DNA of 64,000 nt from Syntrophales bacterium. GTDB lineage: Bacteria; Desulfobacterota; Syntrophia; Syntrophales; UBA2210. The notes under the pieces were generated by a model. It ran no database searches. It was not told the origin of the DNA and saw only the letters and a list, made by a program, of their open reading frames with translations. Of this stretch, positions 1-64,000 are shown piece after piece. The stretch is taken from the NCBI GenBank assembly GCA_963662405.2, contig CAXXKT010000001.1, forward strand, positions 1,824,001 to 1,888,000, given 5' to 3'. Within the stretch, counting starts at the first letter, position 1. Each line of letters opens with the position of its first letter. A program made the position numbers and the translations under genes.

Positions 1-2081
1 AATGGATCGGCGATGAGGTAGAGGGTTGCGACCACCGCGATCCAGAGGACGGCGATCATGACCTGTCTCTGTGTGCCGATTTTTCCGGCAATCAGACTCC
101 CAAGCCCCGAATAGACCAGGAAGGAGCCGATGACGACGATGGCGGAGAAGACGGGGTCGTACAGATACCGGATGAACTGCTGGAGACACGCCATCTCCAG
201 GAGCATATAGGCCAGGCCGAGGGAACCGAAATAGAGCAAGACGGGGACCTTCCCGCGCGTTTTCTCCCCGCCTATCCCGATGGGAAGGATAATCAGGGTC
301 AGACTCAGGATGGCCAGAACCACGAGGGCCGTCCAGAGGAGGAGGTACCCCCAGTCGATCAGGGCAATCGAGACCCGCCCGTAGGGGATGAGATACTTTT
401 TAATGATATCCTTCTTGAAGGTATGGGAGAAGAAGGGGCGGTCGTCGGTGGCGGGGCGGACGAAGAAAGGGTACGCGTCGTAGAAGCGCTGTCTCTCTCC
501 CGCGAGAAGCCGTGTCGCGGCGGTGAAGAAATAACTCTCGTCGAGCCGGTTGACGAGATTCGTCTCCTCACGTGTGATCCCGGGGTAGTAGCAGAGGTCG
601 AAGAGGCGCTCCCTGCAGAAGATTTTCACGGTTTCTAGCTGTTCCGGTGTGAAGGGGCCCTCCTTGACCAGGATGGTCGCCGTCTGCCAGCTCCTGATCA
701 TGACGATCGACCCGCAGGCCTTTGCGGGCCCGAGGGCGGCGATCGCCGTTGCCAAGATCTTGATCGAGTCGCGGGGCGGATTCTTGATCCACCGCGATAT
801 GCAGAGGATACCTCCCGGCGCAAGCCGCTCCCGTGCGGTCCGGAGGGCGTCGGTCGTGAAAAGGTAGTTTTCATTCAGCGAGTAAACACCCGCCGCGGCA
901 GACTCCATCGATTCGAGGAGGCTCATCTGGATCAGATCGAACCGCTTCTCCGTCCGTTCCAGGTATCCCCGGCCGTCCTCGACTATGATCCGGGCGCGTG
1001 TCGGGTCGTAGAGGCCACCACTGAAGGCGCGGTACTCTCCCTGCATGAGGCGAACGATCTCCCGGTTCATCTCCACAATGGCTATCTCCCGCGACCCGTG
1101 GTGGCGGGCGCTGATGACCTCCGTCCCCCCACCCCCACCGATGACGAGGACCGAAGGCCTGTCCAGAAAACAGTAGGGGAGGGAAGTCGTACGCCATTCC
1201 ATAGAACGCGTATCACCGCCGGTTGCGTTGATCGCTCCAGCCATGTCTCCGTTCAGGAAGAGGCCCTTCTGCTCGGGCAGGTCGAAGGGACAATTCAGAC
1301 TCAGGTCCGGGAGGTAGTGGTACACAGGGCTGCCCAGGACGGTGACGAGACCGAGGGGACCGAAGACCTCCGTCTCTACCCTCGCCCCCGCCTGGCTCCG
1401 GGCAACGGAGAGGTCTTTGAATTCGCTCATCCCCACCGGCCTGCCGTGCAGGAAGGTGAAATAGAAGGGTATCGTTGCGATCAATGCGATTGTCGTGACG
1501 ACAATCCCCCCGCGGCCCTCCGCTGCCGCAAGAGAGGCGCAGAGGATGATCAGCGAGAGGATCAGGATAATCTCGTACGGTCCCAGGCCGAAGAAGGAGA
1601 GAAGGATCGGGAGGGTCCCGACGCCCGAGCCGGCCAGATTGGCGAAGTAGATCCGGTGGATCTCGCCGGTACAGACCGCGAGACTGAGGTCCACGCACAG
1701 GGCGCCGATAAAGAAGGGAACCAGGAGGGAAAGGCTCAGGGCGAGGAGACCGAGCACCTCCCGTGGCTCCCAGATGATCATCAACGGGTTGAAGGCGATC
1801 ACCTCTCCCAGGAAGACGGAGCCCCAGAGGGCGATGACCAGCACGAAGGGAACACAATACAGGATTGTCTTGAAATGTCGCTCCAGCCACTCACGGAAGA
1901 GGAAGATAAACGAACCGCTCGCCCCGAAGCCGATCAGGGCGATACTGACGATCAGGGAGGCAAAGTGGTGCCAGTAGCGGATGGCAAAAATCTTGAAAAG
2001 GAGGATCTCATAGGCGATCAGGGCGGCCGAGACGAGGAATACGACGGTCTGGACCCGTCTGATGGAGAGGGAGGAATCCAT
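1..2081 (-). CDS. Membrane protein fused to a spermidine-synthase-like SAM-binding domain (3' end runs off the window)
   Basis: Not in the ORF track because it is truncated. Manual translation from ATG 2081: MDSSLSIRRVQTVVFLVSAALIAYEILL...HHFASLIVSIALIGFGASG, several TM helices, then VLVIGGGGGTE, IVEDGRGYLE, FDLIQMS, ENYLFTT. Starts 3 bp after pcm. Confidence 0.8.
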   Translation of the reverse strand, partial: MDSSLSIRRVQTVVFLVSAALIAYEILLFKIFAIRYWHHFASLIVSIALIGFGASGSFIFLFREWLERHFKTILYCVPFVLVIALWGSVFLGEVIAFNPLMIIWEPREVLGLLALSLSLLVPFFIGALCVDLSLAVCTGEIHRIYFANLAGSGVGTLPILLSFFGLGPYEIILILSLIILCASLAAAEGRGGIVVTTIALIATIPFYFTFLHGRPVGMSEFKDLSVARSQAGARVETEVFGPLGLVTVLGSPVYHYLPDLSLNCPFDLPEQKGLFLNGDMAGAINATGGDTRSMEWRTTSLPYCFLDRPSVLVIGGGGGTEVISARHHGSREIAIVEMNREIVRLMQGEYRAFSGGLYDPTRARIIVEDGRGYLERTEKRFDLIQMSLLESMESAAAGVYSLNENYLFTTDALRTARERLAPGGILCISRWIKNPPRDSIKILATAIAALGPAKACGSIVMIRSWQTATILVKEGPFTPEQLETVKIFCRERLFDLCYYPGITREETNLVNRLDESYFFTAATRLLAGERQRFYDAYPFFVRPATDDRPFFSHTFKKDIIKKYLIPYGRVSIALIDWGYLLLWTALVVLAILSLTLIILPIGIGGEKTRGKVPVLLYFGSLGLAYMLLEMACLQQFIRYLYDPVFSAIVVIGSFLVYSGLGSLIAGKIGTQRQVMIAVLWIAVVATLYLIADP

Positions 2082-2084
2082 GGG

Positions 2085-2807
2085 TTATTCATGACTCCCG
2101 GTGAGGGGGACGAAGCGCACCGCCATCAGGTTTTGGGTGGTGATCCTCCCGGTCCGGTCCTTTTCCACGAGGACAAGACTCTGGACCATAAAGGGACCGC
2201 CGACCGGGATCACCATTCTCCCCCCCGGTTTGAGCTGCCTCAGGAGGAGGGGCGGGATGTGCCCGGCCGCGGCGGTCACGATGATCGCGTCGAAGGGGGC
2301 ATGTTCTTCCCAGCCGTAGTAGCCGTCGGCATGCCTGACCGTGACGTTGGTATACCCCAGATCCTCCAGCCGGTGTGCGGCCGTCTTCGCGAGCTGGGGT
2401 ATGATCTCGATTGTGTAAACGCTCTTCGCAACGGCCGAGAGGACCGCGGCCTGGTACCCCGACCCCGTTCCGATTTCGAGGACCGTGCTCTCCCTGCTTA
2501 CCCCGACGATCTCCGTCATATACGCCACGATATACGGTTGAGAGATGGTCTGCCCGAAACCGATGGGGAGGGGCGTATCGTCGTATGCCTCGGCCACTAA
2601 TCTCTCGGGGACGAACCGGTGGCGGGGGACGGTGCTCATCGCCAGGAGGACCTCGTGGTTCGTGACCCCCCGCCGGGCGATCTGATATTTCACCATTCGC
2701 TCCCGCATGGACGCAAAGGCGGTCTCATCCGGCTCCGCTGCGGGTACATCCCCCGTAATGAGTAGTATCAGGAGCAGTATGACGCCTGTCGTTCGAATCA
2801 TATGCAT
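2085..2807 (-). CDS. pcm: Protein-L-isoaspartate O-methyltransferase with an N-terminal signal-like segment
   Basis: GQTISQPYIVA, VLEIGTGSGYQAA, APFDAIIVTAAA, QLKPGGRMVIPVG. Confidence 0.95.
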   Translation of the reverse strand: MHMIRTTGVILLLILLITGDVPAAEPDETAFASMRERMVKYQIARRGVTNHEVLLAMSTVPRHRFVPERLVAEAYDDTPLPIGFGQTISQPYIVAYMTEIVGVSRESTVLEIGTGSGYQAAVLSAVAKSVYTIEIIPQLAKTAAHRLEDLGYTNVTVRHADGYYGWEEHAPFDAIIVTAAAGHIPPLLLRQLKPGGRMVIPVGGPFMVQSLVLVEKDRTGRITTQNLMAVRFVPLTGSHE

Positions 2808-3011
2808 CGGTTTGTGGTGGGTCGCGCTGTTAGCCCCGCTTTATATCCGTCACGGGAAGGAGAGAAGATGCGTGCTGCGCTGAACGATTGTAGTCGATGG
2901 GCGGGGGGAGTTTGAACCTGATGACCAGTATAACGCGTACGGTCGTTATTTCAAGTCATAAAAAGGCGACCTGACGGCGAAGCCGATTCACTTTTGTTTC
3001 GAAATTACGTA

Positions 3012-3040
3012 TTGACAAACAAATATCCCCCTCCTATACT
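3012..3040 (+). promoter_or_regulatory. sigma70 promoter of the transglutaminase-like gene
   Basis: TTGACA-17 bp-TATACT. Confidence 0.7.
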
Positions 3041-3101
3041 CCCCTTCCTTAAAGAAAGGCCGTTATTAAGGATGGCCTCTGAACAGTTGAAGGAGTTATT
3101 C

Positions 3102-3746
3102 ATGGATGAATATTCACAAGCCACCGCTGCCATAGAATCCCAGCATCCGCTGATCGTGGCGAAGGCCGGCGAAGTGGTAGGGGATTCAGCCACGGATCGT
3201 GACAAGGTGGTACGCCTCTTTGCATTCGTGCGCGACCGGATTCCCTATAACCTCTTTATGATCTCGATGCACCCGGACGATTTTCGGGCGTCATTCATAC
3301 TGGAGTCGCAGAAGGGGTACTGCGTACAGAAGGCCGTCTTGCTGTGCGCCCTTGCCCGGGCAGTCGGGGTCCCCTCCCGACTGGTACTGGCACGGATCCG
3401 CAACCATCGCGTTCCTCCCGCGCTTCGAGCCCGTCTGGGGCGCAACGAATTTCCCGGTCACGGCTACAATCAGTTCTACATCGACGACCGCTGGGTATCC
3501 GCGGCCGCCACCTTCGACGCCGCCCTGTGCGCACGGATCGGTGTGCCGGTGGTGGAATTCGACGGTTACAAAGACGCTACCTTGCCGGATAAGGGCCTGG
3601 ACGGAGAGCCATATATCGAGTATCTTGAGCAATACGGGTACTTCGCCGACCTCCCTCTCGATTTTATCACCGAGCGTACCTCAAAGATCTGGGGATGGGA
3701 GAAACGCTCCTGGCTCCGTCCCGAGGATGATACCGGTTTCCCGTGA
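3102..3746 (+). CDS. Transglutaminase-like family protein
   Basis: GYCVQKAVLLCALARAVGVPSRL, HGYNQFYIDDRWV; AGGAG RBS before ATG 3102. Confidence 0.85.
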   Translation: MDEYSQATAAIESQHPLIVAKAGEVVGDSATDRDKVVRLFAFVRDRIPYNLFMISMHPDDFRASFILESQKGYCVQKAVLLCALARAVGVPSRLVLARIRNHRVPPALRARLGRNEFPGHGYNQFYIDDRWVSAAATFDAALCARIGVPVVEFDGYKDATLPDKGLDGEPYIEYLEQYGYFADLPLDFITERTSKIWGWEKRSWLRPEDDTGFP

Positions 3747-3812
3747 GTTAGAGACCTTGCGATTTGTGAAGGATGTGCGCTATTGAAAGTCCCTGCCGGT
3801 GCGGATCGCCGG

Positions 3813-4793
3813 TCAGCCGGTGTGCTGTGCCTGTAGGTGTCCCTCGGGCTTTGCCCCGTCGGAGGTCTGTCGCTGAAGGGGCTCTGCCGTCACCCCGTTC
3901 TTCAGGAGATACCCTTTCAGTCCGCGGATGCTGTTACCGATGAATTCCTCCTCCCTGACCTTGATGTCGTCCGGGAGGAGAGGATAGCTCTGCATGCAGG
4001 GGTCCTGGGCAAGGATATCGTTAAAAACGTCTTCCTCGCTGAATTCCCCATTCCTCCGGAGACGTGTTTCCATGATGTCGAGCCAGAGGGGGATCTGCGC
4101 TCGGGCGTGCCGGAACAGGTTTTCAGGGTCGCGCCGGAGCCCGTAGTGGGCGAAGCAGACCGTTGCAATGTCGAGAGAGGCAAGCTTCTCGAAAGAGTCG
4201 CGCTGTATCTCAAGGTTGAAGACGGGCGGTGTGGCCGGACGCAGGTACAGGCCCTCCCCGACGGGGCAGGTAACGCCGATGGTTTCACCCGCGAAGAGAC
4301 AGTCCCCTTTCAGAAAAGACAGGTGGTGGGGTGAGTGCCCCGGCGTCTGAAGGACCTTGACCGGCCCGGTCTCCAGTTCTATCGTTTCGTGAAAGGCAAC
4401 ACGCTCTTCCGAAATCGAGGCGATATTTCCGTACAGCTCCGCGACGGACCCCAGGACCTCCTGCGATGCCTTCCACAGTTTTTCCGGGTGCACTACATGG
4501 GTGATACCCTTTGGGTGACAGACGACCTTAGTTCCGGGATAGTCATCCATGATGAGTCCCGCTCCCCCGGCGTGATCGATGTGGATGTGTGTCAGCAGGA
4601 TGTACGATATTTTTGTGACCCCCAGCCTTCTCAGGGCCTCTTTCAGGACGGGGATCGTCGACCGAGGGCCGGGATCGATGAGGATGACCCCGCCCTTTTC
4701 GCGAATCACCCAGCTGCTGATGAAGTACCGGAACCCCTCCCGGGGCTGGTCAAGGTCGATGAGAAACAGACTGTCGCCGCAATCGTGAAGCAT
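3813..4793 (-). CDS. MBL-fold metallo-hydrolase
   Basis: THIHIDHAGG, TPGHSPHH. Confidence 0.9.
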   Translation of the reverse strand: MLHDCGDSLFLIDLDQPREGFRYFISSWVIREKGGVILIDPGPRSTIPVLKEALRRLGVTKISYILLTHIHIDHAGGAGLIMDDYPGTKVVCHPKGITHVVHPEKLWKASQEVLGSVAELYGNIASISEERVAFHETIELETGPVKVLQTPGHSPHHLSFLKGDCLFAGETIGVTCPVGEGLYLRPATPPVFNLEIQRDSFEKLASLDIATVCFAHYGLRRDPENLFRHARAQIPLWLDIMETRLRRNGEFSEEDVFNDILAQDPCMQSYPLLPDDIKVREEEFIGNSIRGLKGYLLKNGVTAEPLQRQTSDGAKPEGHLQAQHTG

Positions 4794-5044
4794 GGAGGGC
4801 CTTTCTGATGTGTCCCGCGCGTGATATCGTTCTGTGAAGAACGAACAGTGCCCCTATAACACGTGTCGGGAAGGCAGACAAGGCCGACTTCCAAAAACTG
4901 TGTGGGTTTTTGATGGAGAGCAGGATACCTCCCGCAATTTTCAAACTTCCGCCGGGCTTTGTTTGAAAAAAATCGTTTTTGTTCGTTGTATGTTTGTTGA
5001 AATTATTTGAGAGTCAGGTGGTTATAATTTCACTGAATATTTCT

Positions 5045-5077
5045 TTTGATAATCATTTGATAATCATTTGATAATCA
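5045..5077. repeat. Tandem repeat, 3 x TTTGATAATCA
   Basis: Three perfect 11-bp copies seen directly. Confidence 0.9.
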
Positions 5078-5126
5078 TTAACGTCGCCATCTGCCGCGGC
5101 ACGTCGGCAGTATGGCATTGTTGGGT
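5076..5126 (-). mobile_element. attC-like integron recombination site (51 bp)
   Basis: Minus strand: ACCCAAC-AATGC-CATACTGC-CGACG-TGC-CGCG-GCAGATG-GCGAC-GTTAATG, i.e. R''/spacer/L''/hairpin/L'/spacer/R' with two extrahelical bases, 25 bp past the kinase stop. Confidence 0.75.
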
Positions 5127-5151
5127 TCTGGTTATCTAATTGTGCAGACGG

Positions 5152-6744
5152 TCATGCGGTTGTCTCTGGTGAGTCCGGTTCCACAAAGTGATCCCTTGCG
5201 CTGATCCAGCGCTTGCGTAAACTCTCCAACTGGGGTTCCTGGGGCACTAATTTCCGGACTTCGTCCAACAGATTACAGGCTTGGGAGTACCGCCCCGCCA
5301 GCCACGCTCTGCTCGCGTCGTTCAAAACACGACATGCTTGGATCACTTTACCCCCATCGTCAACCTGCTCTTTCATTTGCCCGTCATAGGCACCCAATAG
5401 CCGTAGCCGTTCAATACTGGTGTTGAGGATTTCCGCCTTCGCCTCAACGTCACTGAAGAGCTTCTTGGGTTCCGGGTCCCAAAATGAGAAAGAAGGCCAT
5501 AGGCAGTCCGCTGTGATGCTCTCGTGGTGGCCTAGGACGAACCTGACGACCAATCTGGACGCTTCGACCAGTAGATCCGTGTCCTCTCGGGTGCAGTCCT
5601 TCCTGCACATTCGGTGAAGCGCTTTCGACAGGTGGTGCACACGAAGAGTGCTTTCGAGAGAAGCCACGCCCGCTTCTACCGTGTCTTTGAGGCGTTTTCT
5701 AATGTCTGCTTGTACGGACTCTCGTTGGCCAGGTATTACGGCAAGTCTCAACTGTCTGCCAATTTCATCTTCTAACTCACAGTATGTAGAGAGGTAATCG
5801 AAATATCTAAAGAGGAGTTCGAGTTGTTCAAGAGTGTTGGGGTTTAATGTCTTAAGGATACTCGCCAGTCGATCGTAACAACGCTGAAACGGGGGACGCT
5901 TACTTGGGTCAGCAGCCAACATTTGTGTTACCAAACTCACCAGTTCTTGAGCCTGGGGGACTACTTGTGCAGGAGCAAAATGTCTTTCCCCTTCAATGGT
6001 CCATTTCTTCAGCTTTGAGCCTTTCCATTTCCACACCTTTGGACCTGAGCCTTTCACTGCAGGATGATAGCCCTGATACAGCTCTGCGATCACCAGCCCT
6101 ACCCCGAATATGTCAGGAGCGAATGCGTCGTACAATTTGGCGTCATGCTGTTCGGGACCTTTGTAAGCATTGCTTCCACCCAAATGGCTGTCGTGCCAAG
6201 CGTTTGCAACCCCAAAGTCTGCAATTCGGACGGAGTACTTCACCGAGGGATCAACACCCGGAGGTGGAAACCCTTGGAATTTCCGACTCAGGTCTATGTA
6301 AAGCAGATTCTCGGGTTTCACGTCTTGATGGTGTTCCATGCCACGATTATTCGCAACTATCATTCCCTTCACTATCTGCAAAGCCAGGCAAACCACACCT
6401 GTCAGACTTTGTTCTTGTCCCACCAACCTGCTGAGGTCGCCATCACAATACGGCATACAGATTAGCGGAACACCATCCCAGCTTTCGACGAAGATCGGCT
6501 TGATTACAAGCGGATGGCCCGCAAAATGGAACCAGCTTCGAGCCTCCCGCTCGATCCGTTCGGTGTCAATGGAAACGTTGCTTTCGAATTCCTGGATGGT
6601 CTTATAGGCGACGCGTTTGGGATAGACGTTCTGTTTGTGTTCGACAATATAGATCAATCCACCTCTTCCTTTCCGCCGCTCTATTACCTTGCCCTTGAAG
6701 ACCGTCATCTCTAGCAACGTCTGAGTGTGCTTATTCCAAGGCAT
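5152..6744 (-). CDS. Hanks-type Ser/Thr protein kinase with a helical C-terminal region, in an integron-like cassette
   Basis: GRGGLIY, VAYKT, HQDVKPENLL, ADFG, YKGPEQ, DIFGVG; AAAGGA RBS before ATG 6744; lower GC than flanks. Confidence 0.85.
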   Translation of the reverse strand: MPWNKHTQTLLEMTVFKGKVIERRKGRGGLIYIVEHKQNVYPKRVAYKTIQEFESNVSIDTERIEREARSWFHFAGHPLVIKPIFVESWDGVPLICMPYCDGDLSRLVGQEQSLTGVVCLALQIVKGMIVANNRGMEHHQDVKPENLLYIDLSRKFQGFPPPGVDPSVKYSVRIADFGVANAWHDSHLGGSNAYKGPEQHDAKLYDAFAPDIFGVGLVIAELYQGYHPAVKGSGPKVWKWKGSKLKKWTIEGERHFAPAQVVPQAQELVSLVTQMLAADPSKRPPFQRCYDRLASILKTLNPNTLEQLELLFRYFDYLSTYCELEDEIGRQLRLAVIPGQRESVQADIRKRLKDTVEAGVASLESTLRVHHLSKALHRMCRKDCTREDTDLLVEASRLVVRFVLGHHESITADCLWPSFSFWDPEPKKLFSDVEAKAEILNTSIERLRLLGAYDGQMKEQVDDGGKVIQACRVLNDASRAWLAGRYSQACNLLDEVRKLVPQEPQLESLRKRWISARDHFVEPDSPETTA

Positions 6745-6825
6745 GTGACTAATTCCTTTTAATCCTGTGTGACAGGAAGTCAGTGCCCTTGAGTAGGCGG
6801 GTATCTGCATCTTCGTTTGCATGAT

Positions 6826-6890
6826 GCCCAACCTGCTTATATAGTTTCTGTATAAAAACCGAACACATCGATTTCACCGTATAAAACCCC
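6826..6890 (-). mobile_element. Putative attI-like site / cassette 5' boundary
   Basis: GTTGGGC core at 6832-6826 complements the attC ACCCAAC at 6 of 7 positions; AT-rich upstream with GTATAAAA(A)CC direct repeats at 6850 and 6879. Confidence 0.5.
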
Positions 6891-7037
6891 TCGAAGACTT
6901 GTTAAGGATACCGTCGTATGCAATTGCCATAGGTACACATCTATAGAAATCTCCCATTTATGAGGGGGTGTTATGCGGAAACCGCATAATACCCCTTTTC
7001 GAGGGGTGCAGTCATGATATTAATCCGGCAGTTCACG

Positions 7038-7196
7038 AAAAACAAAAGCCCCATCTCTCGTTTTGAGAAACCGGGCTTTGATGACCAGACCATAATCACT
7101 CCCATGGCTATAGCTGTTTACAAGCAGTTGAAAATTGCATAGAGATCAAAACTAATAGGCAAATAACGCTATGATGATGTGTTGTCAAGAGATTTT
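7038..7196 (-). ncRNA. Copy A of a dispersed promoter/micro-ORF/terminator element (putative sRNA or attenuator)
   Basis: Aligns with 56781-56934; TTGACA, MQFSTACKQL* at 7140-7108, terminator AAAGCCCGGTTTCTC-AAAAC-GAGAGATGGGGCTTTT. Confidence 0.55.
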
Positions 7197-7409
7197 GCCG
7201 GGGAATTAAGAGGACGTAACACCTGATCCCCAACCTTTCATACGCGAGAACCTACGATCTTCAGGAATCCAGAGAGAACAATGACGATTGTGTCTCATCG
7301 GCAAATTAATGAAAAAAAGAGAAACAACAGCGCTCCTGATTAAGAAATGAAATATTTCATACCCTGTGCTATAAATCTTGCAACGCAGTACTGAGGGAGG
7401 GCTTCAAAG

Positions 7410-7619
7410 ATGACCAGAGAATTCAATGTGGTAATCGAACGTGATGAAGACGGTTATTTTGTCGCGTCCGTCCCCGAGTTGCGGGGATGTCATACTCAGG
7501 CCAAATCTCTCGATACGCTGATGGAACGTGTGGAAGAGGCCATAGATCTCTGTTTTGAGGTCGAGGAACCTGTATCGAACGAATTCATCGGTATTCAGCG
7601 TGTCGCCATCTCCTCATGA
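7410..7619 (+). CDS. hicB: HicB family antitoxin (short form)
   Basis: VVIERDEDGYFVASVPELRGCHTQAKSL. Confidence 0.9.
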   Translation: MTREFNVVIERDEDGYFVASVPELRGCHTQAKSLDTLMERVEEAIDLCFEVEEPVSNEFIGIQRVAISS

Positions 7620-7840
7620 GTAAATTCCCTCCGCTTACCGGGTCCCAACTTGTCAAGGCCCTTCGAAAACATGGTTTTGAAGTGATCCGAACAAAGGGCA
7701 GTCACCATTTCCTGCGTTATCCTGATGGTAGGAGAACCGTCATACCGGTGCATCGCGGTGAGGCGATCGGGTGCGGACTCCTCGCTCCAATCCTGCGGGA
7801 TTGCGAACTTTCCCGGGACAAGTTTCAGGGACTTCTTTGA
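7616..7840 (+). CDS. hicA: HicA family mRNA interferase toxin
   Basis: LRKHGFEVIRTKGSHHFL...TVIPVH; ATGA overlap with hicB. Confidence 0.9.
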   Translation: MSKFPPLTGSQLVKALRKHGFEVIRTKGSHHFLRYPDGRRTVIPVHRGEAIGCGLLAPILRDCELSRDKFQGLL

Positions 7841-8036
7841 AAAAAAGTAGCAACATTCAACTCATCTTCTGACACCTCTTCAACCCCGGTCTTGTCATTC
7901 CTTGGGATAAGAGGCATAATAGGCTATCCTACAGATTACAGGCTCAGATCGAACGCGAAGCGGATTCTGACCTCACCGTGCCGGACCGTATAACAACGAT
8001 ACCTCCGCTCCAACGGCGGTAGAAAGGAAACAGGAG

Positions 8037-9608
8037 GTGCATATCGTGAAAGGGCGTGAGCAAAAATTCCGTTTCAGGATAGTCATCCCGGCCTACCCGG
8101 CCTTCAATATCTACTCCCGGATTGCGAAACAGACAACGGCCCTGGGGCCTGTCTGTGTGGCCACGGTCGTCAGCACAATGGACGGGTGGGATGTCGAGAT
8201 TATTGATGAGAACAATTACCGCAAGTTCGGTCCGCGGGATGAGACCGGTCGTCCCGATCACAACACCCTCCACACCATCAGGCACGCTGATGTAGTGGGC
8301 CTGTACGGGGGGCTGAGCAGCACGGTCCCGAGGCTCTATGAACTGGCCCGATTTTACCGAGGACAGGGCGTCACCACGATTGCCGGCGGCCAGCATTTCA
8401 TCGGCGAGAATATCCGTGAAGCGCTCGACAACGGAGTCGATTTTGTCGTTCTGGGTGAGGGGGAGGATACCGTGCGTGAGCTGCTCCAGGTGCTGCGGGA
8501 GGGTGGTTCCCCCGATCGGGTTGCCGGTATTGCCTATCGAGAGGACGGGCGGGTCGTGCAGACCGCACCACGGGGGGACATCACGGATTTCGACAGTCTG
8601 CCCCTCCCCGATTTCAATCTCCTTCGCTACGCGAAGATCAAGCTGTATCCGATCAGTTGGGTCCGTGGTTGTGGGATGAACTGCGAGTTTTGCACGGTGA
8701 AGGGAAAAGCACGCCCCTCTTCGGTCGAGCGCGTTGTCGAGCAGATCAGTTCTCTCCTGGAGAAGCGCGGCGCGCGGCATTTCTTTATTGTCGACGATCT
8801 GTTCGGCTACCGGCGTGCCGAATCCCTGCGGCTGTGCGAGATGCTGGCCCACTATCAGAAGGCCGTCGGGACGCGGCTGGATATCACCGTGCAGATCAGG
8901 CTGGACCGGGCCAAGGACGCGGAGCTGCTCCAGGCCATGCGAAGCGCGGGGATTACCATGGTCTGTATCGGCTTCGAGTCGCCCATCGGGGAGGAACTGG
9001 CGGCCATGAACAAGAAGATCAATCCGGAGGAGATGCGCGCCATGACCGCGCTGTATCACAAGGCCGGGTTCCTCGTGCACGGCATGTTCATCTTCGGGTA
9101 TCCCCTCCCGAAGGGCGTGGGGGTGACGATGCCCGCCAGACAGCAGGTACGACAGTTCCGGTCCTTCATCAGGAAGACCCGGATCGATACCATCCAGGTC
9201 CTGCTTCCCGTTCCCCTTCCCGGTACGGAGCTGACCGAACGGCTCCGGGCGGATAACCGGATCTTTCCGAGAGACTGCATCGGATGGGAATACTACGACG
9301 GGAATTTCCTGCTCTTCGAGCCGGACGAACCGCTCACGGCGGAGGAGATGCAGACCGCGATCGGAAAGATCATGGGCCGGTTTTACCGGTTCCGGTATAT
9401 GTTCGCGATCGCGGGGAACGTGCTGATCTTTCCGGCCATGGTGTTCTCGCTGTGGAATATCAAATTCGGCTGGGGCAAGTGGTATCGGGCCTGGCGGAAC
9501 GATCTCATGCGCTTCGGCGGCTGGATCATACTCAGGCGCTGGCGGTCCGAGTTCAAAAGAAGCGCGTTTTTTGGAAAAGCTCAGGGAGGCCGAGCAGAGG
9601 CTTCGTGA
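8037..9608 (+). CDS. B12-binding-domain radical SAM protein
   Basis: IAGGQH and VVLGEGE (B12-binding domain); RGCGMNCEFC (CxxxCxxC); TTGTCA-17-CATAAT promoter at 7892-7920. Confidence 0.9.
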   Translation: MHIVKGREQKFRFRIVIPAYPAFNIYSRIAKQTTALGPVCVATVVSTMDGWDVEIIDENNYRKFGPRDETGRPDHNTLHTIRHADVVGLYGGLSSTVPRLYELARFYRGQGVTTIAGGQHFIGENIREALDNGVDFVVLGEGEDTVRELLQVLREGGSPDRVAGIAYREDGRVVQTAPRGDITDFDSLPLPDFNLLRYAKIKLYPISWVRGCGMNCEFCTVKGKARPSSVERVVEQISSLLEKRGARHFFIVDDLFGYRRAESLRLCEMLAHYQKAVGTRLDITVQIRLDRAKDAELLQAMRSAGITMVCIGFESPIGEELAAMNKKINPEEMRAMTALYHKAGFLVHGMFIFGYPLPKGVGVTMPARQQVRQFRSFIRKTRIDTIQVLLPVPLPGTELTERLRADNRIFPRDCIGWEYYDGNFLLFEPDEPLTAEEMQTAIGKIMGRFYRFRYMFAIAGNVLIFPAMVFSLWNIKFGWGKWYRAWRNDLMRFGGWIILRRWRSEFKRSAFFGKAQGGRAEAS

Positions 9609-9735
9609 CTTCGCCCACACAAATGTGACGGACAGCCGGTAGTGGCCTGCGGCGGACCGATAGGGATTTACACCGGGAGCCCGGTTTCTTTCAAAAAACC
9701 GGTGCACCACAACCATGTGACGGAGGATTAATACG

Positions 9736-10557
9736 ATGACATTGCGAGCTGAGATGAGAAACATGGCCCTTTTCTGTGACTTCGAAAATATCGCCCTGGG
9801 CGTCCGCGACGCGAACTACGCGCAATTCGACATCGACAAGGTACTTGAGCGTCTCCTGCTCAAGGGGAACATCGTGGTGAAGAAGGCCTACTGCGACTGG
9901 GCGCGCTACAAGGAATTCAAGGCGGCGATGCACGAGGCCTCCTTCGAACTGATCGAGATCCCCCACGTGCGCCAGGCGGGGAAAAACTCCGCCGATATCC
10001 GGATGGTCGTCGATGCCCTCGATCTCTGCTACACGAAGGAACATGTGGATACCTTCGTCATCATCAGCGGCGATTCCGATTTTTCCCCGCTTGTGAGCAA
10101 GCTGCGGGAGAACAACAAGATCGTGATCGGTGTCGGCGTCAAGAACTCGACATCGGACCTGCTCATGGCAAACTGTGACGAGTTTATCTATTACGACGAC
10201 CTCGTCCGCCGCCAGCCAGCCCGCAAGAAGCCCCCCGCCAAGGAGGGGGCGCGAAAACCGGCCCGGAGCGCGGCCGCCAAGGCCGCAAAGGCCGGGGAGG
10301 ACAGGAAGCAGGAGGCATGGGATCTGATTGTCGAGACTTACGAGGCCCTTGTTGAAGAACGCGGGGAGGAAGAAAAGATATGGGGTTCCATGATCAAGCA
10401 GACCCTGAAGCGTCGCAAACCCGGCTTCAGCGAGTCCTACTACGGGTTCCGCTCCTTCGGACAGCTTTTGGAAGAGGCGGAGGCACAGGGGATCCTCGAT
10501 CTGGAACGGGAGGAAAAGTCGGGTGGCCTGATCATCAAGAGCTTCCACGTTTCATGA
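9736..10557 (+). CDS. NYN (LabA/DUF88) domain protein with a C-terminal OST-HTH/LOTUS-like domain
   Basis: LFCDFENIA, GKNSADIRMVVDA, ISGDSDFSPL, YYGFRSFGQLL. Confidence 0.9.
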   Translation: MTLRAEMRNMALFCDFENIALGVRDANYAQFDIDKVLERLLLKGNIVVKKAYCDWARYKEFKAAMHEASFELIEIPHVRQAGKNSADIRMVVDALDLCYTKEHVDTFVIISGDSDFSPLVSKLRENNKIVIGVGVKNSTSDLLMANCDEFIYYDDLVRRQPARKKPPAKEGARKPARSAAAKAAKAGEDRKQEAWDLIVETYEALVEERGEEEKIWGSMIKQTLKRRKPGFSESYYGFRSFGQLLEEAEAQGILDLEREEKSGGLIIKSFHVS

Positions 10558-10675
10558 CGGCCACTGTTCGGACAGAAGGGCTCCACGAGGAGGGAAAGAG
10601 ATTTCCCCGTGCGGGAGAACATTCGTCGGATTTACGAAAGAGGGTCTTATGGGGCGGCAGAAGTGTGGAATACCG

Positions 10676-11656
10676 TTATTCCGGCGGATACCGGCGCAGG
10701 ATCTCGCTGATGATCCCTTTTTTGTAAAGTTGTTCAAAGGCGTCCACGACCTGGGGATCGAAAAAGGTTTCTTTCCCCGCCATGACCTCGGTAAGGGCCG
10801 CATCTTCAGGCCATGCGTCCTTGTACGGTCGAGCGGTGGTGAGGGCGTCGAAGACATCGGCGACACTGACGATCCGTGAAGAAAGCGGAATCTCTTCGCC
10901 CTTCTTTCCGCTCGGGTAGCCGAACCCGTCCCACCGCTCGTGGTGATTCCCCGCGATATCACGCGCCATCCGGTAGAAGGATTTGTCACGGAGGATGGTA
11001 ACCCCCTCCAGGGGGTGTTTCCGCATCTCCTGCCATTCTCCCGCCGTCAGTTTCCCCGCCTTCATGAGGATGTCGTCCGGGACATGGAGCTTGCCCACGT
11101 CGTGCATCATGCTGGAATATCCGATCTCGGCAACCTCTTCTTCCGGGAGCCCGAGCTGTCCGGCAATGGCCTCGGAATAGCTGCGGACACGCTGGAGGTG
11201 ACTGCCGGTGATGTTGTCCTTTGCCTCCGCCGCCAGGGAGAGCATGAAGATGGCCTCAAGGCTCATCTCGTAGAGCCGCTGCTCCAGGCGCTTCATCTCC
11301 GTGATGTCCCGCGCGATCCCGATATAGGCGACGGGTGTCCCGTCTCTGTCACGGATCTGGGATATGGAGAGGAAGGAATGCCACTGTTCGCCGGATTTCT
11401 TCAGATTGATGATTTCGCCGCGCCACCAGCCGCCGGCCAGGATGACCGACCACATCTCCTTGTAAGTGTCAAGGGTCGTATGAGGCGATTTGAGGATACG
11501 GGGCTTCTGCCCGACCGCTTCTTCCGAGGTGAAACCGGTAATGGTGGTGAATGCGGGGTTGACGAAGAGGATGACGCTGTCGAGATCGGTAATGACAACA
11601 GAGTCAACCGTGTTTTCAAGGGCAAAGCGGAAATAGTCCTCAACGATCATGCTCAT
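10676..11656 (-). CDS. PAS + HD-GYP cyclic-dinucleotide phosphodiesterase
   Basis: N-terminal PAS (FVNPAFTTITGF), MMHDVGK, HHERWDGFGYP; start trimmed to MSMIVED. Confidence 0.9.
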   Translation of the reverse strand: MSMIVEDYFRFALENTVDSVVITDLDSVILFVNPAFTTITGFTSEEAVGQKPRILKSPHTTLDTYKEMWSVILAGGWWRGEIINLKKSGEQWHSFLSISQIRDRDGTPVAYIGIARDITEMKRLEQRLYEMSLEAIFMLSLAAEAKDNITGSHLQRVRSYSEAIAGQLGLPEEEVAEIGYSSMMHDVGKLHVPDDILMKAGKLTAGEWQEMRKHPLEGVTILRDKSFYRMARDIAGNHHERWDGFGYPSGKKGEEIPLSSRIVSVADVFDALTTARPYKDAWPEDAALTEVMAGKETFFDPQVVDAFEQLYKKGIISEILRRYPPE

Positions 11657-11884
11657 GCGATTACCTCTTTTCGTCCCGGATGTTATCTGCCGGTTCCTGA
11701 CGTAAATATTAAACCATAACGCTATCTTCCTGTCAAAATTATTGTACCGCCGGTTTTTGTGCTTGGTCTTGCTGATGCCTTTGGCAAAGCGTTCTGTCAT
11801 TTTGTTGACATTCCGGCACCACGGTGTAAGATGAACGGCGAATCGCTCCCTGGGGGGAGCGTTATCGCACATCAGAGGGGTATT

Positions 11885-12583
11885 ATGAAGACCATCGGTA
11901 TGATCGGCGGAATGAGCTGGGAGTCGACGGTGTCGTACTACCGGCTTGTCAACGAACTCGTCAAAGAGCGGCTCGGCGGTCTCCATTCGGCGCGGGTTGT
12001 CCTGTACAGTGTCGATTTCGCGGAGATCGAGGAACTTCAGGTCGCCGGCAGGTGGGATGAGGCCGGGAAGATCCTGGCGGGTGCGGGGAGGATTGTCGAG
12101 GCCGCCGGAGCGGATTTTCTGGTCCTGTGTACCAACACCATGCACAAGGTGGCGGATGCCATCGAGGCGGCGGTCACGATACCGCTCATCCACATTACCG
12201 ATGCGACGGCGGCCGAGGTGCGAACAGCGGGGTTGTCGACGGTCGGATTGCTCGGTACGCGGTTCACGATGGAGCAGGAGTTTTATCGGGGGCGGCTGGA
12301 GAAACAGCACGGGATCAGAGTTCTGGTGCCGAATGAGCCGAATCGTGATACGGTCCACCGGATCATCTATGACGAACTGTGCGCGGGGATCATTGACGAT
12401 ACCTCCCGGGGCCGATACCGTGAGATTATCGGCAGGCTGGTGAAAGAGGGCGCTCAGGGTATCATCCTCGGGTGTACGGAGATAGCGCTCCTGGTATCGC
12501 AGGCGGACTCTCCGGTTCCGCTCTTCGATACAACCGCTATACACGCACGCAACGCGGTCGATTTCGCCCTTGGGGAGAGGTGA
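11885..12583 (+). CDS. Aspartate/glutamate racemase family protein (YgeA/RacX-like)
   Basis: MKTIGMIGGMSWEST, CTNTMH, LGCTEI. Confidence 0.92.
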   Translation: MKTIGMIGGMSWESTVSYYRLVNELVKERLGGLHSARVVLYSVDFAEIEELQVAGRWDEAGKILAGAGRIVEAAGADFLVLCTNTMHKVADAIEAAVTIPLIHITDATAAEVRTAGLSTVGLLGTRFTMEQEFYRGRLEKQHGIRVLVPNEPNRDTVHRIIYDELCAGIIDDTSRGRYREIIGRLVKEGAQGIILGCTEIALLVSQADSPVPLFDTTAIHARNAVDFALGER

Positions 12584-13278
12584 CGCCTCGGGAGAGATGC
12601 ATGGCCGATCGGGATGCCGTTCTTATTGGTGTGGTCATTATCTGTGTCTTCCTCTGGCGGTGCGCGCGCACCCACTAACTCTATCTGACATCCCTCCACG
12701 TCCACACGCGGGGCCTGAATCCCATACGGTTCAAGCCCCACGACCTTCGCAGCTTTCTTGAACAGACCCTTCTGGGAAGACGCAGCGTAAAACCCGGATC
12801 TTTTTTTGTCCGGGGCATTGTCCCGACGGTTGTTGCGGTTTCTCTCTTTCCCTTTAAAGACTGTGCGCCGCTCCTCTACCGGACCGTTATCGTCATGATT
12901 GTGCTCTATATCCCGTGGTGCATCGTGCACGGCATCCTCTTGAAAAAAAGGCTTTCTCAGTAAACGGCACTTGTTCTCAGGTGGCTTTCTATAAGGTTCA
13001 TTATCACTGAAGCCGAGGTATCTGCGGTGAATCACCATGGATGGAATGATATCTGTATTGCCGTCTGTGGCGTGCTTCGTAAGCCATATGTGAGGAATGA
13101 AGGAATCGGATCTGGTCCGGCAACAAATGAAACGAAGTTAAGGTTTGATTGTGTTTGTCCGATAAAGATAATAGCAGCTTCTAAATGTGTCTTGCCGGTA
13201 TTGAGATAATGGTAAGGCCGGACCGGACCCATGGAGGAGCGAGGCATTATCAGGTACCAGCAAATGGAAAGCTGGTGA

Positions 13279-16200
13279 TTGTCAATGGACGGAACGGGAA
13301 CAGGGATTGCGATGATTTCGAGAGCTGAAAAAGAGCGGATGCGGCAGATTACAGATGCCTTAACGCAGGCGGCGGAAGGACGGTACGACGTGAGACTCAA
13401 TTTCGCATCGGAAGGCGGCCCGCTCGGTTTCGTGGCGAGCGCCGTCAACAAGTTGATCGAGAGAGCCGGTCAGAGTGTTTCCTCGATGGACAGGCCGGTG
13501 GATGATCAGATGCTTGACGTCCAGCGCTACCGGAATATTCTCGACAGTCTCGAAGAGACCTATTTTGAGACCGACCTCGCGGGTCGTCTCCTCTTCTTCA
13601 ACGGGAGGGCACTCAGGGACCTGGGGTATGCCCAAGAAGAGTTCCAAGGTATGCATTTTCAAGACCTCGTGGATGAAACCAATGCCGCCGTGGTGTACGC
13701 GGCGTTTCACGAGGTCTTTGTGACGGGCCGACCGAACAAGGGCTTTGAATGGGAGGTGTTAAAGAAAAACAAGGAAATCATAGAAGTCGAATCATCGGTT
13801 GCCTTGCTGCGTGGTAACAAGGGCGAAGCCGTCGGTTTCCGTGGCGTGGTTCGCGACATCACCGCGCGCAGACAGACCGAGCGGGATCTGCAAGAGCAGG
13901 AGAAGAAATACCGCGAGATCCTGGAAAACATGGAGGACACCTACCTGGAGACGGACCTGAGGGGCAACTTCACCTTTTTCAACGACTCGTTGTGCCGGGC
14001 CCTCGGCTATTCTCGCGAGCAGCTTCAGGGTATTCATTATCGTCTCGTCACCCCACCGGAACGTGTCCGCGAGGTATACCGTGCCTTTCGCGAGATCTAC
14101 ACTACCGGTCGGCAGAAGACCTTTATAGAAAGCAGGGTGATCGCTGCTGATCGTTCGGACGCGTATCTCGAATTTTCCATGTCTCTCCTGCGGTCTTCCG
14201 CAGGTGAACCGATCGGTTTCTGCGGTTTTGGTCGTGATGTTACCGAAAAGATCAAGGCACGGCAGAAGATTCAGGAAAGCGAGAGGCGACTTCGACTCAT
14301 CACCGACAACATCAGCGACATCATCTGGACGATGGACTTCAACCTGCGTTTTACGTACCTGAGCCCGTCAGTCTTTCGCGTACTCGGCTACACGCCGGAA
14401 GAGCTCATGAACCTTCCGCTCAGTCTGATGGTGCCGGAGGATACGTATACGATGTTTCGGCGGCGTCTGGACAACGAGCTGGTTCAGGAACGAAGCGGGG
14501 CTGTTCTTGAAAAGGGGAGAATCCTGACCATTGCGATACCGCTGATACACCGGGACGGAAGCACGCGGTCGATGGAGATCAACATTACCTTCAACCGTGA
14601 CGAGCATGGAAGCCCCTTCGAAATTGTCGGGGTAACACGCGATATCAGTGACCGCAGGCAGATTGAAGAGGCCCTAAGAGACAGCGAACAGCGCCATCGG
14701 GTGATCGTCGAAAACGTCAATGAAGTTGTCTGGACATTCGGCATGGATCTTGGATTCATATCAACCAGCCCGGCAAGTGCCCGTGTAACCGGGTATCCCA
14801 ACGAAGAGATGGTGATGATGAAAGCACAAGATTTGCTCTCACCGGCATCCTTTGAACTGGCCGCGCAGATACTGGACGAAGAGCTTGCAGTGGAAAACAG
14901 CGGACAACCTTTTGACCCGCATCGTTCCCGAACCCTGGAGCTGGAAGTCCGCCGCAAGGATGGCGAGCATATCTGGGTGGAAGTAAATACCAAATTCAAT
15001 CGCGATGCGGATGGCAATCCGACGAAGGTCCTCGTCGTCGGACGGGACATCACCGAACGCAAACAGGCCGAGGAGGCACTGGAAGAGAGCGAGAAACGGT
15101 ACCGGATGATCGTAGAAAACATGCAGGATATCATCTGGACCATGGATCTGAATTTCAACTACGCTTACCGCAGCCCGTCCAACATCCAGATAACCGGCCA
15201 CACCCCGCACGAAATCAGCGAAATTTTACCAAGGGATCTGCTTACCCCGGAATCCTCCGCCCGGGTGGGGCAGGCCTTGACGGAAGAATTGGAAAACGAG
15301 TTCGGCCCCAATCCCGTTGATCCTCACCGGTCGAGGACGCTGGAACTGGAGGCATATCACAAGGACGGCGGAACGGTCTGGATCGAGGTAACGGCGACAT
15401 TCCTCCGCGATGACGAGGGCAACCCCGTTGAAATCCTGCTTGTCGCTCGGGATATGACCGACCGCAAGCGGATCGCGGGTGAGCTGGAAGCAAGCGAACA
15501 GCGCTATCGGATGATTGTCGAGAATATGTCGGATGTTATTATGGTTATGGGCCTCGATTTTACGGAACAGTACCGCAGTCCCTCCGCGGCGCACCTGACC
15601 GGTTACACCCTTGAGGAACTGAGCGCTATTCCCACGCAAGAACAGGTCACCCCGGAGTCCTACGCCCTGGTGGAACAGATACTGATGGAGCAGTTGGAAA
15701 AAGAATCAGATCCTGATGCCGTGGACCTACACTGGTCGCGGACACTGGAAGTGGAACTGTATCACAAAGACGGCGGAACGGTCTGGGTTGAGGAAACGGC
15801 GACGTTCCTCCGTGATGCCGACGGCAGACCTGAGGCAATCGTGCTCGCCATCAGGAATATTACCGAGCGCAAGCAGGCAGAGGAGGAGAAGGAAAGACTG
15901 GAAGGCCAGTTAATCCAATCCCAGAAGATGGAGACCGTTGGTCGCCTGGCGGGGGGCGTGGCACATGATTTCAACAACATGCTCAGCGTTATCCTGGGGT
16001 ATGTAGATCTGGCCAAACTGCGTCTGGTCAAGGAGCATCCCGTCCTCAAGGATATTAACGAGATAGAAAAGGCCGCCGTCCGCTCCCGCGACATTACCTC
16101 GCAACTTCTGGCCTTTTCCCGGAAACAGATTATCACCCCCACGGTCGTCAACCTCAATGACCTGGTCGTCAACACGGAAAAGGCTCTGTCCCCCCTTATC

Positions 16201-17046
16201 GGTGAGGATATCCACCTGAAGGTCCGGATTGAAGAAGAACCCTGGATGATCAAGGTTGATCCGTCCCAGATCGAACAGATCCTGATCAACCTGGCGGTGA
16301 ATGCCCGTGACGCGATGCCTCATGGCGGAAAGTTGACGATCGAAACCCGGAACGTTACCATCGATGAATTCTATTGTCGGGGTCACCTCGACTTTACCCC
16401 CGGTGATTACGTTCAGTTGTCGGTCAGTGACAATGGCACAGGGATGGACCGGGAAACGATGGGGCATATCTTTGAGCCCTTTTTCACCACCAAAGAGATG
16501 GGAAAGGGAACCGGTCTGGGAATGGCCACCGTATACGGAATCGTGAGGCAAAACAGGGGTGTTATCAACACTTACAGCGAGCCGGGACACGGGACGATCT
16601 TTAAGGTCTATCTCCCGCGGACCACCGAGGAAAGAGAGGTCTGGAAAGAGACCGATGAAAAGTCGATTACCGCCGAAGGGGGAACCATCCTTCTGGTGGA
16701 GGATGACCCCATGGTGCTTGAAATTACCAGGGGAATGTTGGAATCCATCGGCTATAACGTGATTGCGGCGGATACGTCACAGGATGCCATGAATCTCTGT
16801 CGTAAAGATGACACGCCGTTCAGTCTGGTTATTACCGATGTGGTGATGCCGGCCATGAGCGGCAAGGAACTGATAGACGAAATCAAAAAGGTCCGACCCG
16901 GCATCAAGGTGCTGTTCATGTCCGGTTATACCGCCGATGCCATCGCTAATCACGGTATATTGGAAGAGGGCATACAATTCTTACAGAAGCCCTTCGGGCT
17001 CAAGGAACTGGCGCGGAAGGTGAGAGAGGTCATGGCGGTCGATTGA
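13279..17046 (+). CDS. Multi-PAS (6) hybrid sensor histidine kinase with C-terminal receiver
   Basis: Repeated [32 protein letters not shown]-terminal REC. Exact start uncertain. Confidence 0.92.
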
Positions 17047-17269
17047 CCCGGTCCGAACGGATATCTCCGCACCTTCTCTTTCTGAGGAATGATGTATGAA
17101 AATCAATATTATCATCGCAAATCACGACTACCTTGCCACATGCACCATGGGACGGCTATAAAATCGTTGTTGCAATAAAGGGTCGTCGGGGAATAAAAAC
17201 AAGGATGGTCTCACCCTCGACCGGATTTTTTTATGATACGGATTAAGCAACAGGTGACACTACGGAGGA

Positions 17270-20200
17270 ATGATGCGTGAACACGTTCTGATCGTTGACG
17301 ATGAAAATGCCAATCTCTATATGATAGAAACACTGCTGAAGGGACATGGCTTTCAGGTGACTTCAGCTGAAAACGGAAAGGATGCCCTAGAGAAGGCCCG
17401 TCTTGTCCCCCCCGACCTGATCGTCACCGACATCCTGATGCCGGTAATGGACGGTTACGCCTTGTGCCGGGAGTGGAAATCGGACAATACGCTGAAAGAG
17501 ATCCCTTTTGTATTTTACACCGCAACCTATACCGATCCCAAAGACGAGGTCTTTGCCCTCGGCCTCGGAGCGGACCGATTCATTCTCAAACCACAAGAAC
17601 CCGAGGTATTGATCAGTATACTGCACGAAGTCCTGCAACAGACCGGTACGGAAAAAGAGCGGAACACGAAACCCCTCGGTGAAGAGATGGAATTTTTCAG
17701 GCGGCATAACGAGATCCTCTTTAAAAAACTTGAGAAAAAGATGGCGGATCTGGAAACCGTGAACAGGCAACTCAGGGAGAGTGAAGAATGGTACCGGATG
17801 ATTGCCGAGAAGATAACCGATATCGTGTGGCTGGCCGACATGGACCTGCGGACGACATACGTTACCCCCTCGGTACAGGGGGTACTGGGTTTTACCCCGG
17901 AAGAATGGATCCATCAGGCCGCCGATCAGCAGTTTACCCCCGAATCGCTGGCCTATGGGATGGAGGCCCTGACCCGGGAGTTCGCGCTCGAAGAGGAGGG
18001 AAATGCGGAGCCCGACAGGGTCGCGCACCTTGTCCTGGAATACTACCACAAGGACGGATCGACCCGCTGGATGGATACGGACATAACCGGTATTCGTGAC
18101 GACAGGGGGACCCTGACGGGGTTGTACGGTGTGTCGCGTGATGTCACTGCCCGCAAACAGGCCGAGGATGAACTCAAAGGTACGAAGGCATTGTATCAAT
18201 TGCTCTTTGAAGATGCACCCCATGGCGTGGTGATCCTGGACCCCGAAACGGCCCGAATCGTGGGATTCAACGAAAAGGCATGCCTGCAACTGGGCTATTC
18301 GCGCGAGGAATTTGCGGAATTGAACGTTTCCGATATTGAGGAAATCGAATCGCTCGATGAAATCAAAGCGACGATCGCACAAGTTATCCATAAAGGCAGA
18401 GCCGATTTCGAAACACGCCATCGGACAAAACAGGGTGAAGTCAGGGATGTCAAGGTAACGGCGCAATATGCGGAGATTCAAGGGAAGCACGTTTACCACT
18501 GCGTGTGGCAAGACATCACCGAGCTCAAGAAGGCCGAGGAGGCCCTCAGGGACAGCGAACAGCGCTATCGTTTGATTGTCGAAAACGTGAACGATATCGT
18601 CTGGATTGTGGGGCTGGATCTCCAGTTTGTCTACGTCAGCCCTTCAAACACACGCGTCTCCGGATACACGCGTGAAGAGATCATGAAAATGGCATTGAGT
18701 GATGTGGTCATTCCCGAGTCCTTTGAACTGGCATCGCAGATTCTTTCAAAGGAACTCGCCCTGGAGGCCTCCGGACAGTCCTTCGACCCGAACCGCTCCA
18801 AGACCTTAGAGCTTGAAGTCTATCACAAGGACGGCAGGCAAGTCTGGCTGGAGGTGAGTGCCGCTTTTAATCGTGACGATGAAGGTCGTCCGATGGAGAT
18901 CCTTGCCGTGGGAAGGGATATTACCGACCGCAAACGGGCCGAGGGGCAGCTCCGGGAGAGCGAGAAAAAGTACCGGACCATTCTCGAAGAGATGGAGGAA
19001 GGATACTGGGAAGTGGATCTTGCGGGGCGTTATATCTCCTGCAACGATGCTTTGTGCAAGATCCACGGTTTTCCGCCTGAGAAATTGATGAAGATGACCT
19101 TTCGTGATTATACCGACCCCGAGACGGCAGAGAGGATAGCCACGGTTTGTAATCAGGTCTATCGAACAGGGAAACCCTCCCGGATTAGCGATCACGAAAT
19201 CATACGGGGAGACGGTACCACGGGGAGGGTCGAGTTCAACGTCTCCTTGATGAGGGAGGATGAAGGGAGCCCGATCGGGTTCCGGGGCATTACCCGTGAC
19301 GTCACGAAACGAATACAGGCCGAGCAGAACCTGCGGGAGAGCGAAGAAAAGTACCGCACCATCCTCGAATCCATTGAAGACGGATACTGGGAAGTAGATC
19401 TCAAGGGGAGATACACCTTCTGCAACGATGCCCTGTGCGCATTGATGGCACGTTCTCGTGAAGAGATCATCGGGATGAACAATCGTTCATATGTCGATCC
19501 TGACGTGGCGGAGAAGGTCTATAGGATTTTCAACGCGGTCTACCGGACGGGAATCCCGGCAAGCGTAATGGATTATCGATTTGAGAGAGTTGACGGCCGC
19601 ATGGTAACGCACGAATTATCCGTTCATTTGCGAAGAGATGCCGCAGGGGCCCCGATCGGATTCCGGGGCATTTCCCGTGACGTGACCGAGCGACGTACGA
19701 TGGAGGAAGCACTGGCGGAGAGTGAACGGCGCTACCGGATGATCGTGGAGAATATGCATGACAGTATCACGCTGCTTGATCTCGATCTGAACTACGTCTA
19801 TCAGAGCCCTTCGGGAACTCGGTCTGTCGGGTATGCCCCTCAAGAGATCAGGAATATGCCCGTACAGGATCAGATGACCCCCGAATCATATCGCCTGCTG
19901 GAGCAGGTGCTGGTGGAAGAATTCGCGTTGGAATCCAGCGGAAAACCCGTCGACCCTCACCGGTCCCGCACTATGGAGCTGGAGATCTATCACAAGGACG
20001 GCGGGACGGTCTGGGAAGAAACCACGGCGAGTTTTCAACGGGACGAACAGGGAAGACCGGTCGGTATTCTTTTGACCAGTCGTGATATTACTGATCGCAA
20101 ACGAGCCGAGGAACGGTTGCGGGAGAGTGAAGAGAAATACCGTACGATCCTCGATTCCATAGAGGAGGGCTACTGGGAGGTAGATCTCAAAGGGAGCTAC

Positions 20201-22060
20201 ACGTTCTGCAACGACGCCCTCTGTACCCTAACGGGGTTTTCCCGTGAAGAGCTTCTCGCGAAGGACAGATTCAGATATACCGATCCTGAAACGGCAAAGA
20301 AGACGTATAAGATCTTCAACGAGATCTACCGGACAGGAATACCGGCGAATGTACATGAATATCAATTTACGAGGAAGGACGGCAGCAGGGCGATTCACGA
20401 ACTGTTCGTTTCCCTGCGAAGAAATGCCGAGGGGAGCCCGATCGGGTTCCGGGGTGTTTCCCGTGATGTGACCGAGCGACGTACGATGGAGAAAGCCCTG
20501 GCGGAGAGTGAACAGCGCTACCGGATGATCGTGGAGAACATCCACGATGTGATCATGGTAGTGGGGGTCGACCTTACAGAGAAATACCGCAGTCCGTCCG
20601 CGGCGTGGCTCACCGGTTACAGCCTTGAAGAGCTGGCCGGTGTTCCATTGCAAGAACAGGTGCCTCCGGAATCGTACGCCTTGGCGCAGCAGGTCCTGGG
20701 GGAGGAACTGGAAAAAGAATTCGGACCAGAACCTGCTGATCCGCATCGGTCGCGGGTGCTGGAGATGGAGGTATATCACAAAAACGGTGGAACCATCTGG
20801 GTCGAGGAAACGGCGACTTTCCTCCGCGATGACGAAGGTAAACCGGAGGCGATTCTTCTTGCCGTCAGAGATATTACCGAGCGCAAACGGCTCGAGGAGG
20901 AAAAGGGCAAGCTCGAGGGGCAGTTGATACAGGCGCAGAAGATGGAGACTGTCGGCCGCCTGGCGGGAGGTGTGGCGCATGACTTCAACAATATGCTCAG
21001 TGTTATCCTCGGATACGCGGACCTGGCCAAACTCAGCCTGGTCAAGGAGCATCCCGTACTGAAAGACATTGTCGAAATTGAAAAAGCCGCCATCCGATCC
21101 CGGGACATTACCTCGCAGCTCTTGGCCTTTTCCCGCAAGCAGATTATCGCCCCGACGGTCCTCAATCTCAATGACCTGGTTATCAATACGGAAAAATCGT
21201 TGATTCGTCTTATTGGTGAGGATATTGATCTGAGGGTTCATCTCGAGGAAGAGCCGTGGATGATCAAGTTTGATCCGTCTCAGATTGAGCAGATCATGAT
21301 CAACCTGGCGGTAAATGCCCGGGACGCGATGCCCGGTGGAGGAACACTGACGATCGAAACAAAGAATGTCGTTGCCGATGAATCATATTGCCGGGGTCAT
21401 GTCGGCTTTACCCCCGGTGATTACGTTCAGTTGTCAGTGAGTGACAATGGCACGGGAATGGACCGGGAAACAATGGATCATATATTCGAACCCTTTTTCA
21501 CGACCAAGGAGGTGGGGAAAGGGACCGGTCTCGGGATGGCCACGGTCTACGGCATTATCAAGCAAAATAACGGGTATATTACCCTATACAGTGAACAGGG
21601 TCATGGAACGACATTCACCATCTATCTGCCGCGTACCACACAGGGGAAAGAGGTTCGGGAAGAGGATGAGAAGGAAGCCTTGCTGAACGGGGTCGGGAAT
21701 ATTCTTTTGGTTGAGGATGACCCCATGGTTCTCGAAATCACCAAGGGAATGCTGGAGATCATTGGCTATGGCGTCATTATTGCGGAAACACCTCTCGACG
21801 CCGTCAAGCTCTATCAGGACCATGATACACCTGTCAGTCTGGTCATAACCGATGTGGTGATGCCGTCCATGAGCGGGAAGGAGCTGATAGACCGGCTTAG
21901 AGAGATACGGCCGGACACCCGGGCGCTCTTCATGTCGGGGTACACGGAAGATGCCATTGCCCATCATGGTGTCTTGGAACAGGGTGTGCATTTCCTGCAG
22001 AAACCCTTCAGGCTGGGGGAGCTGGCTCGCAAAGTGAGAGAGGCCATGGTGATCGATTGA
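17270..22060 (+). CDS. REC + multi-PAS (8) hybrid sensor histidine kinase with C-terminal receiver
   Basis: N-terminal VLIVDDE...DILMP, 8 PAS, AHDFNN, C-terminal REC; paralogous to the upstream kinase. Confidence 0.92.
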   Translation: MMREHVLIVDDENANLYMIETLLKGHGFQVTSAENGKDALEKARLVPPDLIVTDILMPVMDGYALCREWKSDNTLKEIPFVFYTATYTDPKDEVFALGLGADRFILKPQEPEVLISILHEVLQQTGTEKERNTKPLGEEMEFFRRHNEILFKKLEKKMADLETVNRQLRESEEWYRMIAEKITDIVWLADMDLRTTYVTPSVQGVLGFTPEEWIHQAADQQFTPESLAYGMEALTREFALEEEGNAEPDRVAHLVLEYYHKDGSTRWMDTDITGIRDDRGTLTGLYGVSRDVTARKQAEDELKGTKALYQLLFEDAPHGVVILDPETARIVGFNEKACLQLGYSREEFAELNVSDIEEIESLDEIKATIAQVIHKGRADFETRHRTKQGEVRDVKVTAQYAEIQGKHVYHCVWQDITELKKAEEALRDSEQRYRLIVENVNDIVWIVGLDLQFVYVSPSNTRVSGYTREEIMKMALSDVVIPESFELASQILSKELALEASGQSFDPNRSKTLELEVYHKDGRQVWLEVSAAFNRDDEGRPMEILAVGRDITDRKRAEGQLRESEKKYRTILEEMEEGYWEVDLAGRYISCNDALCKIHGFPPEKLMKMTFRDYTDPETAERIATVCNQVYRTGKPSRISDHEIIRGDGTTGRVEFNVSLMREDEGSPIGFRGITRDVTKRIQAEQNLRESEEKYRTILESIEDGYWEVDLKGRYTFCNDALCALMARSREEIIGMNNRSYVDPDVAEKVYRIFNAVYRTGIPASVMDYRFERVDGRMVTHELSVHLRRDAAGAPIGFRGISRDVTERRTMEEALAESERRYRMIVENMHDSITLLDLDLNYVYQSPSGTRSVGYAPQEIRNMPVQDQMTPESYRLLEQVLVEEFALESSGKPVDPHRSRTMELEIYHKDGGTVWEETTASFQRDEQGRPVGILLTSRDITDRKRAEERLRESEEKYRTILDSIEEGYWEVDLKGSYTFCNDALCTLTGFSREELLAKDRFRYTDPETAKKTYKIFNEIYRTGIPANVHEYQFTRKDGSRAIHELFVSLRRNAEGSPIGFRGVSRDVTERRTMEKALAESEQRYRMIVENIHDVIMVVGVDLTEKYRSPSAAWLTGYSLEELAGVPLQEQVPPESYALAQQVLGEELEKEFGPEPADPHRSRVLEMEVYHKNGGTIWVEETATFLRDDEGKPEAILLAVRDITERKRLEEEKGKLEGQLIQAQKMETVGRLAGGVAHDFNNMLSVILGYADLAKLSLVKEHPVLKDIVEIEKAAIRSRDITSQLLAFSRKQIIAPTVLNLNDLVINTEKSLIRLIGEDIDLRVHLEEEPWMIKFDPSQIEQIMINLAVNARDAMPGGGTLTIETKNVVADESYCRGHVGFTPGDYVQLSVSDNGTGMDRETMDHIFEPFFTTKEVGKGTGLGMATVYGIIKQNNGYITLYSEQGHGTTFTIYLPRTTQGKEVREEDEKEALLNGVGNILLVEDDPMVLEITKGMLEIIGYGVIIAETPLDAVKLYQDHDTPVSLVITDVVMPSMSGKELIDRLREIRPDTRALFMSGYTEDAIAHHGVLEQGVHFLQKPFRLGELARKVREAMVID

Positions 22061-22581
22061 GCCGGTGAAGGGGGTCGATTCCAGACGATCGATGCGCGAC
22101 GGTCAGTCTCATGCATCTCTTCATCCCTCCGGGTATCAGGACCCCGTTTGTAAAAACCCTCCCAAAATTATTGACAACCCGTGCCGAAGATAGTGTATGA
22201 TCATCGGAAAAGGGGGTTTCTCCCCATACGGAAAGAAGGAACGGGTCGAATCGCCGTTTGACGGAAGAATGCGATAAGCAGGAAAACCCCGTACAGCGGT
22301 CGATCTGTTTGCCGTTGACCCGGGGTATGATCTCTTTTTCGGTTGTGAGAATACAATCAAACGAAAAAACATACTGCAATTCGGGAACGATCACTACCGC
22401 TTATTCTGCCCCGGTGACGAATTGAGGAGTGCTGCAGTGGCGTACAGAGCGTGTTGTGTCGAGTGAGGTGTTGTGATATGAGAGCAATTCGCCGGCGGGG
22501 ACCGACAGGACCGTCGGGTGTTGTATGTGTTCGGCAACGAAGAGCAGAATTCGCAAATAATCAGACAGAAGGAGGCGTTCT

Positions 22582-23544
22582 ATGGCCACGGAGATCACCG
22601 CGCAGGAACTGAACACGGAGGCGTTCATCAACGAGAAAGTGAAAGAGATCAGGGAGGCCGTCGGGGATGACATGGCGATCAATGCCCTCTCCGGGGGGGT
22701 CGATTCGTCGGTGGTCACGATGCTCGGACACCGGGCTCTGGGGGATCGTCTGAGGACCATCTTCGTCGAAAACGGGATAATGCGTGAAGGAGAGGCCGAA
22801 CAGGTCGTCGGGTTTTTTCGTGAACTTGGCGTGACGGTCGAAGTGGCCGATGCGCGTGATGAATTTTTCGCCGCCATGGCCGGGATCACGGACCCGGAAG
22901 AGAAACGCGAGGCGATTACCCAGACCTTCTACCGTGATGTCTTCGGTCGTATCGTCAAAGAAAGCCGGGCGAAATGTCTCCTCCAGGGGACGATCCTGAC
23001 CGATATCGACGAGACCGTCGCGGGGATCAAGCGGCAGCACAATGTCTTCGAACAGCTCGGGATCGATCCGCAGGCCACGTTCGGTTACCGGATTCTCGAG
23101 CCCCTCATCCAGCTCCGCAAGGATGGTGTCCGGAAGGTCGGCGAGGCCCTCGGCCTTCAGACCGAGCTATTCAAGCGCATCCCCTTCCCGGGGCCGGCCC
23201 TCGCGGCGCGCGTGATCGGGGGGGTGACACCGGAACGGATCGAGGTGGTCAGGAAGGCGAATATGATCGTCGAGAAGAGGCTCAAGGACAGCGGAGCCTT
23301 TCAGTACATGGCGATTCTCCACGCGGACCGCGTGACCGGTATGCGCGACGGGAAGCGCGACTTCGGCCGGCAGATCGAGGTGCGATGCTGGGACAGCGTC
23401 GACGCGCGGACCGCGTCCCCCACCCGGCTCCCCTTCGAGACCCTCGAGGCGATTGCCGCCGAAATCATCGGCGAGATCCCCGGTGTCGTCAGCGTCACAT
23501 ACAATATTGCAACGAAGCCGCCATCAACGATCGAGGCGATCTGA
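22582..23544 (+). CDS. GMP synthase ATP-pyrophosphatase subunit only (no glutaminase domain)
   Basis: ALSGGVDSSV PP-loop, DPEEKR, LLQGT, IKRQHNV, PFPGPALA, KPPSTIE. Confidence 0.85.
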   Translation: MATEITAQELNTEAFINEKVKEIREAVGDDMAINALSGGVDSSVVTMLGHRALGDRLRTIFVENGIMREGEAEQVVGFFRELGVTVEVADARDEFFAAMAGITDPEEKREAITQTFYRDVFGRIVKESRAKCLLQGTILTDIDETVAGIKRQHNVFEQLGIDPQATFGYRILEPLIQLRKDGVRKVGEALGLQTELFKRIPFPGPALAARVIGGVTPERIEVVRKANMIVEKRLKDSGAFQYMAILHADRVTGMRDGKRDFGRQIEVRCWDSVDARTASPTRLPFETLEAIAAEIIGEIPGVVSVTYNIATKPPSTIEAI

Positions 23545-23640
23545 GGAGAACGGGCCGAGCCGCGGTATTATGTTTCGTGCGTGTTCCCGGTAAACGGTTG
23601 GGGCGTATCTTCTTATAAGCGGTACTCAGAGGAAATGTTT

Positions 23641-25596
23641 ATGGCAAAGACGCTCACGCAGAAGATGCTGGAGGGACACTTAGTCGTGGGTACATATAAC
23701 CCGGGGAGCGAGATAGGTGTCCTCATAGACCAGACCCTGACGCAGGATGCCACCGGTACGATGGCCTACCTGCAGTTCGAGGCCATGGGGATCGGCAGGG
23801 TAAAAACGGACCGTTCGTTGAGCTTTATCGATCACAATACCATACAGATAGGGTTCGAAAACGCGGATGATCATCGATACCTCCAGGACGTGGCCGCCCG
23901 CTGCGGTGTCTATCTGTCCCGGGCGGGAAACGGTATATGTCATCAGGTGCACCTTGAGCGGTTCGGAAGGCCGGGAGCGACGCTGCTGGGCTCCGACAGC
24001 CATACCCCCACGGGTGGTGGTATCGGGCAGATCGCCATAGGTGCAGGCGGTCTGGATGTGGCGCTGGCTATGGCCGGTGAGCCTTTTTACCTGACCTGTC
24101 CCACGGTGATCGGCATTAATCTGACAGGAAAATTGCAGCCATGGGTTAGTGCCAAGGATGTTATCCTCAAGGTCCTGGAGGTATTCGGAACGAAAGGGAA
24201 TGTGGGATGCGTGCTCGAGTACGGCGGGCCGGGCGTGGAGACACTGACCGTTCCTGAACGGGCGACGATCACCAATATGGGGGCGGAGTGCGGCGTCACT
24301 ACCTCCCTCTTCCCCAGCGATGGCGAAACAAGAAAATTTCTCAGAGCTCAGGGGAGGGAAGAAGACTGGGAGGAACTGGCCGCGGACCCGGATGCCGTAT
24401 ACGCAAAGGTGGTTAATATTGACCTGTCCGAACTAGTTCCCCTGGCGGCGACCCCTCACAGCCCCGGTAACATAGCCACCGTTAAAGAGTTGGAAGGCAT
24501 GGAGGTGCACCAGGTCTGCATCGGGTCCTGTACCAACTCGTCGTACCGGGACCTGATGGTGGTCGCGAAGAGCCTGAAGGGGAAAAAGGTCCATCCTGAT
24601 GTCAGTTTTGTCCTGGCGCCAGGCTCGAAACAGGTGGTTGAAATGCTGGCTCGGAACGGCGCCCTGGCCGACCTCATTGAGACGGGGGTCAGGTTGGAAG
24701 AGAACGCGTGCGGATTCTGCATAGGGAACAGCCAGTCTCCACAGACCGACGCCGTCTCTCTCAGGACCAGCAACAGAAACTTTCTGGCCAGGTCTGGAAC
24801 CAAAAGTGCGAACGTTTATCTGGTAAGCCCGGAGACGGCGGCTGCGGCTGTGATAACGGGGAGGATAACGGACCCGAGGAAGATTGGGATCCCCTATCCC
24901 GAGATAGCAATGCCCGATGTCTTTATCATAGATGATTCGATGATTCTTTCACCATCCGATGACCCTGAAAGCGTTGATATCCGCAGGGGGCCGAACATAG
25001 GGGCGCCCCCCGCCACCGAGCCACTCCCCGAACGGGTTGACGGCGTTGTGACCGTCAAACTGGGAGACAATATCACCACGGACCATATAATCCCCGCCGG
25101 CGCAAGGATGAAGTACCGATCCAACATTCCGGCATATTCCGAGTTTCTGTTTGAGGTTGTCGACCCCGAGTTTCACAAAAGGGCCGGAGAAATACAGGCC
25201 TCCGGCAGGGACAATATAATCGTGGGGGGGCTCAGCTACGGGCAGGGTTCTTCCCGTGAACACGCCGCCCTCTGCCCAATGTACATGGGCGTCAAGGCGG
25301 TCATCGCAAGGTCCTTCGAGAGGATACATACGGCAAACCTGATAAACTTCGGCATTGTTCCTCTGACCTTCAAGACCGAGGATGATTACGATATGATACA
25401 ACAGGGCGACTCCCTGGAGATTCCCGGTATTCGTGATAAGATTCGAGAGGGAGAGCCCCTGATGGTGAGGAACACCACCCGTGGCAATGAATTCGAAGTA
25501 GGCTATGATCTTTCGGGGAGGGCGAAGGATATTCTCCTCGCTGGCGGGATGCTGTCATTGATTAGAAATAAAAAAGTTCAGGAGAGGAATGAATGA
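23641..25596 (+). CDS. acn: Aconitate hydratase (short type)
   Basis: QDATG, DSHT, IGSCTN, CGFCIG (4Fe-4S cysteines), [15 protein letters not shown]. Confidence 0.92.
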
Positions 25597-26810
25597 GTGA
25601 AAAGATCGGAGTGAAGACCCCGATAGTAGAACTGGACGGGGATGAGATGACCAGGATCATGTGGTGGATGGTCAAGGATAAGCTGCTGCTCCCCTATCTC
25701 GATATGGATATCGATTACTACGATCTTGGTCTCAAGATGAGGGACGATACTGGCGATCAGGTTACCATTGACTCGGCCAACGCCATTATGAAGTATAAGG
25801 TGGGGGTCAAGTGCGCGACCATTACGCCTAACGCCGAACGGATTGAGGAGTATGATCTAAAGAAACAGTGGAACAGCCCTAACGGCACCATCAGGGGGAT
25901 GCTCGATGGGACGGTATTCAGGGCGCCGATCCTTGTGAAAAACATACAACCCGCAGTCTCGGGTTGGAAAAAGCCGATCCATATCGGGAGGCATGCGTAC
26001 GGCGATGTGTACGCGAACAGGGAGATAAAGGTGCCGGGGCCCGGCACCGCGGAACTGGTATTTACTCCGACCGGCGGAGGCCAGCCGGTACGAGAGGTTA
26101 TTCATGAGTTCAAGGGGCCGGGTATTATCCAGGGGGTTCACAATCTGGATTCTTCCATCCGGGACTTTGCCATCGCATGCTTTACGTATGCCCTGGATCA
26201 GAAGATAGATGTGTGGTTCGGGACGAAGGATACCGTTTCCAAGACGTATGACGCTTCGTTTCGCGAGATCTTCCAGGAGGAGTACGAGGCGAACTGGAAG
26301 GGCGCCTTTGAGGCCGCCGGCATCGAATATTTTTTCACCCTTATCGACGATGCCGTTGCACGAATCATGAAGTCCGATGGGGGGATGCTCTGGGCCTGCA
26401 AGAACTACGACGGAGATGTCATGTCGGACATGCTTGCCTCGGCGTACGGAAGCCTGGCGATGATGACCTCCGTACTTGTCTCTCCGAAGGGATATTTTGA
26501 ATATGAGGCGTCTCACGGCACCGTTCAGAAACATTATTACAAGCACCTCGCGGGAGAGAAGACCTCCACGAATTCCACGGCGCTGATATTTGCCTGGACG
26601 GGCGGTCTGAAAAAACGGGGGGAGCTGGACGGCACCCCCGAGGTCTCCGCCTTCGCGCAGAAGGTCGAAGACGCGGTCATAGAGACGATTGAAGGCGGAG
26701 TCATGACCGGAGACCTTTTGAGACTTGCCGACCCAGATCCGAAGAACCGTCAGGTCTTGACGGAAGACTTTATAGATTACATACGGGAGGTTCTGGAGGG
26801 AAAAATGTAA
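25593..26810 (+). CDS. icd: NADP-dependent isocitrate dehydrogenase (homodimeric type II)
   Basis: [44 protein letters not shown]. Confidence 0.95.
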
Positions 26811-26819
26811 AGGAGGACC

Positions 26820-28097
26820 ATGGCGCAGAGGGCTATCAGAGAAGCGGACGGCAAGGGGATGATGGCACGTCTCTTTGCGGGATATACCGGCGGGAGGTAC
26901 CTGATCCGAAACAGGTTCGTGTCGGTGGGTCCTGAGACCGACCTGAAGCGGCTTCCTGACAGGCACCCATGGATCCTTAAGGAACGATTGGCGGTAAAGA
27001 TCGATCAGTTGATAAAGCAGAGAGGAAAAAATGAACTGCTGCTCCTCGATGCCGACTGGAGGGATGTCCGGCAGTGGATCCGGGACCGGATGAACGCCGA
27101 GGTGACGCTGAATGGCGTTACCGGGGTGCTTGATCATTGTATTGTAGAACCATTTGTTCCGCACGATGCGAAGGACGAATACTATCTCGCCGTTATCTCT
27201 CAGCGGGCGGGGGACGATATTCTCTTCCATCACGCTGGCGGGATTGATGTCGGAGATGTCGATGCCAAGGCCGTGAGGCTGTCGGTACCCATCGGAAAGT
27301 TTCCGACGGCAGGGCAGATCGAAAAGAGGCTCCTCGGCAGGGTCCCGGAAGAGCAAAGGGCCCTAATCGCGGGCTTTACCGAAGTGCTCTTCAAATTCTA
27401 TGCAGACCTGAACTATACCTACCTTGAGATAAACCCATTTATTGTTCGTGGGGCAGGTGTCCTTCCCCTGGACCTGGCGGCGAGGCTCGACGATACGGCC
27501 ACTTTTGCCAGCGGGAAAAAATGGGGGAAGATACGGTTCCCCGCTCCGTTCGGTCGGATACTTACGAAGGAAGAGGCGTACATAGAAGAGCTGGATTCCC
27601 GGACGGGATCTTCGCTCAAACTGACCGTCCTCAATTCCGAGGGGCGCGTCTGGACCATGACCTCCGGAGGGGGTGCTTCGGTGGTCTACGCGGACACTAT
27701 CACCGATCTGGGGTTTATGGGGGAGATGGCCAATTATGGCGAGTACTCCGGGAACCCCAATGAGGAATTCACCTATCTCTACGCGAAGACGATCCTTGAC
27801 CTGATGACACGGAAAAGAGATCCCAAGGGTAAGTTTCTCCTCATCGGGGGAGAGATCGCAAATTTTACCGATGTTGCCGTTACCTTTCGGGGCATCAGCA
27901 GGGCCCTCAGGGAATACCGTGACAAGCTCAGGGAGGGGAAGGTGACAATCTTTGTCAGGCGCGGCGGTCCCAACTACAAGGAAGGGCTGGATAGCGTGAA
28001 GTCTCTGGCGGAAGAACTGGGCCTCCCCATCTCCGTGTACGGTCCGGAGACCCATATGACAGGGATCATATCGATGGCGCTCAAGGGGGACAGATAA
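26820..28097 (+). CDS. aclB: ATP-citrate lyase beta subunit (divergent citrate site)
   Basis: DQLIKQRGK ATP-grasp, YLEINPF, GGGASVVYAD, NYGEYSGNP, IANFTDVA, RRGGPNY. Confidence 0.88.
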   Translation: MAQRAIREADGKGMMARLFAGYTGGRYLIRNRFVSVGPETDLKRLPDRHPWILKERLAVKIDQLIKQRGKNELLLLDADWRDVRQWIRDRMNAEVTLNGVTGVLDHCIVEPFVPHDAKDEYYLAVISQRAGDDILFHHAGGIDVGDVDAKAVRLSVPIGKFPTAGQIEKRLLGRVPEEQRALIAGFTEVLFKFYADLNYTYLEINPFIVRGAGVLPLDLAARLDDTATFASGKKWGKIRFPAPFGRILTKEEAYIEELDSRTGSSLKLTVLNSEGRVWTMTSGGGASVVYADTITDLGFMGEMANYGEYSGNPNEEFTYLYAKTILDLMTRKRDPKGKFLLIGGEIANFTDVAVTFRGISRALREYRDKLREGKVTIFVRRGGPNYKEGLDSVKSLAEELGLPISVYGPETHMTGIISMALKGDR

Positions 28098-29945
28098 ATG
28101 GCACGAAAGAAATCAGAAATCATAGAGTACGAACTCTTCAACAGAGAAACCCAGGCGTTCATCTATAACATACAGGCCAATCCCATACAGGGGATGCTGG
28201 ACTTTGACTACGCCGTGGGGAGAAAAACGCCCTCGGTGGCTGCCATCGTTAATACGACGGGGAGTGAATATCTGCAGAAGTTCTTTTTCGGTTCCGTGGA
28301 GATCCTGATCCCCGTCTACACATCCCTGGCTGCAGCCGCCCGCAGGCACCGAAAGGTGGATGTCCTGATCAGTTTCGCATCCTTCCGTTCCGCCGCCCAG
28401 TCCGCCGAGGAGGCTTTTGATCTGAAACAGATCAGGACAATCGTCCTGATCGCCGAGGGTGTTCCCGAGCGGCGGGCCAAAGAGTTGATCGCGAAGGCCA
28501 GGAAACTGGGGAAGATGATTATCGGACCGGCCACGGTGGGGGGTATCCGGGCAGGTGCCTTCAAGATCGGTAACACCGGGGGGACCCTGGAGAATATCAT
28601 AGAGGCGAAGCTCCACAGACCGGGCTCCGTGGGTTTTGTCTCCAAGTCCGGCGGTCTTTCCAACGAGGCGTACAATATAATTGCCCGGAATACAGACGGC
28701 CTCTACGAGGGGATCGCCATCGGCGGCGACCGGTACCCCGGAAGCACCCTCCTGGATCATCTGCTGCGCTATGAGAAAAACCCCGCCATCAAGATGCTCG
28801 CTTGCCTCGGTGAGGTGGGGGGTATGGATGAGAATGAGATCGCCCTTGCCCTCAACAGAAAGGAGATCAGAAAGCCCCTGGTCATGTGGGTGACGGGGAC
28901 ATGCGAAAAGGCATTCAAGACGGATATCCAGTTCGGACACGCCGGGGCAAAAGCGGAGACCGGTATCGAAGGTGCGGATGCCAAAAATGCCGCGTTGAGG
29001 AAGGCAGGGGCAATTGTTCCCGACTCGTTCGATGATTTCGCCGAGAAGATCCACGATACCTATGAAAAGCTGGTCAAGAAGGGGAAGATACAGCCTGCGC
29101 AGGAGGTGGCGGCCCCGCAGGTTCCGGTCGACTTTGCCACGGCCCTGAAGACGGGTTCGATCCGCAAAGCGGCGAGCGTCATCTCCACCATATCGGACGA
29201 CCGGGGAGAGGAAATGCTGTACGGGAACCTGCCAATATCACAGGTTTTCAAAAAGGATATCGGCATCGGCGGGGTTCTCAGCATTCTGTGGTTCAAGAAG
29301 CTGCTCCCCCGGTACGCTACGAAGTTCATAGAGATGATTATCATGGTACTTGCGGATCGCGGTCCGGCGGTATCGGACGCCCACAACACCATAGTGGCCA
29401 GCAGGGCGGGGAAGGACCTGCTACCCTCCCTGATATCCGGACTGCTCTGTATCGGGCCGCGGGTCGGTGGAGTCCTGGATAGCGCCGCCCTGGAGTTTTC
29501 CGACGCCCTTGACAGGGGGCTTGCCCCCCTCGAGTTTATCGATTCGATGAAACGAAAGGGCTCAAACATCCAGGGGATCGGTCATCGGACCAAATCCGTC
29601 CACAACCCCGATACGCGGGTGACCATCATAAAGAACTATGCAAAAAGGAATCTTAAGAGTACGATGCTCTTGGACTATGCCTTGGAAGTAGAAAATATTA
29701 CGACCTCAAAGCGGGACAATCTGATCCTGAGCGTGGACGGCTGCATCGCCGTCTGTTTCGTGGACCTTCTGCGATCCGAGTTCTCCCGGGAGGAGGCGGA
29801 CGAATATATCCGGATGGGCTCGCTCAATGGCCTCTTTGTCCTGGGGCGGAGCATCGGTCTTATCGGGCATCACATGGATCAAAAACGGCTCAAACAGGGT
29901 CTGTACCATCATCCCTGGGAAGATATTGCCTATCTTAAGGAATAG
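28098..29945 (+). CDS. aclA: ATP-citrate lyase alpha subunit (substituted citryl-CoA lyase residues)
   Basis: IAEGVPE, IIGPATVGG, SKSGGLSNE, QFGHAGA (phospho-His), GIGHR, VDG, GRSIGLIGH. Confidence 0.88.
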   Translation: MARKKSEIIEYELFNRETQAFIYNIQANPIQGMLDFDYAVGRKTPSVAAIVNTTGSEYLQKFFFGSVEILIPVYTSLAAAARRHRKVDVLISFASFRSAAQSAEEAFDLKQIRTIVLIAEGVPERRAKELIAKARKLGKMIIGPATVGGIRAGAFKIGNTGGTLENIIEAKLHRPGSVGFVSKSGGLSNEAYNIIARNTDGLYEGIAIGGDRYPGSTLLDHLLRYEKNPAIKMLACLGEVGGMDENEIALALNRKEIRKPLVMWVTGTCEKAFKTDIQFGHAGAKAETGIEGADAKNAALRKAGAIVPDSFDDFAEKIHDTYEKLVKKGKIQPAQEVAAPQVPVDFATALKTGSIRKAASVISTISDDRGEEMLYGNLPISQVFKKDIGIGGVLSILWFKKLLPRYATKFIEMIIMVLADRGPAVSDAHNTIVASRAGKDLLPSLISGLLCIGPRVGGVLDSAALEFSDALDRGLAPLEFIDSMKRKGSNIQGIGHRTKSVHNPDTRVTIIKNYAKRNLKSTMLLDYALEVENITTSKRDNLILSVDGCIAVCFVDLLRSEFSREEADEYIRMGSLNGLFVLGRSIGLIGHHMDQKRLKQGLYHHPWEDIAYLKE

Positions 29946-30115
29946 AACCGAGGGGAGATTCAAGGAATTGTGCAATTCCCTCCCGACCTTCCCTGTACCG
30001 GGTGAGGCGGGGATGATCTCCGCAGCTCCTCTCTTTTTTAGCGTTGCACACCTGTCACTTCCATACCGGTTTTGCCAACAAGTGGAACCCAACAGACAAT
30101 TGTAAGGAGATCAGG

Positions 30116-32347
30116 ATGAAGAAGATCAAGATTACGTGTATAGGGAATTACCCGCCGCGGGAATGCGGGATTGCGACCTTTACAAGGGATCTGGTCGAAT
30201 CGATGGAACTGACCGATCGGGTCGAGTGCTCCGTTGTCGCGATGAATGATGAGGGTCAGGATTACCCGTATCCCGAGAAGGTACGATATGTCGTTCGGCA
30301 GAACCATCAACGGGATTATCTCAAGGCGGTCAAATTTATCAATTACAGTGATGCCGATGCCTGTGTGCTGGAGCATGAATTCGGGATATTCGGCGGCGAC
30401 AGCGGCATTTACATCCTTCCGTTCATCCATCGGCTGAAGATTCCCCTTGTTGCTACCCTTCATACGATCCTTGAGAAGCCTTCCTATAACGAAAGGGCCA
30501 TCATCCATGAGATCGGTGATAAGGCCGAGAAGGTGGTGGTGATGAGCCATCGTGCGATCAAGTTCCTGACCGAAATCTATGATGTCCGACCGGATAAGAT
30601 TGAGCTTATTGAACACGGTGTCCCCGACCTCGATCTTGTTCAGAGAAATCAGTATAAAAAGAAGTTTAATCTGGAGGGCAAAAAGGCCATCTTTACCTTT
30701 GGCCTTCTAAGCCGAAGCAAGGGGATCGAAACAGTAATCCAGGCCCTGCCGCAGGTTGTTCTGAAACATCCGGAAGTTGTATTCATCATATTGGGAAAAA
30801 CACATCCGGCCGTGTTGCGTACTTCGGGCGAGGAGTACCGGAATTATCTGCGACGCCTGGTAGAAAAAAATAAGCTGAGAGAAAACGTCTATTTCTATAA
30901 TAGATTTGTCAGCGCAACGGAACTGTTTGAGTACCTGTCCGCCATCGATATCTACATAACCCCCTATCTGAATGAGGCCCAGATCACCAGTGGGACCCTG
31001 GCCTATGCGGTCGGAGCGGGGGCGGCCGTCATTTCTACGCCTTACTGGCACGCGCAGGAGCTCCTGGCGGATGGGAGAGGAAGGCTGTTTGATTTTCACG
31101 ATTCAAACGCGCTGGCCGGTATTCTCAACGAACTGCTGGACAACCCTTCAGTTCTGTCCGAATTACGGCGCAAGGCGTACACCTACGGACGGCAGATGAC
31201 ATGGCCCGTTATCGGGGAGAAATATGCCAATCTCATGTATGATGTGGCGCAATCCTATCAGGAGGTGAGCGCCAGAGAGGATGCTATCGTCGATCCGCTG
31301 GTTCTCCCCCCATTCGATCTGGCCCACGTCAGGCAGCTCACCGACGATACCGGTATCATCCAGCATGCGAACTACAGCGTGCCGAGCCGGAAAGAGGGGT
31401 ATTGCCTGGACGACAATGCCCGGGGACTGTTGATGGCAACCATGGCCTACCACCAGAAGAGAGACCCGGCGCCCCTGGGTCTTCTGCCCACGTATCTCAG
31501 CTACATCGATTACATGCAGCGTGATGACGGCCTGTTCAGGAACTTCTTGAGCTATAATAGAAGTTTTCTGGATGAGGTCGGATCGGATGATGCGTTCGGA
31601 CGAACCATATGGGCCTTGGGATTCCTTATCCGTTTCTCCCCCCACGACGCCTTCTTTCAACTGGCTAACCAACTGTTCGCCAAGGCATATCCGCATTTCC
31701 GGAACATCCGTTCTATTCGGGGGATTGCCGACACGATCATTGGTGTCTGCCATTATCTCCATCGCTATTCGAGTGATGAGGGGATGAATGAAACCCTTAA
31801 GGAGATGGTACGGCGGATCGTTGCACAGTACGAAGACGAGGCCGATGGCCAGTGGCACTGGTTTGAACCAACGGTGACCTATGACAACGGCATTATTCCC
31901 CTGGCTTTGTTCCATGCCTGTGAAATAACCGGTGATGAGAAGGCCCTGGCCGTCGCCCGTGAGATGACGGACTTTCTCGAGGGGATTGTCTTCAGAGACG
32001 GGTATCTCGCGCCGGTAGGGTCCGACAGCTGGTACCAGAAGGGCGGAGAGTGCGCGCGGTATGCGCAGCAACCCATCGACGCAATGGCCATCGTGATGAT
32101 GTTTTACCAGGCCTCTGTTGTGACCGGTGACAAACACTACCTTGACCGGATGGTTGCATCCTTCATGTGGTTTCTGGGTGAGAATGATATGCGGATCCCG
32201 CTTTATGATTTTGAGACACGCGGCTGCTGCGACGGCCTTGAAAGCCGCGGGGTAAACCGGAATCAGGGTGCGGAGAGTATCCTGGCGTATCTCATCTCTC
32301 ACCTGACGGTACTTCTGGCCCATGAGCGGGAGACTCTGATAGCCTGA
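30116..32347 (+). CDS. GT4 glycosyltransferase fused to a C-terminal glycosidase-like helical domain
   Basis: YPPRECGIATF, EHEFGIFGG, QITSGTLAYA; C-terminal LTDDTGIIQHA, GYCLDDNAR, QQPIDA, NQGAES. Confidence 0.88.
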   Translation: MKKIKITCIGNYPPRECGIATFTRDLVESMELTDRVECSVVAMNDEGQDYPYPEKVRYVVRQNHQRDYLKAVKFINYSDADACVLEHEFGIFGGDSGIYILPFIHRLKIPLVATLHTILEKPSYNERAIIHEIGDKAEKVVVMSHRAIKFLTEIYDVRPDKIELIEHGVPDLDLVQRNQYKKKFNLEGKKAIFTFGLLSRSKGIETVIQALPQVVLKHPEVVFIILGKTHPAVLRTSGEEYRNYLRRLVEKNKLRENVYFYNRFVSATELFEYLSAIDIYITPYLNEAQITSGTLAYAVGAGAAVISTPYWHAQELLADGRGRLFDFHDSNALAGILNELLDNPSVLSELRRKAYTYGRQMTWPVIGEKYANLMYDVAQSYQEVSAREDAIVDPLVLPPFDLAHVRQLTDDTGIIQHANYSVPSRKEGYCLDDNARGLLMATMAYHQKRDPAPLGLLPTYLSYIDYMQRDDGLFRNFLSYNRSFLDEVGSDDAFGRTIWALGFLIRFSPHDAFFQLANQLFAKAYPHFRNIRSIRGIADTIIGVCHYLHRYSSDEGMNETLKEMVRRIVAQYEDEADGQWHWFEPTVTYDNGIIPLALFHACEITGDEKALAVAREMTDFLEGIVFRDGYLAPVGSDSWYQKGGECARYAQQPIDAMAIVMMFYQASVVTGDKHYLDRMVASFMWFLGENDMRIPLYDFETRGCCDGLESRGVNRNQGAESILAYLISHLTVLLAHERETLIA

Positions 32348-32431
32348 CGTGAAGCTCAATCGTGTCCTGTTCTCACAGGGGACTGTGCCGGAGAAAGCCC
32401 TTCCGCCTGCAATGATGCAAGGAGCTTTGAA

Positions 32432-33361
32432 ATGCCGATTATTCAAAGATATGAAAAGAATCCAATTTTAACGAGAAACGATGTGCCCTATCCCGTGGCA
32501 ACAGTGCACAATGCCGGAGTGACCAGGTATAAGTGCAGATACATAATGATCTTCCGTTCGCATTTAACCAGCGGCCGCAGTATTTTAGGGCTGGCGGAAA
32601 GTGATGACGGGGTTAGGTTTAAGGTTGCCGAAAAGCCCTTTATGACCCCGGCAACAGAAGGGATATTCCACATATATGAAGAATATGGCCTCGAAGACCC
32701 CCGTATCACCTGTATCGATGATGAATATCTGATTACCTACAGCGCCTATTCCAGGCATGGCGCTCGCATCGGGCTGGCCCGAACAAGAGATTTTAAAAAA
32801 ATAGAACGGATTTCTTTAATCACTGAGGCAGATTCGCGCAACCTGGCTATCTTTCCTGAAAAGATAGACGGTCTGTATGTCCGTCTGGACAGACCCCATT
32901 CGGGGATAGCCCCCTGGTCCATCTGGATATCCTATTCTCCCGATCTTAAATACTGGGGGGACGCCCGGTTGATTATAAAACCAGCTCAATATCACTGGGA
33001 TGAGATGAAGATAGGACCCGGAGCTCCTCCAATCAAGACCGATCAGGGATGGCTGAATATCTATCACGGTGTCTTTCAGACCATGGCCGGCTCGGTTTAT
33101 CGCTTGGGGGTTGCACTTCATGATCTGACGGATCCCTCGATAATCAGGGGGATCAGTGACGGTTGGATACTCCAGCCGGAAGAAGAATGTGAGATTACCG
33201 GTTATGTCCCCAATGTCGTATTTACCTGCGGGGCGGTGGCAGAACCGGACGGCACGCTCAAGATCTACTGGGGCGCGGCCGATACCGTGATGTGCGTGGG
33301 TACGGCCGACATAAACGCCCTTGTTGACCTTTGTCTGAACAATTCCAGAGCGGCGGTGTGA
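32432..33361 (+). CDS. GH130 family glycoside hydrolase/phosphorylase
   Basis: HNAGV, GLEDPRIT, LDRPH, KIGPGAPP, YHGV, GYVPNVVFTCG. Confidence 0.9.
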   Translation: MPIIQRYEKNPILTRNDVPYPVATVHNAGVTRYKCRYIMIFRSHLTSGRSILGLAESDDGVRFKVAEKPFMTPATEGIFHIYEEYGLEDPRITCIDDEYLITYSAYSRHGARIGLARTRDFKKIERISLITEADSRNLAIFPEKIDGLYVRLDRPHSGIAPWSIWISYSPDLKYWGDARLIIKPAQYHWDEMKIGPGAPPIKTDQGWLNIYHGVFQTMAGSVYRLGVALHDLTDPSIIRGISDGWILQPEEECEITGYVPNVVFTCGAVAEPDGTLKIYWGAADTVMCVGTADINALVDLCLNNSRAAV

Positions 33362-33362
33362 G

Positions 33363-34376
33363 ATGAAGATTGCGGTCCTGGCTCCGATTTGCTGGAGAAC
33401 ACCACCGCGGCACTACGGGCCCTGGGAGCAGGTGGCATCGAATATTGCCGAGGGCCTCGTCTTGCGCGGACTGGATGTAACGCTTTTCGCAACGGGCGAT
33501 TCCCTGACCAGGGCAAAACTGGAATACATCTGCGAGCGGCCCTATGAAGAAGACAAGACCCTTGATCCAAAGGTATGGGAGTGTCTGCATATTGCACATC
33601 TAATGGAATGTGCCGATGAATTTGACATCATCCATAACAATTACGATTTTCTGCCCCTGACCTATTCTCGTTTGATCACAACGCCGATGGTGACCACTAT
33701 CCACGGGTTTTCCTCGCCACACATCATCCCGGTCTTCAAGGAGTACAACGATCATAATTATTTTGTATCCATCAGCAATGCGGACCGTTGCCTGGAATTG
33801 GAGTATATCGCCACGGTTTACAACGGCATTAACGTGGCCGACTTTACATTGAGGGAAGCCGTTGGCGAATATCTGTTATATTTCGGCAGGATACATCCTG
33901 ATAAAGGAACCCATGAAGCCATACAGATCGCTAAGAGGTTCAAGATGAGGCTTATTATTTCCGGGTTTATCCAGGATCAGAGATATTACGAAGAAAAGGT
34001 AGGCCCCTTTTTAAATGATGAGATTGTGTATGTCGGTAACTCGGGACCGGAAAAAAGAGATACATTACTTGGCAATGCATACGCCCTGCTTCATCCCATC
34101 AGTTTCGACGAGCCCTTTGGCTTAAGTGTGGCCGAATCGATGCTTTGCGGAACGCCGGTGGTTGCCTTTAATAAGGGCTCCATGCCGGAGCTGATCGTCC
34201 AGGAGAAGACCGGATTTTTGGTTGATACGGTGGATGAAGCCGCGTACGCCTTAAAAGACGTACGGCAGATTGACCGCACATACTGTCGGAGGTGGGCCGA
34301 AAAGAATTTCAGTCAGGAAAAAATGGTTGATGATTATATCGAAGTTTACCGCAAGATAGTGGGTAATGCCTGCTGA
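33363..34376 (+). CDS. GT4 glycosyltransferase
   Basis: TPPRHYGPWE, FGRIHPDKG, DEPFGLSVAESMLCGTPV. Confidence 0.9.
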   Translation: MKIAVLAPICWRTPPRHYGPWEQVASNIAEGLVLRGLDVTLFATGDSLTRAKLEYICERPYEEDKTLDPKVWECLHIAHLMECADEFDIIHNNYDFLPLTYSRLITTPMVTTIHGFSSPHIIPVFKEYNDHNYFVSISNADRCLELEYIATVYNGINVADFTLREAVGEYLLYFGRIHPDKGTHEAIQIAKRFKMRLIISGFIQDQRYYEEKVGPFLNDEIVYVGNSGPEKRDTLLGNAYALLHPISFDEPFGLSVAESMLCGTPVVAFNKGSMPELIVQEKTGFLVDTVDEAAYALKDVRQIDRTYCRRWAEKNFSQEKMVDDYIEVYRKIVGNAC

Positions 34377-34434
34377 TTGTGCCTGGTAAACCATTATTAA
34401 AGCCTGTAATTCTTAAAAACAGCTACCAGCCTCC

Positions 34435-35910
34435 TCAATCATTCAACAGTTTGTCTAAAAGCTCATCCATCCGGACCATGGCGAAGCCCGAGGCGGAATC
34501 GGACATCCCGTACGGTATGATCAGATCACCATTACGAATGAGAGAACCACAGGAATAGACGACATTTGGGACGTAGCCCTCCCTCTCTTCCTCGTTGGCC
34601 ACCAGCAAGGGTTTCCGAAGCTGCCCGATGATTTTGGAGGGATCCTCCAGGTCGAGCAGAACGGCCCCCAGGCTGTACCTCCTCATCGGACCCACCCCAT
34701 GGGTGATCATCAGCCACCCCTTCTCCGTTTCGAGGGGCGAGCCGCAATTGCCCAGCTGAATAAATTCCCAGGGATACCGGGGCTCCTGTATTTTCTTGGC
34801 ATCGTGCCATACATGAATGTCATCGGAGAACATCAGGTAATTATTGACCCCGTCGTAGCGGGAGATCATGGCGTACAGCCCCCTGATCTTTCTCGGAAAG
34901 AGCGCCAGGTTCTTGTTCTGGACATACTCGCCATGGATCGGGCGTATCTTGAAATGATAGAAGTCTTTCGTTTCTATCGATTTAGGCAGGATGGTATATC
35001 CGTCATAGGCCGTGTATGTCGCAAAGTAGGTAATGCTGCCGTCATCATCGATAAATTTTACGAACCGCGCGTCTTCGATGCCGTTGCTTTCATGGGCGGA
35101 GACCGGGAAAATGACACGTTCCGACAGGTCGGTATCCAAGGAGAAGGCGATTTCGTAATGGGAACTGGCTAGCCAGTTGATGGAATCGATCACCTTTTTC
35201 TTGGTGTAGGTGAGGGGTATGTCTCTGGTGACCTCGGCGATGCTTTTTTGGAGGTCGCGATAGAGGAACTTACCTTCCAGCTTGTCCATAACGGGGCCGA
35301 TTATGTCCTTTTGGATATTCATCTCGTGCAGTTTTTCCAGAAACTGCTCCTTGTCATACACGTGGAGCTTCAGGGCCTCGGGCAGATCAACAAATCTTCC
35401 GGCCGGTTTGAAGATCAGCTCATTGTTCCGGGTAAGGATGCCGCTCCTGAAGACGATGGATGAGATATGCCCCTCCCCGACCGCGCGAAAACTGACGATA
35501 ACGCGTTTTTCCCCCTCTTCTCGGTTCCCCTGGTTTGGGTCTTCTATCATTGAGGGATTAAAAAAGGCGGCAGCTTCAATGGCGTATTCCAAGGTAAAGT
35601 AGGACCCGATCAGCAGTTTTCTCTTGAGAGACAGGGGGCTCGGGAATATGCCGGGATCCGATGCCAGGATGTCTTTGACGGTATCAAAATTTTTCTCAAA
35701 TATTTTTGTGATATTGCGGTGCCGGATTGAAAAATCAGCCAGGACTTCGTTGAGTGCCAGACCCACCTCCTGGTCGGAGAAGGCCAATATCCGGTTGATG
35801 ATAATTTTTGCCCTCTTCCCATCGCCGGATCCGGGCAGATAGAACTTGGCAATGACCCGCGTGGGGTCCGGATAAAATTTATTCGGTAATCGTTTTACAG
35901 TTACGGCCAT
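34435..35910 (-). CDS. Long GH130-like glycosidase/phosphorylase
   Basis: FNPS, RAVGEGHISSI, NGIEDARFV, QLGNCGSP, REGYVPNVVYSCG. Confidence 0.88.
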   Translation of the reverse strand: MAVTVKRLPNKFYPDPTRVIAKFYLPGSGDGKRAKIIINRILAFSDQEVGLALNEVLADFSIRHRNITKIFEKNFDTVKDILASDPGIFPSPLSLKRKLLIGSYFTLEYAIEAAAFFNPSMIEDPNQGNREEGEKRVIVSFRAVGEGHISSIVFRSGILTRNNELIFKPAGRFVDLPEALKLHVYDKEQFLEKLHEMNIQKDIIGPVMDKLEGKFLYRDLQKSIAEVTRDIPLTYTKKKVIDSINWLASSHYEIAFSLDTDLSERVIFPVSAHESNGIEDARFVKFIDDDGSITYFATYTAYDGYTILPKSIETKDFYHFKIRPIHGEYVQNKNLALFPRKIRGLYAMISRYDGVNNYLMFSDDIHVWHDAKKIQEPRYPWEFIQLGNCGSPLETEKGWLMITHGVGPMRRYSLGAVLLDLEDPSKIIGQLRKPLLVANEEEREGYVPNVVYSCGSLIRNGDLIIPYGMSDSASGFAMVRMDELLDKLLND

Positions 35911-35986
35911 GACTCCCTCGTTCCGGGATACATCCGGTGGATGCGTGCCCTATCTCCTTCTTGCTTGACCCGGTCAAAGATCGGTG

Positions 35987-36796
35987 CTATTTCCGACCCA
36001 GCTCCTTTGAACGACGTGTCGCGGCCGCGACCGCGGCTGCGATGGTCTCCCGGATATTCCCGTTGTCCAGCGCCTTGATCCCTTCGATGGTGGTGCCGCC
36101 GGGGGAGGTGACCATCGCGGTCAACTGGGCCGGTGTCTTCTCCCCCTTGAGGCACAGCTTCGCGGCGCCCAGCATGGTCTGGGCCGCCAGTTTCAGTGCG
36201 GTCTCGCGCTCAAGTCCCTGGCTGATTCCGGCATCCGCGAGCGCCTTGATGATGATAAATCCATAAGCGGGGCCGCTCCCGCTCAGGCCCGTAACCGCAT
36301 CGATCAGATCTTCTCCGACGACGACGGTCGTTCCGACGGAATCGAATATCCGGCGGGCATTCGCAACATCATCCTCCGTGGCCTTCCCCCCCCCGGCGAG
36401 GGCCGTCGCCCCTTCCCCGATCAGGGCCGGTGTGTTCGGCATCACTCTAATGACCCGTGTCTCTTTCCCCAGGTGTCCCTCGAGGAATCCGATGGTGATC
36501 CCGGCCGCGATGGAGATGAAGAGCTGATTCGCCACCGCGTCGGCGATGCTTTGCAGGACCTCCTCCATATTCTGGGGTTTGACCGCCAGGATGACGATAT
36601 CGGCATCTTGCACGGCCTCACCGATGTCCTCCGTGGTATTGACGTGGTGAGTATCTCTGAAGTGATCGAGCCGTTCCGGACATATATCATGTATCGTTAG
36701 ATCTTCCGGCCGTGCCACCCCCCCCGCGATCATTCCTCCCGCGAGGGCCTCCCCCATATTCCCTCCCCCTATCATGCATATCTTCTCGTGCGACAT
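35987..36796 (-). CDS. proC: Pyrroline-5-carboxylate reductase
   Basis: IGGGNMG, LAVKPQ, RVMPNTP, SGSGPAY, TSPGGTT. Confidence 0.95.
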   Translation of the reverse strand: MSHEKICMIGGGNMGEALAGGMIAGGVARPEDLTIHDICPERLDHFRDTHHVNTTEDIGEAVQDADIVILAVKPQNMEEVLQSIADAVANQLFISIAAGITIGFLEGHLGKETRVIRVMPNTPALIGEGATALAGGGKATEDDVANARRIFDSVGTTVVVGEDLIDAVTGLSGSGPAYGFIIIKALADAGISQGLERETALKLAAQTMLGAAKLCLKGEKTPAQLTAMVTSPGGTTIEGIKALDNGNIRETIAAAVAAATRRSKELGRK

Positions 36797-36918
36797 CGTG
36801 CTGCGGTAACCTCCCTCTCTGCCGCAAGGGCAAAGCCGTTGCCCCTCACGGAAAACAGATCTTGACTTTTAAGACGGCACTTACTATTCATAACTTATTT
36901 TAATACAAAGGGGAAGAG

Positions 36919-37218
36919 ATGTTTGTCATAGGGAACTTCATTGAGGCACTTGCGAGGATTCTTGATCTGGGCCTGACGATATATATGTGGCTTATTATCA
37001 TACGGGCCATTATCTCCTGGGTCAATCCCGACCCCTATAATCCTATCGTCCGTTTTTTGTATAAGGCCACGGAACCGGTACTCTACCAGGTCCGGAGGTT
37101 AATCCCGATGCGGGGAATCGGCATCGACTTTTCACCGATTATCGTGATCATAGTGATCGTATTCCTCCAGAGCTTTCTCGTGAGGACCTTGCTGCAGTTC
37201 GCGGTCACGTTCAGATAG
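36919..37218 (+). CDS. yggT: YggT family membrane protein
   Basis: SWVNPDPYNPIVRFLYKATEPVL, IDFSPI. Confidence 0.9.
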   Translation: MFVIGNFIEALARILDLGLTIYMWLIIIRAIISWVNPDPYNPIVRFLYKATEPVLYQVRRLIPMRGIGIDFSPIIVIIVIVFLQSFLVRTLLQFAVTFR

Positions 37219-37247
37219 CGGAGTTCCATTCGAGAAAAAGGGCTTTC

Positions 37248-37529
37248 ATGATCCCGGTGGGCGAAACAACGGATGGCGTCGTATTCAATATCAGGGTTAT
37301 CCCGCGCTCATCCAGGTGTGAGCTTGTCGGTATCCAGGGAGATGCCCTGAAGGTCAGGATCACGGCACCACCCGTCGAGGGGGCGGCGAATAAGGAATGC
37401 ATCCGCTTCCTCTCGGATATTCTGGGCGTGAAGCGTTCTCAGGTACGGATTGTAGCCGGGCATCGATCAAAAAACAAAAAGGTCTCCATCTCGGGAATAC
37501 ACAGAAAAGATGTCGAGGCCGTCATGTAA
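37248..37529 (+). CDS. yggU: DUF167/YggU family protein
   Basis: LKVRITAPPVEGAANKE, GHRSKNK. Confidence 0.9.
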   Translation: MIPVGETTDGVVFNIRVIPRSSRCELVGIQGDALKVRITAPPVEGAANKECIRFLSDILGVKRSQVRIVAGHRSKNKKVSISGIHRKDVEAVM

Positions 37530-37558
37530 GAGAAGCCTGAGGGGGAGTCCTGCCGGGT

Positions 37559-39640
37559 ATGCGAGGTGATTGGTTCCGAGATACCTTAAGAGAGAATCTG
37601 CAGAAACGACTTGTTCTGGGATTTCTGGTGGCCACCTGTCTCACCGGCGTGGTGGCCACACTCGTCGGTATCCATATTATCAGTAGTCGCACCATGGATG
37701 AGGCACAGAGGAAGGTTCAGCAGGACATCAATACCGCAAAACTCGTCTATGGACACAATCTGGAACGGCTTATGTTTCAGGTTCGTTGTGTCGCTCTGCG
37801 ATCCCCTCTCGGAGAGACGATTTCTTCCGGCACTGTCTCCCCTCTGGATGATCTGAAGAAACTTGTCCGGAGTGGGGTGGAGACGCCGGATGAACAGGGG
37901 GCCGGTTGCATCTGTATTGACATGATGTCGCTGGTGAATGCCGACGGGGTTGTTTTGTACCGTCCTTCCAACCCGTCTGTACAGGGAGATTCTCTGCTGT
38001 GGGATCCGGTGGTTCGGAGGTGTCTTGAAGAAAAGACTCCCATCTCGTCAACAGAACTGATCTCCGTGGAACGGATCCTCAGGGAGAACCCTCACCTCGC
38101 GGATCGCCTTACCATACCGATCATCAAAACACCCCAATCAATCGAAACCAGTGGGCAGAGGCTCACCGAGGGGATGGCCCTCCGGGCGGCCTATCCCGTC
38201 TTCGACGCGCAGGGTGATCTCAAGGGGGCGCTTGTCGGGGGAGTGCTCCTGAACAGAGACTATTCCATGGTCGATAAGATTAAGGCAACGGTATACCATG
38301 ACGAAAAATATAAAACCCTTGATATGGGATTTGCCACTATATTCCAGGGGGGAGTGCGCATCTCGACCAACGTGACGACCGAAGATTCAAAGCGGGCAAT
38401 CGGCACGGTCGTCTCCAAGGAGGTATACGAGCAGGTTGTTCGGGGGGGGGAAGACTGGGTCGGGAGGGCCTTTGTCGTCAATGACTGGTATCTCAGTTCC
38501 TATGTGCCGATCTACGATATCGACCATACCATCATCGGGATGCTCTATGTGGGGATACTGGAGGAGAAATACCGCGACATGAGGCTCAATGCCCTGTGGA
38601 TCTTTCTCGGAATCACGACACTTGGGATGATTGTCGCTTTTATCATTTCCTTCCGCATAGGGCACTCCATTATCGAACGAATTCGGATCCTGAAACAGGC
38701 CACGGAGACTATTGCCACCGGCGATCTCGATTATCGACTTCCCTGCAGCACGACATCCGATTTCGGAGTGCTGGACGAGGCCTTCAACGATATGGTCACG
38801 TCGCTTCGGGATCGCGACGAGCGGTTGAAAAAGGCTCTTCAGCAACTGACGCAGACGGAGCGTCTGGTGTCTCTCGGACAAATGGCCGCCGGCGTTGCCC
38901 ACGAGATGAACAATCCACTCGGCGGTATCCTCCTCTACAGCAATCTCGTCCTGGAAGAACTTTCCGAAGACAGCACGGCGCGGGAAAATATAAACAAGAT
39001 CGTCTATCAGACGAACCGGTGCAAGGAAATCGTTCAGAACCTCCTGGACTTTGCCCGGACCCCCTCAGGTGAGATGGTCCCTCTCGACATCAATGAAGTG
39101 CTTCTCACGTGTCTCAGCCTGGTGAAGGATCAATCGATGTTTCACGGGATAGCGATCGAGACGGCCTTTGCGGATGGGCTTCCCCGGGTGAACGGTGACC
39201 GATCCCGATTGGAGCAGGTCTTTCTGAATCTCTTTATCAATGCCTCTGATTCGATGGAGCCAGCGGGGACACTAACGGTGGCGACAAAACTGGTCAGCCG
39301 ATTTCCTGTCAACCGGGATGAAACGGAGATAGAACGGATCTGTCTGTTGGCCAGTCCTTATACCATCAAGATTACCATCTCGGATACGGGAAAAGGGATC
39401 GATAAGGCCTATCTTTCCCATATCTTTGAACCGTTCTTTACGACGAAGGATCCCGGGCAGGGGACCGGCCTGGGCCTGTCCATCGCCTACGGAATCGTCC
39501 GCAAACATGAGGGGTTCATCGATGTGGAGAGCGAACCGGGCCGTGGAACGACCTTTTTTATTTTTCTGCCTGCTACGGAAAGTGGCGCACCACCGTGGGG
39601 AACGGGTTATGGAGGAAATAACGGTTGGCTGAGAAAATAG
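37559..39640 (+). CDS. Cache/HAMP membrane sensor histidine kinase
   Basis: 2 TM helices, [14 protein letters not shown]ache, [18 protein letters not shown]. Confidence 0.9.
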
Positions 39641-40972
39641 GGAAGGTGTTGATTGTCGATGACGAGGCATCCATACGTGACGGATGCCGACAGGTGCTCT
39701 CGCGGATGGGGTATGCGGTCGATGATACGGCGGATGCCGGCAGCGGTCTGGAGATGGCCCTTGGTGACACCTATGATCTGATCCTCCTCGATGTGAAGCT
39801 GCCCAAGGTCAGCGGCTTGGAAATCCTGAAAAAGATTAAAGTCGATTCCGCAATCTCAGCGAAGGTTATCATTATTACCGGCTACGGGACCATCGAGATG
39901 GCGGTGGAGGCGATGCGGGAGGGGGCGTCAGATTTCCTGGCGAAGCCGTTTAGCCCTGTCGAACTGCGGAAGGCGGTCGCGGGCGCCCTGAAGGCCCGTG
40001 AGAGGCAACCACCGGAGGATGACCCACTTCCCGAGCTTATCGGCGACAGTGCCTGTATCCGAAAGCTCAAGGATATCATCAGGAGGGTGGCTCACACCGA
40101 CAGCACGGTCCTGATTACGGGAGAAAGCGGTACGGGAAAGGAACTGGTGGCGGGGGCGATACAGAAACTCAGTGCCCGAAAGAATGGACCCTTCGTCCCC
40201 GTCGATTGTTCATCCCTGGTTGAAAATCTGATGGAAAGTGAGCTGTTCGGGCATGTGAAGGGGGCCTTCAGCGGCGCGACGCAATCGCGGGAAGGGCGCT
40301 TTCAGGCAGCTGATGGGGGGGACGCTTTTTCTTGACGAAATATCCAATGTTTCTCTCGGTACCCAGGCCAAGCTCCTGCGGGTTATTCAGGAGGGAGAGG
40401 TGCCGCGGGTCGGCAGTTCAGGGATCGACACGGTCGATGTCAGGTTCATAGCGGCAACCAACAAGGACCTCCGGGCGCTGGTGGCGGCCGGCGATTTCCG
40501 TGAAGACCTCTTTTACCGGATATCGGTCGTCCCGGTAGAGATACCACCCCTCAGAGAGCATCCGTCGGATATCATTCCGATTGCCCAACATTATCTTGAC
40601 CTTTTTACCGAGAAACATCAGGGAAAGGGCCGCCGATTTTCAAAGGAGGCCCGGCAATCGCTGATATCGTACACCTGGCCTGGCAATGTCAGGGAGGTCA
40701 GGAACACGATGGAACGTCTCTCGGTCCTCTCCGACAGCGAGACCATTGGTCTCTCCGACATCCTCTACTACGGGCAGGAGGAGAGCGCGAGGCCCCCCGT
40801 AGGGGACCCCCAGACCGGGCGCATGAAGCTCGTGGATGTCGAAAAGGAACATATCACAAGGGCCCTGAAACATTTTCATTTCCAGATCGGCAAGACGGCA
40901 ACCTTTCTCGGTATCGACCGAAAGACCCTGAGAACAAAGATCAAAAATTACGGTATCGAAACGGAAGAATAG
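39625..40972 (+). pseudogene. sigma54-dependent NtrC-family response regulator, split by a +1 frameshift in a G7 run (possible sequencing error)
   Basis: [26 protein letters not shown] in 39625-40335; [23 protein letters not shown] and Fis-type HTH in 40313-40972. Confidence 0.85.
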
Positions 40973-41025
40973 AAAATTTTCATTCTCCCGTCTTGCAACT
41001 CATCAGCGATTTTGCCTCGGTCGAA

Positions 41026-41143
41026 TGGGGAGCTTTTCCTCCACCATGGGGCAATATGCCCCCCGGAGAGAGGTCCCTGAGAGATGGCGGAGTAATGATA
41101 TTGAATAGTTAACAGTGATTGACTTTGCGGCACCGGATTTGCA
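41026..41143 (+). promoter_or_regulatory. sigma54 promoter with tandem upstream activator-like palindromes
   Basis: CGGCACCGGATTTGCA (GG-N10-GC) at 41128-41143; TGGGGAGCTTTTCCTCCA and TGGGGCAATATGCCCCC upstream. Confidence 0.7.
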
Positions 41144-41180
41144 TTCTCAGGGGGTAAATCAAAAAAGGAGGTGACGAGTC

Positions 41181-41567
41181 ATGACCGCGAAAAAAAAGAT
41201 ACTGTTGATCGATGATGACCAGGATTTTCTGATGGCGACCAAGCTGATTCTTGAAAAGAGCGGATATGAGGTGTCCCAGGCTGAGAATGGCAAGAGCGGC
41301 ATTGAGATGATACAGTCCGTTGCTCCCGATCTGGCCATTGTTGATATGATGATGGAGACATGGGGGGAAGGCTTTAATGTGATCTCAGAGGTCCGTTCTA
41401 TGGAGAGGGGAAAGACTCTACCCCTGATTATCCTCAGTGGTGTTGATCTCCAGGGTCCATATCAGTCATTTGAGCCGTCTGATGAATTTCCAAAAGTAGA
41501 TTTGATATTGCATAAACCGGTCAAGGCCGATGACCTGATTCATCATATAGAATCTCTGTTGAGGTAA
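41181..41567 (+). CDS. Single-domain response regulator
   Basis: ILLIDDD, DLAIVDMMM, HKPV. Confidence 0.9.
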   Translation: MTAKKKILLIDDDQDFLMATKLILEKSGYEVSQAENGKSGIEMIQSVAPDLAIVDMMMETWGEGFNVISEVRSMERGKTLPLIILSGVDLQGPYQSFEPSDEFPKVDLILHKPVKADDLIHHIESLLR

Positions 41568-41572
41568 AGGCC

Positions 41573-42670
41573 ATGTTGCAGACCCACGAGGGGTTGGTCC
41601 TTATCATCGATGATGAGGAGACCATACGGGACGGTTGCCGGCAGGTCTTGGAGAGATCCGGGTATGTGGTCATGACCGCTGCGGAGGGTTCGGAGGGCAT
41701 CAAGATTGCCAGGGAACAGTACCCTGGTCTGGTCTTTGTAGATCTGAAACTGCCCGGCATGTCGGGACTGGATGTTATTGACATCCTGCTCGAGGATATC
41801 CCTCACATCGTACTGGTGGTGATTACCGGTTATGCCTCCATCCTCTCCGCGGTGGAGTCCATGAAACGGGGGGCATATGACTATCTCCCCAAGCCCTTTA
41901 CCCCGGATCAGCTCAGGGCCGTCACGAAAAGAGGGCTTGAACATCATGCCCTCACCATCGAGGCGGAGCGTCTGCGCGAAGCGCAAGAGAAGATGACGAA
42001 GGACTTTATTACTTTTGTCAGTCACGAGATGCGTTCTCCCCTGGTGACGGTTCAGCAGTCCATCGAGTCCTTGAAGGTAGTGGCTGCTGATTGCCTGAAC
42101 GACGAGGCGCAAGAAATTATTGCACGGTGTGAAAAACGGATTCGGAATCTTGAGGATCTGGTAGAACACTGGCTTGATATCCGGCACATAGAAGGAGGAA
42201 CGCTGATACAGGAGAAGGGACTCCTCGAACTTGCAGGAGTGATGCAGCGCAGTTTGGAGGATATGGCTCCGCTCTGTGAAAAGAGAGGTATTGCCGTCAC
42301 GCGTGATATCCCGGATGATCTGCCCATGATCATCGGAGATACGGAGAGCCTGGTGCGAGTCTTCGTGAATATTATCGGCAACGCGACGAAGTATACCCCT
42401 GACGGGGGGACCATAACCGTTCGCGTCGGGTATGATGATCATTACGTCAATGTGATGATCTCAGATACCGGGAGGGGGATTCCCAAAGACAAGATTCCCT
42501 TTATATTCGAACCTTTTTACCGAGTAAAGGAAAGGGGGGAACAGATCGAGGGGTCCGGTTTGGGTTTGACCTTTTGCAAACGGATCATGGATGCCCACGG
42601 TGGGAAGATAGCCGTCTCTTCAAAGGAGGGCAAGGGAACGACGTTTGATCTCAAGTTTCCACGGCAATGA
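41573..42670 (+). CDS. Response regulator-histidine kinase hybrid
   Basis: N-terminal REC, VSHEMRSPL, NATKYT, GSGLGL. Confidence 0.9.
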   Translation: MLQTHEGLVLIIDDEETIRDGCRQVLERSGYVVMTAAEGSEGIKIAREQYPGLVFVDLKLPGMSGLDVIDILLEDIPHIVLVVITGYASILSAVESMKRGAYDYLPKPFTPDQLRAVTKRGLEHHALTIEAERLREAQEKMTKDFITFVSHEMRSPLVTVQQSIESLKVVAADCLNDEAQEIIARCEKRIRNLEDLVEHWLDIRHIEGGTLIQEKGLLELAGVMQRSLEDMAPLCEKRGIAVTRDIPDDLPMIIGDTESLVRVFVNIIGNATKYTPDGGTITVRVGYDDHYVNVMISDTGRGIPKDKIPFIFEPFYRVKERGEQIEGSGLGLTFCKRIMDAHGGKIAVSSKEGKGTTFDLKFPRQ

Positions 42671-42732
42671 TCTCTGAACTCGAAGGATGAGGTCTCTGGC
42701 AGGTTGTACACGATACATTGAGGCGGCGGATT

Positions 42733-42993
42733 ATGAAGTGTTACGACGAAGGGTATTACGAACGTCACGAGAACGATATGTCTGACACGTGTTTCTTGTG
42801 CGGAGAGGCGTCCAAGAAATTGGCCGTTGTCCGGCATGTTGCAAGTATGAAGATGGTACATCTGTGCCCCGAATGCATGGTTATCCGGACGTCCGAGTAC
42901 CTCCTTGACAACACGAGGGCCTGGAAAGGTAAGGTGGGGAAAGAAGAGCGTGAAGAAGCCCTGAAAGTTTTTCGGGTGGGGCAGGGGAAGTAG
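42733..42993 (+). CDS. Small putative zinc-finger protein
   Basis: CFLC...HLCPEC; start 42733 or 42778. Confidence 0.55.
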   Translation: MKCYDEGYYERHENDMSDTCFLCGEASKKLAVVRHVASMKMVHLCPECMVIRTSEYLLDNTRAWKGKVGKEEREEALKVFRVGQGK

Positions 42994-43028
42994 CGGTGAA
43001 GCGTCGCCACTCCCCCTTCAATTTTTTG

Positions 43029-43172
43029 CTAGGCAAATGCAGCAGATGCAGCGATCAAAAGCCCTGCACCAAAGATAACCATTCCCAAGCCCGCTCCTCC
43101 TGCCGTGGCCAGGATGGGGGCCAGTCCAAACAAAAGAAATCCAAACGCACACCTTCCTTCTCTTCCGTCCAT
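43029..43172 (-). CDS. 47-aa hydrophobic membrane microprotein (not in the ORF track)
   Basis: AAGGAG RBS; MDGREGRCAFGFLLFGLAPILATAGGAGLGMVIFGAGLLIAASAAFA*; starts 10 bp after the upstream gene. Confidence 0.65.
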   Translation of the reverse strand: MDGREGRCAFGFLLFGLAPILATAGGAGLGMVIFGAGLLIAASAAFA

Positions 43173-43182
43173 GGTAGTCTCC

Positions 43183-43653
43183 TTAGTCTTCAATTCGTTT
43201 AACACTGACGGCCGATATGACGAGCCGTGTTTTTGTCAGGGGATACTTCATTACGACCCCCACTGCTTCAACTCTGTCTCCCACTGCAACCTTGTTCGTG
43301 GGTGCGGTGAACATGATGACCCGTATCAGCGCCGTGTCGTCTTGCATGTGAAAGTGAGGTCTGTTCAGCCATCTGAAACTGATCTTTCGAACCTCACCCG
43401 ATATCCGTACCACTTCCCCGATCTGTGCCGGGGTTATTCGCCCAATCATGCAGGACCGTGCTTGGGGCCCGAACTGCTCGTTCGCCTGCGTAAAACTCCG
43501 GCGGCTCATCCACGCCAGGGCCATGGGGATAACCAGCATCAAAATCAGGCCGGGAACTGCATACAGCAGGAATCGCGAATCACCCGTTGCGGTATAGTGA
43601 AAGGCGACCGCTACAGCGCATATGATAAATGCCACCCAGGCCGGTGCTGACAT
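43183..43653 (-). CDS. Membrane-anchored OB-fold-like protein
   Basis: Two N-terminal TM helices; VVRISGEV...DDTALIRV...VAVGDRVEAVGVV OB-fold pattern. Confidence 0.7.
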   Translation of the reverse strand: MSAPAWVAFIICAVAVAFHYTATGDSRFLLYAVPGLILMLVIPMALAWMSRRSFTQANEQFGPQARSCMIGRITPAQIGEVVRISGEVRKISFRWLNRPHFHMQDDTALIRVIMFTAPTNKVAVGDRVEAVGVVMKYPLTKTRLVISAVSVKRIED

Positions 43654-43662
43654 CCGTTTCCT

Positions 43663-44535
43663 CTATTCCGCAGGGAGATCCTTCCTGAACATCAGGAAGT
43701 AGGCCACCCCGATGAAGAGAAACCCGCCGAAGATATTTCCGATCGTAACGGGAATGAGATTCCAGAGCCATATGTCGGACCAGGAGAGCCCTCCGTTGGC
43801 GAGCAGGAGGCCGCCCTTTTTGGCGATAACGGCCGGATACCAGTCGCACAGGAATTTCCCTGTCGGCAGAAAGTACATGTTTGCCACACAGTGCTCAAAT
43901 CCGGAGGAGACGAAGGCCATAATCGGGAACCAGATACCGAAGAACTTACCGATCACGTCATCTGCCGTAATGGCAAGAAGGATGGCGATGTTAACCAGGA
44001 AGTTACAGCCGATAGCCTTGATGAAGCAGGACCATAGTCCCGCAAAACCAACTGCTTTGTATCCGAGGATTTTTCCAGCCGCGATGCCGACCGCGGTCAT
44101 CCCGAAGGCGTTGACCGCCATGGTACCGTCGGCCTGTCCGCTGACGAAGGGGCCTACGGTCATGATGTATGCGTATGCCAAGGAGCCAAAGAGATTGCCG
44201 ATGTATACCCATACCCAATTTCTCATTACGGCACCCCAGGTGACCTTTTTCATCATTGCGGCCATGGGGACGATCATGCAGTCACCGGTGAAGAGTTCCA
44301 TCCCGGTCAGGACGATGGCGATCAGGCCGACAGGGAAGACGGCGCCGCCGACGAGTTTGGCGATTCCGGCTGGTGAGACACCTGTAATACATACGGTGCA
44401 CAGCGCGCCTCCGATGGCGATGTACGCACCCGCCATGAATCCTCTGAGCAGCAGGTTAAAGACTGAAAGTTTTGCCTTGCCGACTCCCGCATTACCGACG
44501 AGAGCGACCATTTTTGCCGGGGGGTTAAAAGCCAT
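43663..44535 (-). CDS. fdhC: Formate/nitrite transporter (FNT), FdhC-like
   Basis: GFMAGAYIA, FPVGL, ELFTGD, YIGNLFG, KAIGCNFLV, GFEHCVANMY. Confidence 0.92.
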   Translation of the reverse strand: MAFNPPAKMVALVGNAGVGKAKLSVFNLLLRGFMAGAYIAIGGALCTVCITGVSPAGIAKLVGGAVFPVGLIAIVLTGMELFTGDCMIVPMAAMMKKVTWGAVMRNWVWVYIGNLFGSLAYAYIMTVGPFVSGQADGTMAVNAFGMTAVGIAAGKILGYKAVGFAGLWSCFIKAIGCNFLVNIAILLAITADDVIGKFFGIWFPIMAFVSSGFEHCVANMYFLPTGKFLCDWYPAVIAKKGGLLLANGGLSWSDIWLWNLIPVTIGNIFGGFLFIGVAYFLMFRKDLPAE

Positions 44536-44708
44536 GAATCAATACCTCCTCCATTTATGATTTTTTACTCTGCCCGGTCCGCCCCCTGCGGACCCTCTAC
44601 CCGTTTGTATATCCCCTCCAGGAGGGGAGTATTCCAGACAAACCACACCACAAAAATCCTCACGGGGAGTGTTGTGGCTACTCTCCATGCGAAGACAGTA
44701 AGGAAGCA

Positions 44709-44954
44709 CTAACTGGCGAATGCCTCCTTGACCTCTTGCTTCCAGATGCAGAGGAGTTTCCCGCCGTGGGTCTGGCACTGGACCAGTTCCCACTCACTCT
44801 CCCCCTCCTTATCAAGAATTCCTTCGAACTGTTCCTGTCCGCCCGGTATGCCGTCAACGACACATGTTCCCGTATCATCATCGCACGAGATGGCCTCGGG
44901 TGGAATAACGCTGTCCAGATCGACAATGCTTGTCTTGTACTTCCATCGTGACAT
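44709..44954 (-). CDS. Small hypothetical protein (DUF4177-like)
   Basis: GGAGG RBS; WKYK...LDKEGESEWELVQ...IWKQ. Confidence 0.6.
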   Translation of the reverse strand: MSRWKYKTSIVDLDSVIPPEAISCDDDTGTCVVDGIPGGQEQFEGILDKEGESEWELVQCQTHGGKLLCIWKQEVKEAFAS

Positions 44955-45964
44955 GTTCAGACCTCCTTCCGGATGCTGGTAAACACTCAACCGCTTGAAT
45001 CTTCGCCGTTCAATCCCCGTATTCGGAGGATTTTTCCGCCTGGTCAGACAGGGGAATGTAGGTCGGAAGATTTGTGGCGGTCTCACTACAATGGAGATGC
45101 GTACAACTCGTTCTGTTCGGTACGTTCGTAACCGTGCCGGTCTGCGCCGTGCAGCTTTCGCATTGCGACGTAACGATATTTACCCCGCTGGCGGGGATGC
45201 AACGACCGAGATCATGTGTTCCAATCACCGATCTCACCGGTTTGGGGGGGGAGTGGTCTCCATCGTTAGTGCCCCCCGTCAAGGGGTGCATCATCTGCCT
45301 GTATCCCTCGTGTCCCCCGGTTGTTCCAAGGGGCGTTCGACCCTGAGATATTACCACCGTTTTTGTGCCAATCGGTAGAGAGAGTTTTTTACCCATGGCG
45401 AACCTCTCTGCTCTCTGGTCAACCCCGGTCGCTTCAACGGGGGCCGGATATATGCATCGATCCCCCCGACCACAGCAATCCTCTCACTCTTGGAATGCCG
45501 TACGGGATTCTCTCTTCATCCCGCACCACCCACCCGGGGCTTGCCCGAATAATCAGTGCCGGTTTATCAAGGTTTAGGAAGGGCCATCCCTCACGATATG
45601 ATTCTCTGCATGAGCCGAAAGCACCATACATTATTTTCCTGTTCTTTTCAAGAATTATGAGCTCGCATTGCCGCTTGCTCCTGAGGTAATTAACCCCACG
45701 ATTTCAAAAAAAATTCTGAGAAAGAGATCATATGGTCCGGTGGTGCGGCGCATTGATTTGCCGGGATCTTGACGGAGGCTTGTCGTTCTCGGCAAATGAT
45801 ATCCCGGTATGCCGTGACGGGTGAGTCTGATTCTCTGGCCCATCAAGCCAATAAATAGCTTGATTTCTGGAAAAGCGTAGTATAATAATGTCAAGTTTTT
45901 TTCGAACGGTTTCCCTGCCGGAGGGTGCGTCCCTCAAGGAGGGAAACTGAATATCACCGAAGGA

Positions 45965-46008
45965 CTCCTTGCCCGGATCTGGAATCCGGGCTACAGAGCC
46001 GAGAGGAG
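45965..46008 (+). promoter_or_regulatory. rpsF leader (S6:S18-binding autoregulatory RNA)
   Basis: CTCCT can pair with the AGGAG RBS, enclosing hairpin GCCCGGAT-CTGGA-ATCCGGGC and a CCG internal-loop motif. Confidence 0.65.
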
Positions 46009-46013
46009 AAGGT

Positions 46014-46541
46014 ATGATAAGAAGGTACGAGACAGTATTCATTGTGAGGACCGATCTGTCGCTAGATGAGATATCCGGCGTGACTGATCGGTATGCGGGA
46101 ATTATCGGGGATATGAACGGGACGATCATTAAGGTCGAGAACTGGGGCAAGCGAAGACTCGCCTATCCGATCGAGAAGAAGCGTGAGGGCTTTTATGTGA
46201 GGATCGATTTTGTTGCCCCGCATGAGGTCGTTTCCGAAGTGGAGCGAAACTTCAAGATTGATGAAAATATTCTGCGGTTTCAGACGGTGAAACTAGCCGA
46301 TACGGTTGATATGGAAGAGATTGAACGTGAGATCGCGGAGGCCCGCAGAAAAGAAGAAGAACAGAAAGCGGAAGAGCAGAAGAAGGCGGAAGAACAAAAA
46401 GAAGAGACTGTTTCTGAACCTGCCCCTGAAGAGGCAACGGTGTTGGAAGATCCGGATGGTACTGATATCAAAGCCGAGGAAGAGAATGCCCAAGAGTCAG
46501 CACCGGTTGAAACAGACGATGAAAGGGCAAAGGAGGAATAA
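46014..46541 (+). CDS. rpsF: 30S ribosomal protein S6 with long acidic tail
   Basis: RRYETVFI, WGKRRLAYPIEK. Confidence 0.95.
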   Translation: MIRRYETVFIVRTDLSLDEISGVTDRYAGIIGDMNGTIIKVENWGKRRLAYPIEKKREGFYVRIDFVAPHEVVSEVERNFKIDENILRFQTVKLADTVDMEEIEREIAEARRKEEEQKAEEQKKAEEQKEETVSEPAPEEATVLEDPDGTDIKAEEENAQESAPVETDDERAKEE

Positions 46542-46544
46542 GAA

Positions 46545-46808
46545 ATGGCCTATACACCGGATAATCGTCCAAGACGACCCAAGTCCAAATTCTTTCACAA
46601 ACGGAAGGTATGCAGGTTTTGTGTGGATTCAACCATAGCGATTGATTATAAGAATTCGGCTGCCCTGAGAGGCTTCCTGACGGAGAGGGGGAAAATCATG
46701 CCGAGAAGGATCACCGGGACCTGTGCCAAACATCAAAGGGCGTTGGCGGTGGCAATCAAACGGGCCAGGAATTTGGCTCTCTTGCCCTATGTGTCTGCCG
46801 ACAGTTAA
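46545..46808 (+). CDS. rpsR: 30S ribosomal protein S18
   Basis: [28 protein letters not shown]. Confidence 0.97.
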
Positions 46809-46839
46809 AATTCATCTTAGTTGATCATATATGAGATTC

Positions 46840-46879
46840 GAGATGCCTGCCGGCTTGGCGGGCATCTCTTCCTTTTTTT
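46840..46879 (+). terminator. Intrinsic terminator after rpsR
   Basis: GAGATGCCTGCC-GGCTT-GGCGGGCATCTC followed by a T-rich run. Confidence 0.7.
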
Positions 46880-46895
46880 AGCGCAGAGGTGAGGT

Positions 46896-47867
46896 ATGCT
46901 CCGTCTGTCGGGGGTGACAATTCCCTACAAAGACATGTTCCTTGCTGTTACGATCACCTCTCTTGTTTTTCTTACGGTGGCCGTAATTTCCGTTGTCGGT
47001 GTATTCGGTGCTTTGCTGGTGCCTGTCCCGGTCTTATACTTCTATTCCAAGATGGGGAGAACCCCGGGTATCGTGGTTTTTGGCTTTTCTCTGGCTTTTA
47101 CCATTCTTATCCTTGCAGGGCTCGATTTACAGGCAAGCTTCCCGTATTTTTTTCTCTTAGGTCTTTTAGGTATCATTCTTTCGGAAGTGTTGCGGAAAAA
47201 CTATTCCATAGAAATGACCATTATCTATTGCGGAGGCATTTTCCTCGCTATGGGTTTGGTTATCCTCCTGTGCCTCAGTCTGCTCTCAGGAGAGATGCCT
47301 TGGGCCCTGATCGGGTCACACATAACGGCGGTGGTACAGGAAAATATCGAGCTATACTCCCGGGCGGGTGTCCCGAATGAACAGATGGATTTCATAAGGG
47401 AAAATGTCGATCTGATTACCGGCGCCCTTCTTGGCTTGTTCCCATCCATTGCCCTCGTGGGGACTGTATTTCTGGTTTGGGTGAATATCCTTGAGGGGAA
47501 ATGGTTGTTCCGAACAAAGAGAATGTGGTACCCTTCCTTCGGAGATTTATCGCTGTGGAGGATCTTTGATAAGGCGGTGTGGCTGTTCGTCATTGCCGGT
47601 GTCCTCATCATGATTCCCTCGGTGACCCTCCGGATTGTGGGCCTGAATATAATGATCGCTCTCCTCTTTCTGTATATGTTGCAGGGGTTGGCTATCATAA
47701 ACTTTTTCTTTCAGAAGAAGAACGTTCCTGTTTTTTTGCGAGTATTCGGATATTTTCTGGTCTTCGCTCAGCAATTTCTCTTGTTGCTCGTCGCGGGGCT
47801 GGGCTTGATTGACACGTGGATTGATTTTAGGAAGCTGGATAAAAACGCTGGACAATCGAGTTGTTAG
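46896..47867 (+). CDS. DUF2232/YybS family membrane protein
   Basis: Multi-TM, QGLA...GLIDTWIDFRK; typical position between rpsR and rplI. Confidence 0.85.
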   Translation: MLRLSGVTIPYKDMFLAVTITSLVFLTVAVISVVGVFGALLVPVPVLYFYSKMGRTPGIVVFGFSLAFTILILAGLDLQASFPYFFLLGLLGIILSEVLRKNYSIEMTIIYCGGIFLAMGLVILLCLSLLSGEMPWALIGSHITAVVQENIELYSRAGVPNEQMDFIRENVDLITGALLGLFPSIALVGTVFLVWVNILEGKWLFRTKRMWYPSFGDLSLWRIFDKAVWLFVIAGVLIMIPSVTLRIVGLNIMIALLFLYMLQGLAIINFFFQKKNVPVFLRVFGYFLVFAQQFLLLLVAGLGLIDTWIDFRKLDKNAGQSSC

Positions 47868-47989
47868 GGAGCGATCAGAAGCTTCGAACCTGATCGTGTG
47901 ATGTATGATGGGGGTATCAATCTGAACGCCGGGGCAGTTGGATAATATCCGGCCCTGCAAGAGGGAAAACTTCCAGGAGGAGAGTGTCT

Positions 47990-48436
47990 ATGAAGGTGAT
48001 CTTGTTACAGGGTGTGGCATCATTGGGAAAGGCGGGCGACCTTGTCAATGTATCTGATGGGTATGCGAGGAATTTTATCATTCCCCGAGGCCTGGGAATG
48101 GAGGCGAGCAGTGGCAATGTTAAGACGCTGGAACTTCAAAGAAAAGCGGCGGCTAAGAGAGCTGACAAGGAGAAAGAAACGGCACAGGCCCTGGTCGAAA
48201 CACTTGAAAAAATCACCTGTCACTTTTCCCGGAAGGTCGGGCAGCAGGATAAGCTGTTTGGCTCCGTGACCTCAAAGGACATATCGGATGCCTTGGGTGC
48301 CCAGGGGATGGAGATCGACAAAAAGGACATCGTTCTTGAGGAGCCGATCAAGAGTGTCGGCCAATCGCCGGTCAAGGTGAAGGTGCATCCCGGGATGTCC
48401 GCTATGATCAAGGTTGTTGTCGCCGGTGAGGAATAA
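47990..48436 (+). CDS. rplI: 50S ribosomal protein L9
   Basis: MKVILL, LGKAGD, GYARNF, KLFGSVT. Confidence 0.97.
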   Translation: MKVILLQGVASLGKAGDLVNVSDGYARNFIIPRGLGMEASSGNVKTLELQRKAAAKRADKEKETAQALVETLEKITCHFSRKVGQQDKLFGSVTSKDISDALGAQGMEIDKKDIVLEEPIKSVGQSPVKVKVHPGMSAMIKVVVAGEE

Positions 48437-48440
48437 CAAG

Positions 48441-49802
48441 ATGATGAAGAGGGATACCGACTATTCGCCTCACAAGGTTCCCCCGCAGAACCTGGAGGCC
48501 GAGCAATCGATTCTCGGTGGTATCCTTCTGGACAATAATGCCCTGAACCATGTCCTCGAAATAGTAGGCAGGGGAGATTTTTACAGTGAGGCCCATCGGA
48601 AGATATTCTCGGCAATCCTTGAACTGTACGAGAGGAATGAGCCGGCCGATCTGATTACGCTGAACAATATCCTTCGTGACAGGGAATATCTCGATGGGGT
48701 CGGCGGGGAGGTGTACCTGGCATCTCTTGTCGACGGGGTTCCTTCAGCTGCCAACATTGCTTACTATTCCAAGATCGTGAAGGAAAAGGCAATCCTGCGT
48801 GGACTGATAGATGCCGCGACCGATATATTGAACAGGAGTTACAACGCCGGTCCCGACATTGACGCTGTTCTTGATGAAGCGGAGCATGTGATCTTCGAGA
48901 TATCGGAAAACAAGATAAAGCCCGCCTTTTCTTCCATCAAAGATATTGTCAAAGAGACTTTCGAACATATAGAGCAGCTGTATGAGAAGAAAACGCTCAT
49001 TACCGGGATATCGACGGGATTTCAGCGGGTCGACGAGATTACCTCCGGTCTCCAGAATTCCGATCTAATCATCGTGGCGGGGAGGCCCAGTATGGGGAAG
49101 ACTGCCTTTGCCATCAATATCGCACAGCATGCGGCGATCGAAGACAGGGTTCCGGTGGCGATTTTTTCCCTGGAGATGTCCAAGGAGCAGCTTGCGCTTC
49201 GTATGCTCTCTTCCGATGGGAAAGTGGATTCTCAGAAGATGCGGAGGGGGTTTATCGGGGAGGTGGATTGGCCGAAGCTGGTGGCCGCTGCGGGGAGGCT
49301 TTCAGAGGCACCGATCTATATCGATGATACACCCGCCATCTCCGTTCTCGAGATCAAGGCAAAGGCGCGGAGGCTAAAAGCGGAGTCCGGTCTGGATCTC
49401 ATTGTTGTTGATTATCTCCAGTTGATGAGGGGAAGAGACGCATCAGCACCGAGGGAACAGGAAATATCCGAGATCAGCCGTTCGCTCAAATCCCTGGCAA
49501 AGGAACTGAATGTGCCGGTCCTGGCCTTGTCACAGCTGAACCGGCAGGTCGAGTCACGAACAGACAAGCGTCCCCAGCTTGCCGATCTGAGGGAATCCGG
49601 GGCCATCGAACAGGACGCCGATGTGATCATGTTCATATACCGTGATGAGGTGTACAACAAGTCCGAGGACAACCCGGAAAAGGGGAAGGCGGAAATCATT
49701 ATCGGTAAGCAGAGAAACGGTCCTGTCGGTGTAGCGAATGTATCGTTTCTGCATGAATTCACCTCCTTTGAAAACCTGGCCTACGACAGAGACGAATTCT
49801 AG
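48441..49802 (+). CDS. dnaB: Replicative DNA helicase
   Basis: PPQNLEAEQSILG, GRPSMGKT, VDYLQL, DLRESGAIEQDAD. Confidence 0.97.
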   Translation: MMKRDTDYSPHKVPPQNLEAEQSILGGILLDNNALNHVLEIVGRGDFYSEAHRKIFSAILELYERNEPADLITLNNILRDREYLDGVGGEVYLASLVDGVPSAANIAYYSKIVKEKAILRGLIDAATDILNRSYNAGPDIDAVLDEAEHVIFEISENKIKPAFSSIKDIVKETFEHIEQLYEKKTLITGISTGFQRVDEITSGLQNSDLIIVAGRPSMGKTAFAINIAQHAAIEDRVPVAIFSLEMSKEQLALRMLSSDGKVDSQKMRRGFIGEVDWPKLVAAAGRLSEAPIYIDDTPAISVLEIKAKARRLKAESGLDLIVVDYLQLMRGRDASAPREQEISEISRSLKSLAKELNVPVLALSQLNRQVESRTDKRPQLADLRESGAIEQDADVIMFIYRDEVYNKSEDNPEKGKAEIIIGKQRNGPVGVANVSFLHEFTSFENLAYDRDEF

Positions 49803-50659
49803 TCGGTGAGGAGCTTTGGTTCCTCGGTCAGGTACGGGAGTGCGAGCCTCAGTTTTTTCAGCGCCTCCTTTTCGATCTGTCGTGCTCGTTCCCGTGTGAT
49901 CTTGAAGCGATCACCGATCTCCTGAAGAGTGGCGGGGTTATCCGCCATAATCCTCCGCTCAATGATATAGTGTTCCCGTTCGCTCAGCTTCTCCAACGCC
50001 CCTGCTATGTTCTTCTTGACAAGGGCCATTTCGTCTTTCTTGATGAGGGCGTCTTCCTGGCTTGTCCCGTCGTAGACGAGGTGATCGATATACGTTGAGT
50101 CGCCCTCATCGTTTAAGGATGCATCCAGAGAGACATCGCGGTTCGAAAGACGCATGTCCATCTCTTCCGTCTCCCGTTCCGTCACATTCAGAATTTCGGC
50201 TATTTCTTTAAACTCAGGACTCTTTTGCGATATGTCCTCCAGCTTTTTTTTTGTCTGATTCAGTTTGAAGAAGAGTTTTCTCTGTGCCTGGGTAGTCCCG
50301 ATCTTGACGAGACTCCACGACTTGATGACATAATTCTGCATATAGGCCCGTATCCACCATACCGCGTATGATATGAGCCGGTATCCCTTGTAAGGATCGA
50401 ATTTCTTGACGGCGTGCATGAGGCCGATATTGCCCTCCTGAATGAGATCGATCAATTTTACCCGGTAATTCTTGTATTCGTGCGCAATCTTGACCACAAA
50501 TCGCAGATTCGAGGTGACCAGTTTTTCGGCCGCCTTCATGTCGTCGTCTTTCTTGAAGCTGACCGCGAGCTTGAATTCTTCCTCTGCCGTCAGGATGGGG
50601 AAGCGGTTTATCTCGGCCATATAGAGATCAACTGAATTGGTTACTGCAGGAAGACTCAT
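49799..50659 (-). CDS. rpoH: RNA polymerase sigma-32 factor
   Basis: DLIQEGNIGL, YAVWWIRA, RpoH box QRKLFFKL, RERARQIE. Confidence 0.92.
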   Translation of the reverse strand: MSLPAVTNSVDLYMAEINRFPILTAEEEFKLAVSFKKDDDMKAAEKLVTSNLRFVVKIAHEYKNYRVKLIDLIQEGNIGLMHAVKKFDPYKGYRLISYAVWWIRAYMQNYVIKSWSLVKIGTTQAQRKLFFKLNQTKKKLEDISQKSPEFKEIAEILNVTERETEEMDMRLSNRDVSLDASLNDEGDSTYIDHLVYDGTSQEDALIKKDEMALVKKNIAGALEKLSEREHYIIERRIMADNPATLQEIGDRFKITRERARQIEKEALKKLRLALPYLTEEPKLLTD

Positions 50660-50692
50660 TCATGTCTCCTTCGACGTTTTATTTAATATTTC

Positions 50693-50786
50693 AGTCTAAT
50701 TAAATGTTCTTTAAAAGTCAAGGCCTTTCGGAAAAACCCCCGCGGTTGTCACCCTCCTTGACATTGTCGGTCTGTGTGTTTATCTT
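50693..50786. promoter_or_regulatory. Divergent sigma70 promoters for rpoH (-) and the cyclase-clpB operon (+)
   Basis: Minus TTGACT-17-TAGACT (50721-50693); plus TTGACA-17-TATCTT (50758-50786). Confidence 0.7.
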
Positions 50787-50815
50787 ACGGATAAAAGAGC
50801 GGAAAGGAGACCTTC

Positions 50816-51685
50816 ATGGGTTCTCAGAATGAGTCGATTATGGAATTCGCGTTCCGGTTTGCGAAGGAGATCGAAGCAAAGGCTATTCTCCTCTACGGTG
50901 AAGTGGCCCAGGACGTTCTTGTGAAAAAGGGGGAGATTCCCTCTTTTGACACGATTCTCATAACGAGAGACAAGGATGGTGAACATCACGATTTGGGACT
51001 CTTTTCCAGCGTAATCGATATTCCCACGGTCAATGTGACACGGCTGAGCCAGATCAAGGTCGCCATCACGAAGGGACTTGCAACGAACCTCTTCAAAAAG
51101 GGCGACAAACTCGTATGCCTGACCGGTGTTCCGAAATTCGGATACATCGACAGTCTCTTTATAATCGACGTGGGAAAGGAATTCGAAATCCTTATATCCG
51201 AAGAAGTCTCCGATATATTCGAGGATATTCAGCCGGAGGTATTTGACACTGTTCTCAATATCGCCTTGGAACTCGCCTCGCAGGGGAGGGAAGGCCGCCA
51301 GGTGGGGACGATCTTTGTCCTCGGTGATCACGAGAAAGTCCTTGAACTCTCCCGTCAGATGATCATCAATCCCTTTATGGGATACGGAGAGGAGGAACGG
51401 AACATCCTTGACCGGAATCTACGGGACACCATCAAGGAATTCTCCGCCATTGACGGTGCGTTCGTGGTGCGCGGGGACGGTGTCCTGGTCACGGCGGGAA
51501 GGCACCTCAGCGCGGCTCTGGAAAACAAGGATTTTCCCAAGGGGCTGGGGAGCAGGCATATAGCTGCGGCCGGAATCACCAGCGTCACCAGGGCGATTTC
51601 CATTGTTATTTCGGAATCAACCGGTACCGTCCGGATTTTTAAGAATGGAAGGCTCTTTGTTGATATAGAGAAAGGAATGGAATAA
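50816..51685 (+). CDS. Diadenylate cyclase (DisA_N domain, DacZ-like N-terminus, no TM)
   Basis: [35 protein letters not shown]. Confidence 0.85.
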
Positions 51686-51690
51686 CGATC

Positions 51691-54282
51691 ATGAGATTTG
51701 ATAAATTGACCCTGAAACTCCAGGAGGCCTTGCAGGATGCCGAAGGGCTGGCGGGTCAGTACGGACACCAGGGGATCGATGTCGAGCACATCCTCCTGGC
51801 CCTTGTGCGTCAGCCGGAAGGGACCGTCCCGGGGATCGTAAAAAAATTCGGCGCAAAGCCGGAACAGCTTGCCGCTGAAATCGAGGAAGCCCTGGAAGAG
51901 CTCCCGAAGGTTTCCGGCGCCGGGCAGACCTACGCGACTCCCCGGTTGAATGAGATGTTGAATAAGGCCCTGACCGAGGCGGCCCAGTTGGGGGACGAGT
52001 ATGTCAGTGTGGAACATGCCCTGATCGCAATCACAGGGGACACGAGCAGCCCCGCAGGGAAGGCACTTCAGCGATTGGGGATGAACAGGGATGCGATCCT
52101 GAAGGCCCTGGTGGATATACGGGGAAACCAGCGGATTACCGATCCGAATCCGGAGGACAAATACCAGGCCCTCAAGCGCTTTGCCCGTGACTTCAACGAA
52201 CTGGCCCTCAAAGGAAAATTCGATCCGGTTATCGGGCGGGACGACGAGATCAGGCGGATCATGCAGGTCCTCTCCCGGAGGACAAAAAACAACCCCGTAC
52301 TGATCGGTGAACCCGGGGTCGGAAAGACGGCAATCGCCGAAGGGCTGGCCCAGCGGATCATCAACGGCGATGTACCCGACAACCTGAAAAACAAACGGGT
52401 CGTCGGTCTCGATCTGGGGTCTCTGGTGGCGGGGGCCAAGTACCGGGGCGAATTCGAAGATCGCCTGAAGGCCGTCCTGAAGGAGGTGACCCAGACCAAC
52501 GGGGAGATCATCCTCTTCATCGACGAGCTCCATACCATGGTCGGGGCCGGGGCCGCCGAGGGCTCCATGGACGCATCGAATATGCTCAAACCCGCCCTGG
52601 CACGGGGGGAACTCCACTGTATCGGTGCGACGACCCTGAACGAGTACCGGAAATATATCGAAAAGGACGCCGCCCTGGAGCGGCGGTTCCAGCCGATCGT
52701 CGTGGGGGAACCGACGGTGGAAGATACCATCGCCATCCTCAGGGGGCTGAAGGAACGGTATGAGGTCCACCACGGGGTGCGGATCAAGGACTCGGCGATC
52801 ATCGCCGCCGCCACCCTGTCGAACCGGTATATCAGCGACCGGTTCCTCCCGGACAAGGCGGTCGACCTCATCGATGAGTCGGCCTCCCGTCTCAGGATCG
52901 AGCTTGACAGTCTCCCCTCCGAGATCGATGTTGTTGAGCGGCGGATCATGCAACTCGAGATCGAGCGGGAATCCCTGAAAAAGGAAAATGATAAGACCTC
53001 GAAAAAGCGGCTCGACAGTATCGAGAAGGAACTGGAGACCTTGGGGAAATCCCGGGATGACATGAAGAAACACTGGTCCGCCGAGAAGGAGGCCATCAAA
53101 GAGATCCAGTCGATCAAGGAGAAGATTGAGGAATACAAGGTAGCGGAGCAGAATGCCCAGCGGGAAGGCGATCTGGCGAAGGCCGCGGAGATCCGCTACG
53201 ACACCCTGGTCAGGCTGGAAAGGGATCTGTCGGAGAAGACGACGGGTCTGGAAGAACTTCAGAAGGAGAAGAAGACCCTCAAGGAAGAGGTGGACGAGGA
53301 GGATGTCGCCGAGGTCGTGGCGAGCTGGACCGGTATCCCGGTCGCCCGGATGATGGAGAGCGACGTGGAGAAGCTGATCCATATGGAAGACCGGCTCAAG
53401 CTCCGGGTCGTCGGCCAGGATGACGCCATTCACACAATATCCAACGCCCTCAGGCGAGCCCGTTCGGGTCTGCAGGACCCCAATCGTCCCATCGGATCGT
53501 TCATCTTCATGGGGCCGACCGGCGTGGGAAAGACCGAGCTGACCAAGGCCCTTGCCGAGTTCATGTTCGATAACGAGCAGGCCATGGTCAGGGTGGACAT
53601 GTCCGAGTTCATGGAGCGGCATTCCGTTTCCCGGCTGATCGGGGCTCCTCCCGGCTATGTGGGGTATGACGAAGGGGGATACCTGACCGAGGCGGTGAGG
53701 AGACGGCCCTATGCGGTGGTCCTCTTCGACGAGATCGAGAAGGCGCACCAAGATGTCTTCAATATCCTGCTCCAGATACTGGATGACGGCAGGTTGACGG
53801 ACGGGCACGGCCGGACGGTCGATTTCAAGAACACGATCATCATCATGACCTCGAATATCGGCAGCCAGTGGATGCAGGACCTGTCACTGGGCGAGGAGGA
53901 GCGGCAGAAACGGACGATGGAAGTGTTGCGGACGACCTTCAGGCCCGAGTTTCTCAACCGGGTTGACGATATCATCACCTTCAGATCCCTCTTGATCGAG
54001 GATATCCGGGGTATTATCGGTATCCAGATCGGCATGGTGCAGAAGAGGCTCCAGGACCGGAAGATCAATCTCGAACTGACGGACAAGATCCGGGAGTATA
54101 TATCCGAGGAAGGATACAGTCCCGTCTATGGTGCGCGTCCCCTCAAGAGGGCACTGCAGCGGATCATAGAGGACACCCTCGCCACCCAGATCCTGCAAGG
54201 TGAGATCGCGGAGGGCGACGATATCGTGGCGGATATGGACGGAAACGGCGAGGTTGTTTTCAGAAAGAAGGACAATTCGTAG
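51691..54282 (+). CDS. clpB: ATP-dependent chaperone ClpB
   Basis: Two AAA+ modules ([16 protein letters not shown]) and coiled-coil middle domain. Confidence 0.97.
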
Positions 54283-54358
54283 ATTCACTTGCAAAAGAGA
54301 TGTCAACGGGGTTTATCCGTGCTCTGCGCCGAATGCTCCCCCACAGGAGAAACATGAG

Positions 54359-55204
54359 ATGAACAATGTAAAGACGGTGGTGCTGCTGGGGTCCCTGACG
54401 GGTCTCCTGATGTTGATTGGTGGATATTTCGGCGGAAGGAGCGGTATTGTCATCGCTTTCCTCTTTGCCATGGTGCTCAATTTCGGGAGCTACTGGTTCT
54501 CGGACAAGATCGTCCTGAAGATGTACCGGGGCCGGGAGGTGTCCGAGGCCGATGCTCCTGAGCTCTATTCAATGGTCAAGGATCTGGCCCTCAGGGCCGG
54601 TCTTCCCATGCCCCGTCTGTACGTGATCCCGGGGAACACGCCCAATGCCTTTGCGACGGGGCGAAACGAACACCACGCGGCCGTTGCCGTCACCGAGGGG
54701 ATCGTTAGCCTCCTGAACAGGGATGAGCTGGAGGGGGTCCTGTCCCATGAACTGACCCACATCAAGAACCACGATATTCTTATCAGCTCCATTGCCGCGA
54801 CGATTGCGGGCGCCATCATGATGCTGGCCGGCATGGCCCGGTGGGCGGCGATCTTTGGTGTCGGGAGGGATGACGATGATGAAGGCGGAGGACTGGTCGG
54901 TCTCATCGTCATGGCCATTCTCGCTCCGATAGCGGCAACCATCATACAGATGGCCATCTCGCGTTCCCGTGAATACCTTGCAGACGAGGGGGGGGCGCGA
55001 ATATCGGGAAAACCCGCCGGGCTGGCAAACGCCCTGGAGAAATTGTCGTCTTCGTCGAAGAACAATCCGATGAATGTCAATCCGTCGACGGCGCATCTCT
55101 TCATCGTGAAGCCTTTTAGCGGCCGGGCTGCGATGAATCTCTTCAGCACGCATCCGCCGATTGAAAAGAGGGTGGAGAAGCTGCGGGCGATGCAGCGGTA
55201 TTAG
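54359..55204 (+). CDS. htpX: Zinc metalloprotease HtpX
   Basis: [27 protein letters not shown]. Confidence 0.95.
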
Positions 55205-55367
55205 TGGCCGGTATGTGAAAGACACGAAAAAATACCACGGTTCAGTGGGAAGAGAAGATGCTGGCATGGAACTCAACGTGAAGGTCCATTCATGGACCTT
55301 TTCTCAACTTTGTGGTAGGGAGTGTTCCTGATACGGCGGGACCAAGCATACTATTCGGGAGGGTGAC

Positions 55368-55829
55368 ATGGAGGAGAATAACGGAGAAAAGGGATTTGTG
55401 ATTAAAGACAGACGGATGTTCGACGAAGAGGGAAAGGCGCGCGAGGAAGGGGCGCAACAGGAGACTCAAAAAGAACAGACGCCATCCGAGGGTCAAACCG
55501 AATCGAAAGTCGCAGATGAGACGCCACAGGTCGAGAAGGAGGAAAAGGTCGAATCGGGAAGAGAGGAACAATATCAGGTTCCCGAGATGAATTTCCATAA
55601 TTTCGTTCTCTCCCTGTATACCTCGGTGATCTTCAGTCTGGGAGAGGTCCCCGATCCCGTATCGGGCGAAAAGAAGAAAGACCTCCAGGCGGCAAAACAG
55701 ACGATTGATCTATTGGGAATGATCCAGGAGAAGACACGGGGAAACCTCGATAGTAGCGAGAAGGAACTGCTTGAAGGAGTCCTATCGGAAGCACGTATGA
55801 GATATGTGAAGGAGCGGGATCAGGCATGA
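55368..55829 (+). CDS. DUF1844 domain protein
   Basis: IKDRR, LGEVPDP, AKQTIDLLGMIQEKTRGNL. Confidence 0.85.
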   Translation: MEENNGEKGFVIKDRRMFDEEGKAREEGAQQETQKEQTPSEGQTESKVADETPQVEKEEKVESGREEQYQVPEMNFHNFVLSLYTSVIFSLGEVPDPVSGEKKKDLQAAKQTIDLLGMIQEKTRGNLDSSEKELLEGVLSEARMRYVKERDQA

Positions 55830-56662
55830 TCGTCAGGCGTTCACCCGCGAAGGTGAACCTCTTCCTCCGGGTACTGAGAAAAAGGGGTGACGGGTACCAC
55901 GATATCCTCAGCCTCATGCAGCGGATCGACCTTTCTGACGAGATGTCATTCTCCCTGAGAGACGAAGGGATCGTGATCAAATGCCCGGGGAGTTCGATCC
56001 CCGAGGACAGGCGGAATCTGGTATACCGGGCCGCCGAGGCTGTCCTTGCCCTCGCCGGCGGGAAGACAGGCGCGGAGATAACCATACACAAGAAGATCCC
56101 GGTCGCCGCGGGGCTGGGGGGCGGCAGCTCCAACGCGGCAACCACGCTCGTTACCCTCAACGAGATGGTGGGAACGAAATGCAGCACGGAGGAGCTGATG
56201 CGCATGGGGGCAAAGCTGGGGGCCGACGTTCCCTTTTTTATTTTCGAACGGACTGCCCTGGCATCCGGTATCGGCGAATATCTCGAGGCGGTAGACGGGC
56301 TCCCCCGCATATGGTTCGTTCTCGTCAATCCCGGTTTTGAGATCTCCACCCGGGAGGTCTACGAGAGTTTGAGAATGGAATTGACAGAAGACCCGATACA
56401 ATATAGGATGCCGGCTTTTAAGACGGTTTCCCATGTCGCGAAGGAACTGTACAACGATCTGGAGGAGGTCTCTCTGGATCGGTATCCTGTCTTGTCGGAG
56501 ATCAAGGCACAGTTGATGGCGCATGGGGCCTCGGGTTCTCTGATGTCGGGGAGCGGTCCCACCGTCTTCGGTATCTTCGAAAATGAAGATGATGCGCGGA
56601 AGGCCGAAACAAAGCTACGTGAGACTCACACCGGTTCGGTGCTCGTCGCATCTTCCATATAA
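55826..56662 (+). CDS. ispE: 4-diphosphocytidyl-2-C-methyl-D-erythritol kinase
   Basis: PAKVNLFL, IPVAAGLGGGSSNAA, GADVPFF, MSGSGPT. Confidence 0.96.
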   Translation: MIVRRSPAKVNLFLRVLRKRGDGYHDILSLMQRIDLSDEMSFSLRDEGIVIKCPGSSIPEDRRNLVYRAAEAVLALAGGKTGAEITIHKKIPVAAGLGGGSSNAATTLVTLNEMVGTKCSTEELMRMGAKLGADVPFFIFERTALASGIGEYLEAVDGLPRIWFVLVNPGFEISTREVYESLRMELTEDPIQYRMPAFKTVSHVAKELYNDLEEVSLDRYPVLSEIKAQLMAHGASGSLMSGSGPTVFGIFENEDDARKAETKLRETHTGSVLVASSI

Positions 56663-56737
56663 TGGGGCGTCGTCAAGCGGTAAGACACAGGACTTTGGTT
56701 CCTGCATTCGGAGGTTCGAATCCTCCCGCCCCAGCCA
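56663..56737 (+). tRNA. tRNA-Gln (TTG)
   Basis: Cloverleaf with CAGGA-CTTTGGT-TCCTG anticodon arm, GGTTCGAATCC T-arm and encoded CCA. Confidence 0.97.
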
Positions 56738-56780
56738 TAACTTTTCTCAGATGACGGCTCGTCACTTGGGCCGGACAGCG

Positions 56781-56934
56781 AAATCTCTTGACATTACATC
56801 ACCATAAAGTTATCAGGTTAACGATTTGATCTTGATGTTATTTTCTGTTTGCGAACGGCTGTAACCAAAGGGGGATTATGGCCTGATCATCAAAGCCCTG
56901 TTTCTCAAAACGAGAGATGGGGCTTTTGCTTTTT
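56781..56934 (+). ncRNA. Copy B of the dispersed promoter/micro-ORF/terminator element
   Basis: TTGACA at 56788, MLFSVCERL* at 56835-56864, terminator at 56892-56934; homologous to 7038-7196. Confidence 0.55.
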
Positions 56935-56972
56935 GTCATAGAAAAGATTGGTATGCGAAGCCGCGAGACACA

Positions 56973-57658
56973 GTGAATGTGAGATGTCCCTCGTTTTTTC
57001 TAGGCCTTTACGAGTTTTCAAAAGCAATAGTTGAAAAAATCATTAATCACATTGCATGGAATAAGACAGGTCCTGGCGAGTTTCGAAGCCCTTTCACACG
57101 TGGGACTAAAGAGCGGCCACTGCGAATAACATTTCATACCTCTAGCGTGGCTGGAGCAACAGGGAAAGAGAAAGAAGCTCTTGAACTATTAATGGAATTG
57201 ACCTTCGTTTCTGAAATACAAGCAATGCAAGCAGAGTCTGGGAGTCTTCCTTCCAAATTGGCTCAACTGATGAGAATAATAATTTTTTTCCGGTGACGGT
57301 GAATTACACAACTCACACTACTTACGCTAGGATAGCAAATCCACAACGATGGTCTCAGATCGCAGCTTCTCTTCTCGAAAAATATGATCAGCAACCTGAT
57401 GTGATTAAGGTGCTTGATGCTTTATTGTTGTCGCCAGCGCATCATAGGTTGCACCAAGATATTTGTATGACTTTATCCCCCCAGTTACTCACCCACCGCA
57501 CTCGGCACGTCGTTCGTGATGCCAACCCTATGACACCGAGAGAAGCTGCTAAGGTTGTTGGATATTTTCTGAGAGCTCGAGATAAATTCATTTATGAGGC
57601 GTGGGCAAAAGGTGCAGCGATCACTCGATCGCGGTTTTTTGCCGAAAATGTGATTTAG
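56973..57658 (+). pseudogene. Low-GC hypothetical gene fragments (two overlapping ORFs)
   Basis: AT-rich, no clear RBS; the second frame is open from 57215, compatible with one frameshifted gene. No family recognised. Confidence 0.35.
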
Positions 57659-57938
57659 AACAGTTATGCTCAAGAGAATTTCTTCTGGAATCATATCAAT
57701 TATTGTAAACAGAAGTATGATATAGTGAATATTTTATCCTGGTCGCACAGTGCCACCGGTTCCTCTCCTGATGCCCCGATCTCTCTCCTTTTCCCTTGAC
57801 CTCTGGTCATTTTTGGGTTAGTAATGCCCAAATTGTTCCTAAGGTGTTCCTATTGCCCTCGGAAGTGCTGTATTAGCGTGGGGGTACGAAGGTTTAAGCC
57901 CTCCCGCTCCAACCAGATAAAGGGAAAGAAGGTCCTAG

Positions 57939-58880
57939 ATGTTAGAAAGAATGAGGATATTTTCCGGTAATGCCAGCCGGGTTCTTGCAACTGATATCTG
58001 TAGAAAACTCGGGGTATCGCTGGCCAAGGCCAGCGTTTCCACTTTCAGTGACGGCGAGACGAGTGTTGAAATTGATGAAAATGTGAGGGGGATGGATGTC
58101 TTTATCGTTCAATCCACTTCGACGCCGGTTAATAAGAACCTGATGGAACTCCTCATCATGATAGATGCCTTGAAACGAGCGTCTGCCGACCGGATAACTG
58201 CCGTCATCCCCTATTACGGGTATGCCCGGCAAGACAGAAAGGCCGCCCCGAGGGCTCCGATCACGGCGAAACTGGTGGCCGATCTTCTCACGACGGCCGG
58301 GGCGAATCGCGTGATAGCAGTGGACCTCCATGCCGGCCAGATCCAAGGCTTTTTCAATATCCCGGTTGATAATCTCTACGCAACTCCCATCCTTCTCGAG
58401 TATGTGAAACGCAATTATGCAGGTAATCTCATTATTGTATCACCCGACACGGGCGGCGTCGTGAGGGCGAGGGCCTTCGCAAAGAGGTTGGGAGCCACGT
58501 TGGCAATCGTGGACAAGCGGAGGGATGCGCCAAATGAATCCCAAGTGATGAACGTTATTGGTGATGTAAAAGACAAAAAAGCAATCATTATCGATGACAT
58601 GATCGATACGGCCGGAACGGTTGTTCAGGCCGCCGAGGCCATCAAGAAAGAGGGGGCTAAGGAGGTTTCTGTCTGTTGTACCCATCCTGTCCTTTCCGGG
58701 CCGGCGATTGAGCGGATGAGTTCTTCCTCCGTGAAAGAGGTGATCGTGACGGATACCATTCCCCTGCATGAGAAGGCGCAGACCTGTAAAAAGATACGGG
58801 TCCTTTCGATGTCGGGGGTGTTAAGCGAATCGATCAAGAGGATTTACTATAACGAGTCCGTAAGCTCATTGTTTATTTAA
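57939..58880 (+). CDS. prs: Ribose-phosphate pyrophosphokinase
   Basis: [37 protein letters not shown]. Confidence 0.97.
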
Positions 58881-58975
58881 AGCCTTGGTTTTTGCTCCCA
58901 AGGGAGGGAATGGGGGTCCATGGGCGTTTGATATGTGTATATATGAGTTTTGAACTTTTTAAATAGGAGTGACAG

Positions 58976-59644
58976 ATGAGAACAGTTGCGTTAAGCGCTC
59001 AGATACGGGAAGGGACGGGGAAAGGCCCTTCGCGGAGGCTGCGATCGGGGGGCTTTGTCCCGGGAACATTTTACGGATACCAAGCAGAGCCGATGATCGT
59101 CAAGGTTGATGCATCCGAGTTGACGAAGATCTTGGTGCAAGGACGGGGAGAGACGGTCTTTATAAAGCTCGGGATCGAATCAGACAAGGAGAAGAAGGTC
59201 GAAAAGCTCTCCGTTATAAAAGATCTCCAGATTGACACGGTCAACAGAAAGCCGGTCCACGTTGATTTCTATGAGATTCGGATGGACAGGACCCTCGCGG
59301 TGGATGTGCCCGTGGTTTTTACCGGTACATCGTCAGGGGTCGAAGATGGTGGGGAAATGCAGCAGCTCAAGAGGGATGTGAAGGTATCGGGTCTTCCCTC
59401 CGATCTCCCCGAATCCATTGAAATAGATATTAGTCAGCTCGGGATTGGTGATTCCGTCAAGGTGAGCGATCTTGTTGTTGAAGAGGGAATCCAGCTTCTC
59501 GATAACGATGACGTGGCCATCGTGGCCGTAGTCCCCACGCGCGTAAGCCTGGCGGCGGAAGTGGCCGAGGGTGAAGAGGGTGAAGGAGAGGTTGCGGGAG
59601 CGACTGAGGCGTCTTCTGCCGAAACGGAAGGTGAGGGAGAATAA
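58976..59644 (+). CDS. rplY: 50S ribosomal protein L25/Ctc
   Basis: GKGPSRRLR, HVDFY, LPESIEIDI. Confidence 0.95.
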   Translation: MRTVALSAQIREGTGKGPSRRLRSGGFVPGTFYGYQAEPMIVKVDASELTKILVQGRGETVFIKLGIESDKEKKVEKLSVIKDLQIDTVNRKPVHVDFYEIRMDRTLAVDVPVVFTGTSSGVEDGGEMQQLKRDVKVSGLPSDLPESIEIDISQLGIGDSVKVSDLVVEEGIQLLDNDDVAIVAVVPTRVSLAAEVAEGEEGEGEVAGATEASSAETEGEGE

Positions 59645-59678
59645 TCATAAGCATGATGATGCTCCGGCAGGGAAACAG

Positions 59679-60269
59679 GTGCAGCTGATAGTTGGGCTGG
59701 GCAATCCCGGTGCCAAGTATGTCGGTACCAGACATAATATGGGATTTCTGGTTGTCGATGCCGTGGCTCGGAGGGTAGGTGTAGCTGTTGACCGTAAGCG
59801 GTTTGATTCCCTCCTCGGCAAGGGAGATATCTCCGGGGTTCCCGTGATTTTGGTGAAACCACAGACCTTTATGAACCTGAGCGGGAGTGCGGTTGCTCAG
59901 GTTGCCCGTTATTTCGGGCTCGGTGCCGAAGAGATAGTAATTGTTCATGATGATATGGATTTCCCAACCGGCGAGGTCCGGATAAGAATGCGCGGTGGCG
60001 CCGGGGGGCACAAAGGGTTGCTCTCCATCATCGATCACCTTGGCAGGCCCGATTTTGCCAGGGTTCGAGTGGGTGTCGGTAGGCCGTCTGCTGGTGTGAT
60101 GATGGAGCGGCATGTATTGGATCGGTTCCCGAAGAGCGAGGCGCGAATGGTGGATCATGCCGTTGAACGGGCATGTGATGCGGTGATTGAGGTTGTTTCA
60201 TCGGGTGTTCAGGCGGCGATGAACAAATGTAACGCAAGGACCACACAAAAATTAAGCGAGGAGGTATAA
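59679..60269 (+). CDS. pth: Peptidyl-tRNA hydrolase
   Basis: [35 protein letters not shown] start. Confidence 0.95.
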
Positions 60270-60277
60270 ACGGGACT

Positions 60278-62341
60278 ATGGAATTTTTGGTAGATTATGC
60301 GTGGTTATGGGGCCTCATCGGTCTGGTGCTGGCATTCATAATTTACAGATACGTTATGACCTTTTCTCCGGGTAACGACGTAATGGTTGAGATCATGGAC
60401 AGGATACACGCCGGTGCCATGGTCTTTCTGAAGAGGGAATACAAGATCATCTCGATCTTTGTCGTTGTTGTGTTCCTTATCCTCTTCTTTGCTTTGGACA
60501 ACAAGATGTCATCCGTGGCGTTCCTGGCGGGGGCGATCTGTTCTCTGATGGCCGGTGTTTTCGGAATGCAGGCTGCCACCCTCTCCAACGCGAGGACGGC
60601 TGAGGCGGCCAAGACGTATGGCCAGGGCAGGGCCCTGACCGTGGCCTTCTTCGGCGGTTCCGTTATGGGGCTTTCCGTGGCATCCCTCGGGCTCTTGGGC
60701 TTGGGCGTCTTCTTCTATTTCTTTGCCGAAACGGATCCCGTTGTCATCAACGGTTTCGCCATGGGCGCCTCTTCGATCGCCCTCTTCGCCCGTGTCGGTG
60801 GTGGTATCTTCACCAAGACGGCCGATGTGGGATCCGACCTGGTCGGTAAGGTTGAAGCGGGAATCCCGGAAGACGATCCGAGAAACCCGGGCGTCACCGC
60901 GGACAACGTTGGGGATAACGTGGGTGATATTGCCGGTATGGGCGCGGACCTCTACGAGTCCTACTGCGGTTCCGTTATTGCCGCCATCGCGATCGGCGCG
61001 ACGATGGGTCTCGGTCAGGAAGGTATGGCAATCAAGTGGATGATGCTGCCCATGCTGTTCATCATCGTCGGGCTTCTTGCATCGGTTATCGGAATCGGGC
61101 TCTTCAATTTCCTCAAGAATATGAAACCCCAGTCGGCGCTAAGCAATTCTCTCTATATCGCGGGGATTCTCTTCATCATCGCTTCGTACTTCGTTGTCAA
61201 AAATATCACGGCGGGGATGTCTGCCGAGTATCTGAAAGAACTGGGAATGATCAGTGCCCTGGGGCCCTTCTGGGCTGTTCTTCTCGGGATTGTTGCCGGT
61301 ATGCTGATTGGCGCCGTCACGGAATACTACACGGCCCGTGGGCCCATCGAGCGGATAGCTGAGGCATCGCAGACCGGCTCGGCGACAACGATCATCAGCG
61401 GTTTCGCCGTCGGTCTCGAGAGCGTTGTGGCCCCGGTATTCTTCATCGCCATCGCGATCTGGATGTCCTATATAACCTGCGGTCTCTATGGGATAGCCAT
61501 TGCTGGTGTCGGTATGCTGGGTACGGTCGGCATGACCATGTCAGTCGACAGCTACGGTCCGATCGCCGATAACGCGGGCGGTATCGCGGAGCAGGCCCAT
61601 ATGCCTCCCGAGGTACGGGAGATCACGGACGGTCTCGACGCGGTGGGTAACACGACCGCCGCTATCGGTAAGGGTTTTGCCATCGGTTCGGCGGCCTTGA
61701 CGGCCCTGGCCATGTTTGCCGCTTACACCGCGACGGTGAAGACCTTCCCCGGTTTTGAAAATTTCACTCTCGATCTGACCGAGGCGCACGTTATTACCGG
61801 TGTGTTCCTGGGTGGCTTGATCCCTTGTCTGCTGGCTGCGCTCACGATGACCGCTGTCGGTGAGGCGGCGTTTGATATGATCAACGAGATCAGGAGACAG
61901 TTCAGAGAGATTCCCGGGATCATGGAAGGCACGACTCCTCCCGACACGAACAGGTGTGTGGATATCGCTACAACCGCAGCCCTGAAGAGGATGATCTTCC
62001 CCGGTGTCTCGGCGGTCCTGGCACCCATCCTCGTTGGTGTATTCATCGGCCCCCAGGCGCTGGGTGGATTTCTCGCCGGTGCGACGCTGACAGGCGTGAT
62101 TCTGGGTCTGCTGATGGCAAACTCCGGTGGCGCGTGGGATAATGCGAAGAAGTACATCGAGCAGGGGCATTTCGGCGGCAAGGGTTCCGATGCGCACAAA
62201 GCGAGCGTTATCGGCGACACCGTCGGCGATCCCTTCAAGGATACCTCGGGACCCTCGATGAATATCCTGATCAAGCTGATGTCGGTTGTTTCTCTGGTTA
62301 CCGCTCCGGCGATTATATATCTCTATAATCTGATTTATTAA
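60278..62341 (+). CDS. hppA: Membrane ion-translocating pyrophosphatase, K+-dependent, likely Na+-pumping
   Basis: [33 protein letters not shown] (Ala marks K+ dependence), [10 protein letters not shown]. Confidence 0.95.
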
Positions 62342-62369
62342 GCCGGATAATCAGGATATAAGTATATGG

Positions 62370-62402
62370 AAGGGGGGTGGAGGAATCCATCCCCCTTTTT
62401 TT
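62370..62402 (+). terminator. Intrinsic terminator after hppA
   Basis: GGGGGGTGGA-GGAA-TCCATCCCCC followed by a T run. Confidence 0.6.
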
Positions 62403-62415
62403 CTGAGAGAGAGTT

Positions 62416-63510
62416 ATGGGTTTCAGGTGCGGCATCATCGGACTTCCGAACGTCGGCAAATCCACGATCTTCAACGCCCTTACCGCCGCTGGCGCGGAGG
62501 TGGCGAACTATCCCTTCTGCACCATCAATCCCAATATCGGTATCGTTCCTGTTCCCGACCCGCGGCTTGAACATATCGCCCACATTATCCATCCCCCTGA
62601 GGTCACTTTTACGACGATGGAATTTCTCGACATTGCCGGTTTGGTAAAAGGTGCGAGTCAGGGAGAGGGGTTGGGAAATCGGTTTCTCGGAAACATTCGG
62701 GATGTCGATGCAATCGTCCATATTGTTCGCTGTTTCAATGATCCCAACGTCGCGCATGTTCATGGTGCCGTGAACCCCGCCGATGATATTACGGTTGTGG
62801 AGATGGAGTTAGTCCTCGCTGACATGGAGACCGTAGAAAGACGAATCGAGAAGGCGGAAAAAACGGCAAAGGCTGGAGACAAGTCACATCGCAGTGAACT
62901 CGAACTGTGCCACAGGATTCTCGACTCCCTAGGGGGCAATATCCCGGTGCGCAATATTGCTCTGAACCCTGAAGAAGATGTTGTGCTGCGAGAACTAAAT
63001 CTGATCACGGCAAAGAAGGTGCTGTATGTTGCGAATATTGACGAATCACAACTGCGGGAGGGGGATCAGTATATAACCGCCGTAGAAGAGATCGCGCAAT
63101 CGGAAGGATCTGAGGTGATTGTTATCTGCGGCGATATGGAGGCCGAGATCGCGGCCCTTGCCGAGGAGGACAGGAAGGCATTCCTTGATGATCTTGGTCT
63201 GGCAGAGTCGGGACTCCAGAAGCTGATCCGAGCCGGATACCATCTCTTGGGCCTGGTCACCTTTTACACAACGGTGGGGGGGCAGCTTCGTGCCTGGACG
63301 ATCCCGGACGGGACCAGGGCCTCCCGTGCCGCTGGAAAGATCCACACCGATATGGAACGGGGATTCATTCGGGCGGAGATTCTAAAGTATGATGATTTTG
63401 TCAGGGCGGGGGGCATTTCAACTGCCAAGGATCAAGGGCTTATTAAGGCGCAGGGCCGAGACCATATTATCGAGGATGGTGATATTGTTCACTTCAGATT
63501 CAACGTGTGA
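62416..63510 (+). CDS. ychF: Redox-regulated ATPase YchF
   Basis: GLPNVGKST, NYPFCTI, DIAGLV, AGKIHTD. Confidence 0.97.
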   Translation: MGFRCGIIGLPNVGKSTIFNALTAAGAEVANYPFCTINPNIGIVPVPDPRLEHIAHIIHPPEVTFTTMEFLDIAGLVKGASQGEGLGNRFLGNIRDVDAIVHIVRCFNDPNVAHVHGAVNPADDITVVEMELVLADMETVERRIEKAEKTAKAGDKSHRSELELCHRILDSLGGNIPVRNIALNPEEDVVLRELNLITAKKVLYVANIDESQLREGDQYITAVEEIAQSEGSEVIVICGDMEAEIAALAEEDRKAFLDDLGLAESGLQKLIRAGYHLLGLVTFYTTVGGQLRAWTIPDGTRASRAAGKIHTDMERGFIRAEILKYDDFVRAGGISTAKDQGLIKAQGRDHIIEDGDIVHFRFNV

Positions 63511-63529
63511 TACAGAGAGAAAGGTACCA

Positions 63530-64000
63530 TAGTCGATTTTGAAAACCCCAACCCCTACAGGGGTCTCGTATGCCAATGCCCTTTGGCAAAGAAGGCGTTG
63601 CTGAAACAATCGGCGCAAAAAGGCGGCAGCGAACCGCTGCAGCTTCCGCAAGTTCAAATCCACAGCACTGAGAATCGCATTAATCCGGTCCCCGCTGGTC
63701 CCTGTCAGACGATTCCGATCCATGCGATGCCTTCGCTTCAAATGAGCAACACCCGGTTCGATAGCCGGTCGGGGTTGCCGCCACGGCCGTCTTCCCTCGA
63801 CACCTTTTACCCACATGAACCTGAAAAGTTCCCTCATATTCGTGACCACGGTATCCCATATCAACAAAGGCACGGGTCTGTTTCCCCTAATGGGCTCAAC
63901 CTGCGAAAGAGTATCCTGCTAACGTATGCCCGGATTCCCCCGGAGTGCCCTAGCGCCCACGGATGAGCCCCCGCGACTGGTCGCCGCCATGGGCTCGTGA
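63530..64000 (-). mobile_element. Degenerate IS5-family transposase remnant (C-terminal part; continues beyond the window)
   Basis: AIEPGVAHLKRRHRMDRN...DRINAILS...NLRKL, with AFVDMGYRGH in another frame; frameshifts and stops; terminus ...TTTTCAAAATCGACTA. Confidence 0.8.

Follow-up and report, generated by a model that had tools for sequence, protein, structure and literature searches.

The window analysed here, a stretch of 64 kb from a sediment bacterium of the Syntrophales, carries a kinase gene on its minus strand, enclosed between two sites that resemble the recombination sites of an integron. The features of the locus are as follows.

5048..5080 (+): three tandem 11-nt units (GATAATCATTT), which begin within the R' box and extend past the cassette
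5076..5126 (-): attC site, 51 nt, beginning 25 nt past the kinase stop; 31.0 bits with the covariance model R1
5082..6831 (-): very probable gene cassette, 1750 bp, from the TT of the upstream core to the G of the attC R' box
5152..6744 (-): kinase ORF, 530 aa plus stop, with the start ATG at 6744
5182..5871 (-): C-terminal domain, residues 292-521, specific to the family, all-helical and TPR-like in its last third
5878..6669 (-): Hanks-type kinase domain, residues 26-289, from Pfam, alignment, AlphaFold2 and Foldseek
6826..6832 (-): recombination core GTTGGGC at the cassette start; the G belongs to the docking site and TTGGGC to the cassette
6833..6860 (-): attI-like core GGTTTTTATACAGAAACTATATAAGCAG, ending at the crossover, with three further copies in the genome
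6964..6995 (+): hairpin in which the docking-site core word recurs in inverted form, TTATGCGGAAAC at this locus and TTATACAGAAAC in the other copies
7030..7200 (-): repeated non-coding leader before the docking site, found with blastn and aligning with the leaders of two other platforms

A first-pass annotation, made from the letters of the sequence, had described the protein as a non-RD (HQD) eukaryote-like kinase with an unrecognised helical C-terminal half, and both parts of this description hold. The homologues in the alignment share the start at ATG 6744, and a TTG at 6831 was rejected as the start codon for this reason. Pfam Pkinase (PF00069) matches the protein at 75.5 bits against a cut-off of 31.7, and the catalytic residues (a GRGG loop, K48, E67, H139-Q140-D141-x-K143-P-x-N146, D176-F-G178 and E198), HQD included, show no variation among the 33 aligned sequences. 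The AlphaFold2 model of the kinase domain has a pLDDT of 91.6, and its Foldseek matches are protein kinases. The C-terminal domain (pLDDT 87.5) was modelled as helical, with no specific fold match in Foldseek (best E 0.028) or VIA (best Z 9.0); all that the searches retrieved, designed helical repeats and proteins resembling TPRs, scored as unrelated helical proteins usually do. A profile of this domain retrieved 33 proteins from the 1.84 billion searched. Among the 20 matches checked, 15 had an N-terminal kinase, while 3 were TPR proteins that aligned only at positions ~150-225. IRE1 was the top match for the whole model (E 9e-10, rmsd 20 Å), which prompted the idea of a KEN/HEPN-like nuclease at the C-terminus; this was dropped, as the C-terminal half has no invariant Arg or His.

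Downstream of the ORF, the words ACCCAAC (5126..5120) and GTTAATG (5082..5076) are present on the minus strand as first read. Every box and extra base of the canonical attC geometry claimed for the segment between them was borne out, the layout being R''(7)-5-L''(8, one extra base)-CG-A-CG-loop TGC-CGCG-L'(7)-5-R'(7). R'' fits RYYYAAC at 7/7 positions and R' fits GTTRRRY at 5/7, and L'' and L' pair at 7/7 with one bulge. Folded as single-stranded DNA, the site reaches -13.3 kcal/mol (z = -3.98), and none of 200 shuffles was as stable. The unpaired bottom-strand bases T29 and T36 lie on the same side at a spacing of N6, which is that of the best-excised sites in the available text of PMC3053210. 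The same text gives G as the usual second extrahelical base, against which the site here has T; in its own genome, the matching top-strand base of the training sites described below is C in 12 of 14 (bottom G) and A in one (bottom T, as in 5076-5126). The site had also rightly been called very compact: its 51 nt fall short of all 14 training sites (55-67 nt) and of the classical range of 57-141 given in the available portion of PMC3053210.

Screening with an attC covariance model had been proposed as a check. The model used, R1, was trained without the candidate at 5076-5126, on 14 further attC sites from its genome, although the training sites were chosen by the same geometric scanner that had picked the candidate. 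Compensatory changes occur in 8 of the 13 pairs of the training alignment. With E-values that are rough owing to a short calibration, R1 accepted 5076-5126 (-) over its full length at 31.0 bits (E 7.5e-5) as the sole match with E <1 in the window; the next-best match, at 11.8 bits (E 2.6), lies 43 kb away. A genome-wide run, in which 150 of 1141 first-look candidates were scored and 5076-5126 was not among the matches listed, found at least nine untrained sites at 27-34 bits, five of them within two intI-linked arrays. Interpolation between these listed matches places 31 bits at E ~0.004 genome-wide. No second or decayed attC was found by R1 at E <1 in the 64-kb window, including the interval between the kinase and hicBA, and none of 4227 Rfam families matched the site at E <=10. 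The covariance and folding results identify the hairpin at 5076-5126 as an attC.

At the other end of the cassette, the GTTGGGC noted upstream of the ORF is present at 6832..6826 and coincides with the end of the docking-site repeat. The other copies of this repeat lie at C1:30462(-), C1:2673542(+) and C2:287986(-). All four are alike up to G|TT and unrelated past it; in the other three, an RBS and ATG follow directly past G|TT, and one copy lies ~175 nt behind the stop of a broken intI. Of the four, the window copy has diverged furthest, and its spacing to G|TT is shorter by one base. The hairpin with the inverted core keeps its position in 4/4 platform copies, including the one behind the broken intI, with changes on both sides of the stem. 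Close to the 5' end of the leader is a TTGACA-like word, and the leader also has a hairpin followed by a T-run; blastn gave ~38 further matches to it in the genome and many in relatives. A promoter scan returned as many sites as expected by chance, and Rfam over 3500-9000 (E <=10) gave a single chance snoRNA match and nothing for the leader. Behind the cassette, nothing beyond a 23-nt match was found of the "repeat B" that occurs at the genome's other platforms. The four-copy comparison identifies the upstream GTTGGGC as the crossover of an attI-like docking site and so as a true start of the cassette.

The two ends also agree with each other. As had been pointed out, R'' is closer to the cassette-start core than to its own R': its reverse complement (GTTGGGT) is identical to the upstream GTTGGGC at 6/7 positions and to R' at 3/7. 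Finding a 6/7 word in a stretch of a few hundred bases says little when taken alone, with an estimated chance of 0.2-0.5; it is because of the covariance model and the four-copy comparison of the upstream junction that both cassette ends are more than chance. The crossover falls at G|TT at both ends, and the ORF is co-oriented with the attC directly 3' of it. The GC content of the cassette is 0.47-0.50 against 0.57-0.60 in the flanks, and the C-terminal domain was found in 0 of 60 relatives. Together with the closest homologues, which share 68-73% identity and belong to other phyla, in Halomonas, Vreelandella and the Cyanobacteriota, these observations mark the cassette as foreign.

An intact integron integrase is encoded in the genome at C1:2211990-2212934, with an open frame of 355 aa and a TIGR02249 score of 471 bits (cut-off 265). 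It is the sole intact one and lies 380 kb from the cassette, with an IS3-type transposase gene directly behind it; a second intI copy is split by a TAA stop. The intI-linked arrays are downstream of, and co-oriented with, intI, and no array was found upstream of the intact copy. In the closest relative (G005), the same metallo-beta-lactamase-fold neighbour is followed by a quite different set of genes, with two attC sites in opposite orientation among them, and the relative's contigs end at that point, so that no empty docking site is readable there. A sediment-metagenome contig of 98% identity has neighbouring gene, attC, kinase and docking-site core in the same order. Public contigs, which cannot show rare forms, held neither a circular cassette nor an empty-site or deletion junction.

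Homologues in a cassette setting had been expected, and one was found in Halomonas. Positions 6766-5102 of the window align with 7980-9632 of the Halomonas locus at 73% DNA identity, and the alignment reaches into the attC. The Halomonas site, found by R1 at 9608-9667, begins 6 nt past the kinase stop; the 5' half of the window attC is homologous to it, and another attC lies upstream at 6841-6945. The Halomonas site folds at -4.3 kcal/mol (z 0.15), no better than shuffles. Behind the Cyanobacteriota homologue, the R1 match is weak (23.4 bits, 42 nt, 195 nt past the stop), and neither eight metagenome loci nor the Pseudomonas locus gave an attC at R1 E <1. With an attC that passes the covariance model, an upstream core at an attI-like crossover, an intact IntI in the genome and a homologous attC in Halomonas, the original reading as an integron cassette is upheld, and 5082-6831 (-) is very probably a single-gene cassette encoding a Hanks-type kinase.

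The kinase gene is single-copy and extremely patchy in distribution, with family members in E. coli, Providencia, Pseudomonas, Halomonas and cyanobacteria. Ten homologue loci shared no conserved partner gene, no homologue was found on plasmids, phages or viral contigs, and no mention of the E. coli homologue's accession was found in papers. Among public runs, no RNA run was listed as holding the window gene. At three of the ten loci, the neighbours are known defence systems. The homologue of E. coli EC1515 occupies an integrase/AlpA island, flanked on one side by GajA (703 bits), GajB (439) and the PDC-S35 TIR protein (201), and on the opposite side by PtuA (435 bits) and PtuB (262), which places Gabija, Septu and a TIR protein at one locus. 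A second homologue adjoins DruE of Druantia (260 bits). The third adjoins PDC-S26 (254 bits), PDC-M09A (91), a Thoeris-like neighbour with a ThsA-like SIR2 domain (87) and a CARF_ADA-like deaminase (127). The other seven had no strong PADLOC neighbour, the L041 locus among them having weak TmtA/HmaA matches at 24-29 bits. Further homologue loci contain IS elements, integrases, and RES and HEPN genes.

Applied to the window kinase itself, a PADLOC check of the suggested defence role gave profile matches to the kinase core, with no model reaching beyond it, and the NCBIfam matches are confined to the core as well. As plain profile scores rather than PADLOC system calls, mad6 reached 73.6 bits and the best PD-T4-6 profile 57.5, both below the 75.5 of Pfam Pkinase; the PD-T4-6 alignment covers positions 11-258 of 311, the kinase core only, and kinase family members score 37-64 bits with the PD-T4-6 profiles. 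No NCBIfam family exceeded its cut-off. The protein is not MAD6 (NF047741; 25.1 bits against a cut-off of 460), and no MADS partner genes were found near it.

These pieces could fit together as follows. The cassette would have entered through attI x attC recombination by the distant IntI, which could still excise it. Its transcription would come from the repeated leader that precedes the docking site. The kinase may be kept off by its helical, TPR-like C-terminal domain until a phage-derived cue is sensed, whereupon the activated kinase would phosphorylate host or phage proteins and stop the infection, as for Stk2 and as has been proposed for PD-T4-6. From the genomic context of the homologues (3 of 10 loci), one-gene phage defence by this kinase is a tentative assignment, to which we give slightly under an even chance. 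The explanation as a whole, that a cassette sits in an integrase-less attI-like docking site and that its kinase is likely anti-phage, is evenly poised. It is also conceivable, if doubtful, that a one-gene anti-phage system, so far unrecognised, has its founding member here. In that case, an HQD (non-RD) Hanks kinase with a private helical sensor domain would travel between phyla as a cassette whose attC is among the shortest known to work, and a single integrase in trans would feed many integrase-less docking sites.

Several other explanations have to be weighed, and they touch different parts of this account. The hairpin might be a terminator or a chance palindrome with coincidental GTT words, since it lies directly past a gene, where terminators occur, and stands alone, with no second site found nearby; the weakness of the upstream 6/7 match on its own also favours this. 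Such a structure is hard to reconcile with the lack of a T-run, with a terminator scan that returned 0 sites in 4700-7450 and with two bulges on one strand at N6 spacing. The agreement, over the full length, with a model whose training sites are intI-linked, the upstream GTT that is, to the base, the exact end of the four-copy docking-site repeat, and the homologous site behind the Halomonas homologue also argue for an attC, and we regard a non-attC hairpin as highly improbable. A cassette of genuine origin might nevertheless be a fossil, captured once and fixed as a gene that IntI no longer moves after decay of the docking site. The divergence of the window's attI-like copy and its spacer, shorter by 1 nt, would suit such a history, as would an R' (GTTAATG) that pairs with R'' solely via AAC/GTT, the same arrangement from neighbouring gene to docking-site core in the 98%-identical sediment contig, and an intact intI 380 kb off with a transposase gene directly behind it. 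The stem of the attC, however, is intact and far stabler than shuffles, and a mismatched R' is expected of any integrated cassette because the TTxxxx of R' derives from the insertion target. Moreover, integrase action in trans on cassettes without a nearby intI is discussed in the available text of Cury et al. 2016 (PMC4889954). We consider a fossil unlikely and predict that the kinase cassette is probably still mobilisable.

The remaining alternative accepts the cassette and assigns the kinase another accessory role, as a signalling or stress regulator, a growth-arresting toxin-like kinase or an effector acting at other cells; the defence-island neighbours would then be mobile cargo gathering in the same hotspots. 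Bacterial Hanks kinases have many other roles, and integron cassettes hold functions of all kinds. Consistent with such a role are the seven of ten homologue loci with no strong PADLOC neighbour, the recognition of the kinase core alone by the defence models, and a weak resemblance in NCBIfam to LegK1, an effector kinase of the T4SS (35 bits, where the cut-off is 550). The ESM Atlas, at a score of 0.78 that lies under the level excluding shuffled sequences and is a lead only, places the C-terminal half closest to clusters of PknG_TPR, from a regulatory kinase. Yet no conserved partner or substrate gene was found in the homologue loci, no signal peptide or secretion-system context was found in the annotated loci, and a housekeeping regulator would not usually be single-copy and so patchily distributed. 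At three independent loci, the family sits directly among validated defence systems. A different accessory role appears possible on this evidence, at a likelihood well below even.

Integron cassettes carrying phage defence have reportedly been described by Darracq and by Getz in 2025. The kinase cassette resembles the defence-carrying cassettes in the available text of Kieffer 2025 (10.1101/2024.07.02.601719) in being compact single-gene cargo, and is set apart from them as predicted rather than demonstrated defence cargo. In the text searched of two preprints on defence cassettes, 10.1101/2024.07.02.601719 among them, no kinase cassette is mentioned, and the sole "kinase" is phage T7 gp0.7; supplementary cassette lists could contain kinases. 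With the CALIN and single attC sites in the accessible part of Cury et al. 2016 (PMC4889954), the locus shares an attC-closed, promoterless single-ORF unit with no adjacent intI and an IntI elsewhere on the replicon. It is not itself a CALIN, which has at least two attC sites where this locus has one. In contrast to most described CALIN, the cassette still has a docking site recognisable as attI-like, together with a repeated leader, and its attC is under the size range of classical cassettes.

Among kinases, PD-T4-6 of E. coli was reportedly identified by Vassallo and colleagues in 2022 as a single-gene Ser/Thr kinase defence. The window kinase is likewise a stand-alone Hanks-type kinase with no conserved partner, of a family found in mobile islands, but its 230-residue C-terminal domain is not covered by the PD-T4-6 profiles, with which the E. 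coli family member scores 36-40 bits. Stk2 of Staphylococcus is an abortive-infection kinase that a phage cue activates and that then phosphorylates numerous proteins of the cell. The likeness to Stk2 is one of proposed logic, in function only; domain architecture and host phylum differ. PknG-type kinases also have a kinase followed by a helical, TPR-like C-terminal domain; Pfam, however, gives neither TPR nor PknG_TPR in the window kinase, and only the last third of its domain cross-matches TPR proteins.

If phage protection by the kinase is real, the gene would represent a defence family overlooked by current detectors and provide a clean 1.75-kb example of single-gene defence cargo in an integron cassette outside Vibrio and clinical integrons. 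Whatever its function, the locus offers a natural substrate with clear limits for studying the minimum working length of attC and whether orphan attI platforms can be served in trans by an integron integrase. A minor observation concerns the 11-nt tandem repeat listed above, at which the metagenome contig of 98% identity is shorter by 22 nt, the length of two units.

By every sequence criterion that was tested, the kinase element is very probably an integron gene cassette, bounded on the minus strand, as the first-pass annotation had described, by GTTGGGC upstream and ACCCAAC...GTTAATG downstream. Its parts in the window are as follows.

6860..6833, directly 5' of GTTGGGC: attI-like core, GGTTTTTATACAGAAACTATATAAGCAG
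6832..6826, minus strand: cassette-start core, GTTGGGC
6831..5082, minus strand: gene cassette, 1750 bp
ATG at 6744 to stop at 5154..5152, minus strand: kinase ORF, 530 aa
5126..5076, minus strand: attC site, ACCCAAC-AATGC-CATACTGC-CGACG-TGC-CGCG-GCAGATG-GCGAC-GTTAATG

An 87-nt leader containing an AAGGA ribosome-binding word separates GTTGGGC from the kinase ORF, and a spacer of 25 nt lies between the kinase stop and attC. The earliest possible start in the ORF listing is a TTG at 6831; the aligned homologues all start at the position of ATG 6744 or have unrelated extensions. The GC content of the block at 5001-8000 is 0.47-0.50 vs 0.57-0.60 in its flanks. Because a single attC is present, the kinase cassette is not a CALIN as that term is defined in PMC4889954.

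The upstream end is marked by a docking site with an attI-like core, of which the genome holds three further copies, each terminating in ...ATATAAACAC(C/T)-GTT.

C1:30462, minus strand: docking-site copy, some 175 nt past the stop codon of the broken intI, ahead of the array belonging to that gene
C1:2673542, plus strand: docking-site copy
C2:287986, minus strand: docking-site copy

The four copies are similar up to the G/TT boundary and unrelated right past it, and the GTTGGGC that had been proposed as the cassette start coincides with this very end of the repeat. In two of the three other copies, a ribosome-binding site and an ATG come next, no more than about 15 nt past G/TT, while the third (on contig C2) continues into a gene-less, attC-like stretch. 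All four also have a second, inverted copy of the core word about 130 nt further upstream, which in the window folds into a hairpin at 6964-6995 with stem changes on both sides. The window docking site is the most divergent of the four, with one base fewer ahead of G/TT. The layout of the upstream sequence is that of an attI site with a first cassette in place, which makes GTTGGGC the true cassette start.

Further upstream lies a 165-nt non-coding leader (7030-7200), which blastn finds about 38 more times in the genome and many times in genomes of the same family; no Rfam family matches it. Because a TTGACA-like word stands at its start and a hairpin followed by a T-run lies inside, this repeat looks like a promoter with a short terminated leader. 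It is also present at window 56778-56936, and several copies lie near attC clusters.

The downstream end was examined by folding and by covariance modelling. Folded as single-stranded DNA, the 51-nt site reaches -13.3 kcal/mol vs a shuffle mean of -6.4 (z = -3.98), and none of 200 shuffles was as stable. Its two unpaired bases, both of them T when read on the bottom strand, lie in the same arm, six bases apart. No T-run follows the stem, a terminator scan of 4700-7450 returned no sites, and Rfam over 3500-9000 gave no family matching the site, the sole return being a chance snoRNA match. A geometric scan of the genome yielded 1770 raw matches, of which the 31 kept after energy and R'' filters include the candidate along with clusters directly downstream of both integrase genes and on the same strand as those. 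In these intI-linked arrays a cassette signature can be read, with GTTCGAT ending one site and ATCGAAC opening the next, or GTTGGGC ending one and GCCCAAC opening the next.

A covariance model (R1) was then built from an alignment of 14 of the genome's attC sites (A1; 55-67 nt, candidate left out), in which RNAalifold found 13 pairs, 8 of them showing compensatory changes. With filters off, R1 recovered window 5076-5126 on the minus strand at full length with 31.0 bits and E 7.5e-5, R1 E-values being rough because of a short calibration; the next-best matches in the window scored 11.8, 9.8 and 9.6 bits (E at least 2.6). Across the genome, with 150 of 1141 first-look candidates scored, at least 23 sites reached E 0.1 or better: all 14 training sites, plus 9 that were new (27-34 bits among those listed), five of the latter falling inside the two intI-linked arrays. 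The candidate was not among the sites listed there, where 31 bits would correspond to an E of about 0.004 by interpolation between listed matches. The same scanner picked both the training set and the candidate. Together with the fold, the R1 match bears out the attC claimed downstream of the kinase. Its description as very compact also holds, since none of the 14 training sites is as short as its 51 nt, a length that also falls below the 57-141 range found in PMC3053210.

The single intact integron integrase of the genome lies about 380 kb from the window (C1:1824001-1888000), at C1:2211990-2212934 (TIGR02249, 471 bits; cut-off 265), and a second integrase gene, at C1:30608-31553, is interrupted by a stop. 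Both intI genes are co-oriented with their downstream arrays (C1:2211990-2228822 and C1:20786-31553) in the 'inverted' integron layout. An IS3-type transposase gene begins about 140 nt behind the intact intI.

Homologous loci show how the gene may move. The protein has 38 full-length relatives (39-99% identity; 517-567 aa, with one 374-aa partial), and the next matches below them are generic kinases scoring no more than 50 bits. Among the source names are Halomonas, Vreelandella, Cyanobacteriota, Caballeronia, Pseudomonas, Nissabacter, Providencia and E. coli. In a Halomonas MAG, the DNA is 73% identical over a stretch that begins 22 nt ahead of the ATG and reaches into the middle of attC, and R1 matches a site at 9608-9667, 6 nt past the stop (21.8 bits, E 0.01), and another upstream at 6841-6945 (21.9 bits). 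The boxes of the window and Halomonas attC sites align one for one (ACCCAAC, GCCAT, CCGACG, GATG, GACGTT), the loop of the window site being 8 nt shorter. The Halomonas attC may be decayed, because it folds no better than shuffles (z 0.15). Beside the Halomonas cassettes, at 511-6345 of the locus, are genes for a HEPN_LA2681 protein (148 bits) and for a tyrosine recombinase of 248 aa, the latter ruled out as an integron integrase (27 bits vs the cut-off of 265).

In a Cyanobacteriota MAG, R1 gives no more than a weak match of 42 nt (23.4 bits), 195 nt past the stop, which may belong to another repeat type; a GTTGGGATCC-type word recurs several times after the kinase gene there, at 9640-9830. 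R1 gave no match below E 1 at a Pseudomonas locus and eight metagenome loci. Since R1 finds attC beside some homologues and nothing below E 1 at others, the kinase gene travels as a cassette and also by other vehicles.

Closer to the window, a 2311-nt sediment-metagenome contig (about 98% identical) keeps the same order all the way between the neighbouring gene and the docking-site core, and differs by 22-nt and 3-nt deletions. Three tandem 11-nt units occupy window 5048-5080, the first beginning inside the attC R' box; the 22-nt deletion leaves one unit in the sediment contig, and copy number is thus variable in nature. In the closest relative (G005, contig C224), different genes follow the same metallo-beta-lactamase-fold gene, and two attC sites, at 2986-3046 and 3696-3760 of the locus (41.3 and 24.1 bits), lie on the strand opposite to that of the window cassette, which makes the locus look like a cassette region that varies across the genus.

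The cargo is a Hanks-type kinase (Pfam Pkinase, 75.5 bits, residues 26-289). Invariant in a 33-sequence alignment are G26-R-G-G29, K48, E67, K143, P144, N146, D176-F-G178, E198 and the H139-Q140-D141 by which it had been classed as an HQD kinase. Its AlphaFold2 model (pLDDT 91.6, pTM 0.87) matches protein kinases in Foldseek, and residues 292-521 form eleven helices (pLDDT 87.5). This helical domain had been called unrecognised, and so it proved: Foldseek reached at best E 0.028, its matches being designed helical repeats along with TPR proteins, and VIA a best Z of 9.0, under the approximately 13 attainable by unrelated helical proteins. A profile of the domain found 33 proteins among 1.84 billion representatives; 20 were checked against Pfam, of which 15 carry an N-terminal kinase domain, 2 are short pieces without a Pfam match and 3 are TPR proteins, matching profile positions 150-225 only, in several repeats. 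Judged by this search and check, the domain is private to the kinase family, with a TPR-like last third. Apart from the genome's own single copy, the profile found none in 60 relatives, of which 7 belong to the same genus, a further 29 to the same family and 24 to the same order (completeness 70 to 100%).

A role in phage defence had also been proposed. PADLOC returned kinase-core matches only, both for the window protein (mad6 73.6 bits, PD-T4-6 at most 57.5) and for seven family members (mad6 71-87 bits, PD-T4-6 37-64), and NCBIfam gave no family above its cut-off for the kinase. Ten homologue loci share no common neighbour gene; their surroundings are either mobile or rich in defence genes. 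The homologue of E. coli EC1515, found in 4 of 5426 complete E. coli genomes, sits on an integrase/AlpA/YfjI island, flanked on one side by Gabija (GajA 703 bits, GajB 439 bits) together with a PDC-S35 TIR protein (201 bits), and on the other by Septu (PtuA 435, PtuB 262). A second homologue adjoins DruE (260 bits), and a third (locus L044) lies among PDC-S26 (254), PDC-M09A (91), a ThsA-like SIR2 (87) and a CARF_ADA-like deaminase (127). At other loci the neighbours are an IS element, integrases of P4 and other types, and RES, NOV_C and HEPN_LA2681 genes. Strong known defence neighbours occur at three of the ten distinct homologue loci, which is suggestive of a one-gene defence. By analogy with Stk2 and PD-T4-6, sensing would fall to the helical C-terminal domain, and the kinase would act as effector. 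No kinase cassette turned up in the integron-defence preprints searched. The cassette's cargo is a candidate new defence family that can be put to the test.

Two gene groups near these kinases may be mentioned. At L044, positions 8325-10719 hold in a row a CARF_ADA-like adenosine deaminase, a Ham1-family NTP pyrophosphatase and a ThsA-like SIR2 protein, which from their arrangement could be an operon of defence genes. In the window, a divergent HicB (30 bits)/HicA (62 bits) toxin-antitoxin pair lies just past the docking site at 7410-7840 on the plus strand, within the same low-GC block, and an 81%-identical copy of the pair occurs in another genome (G013).
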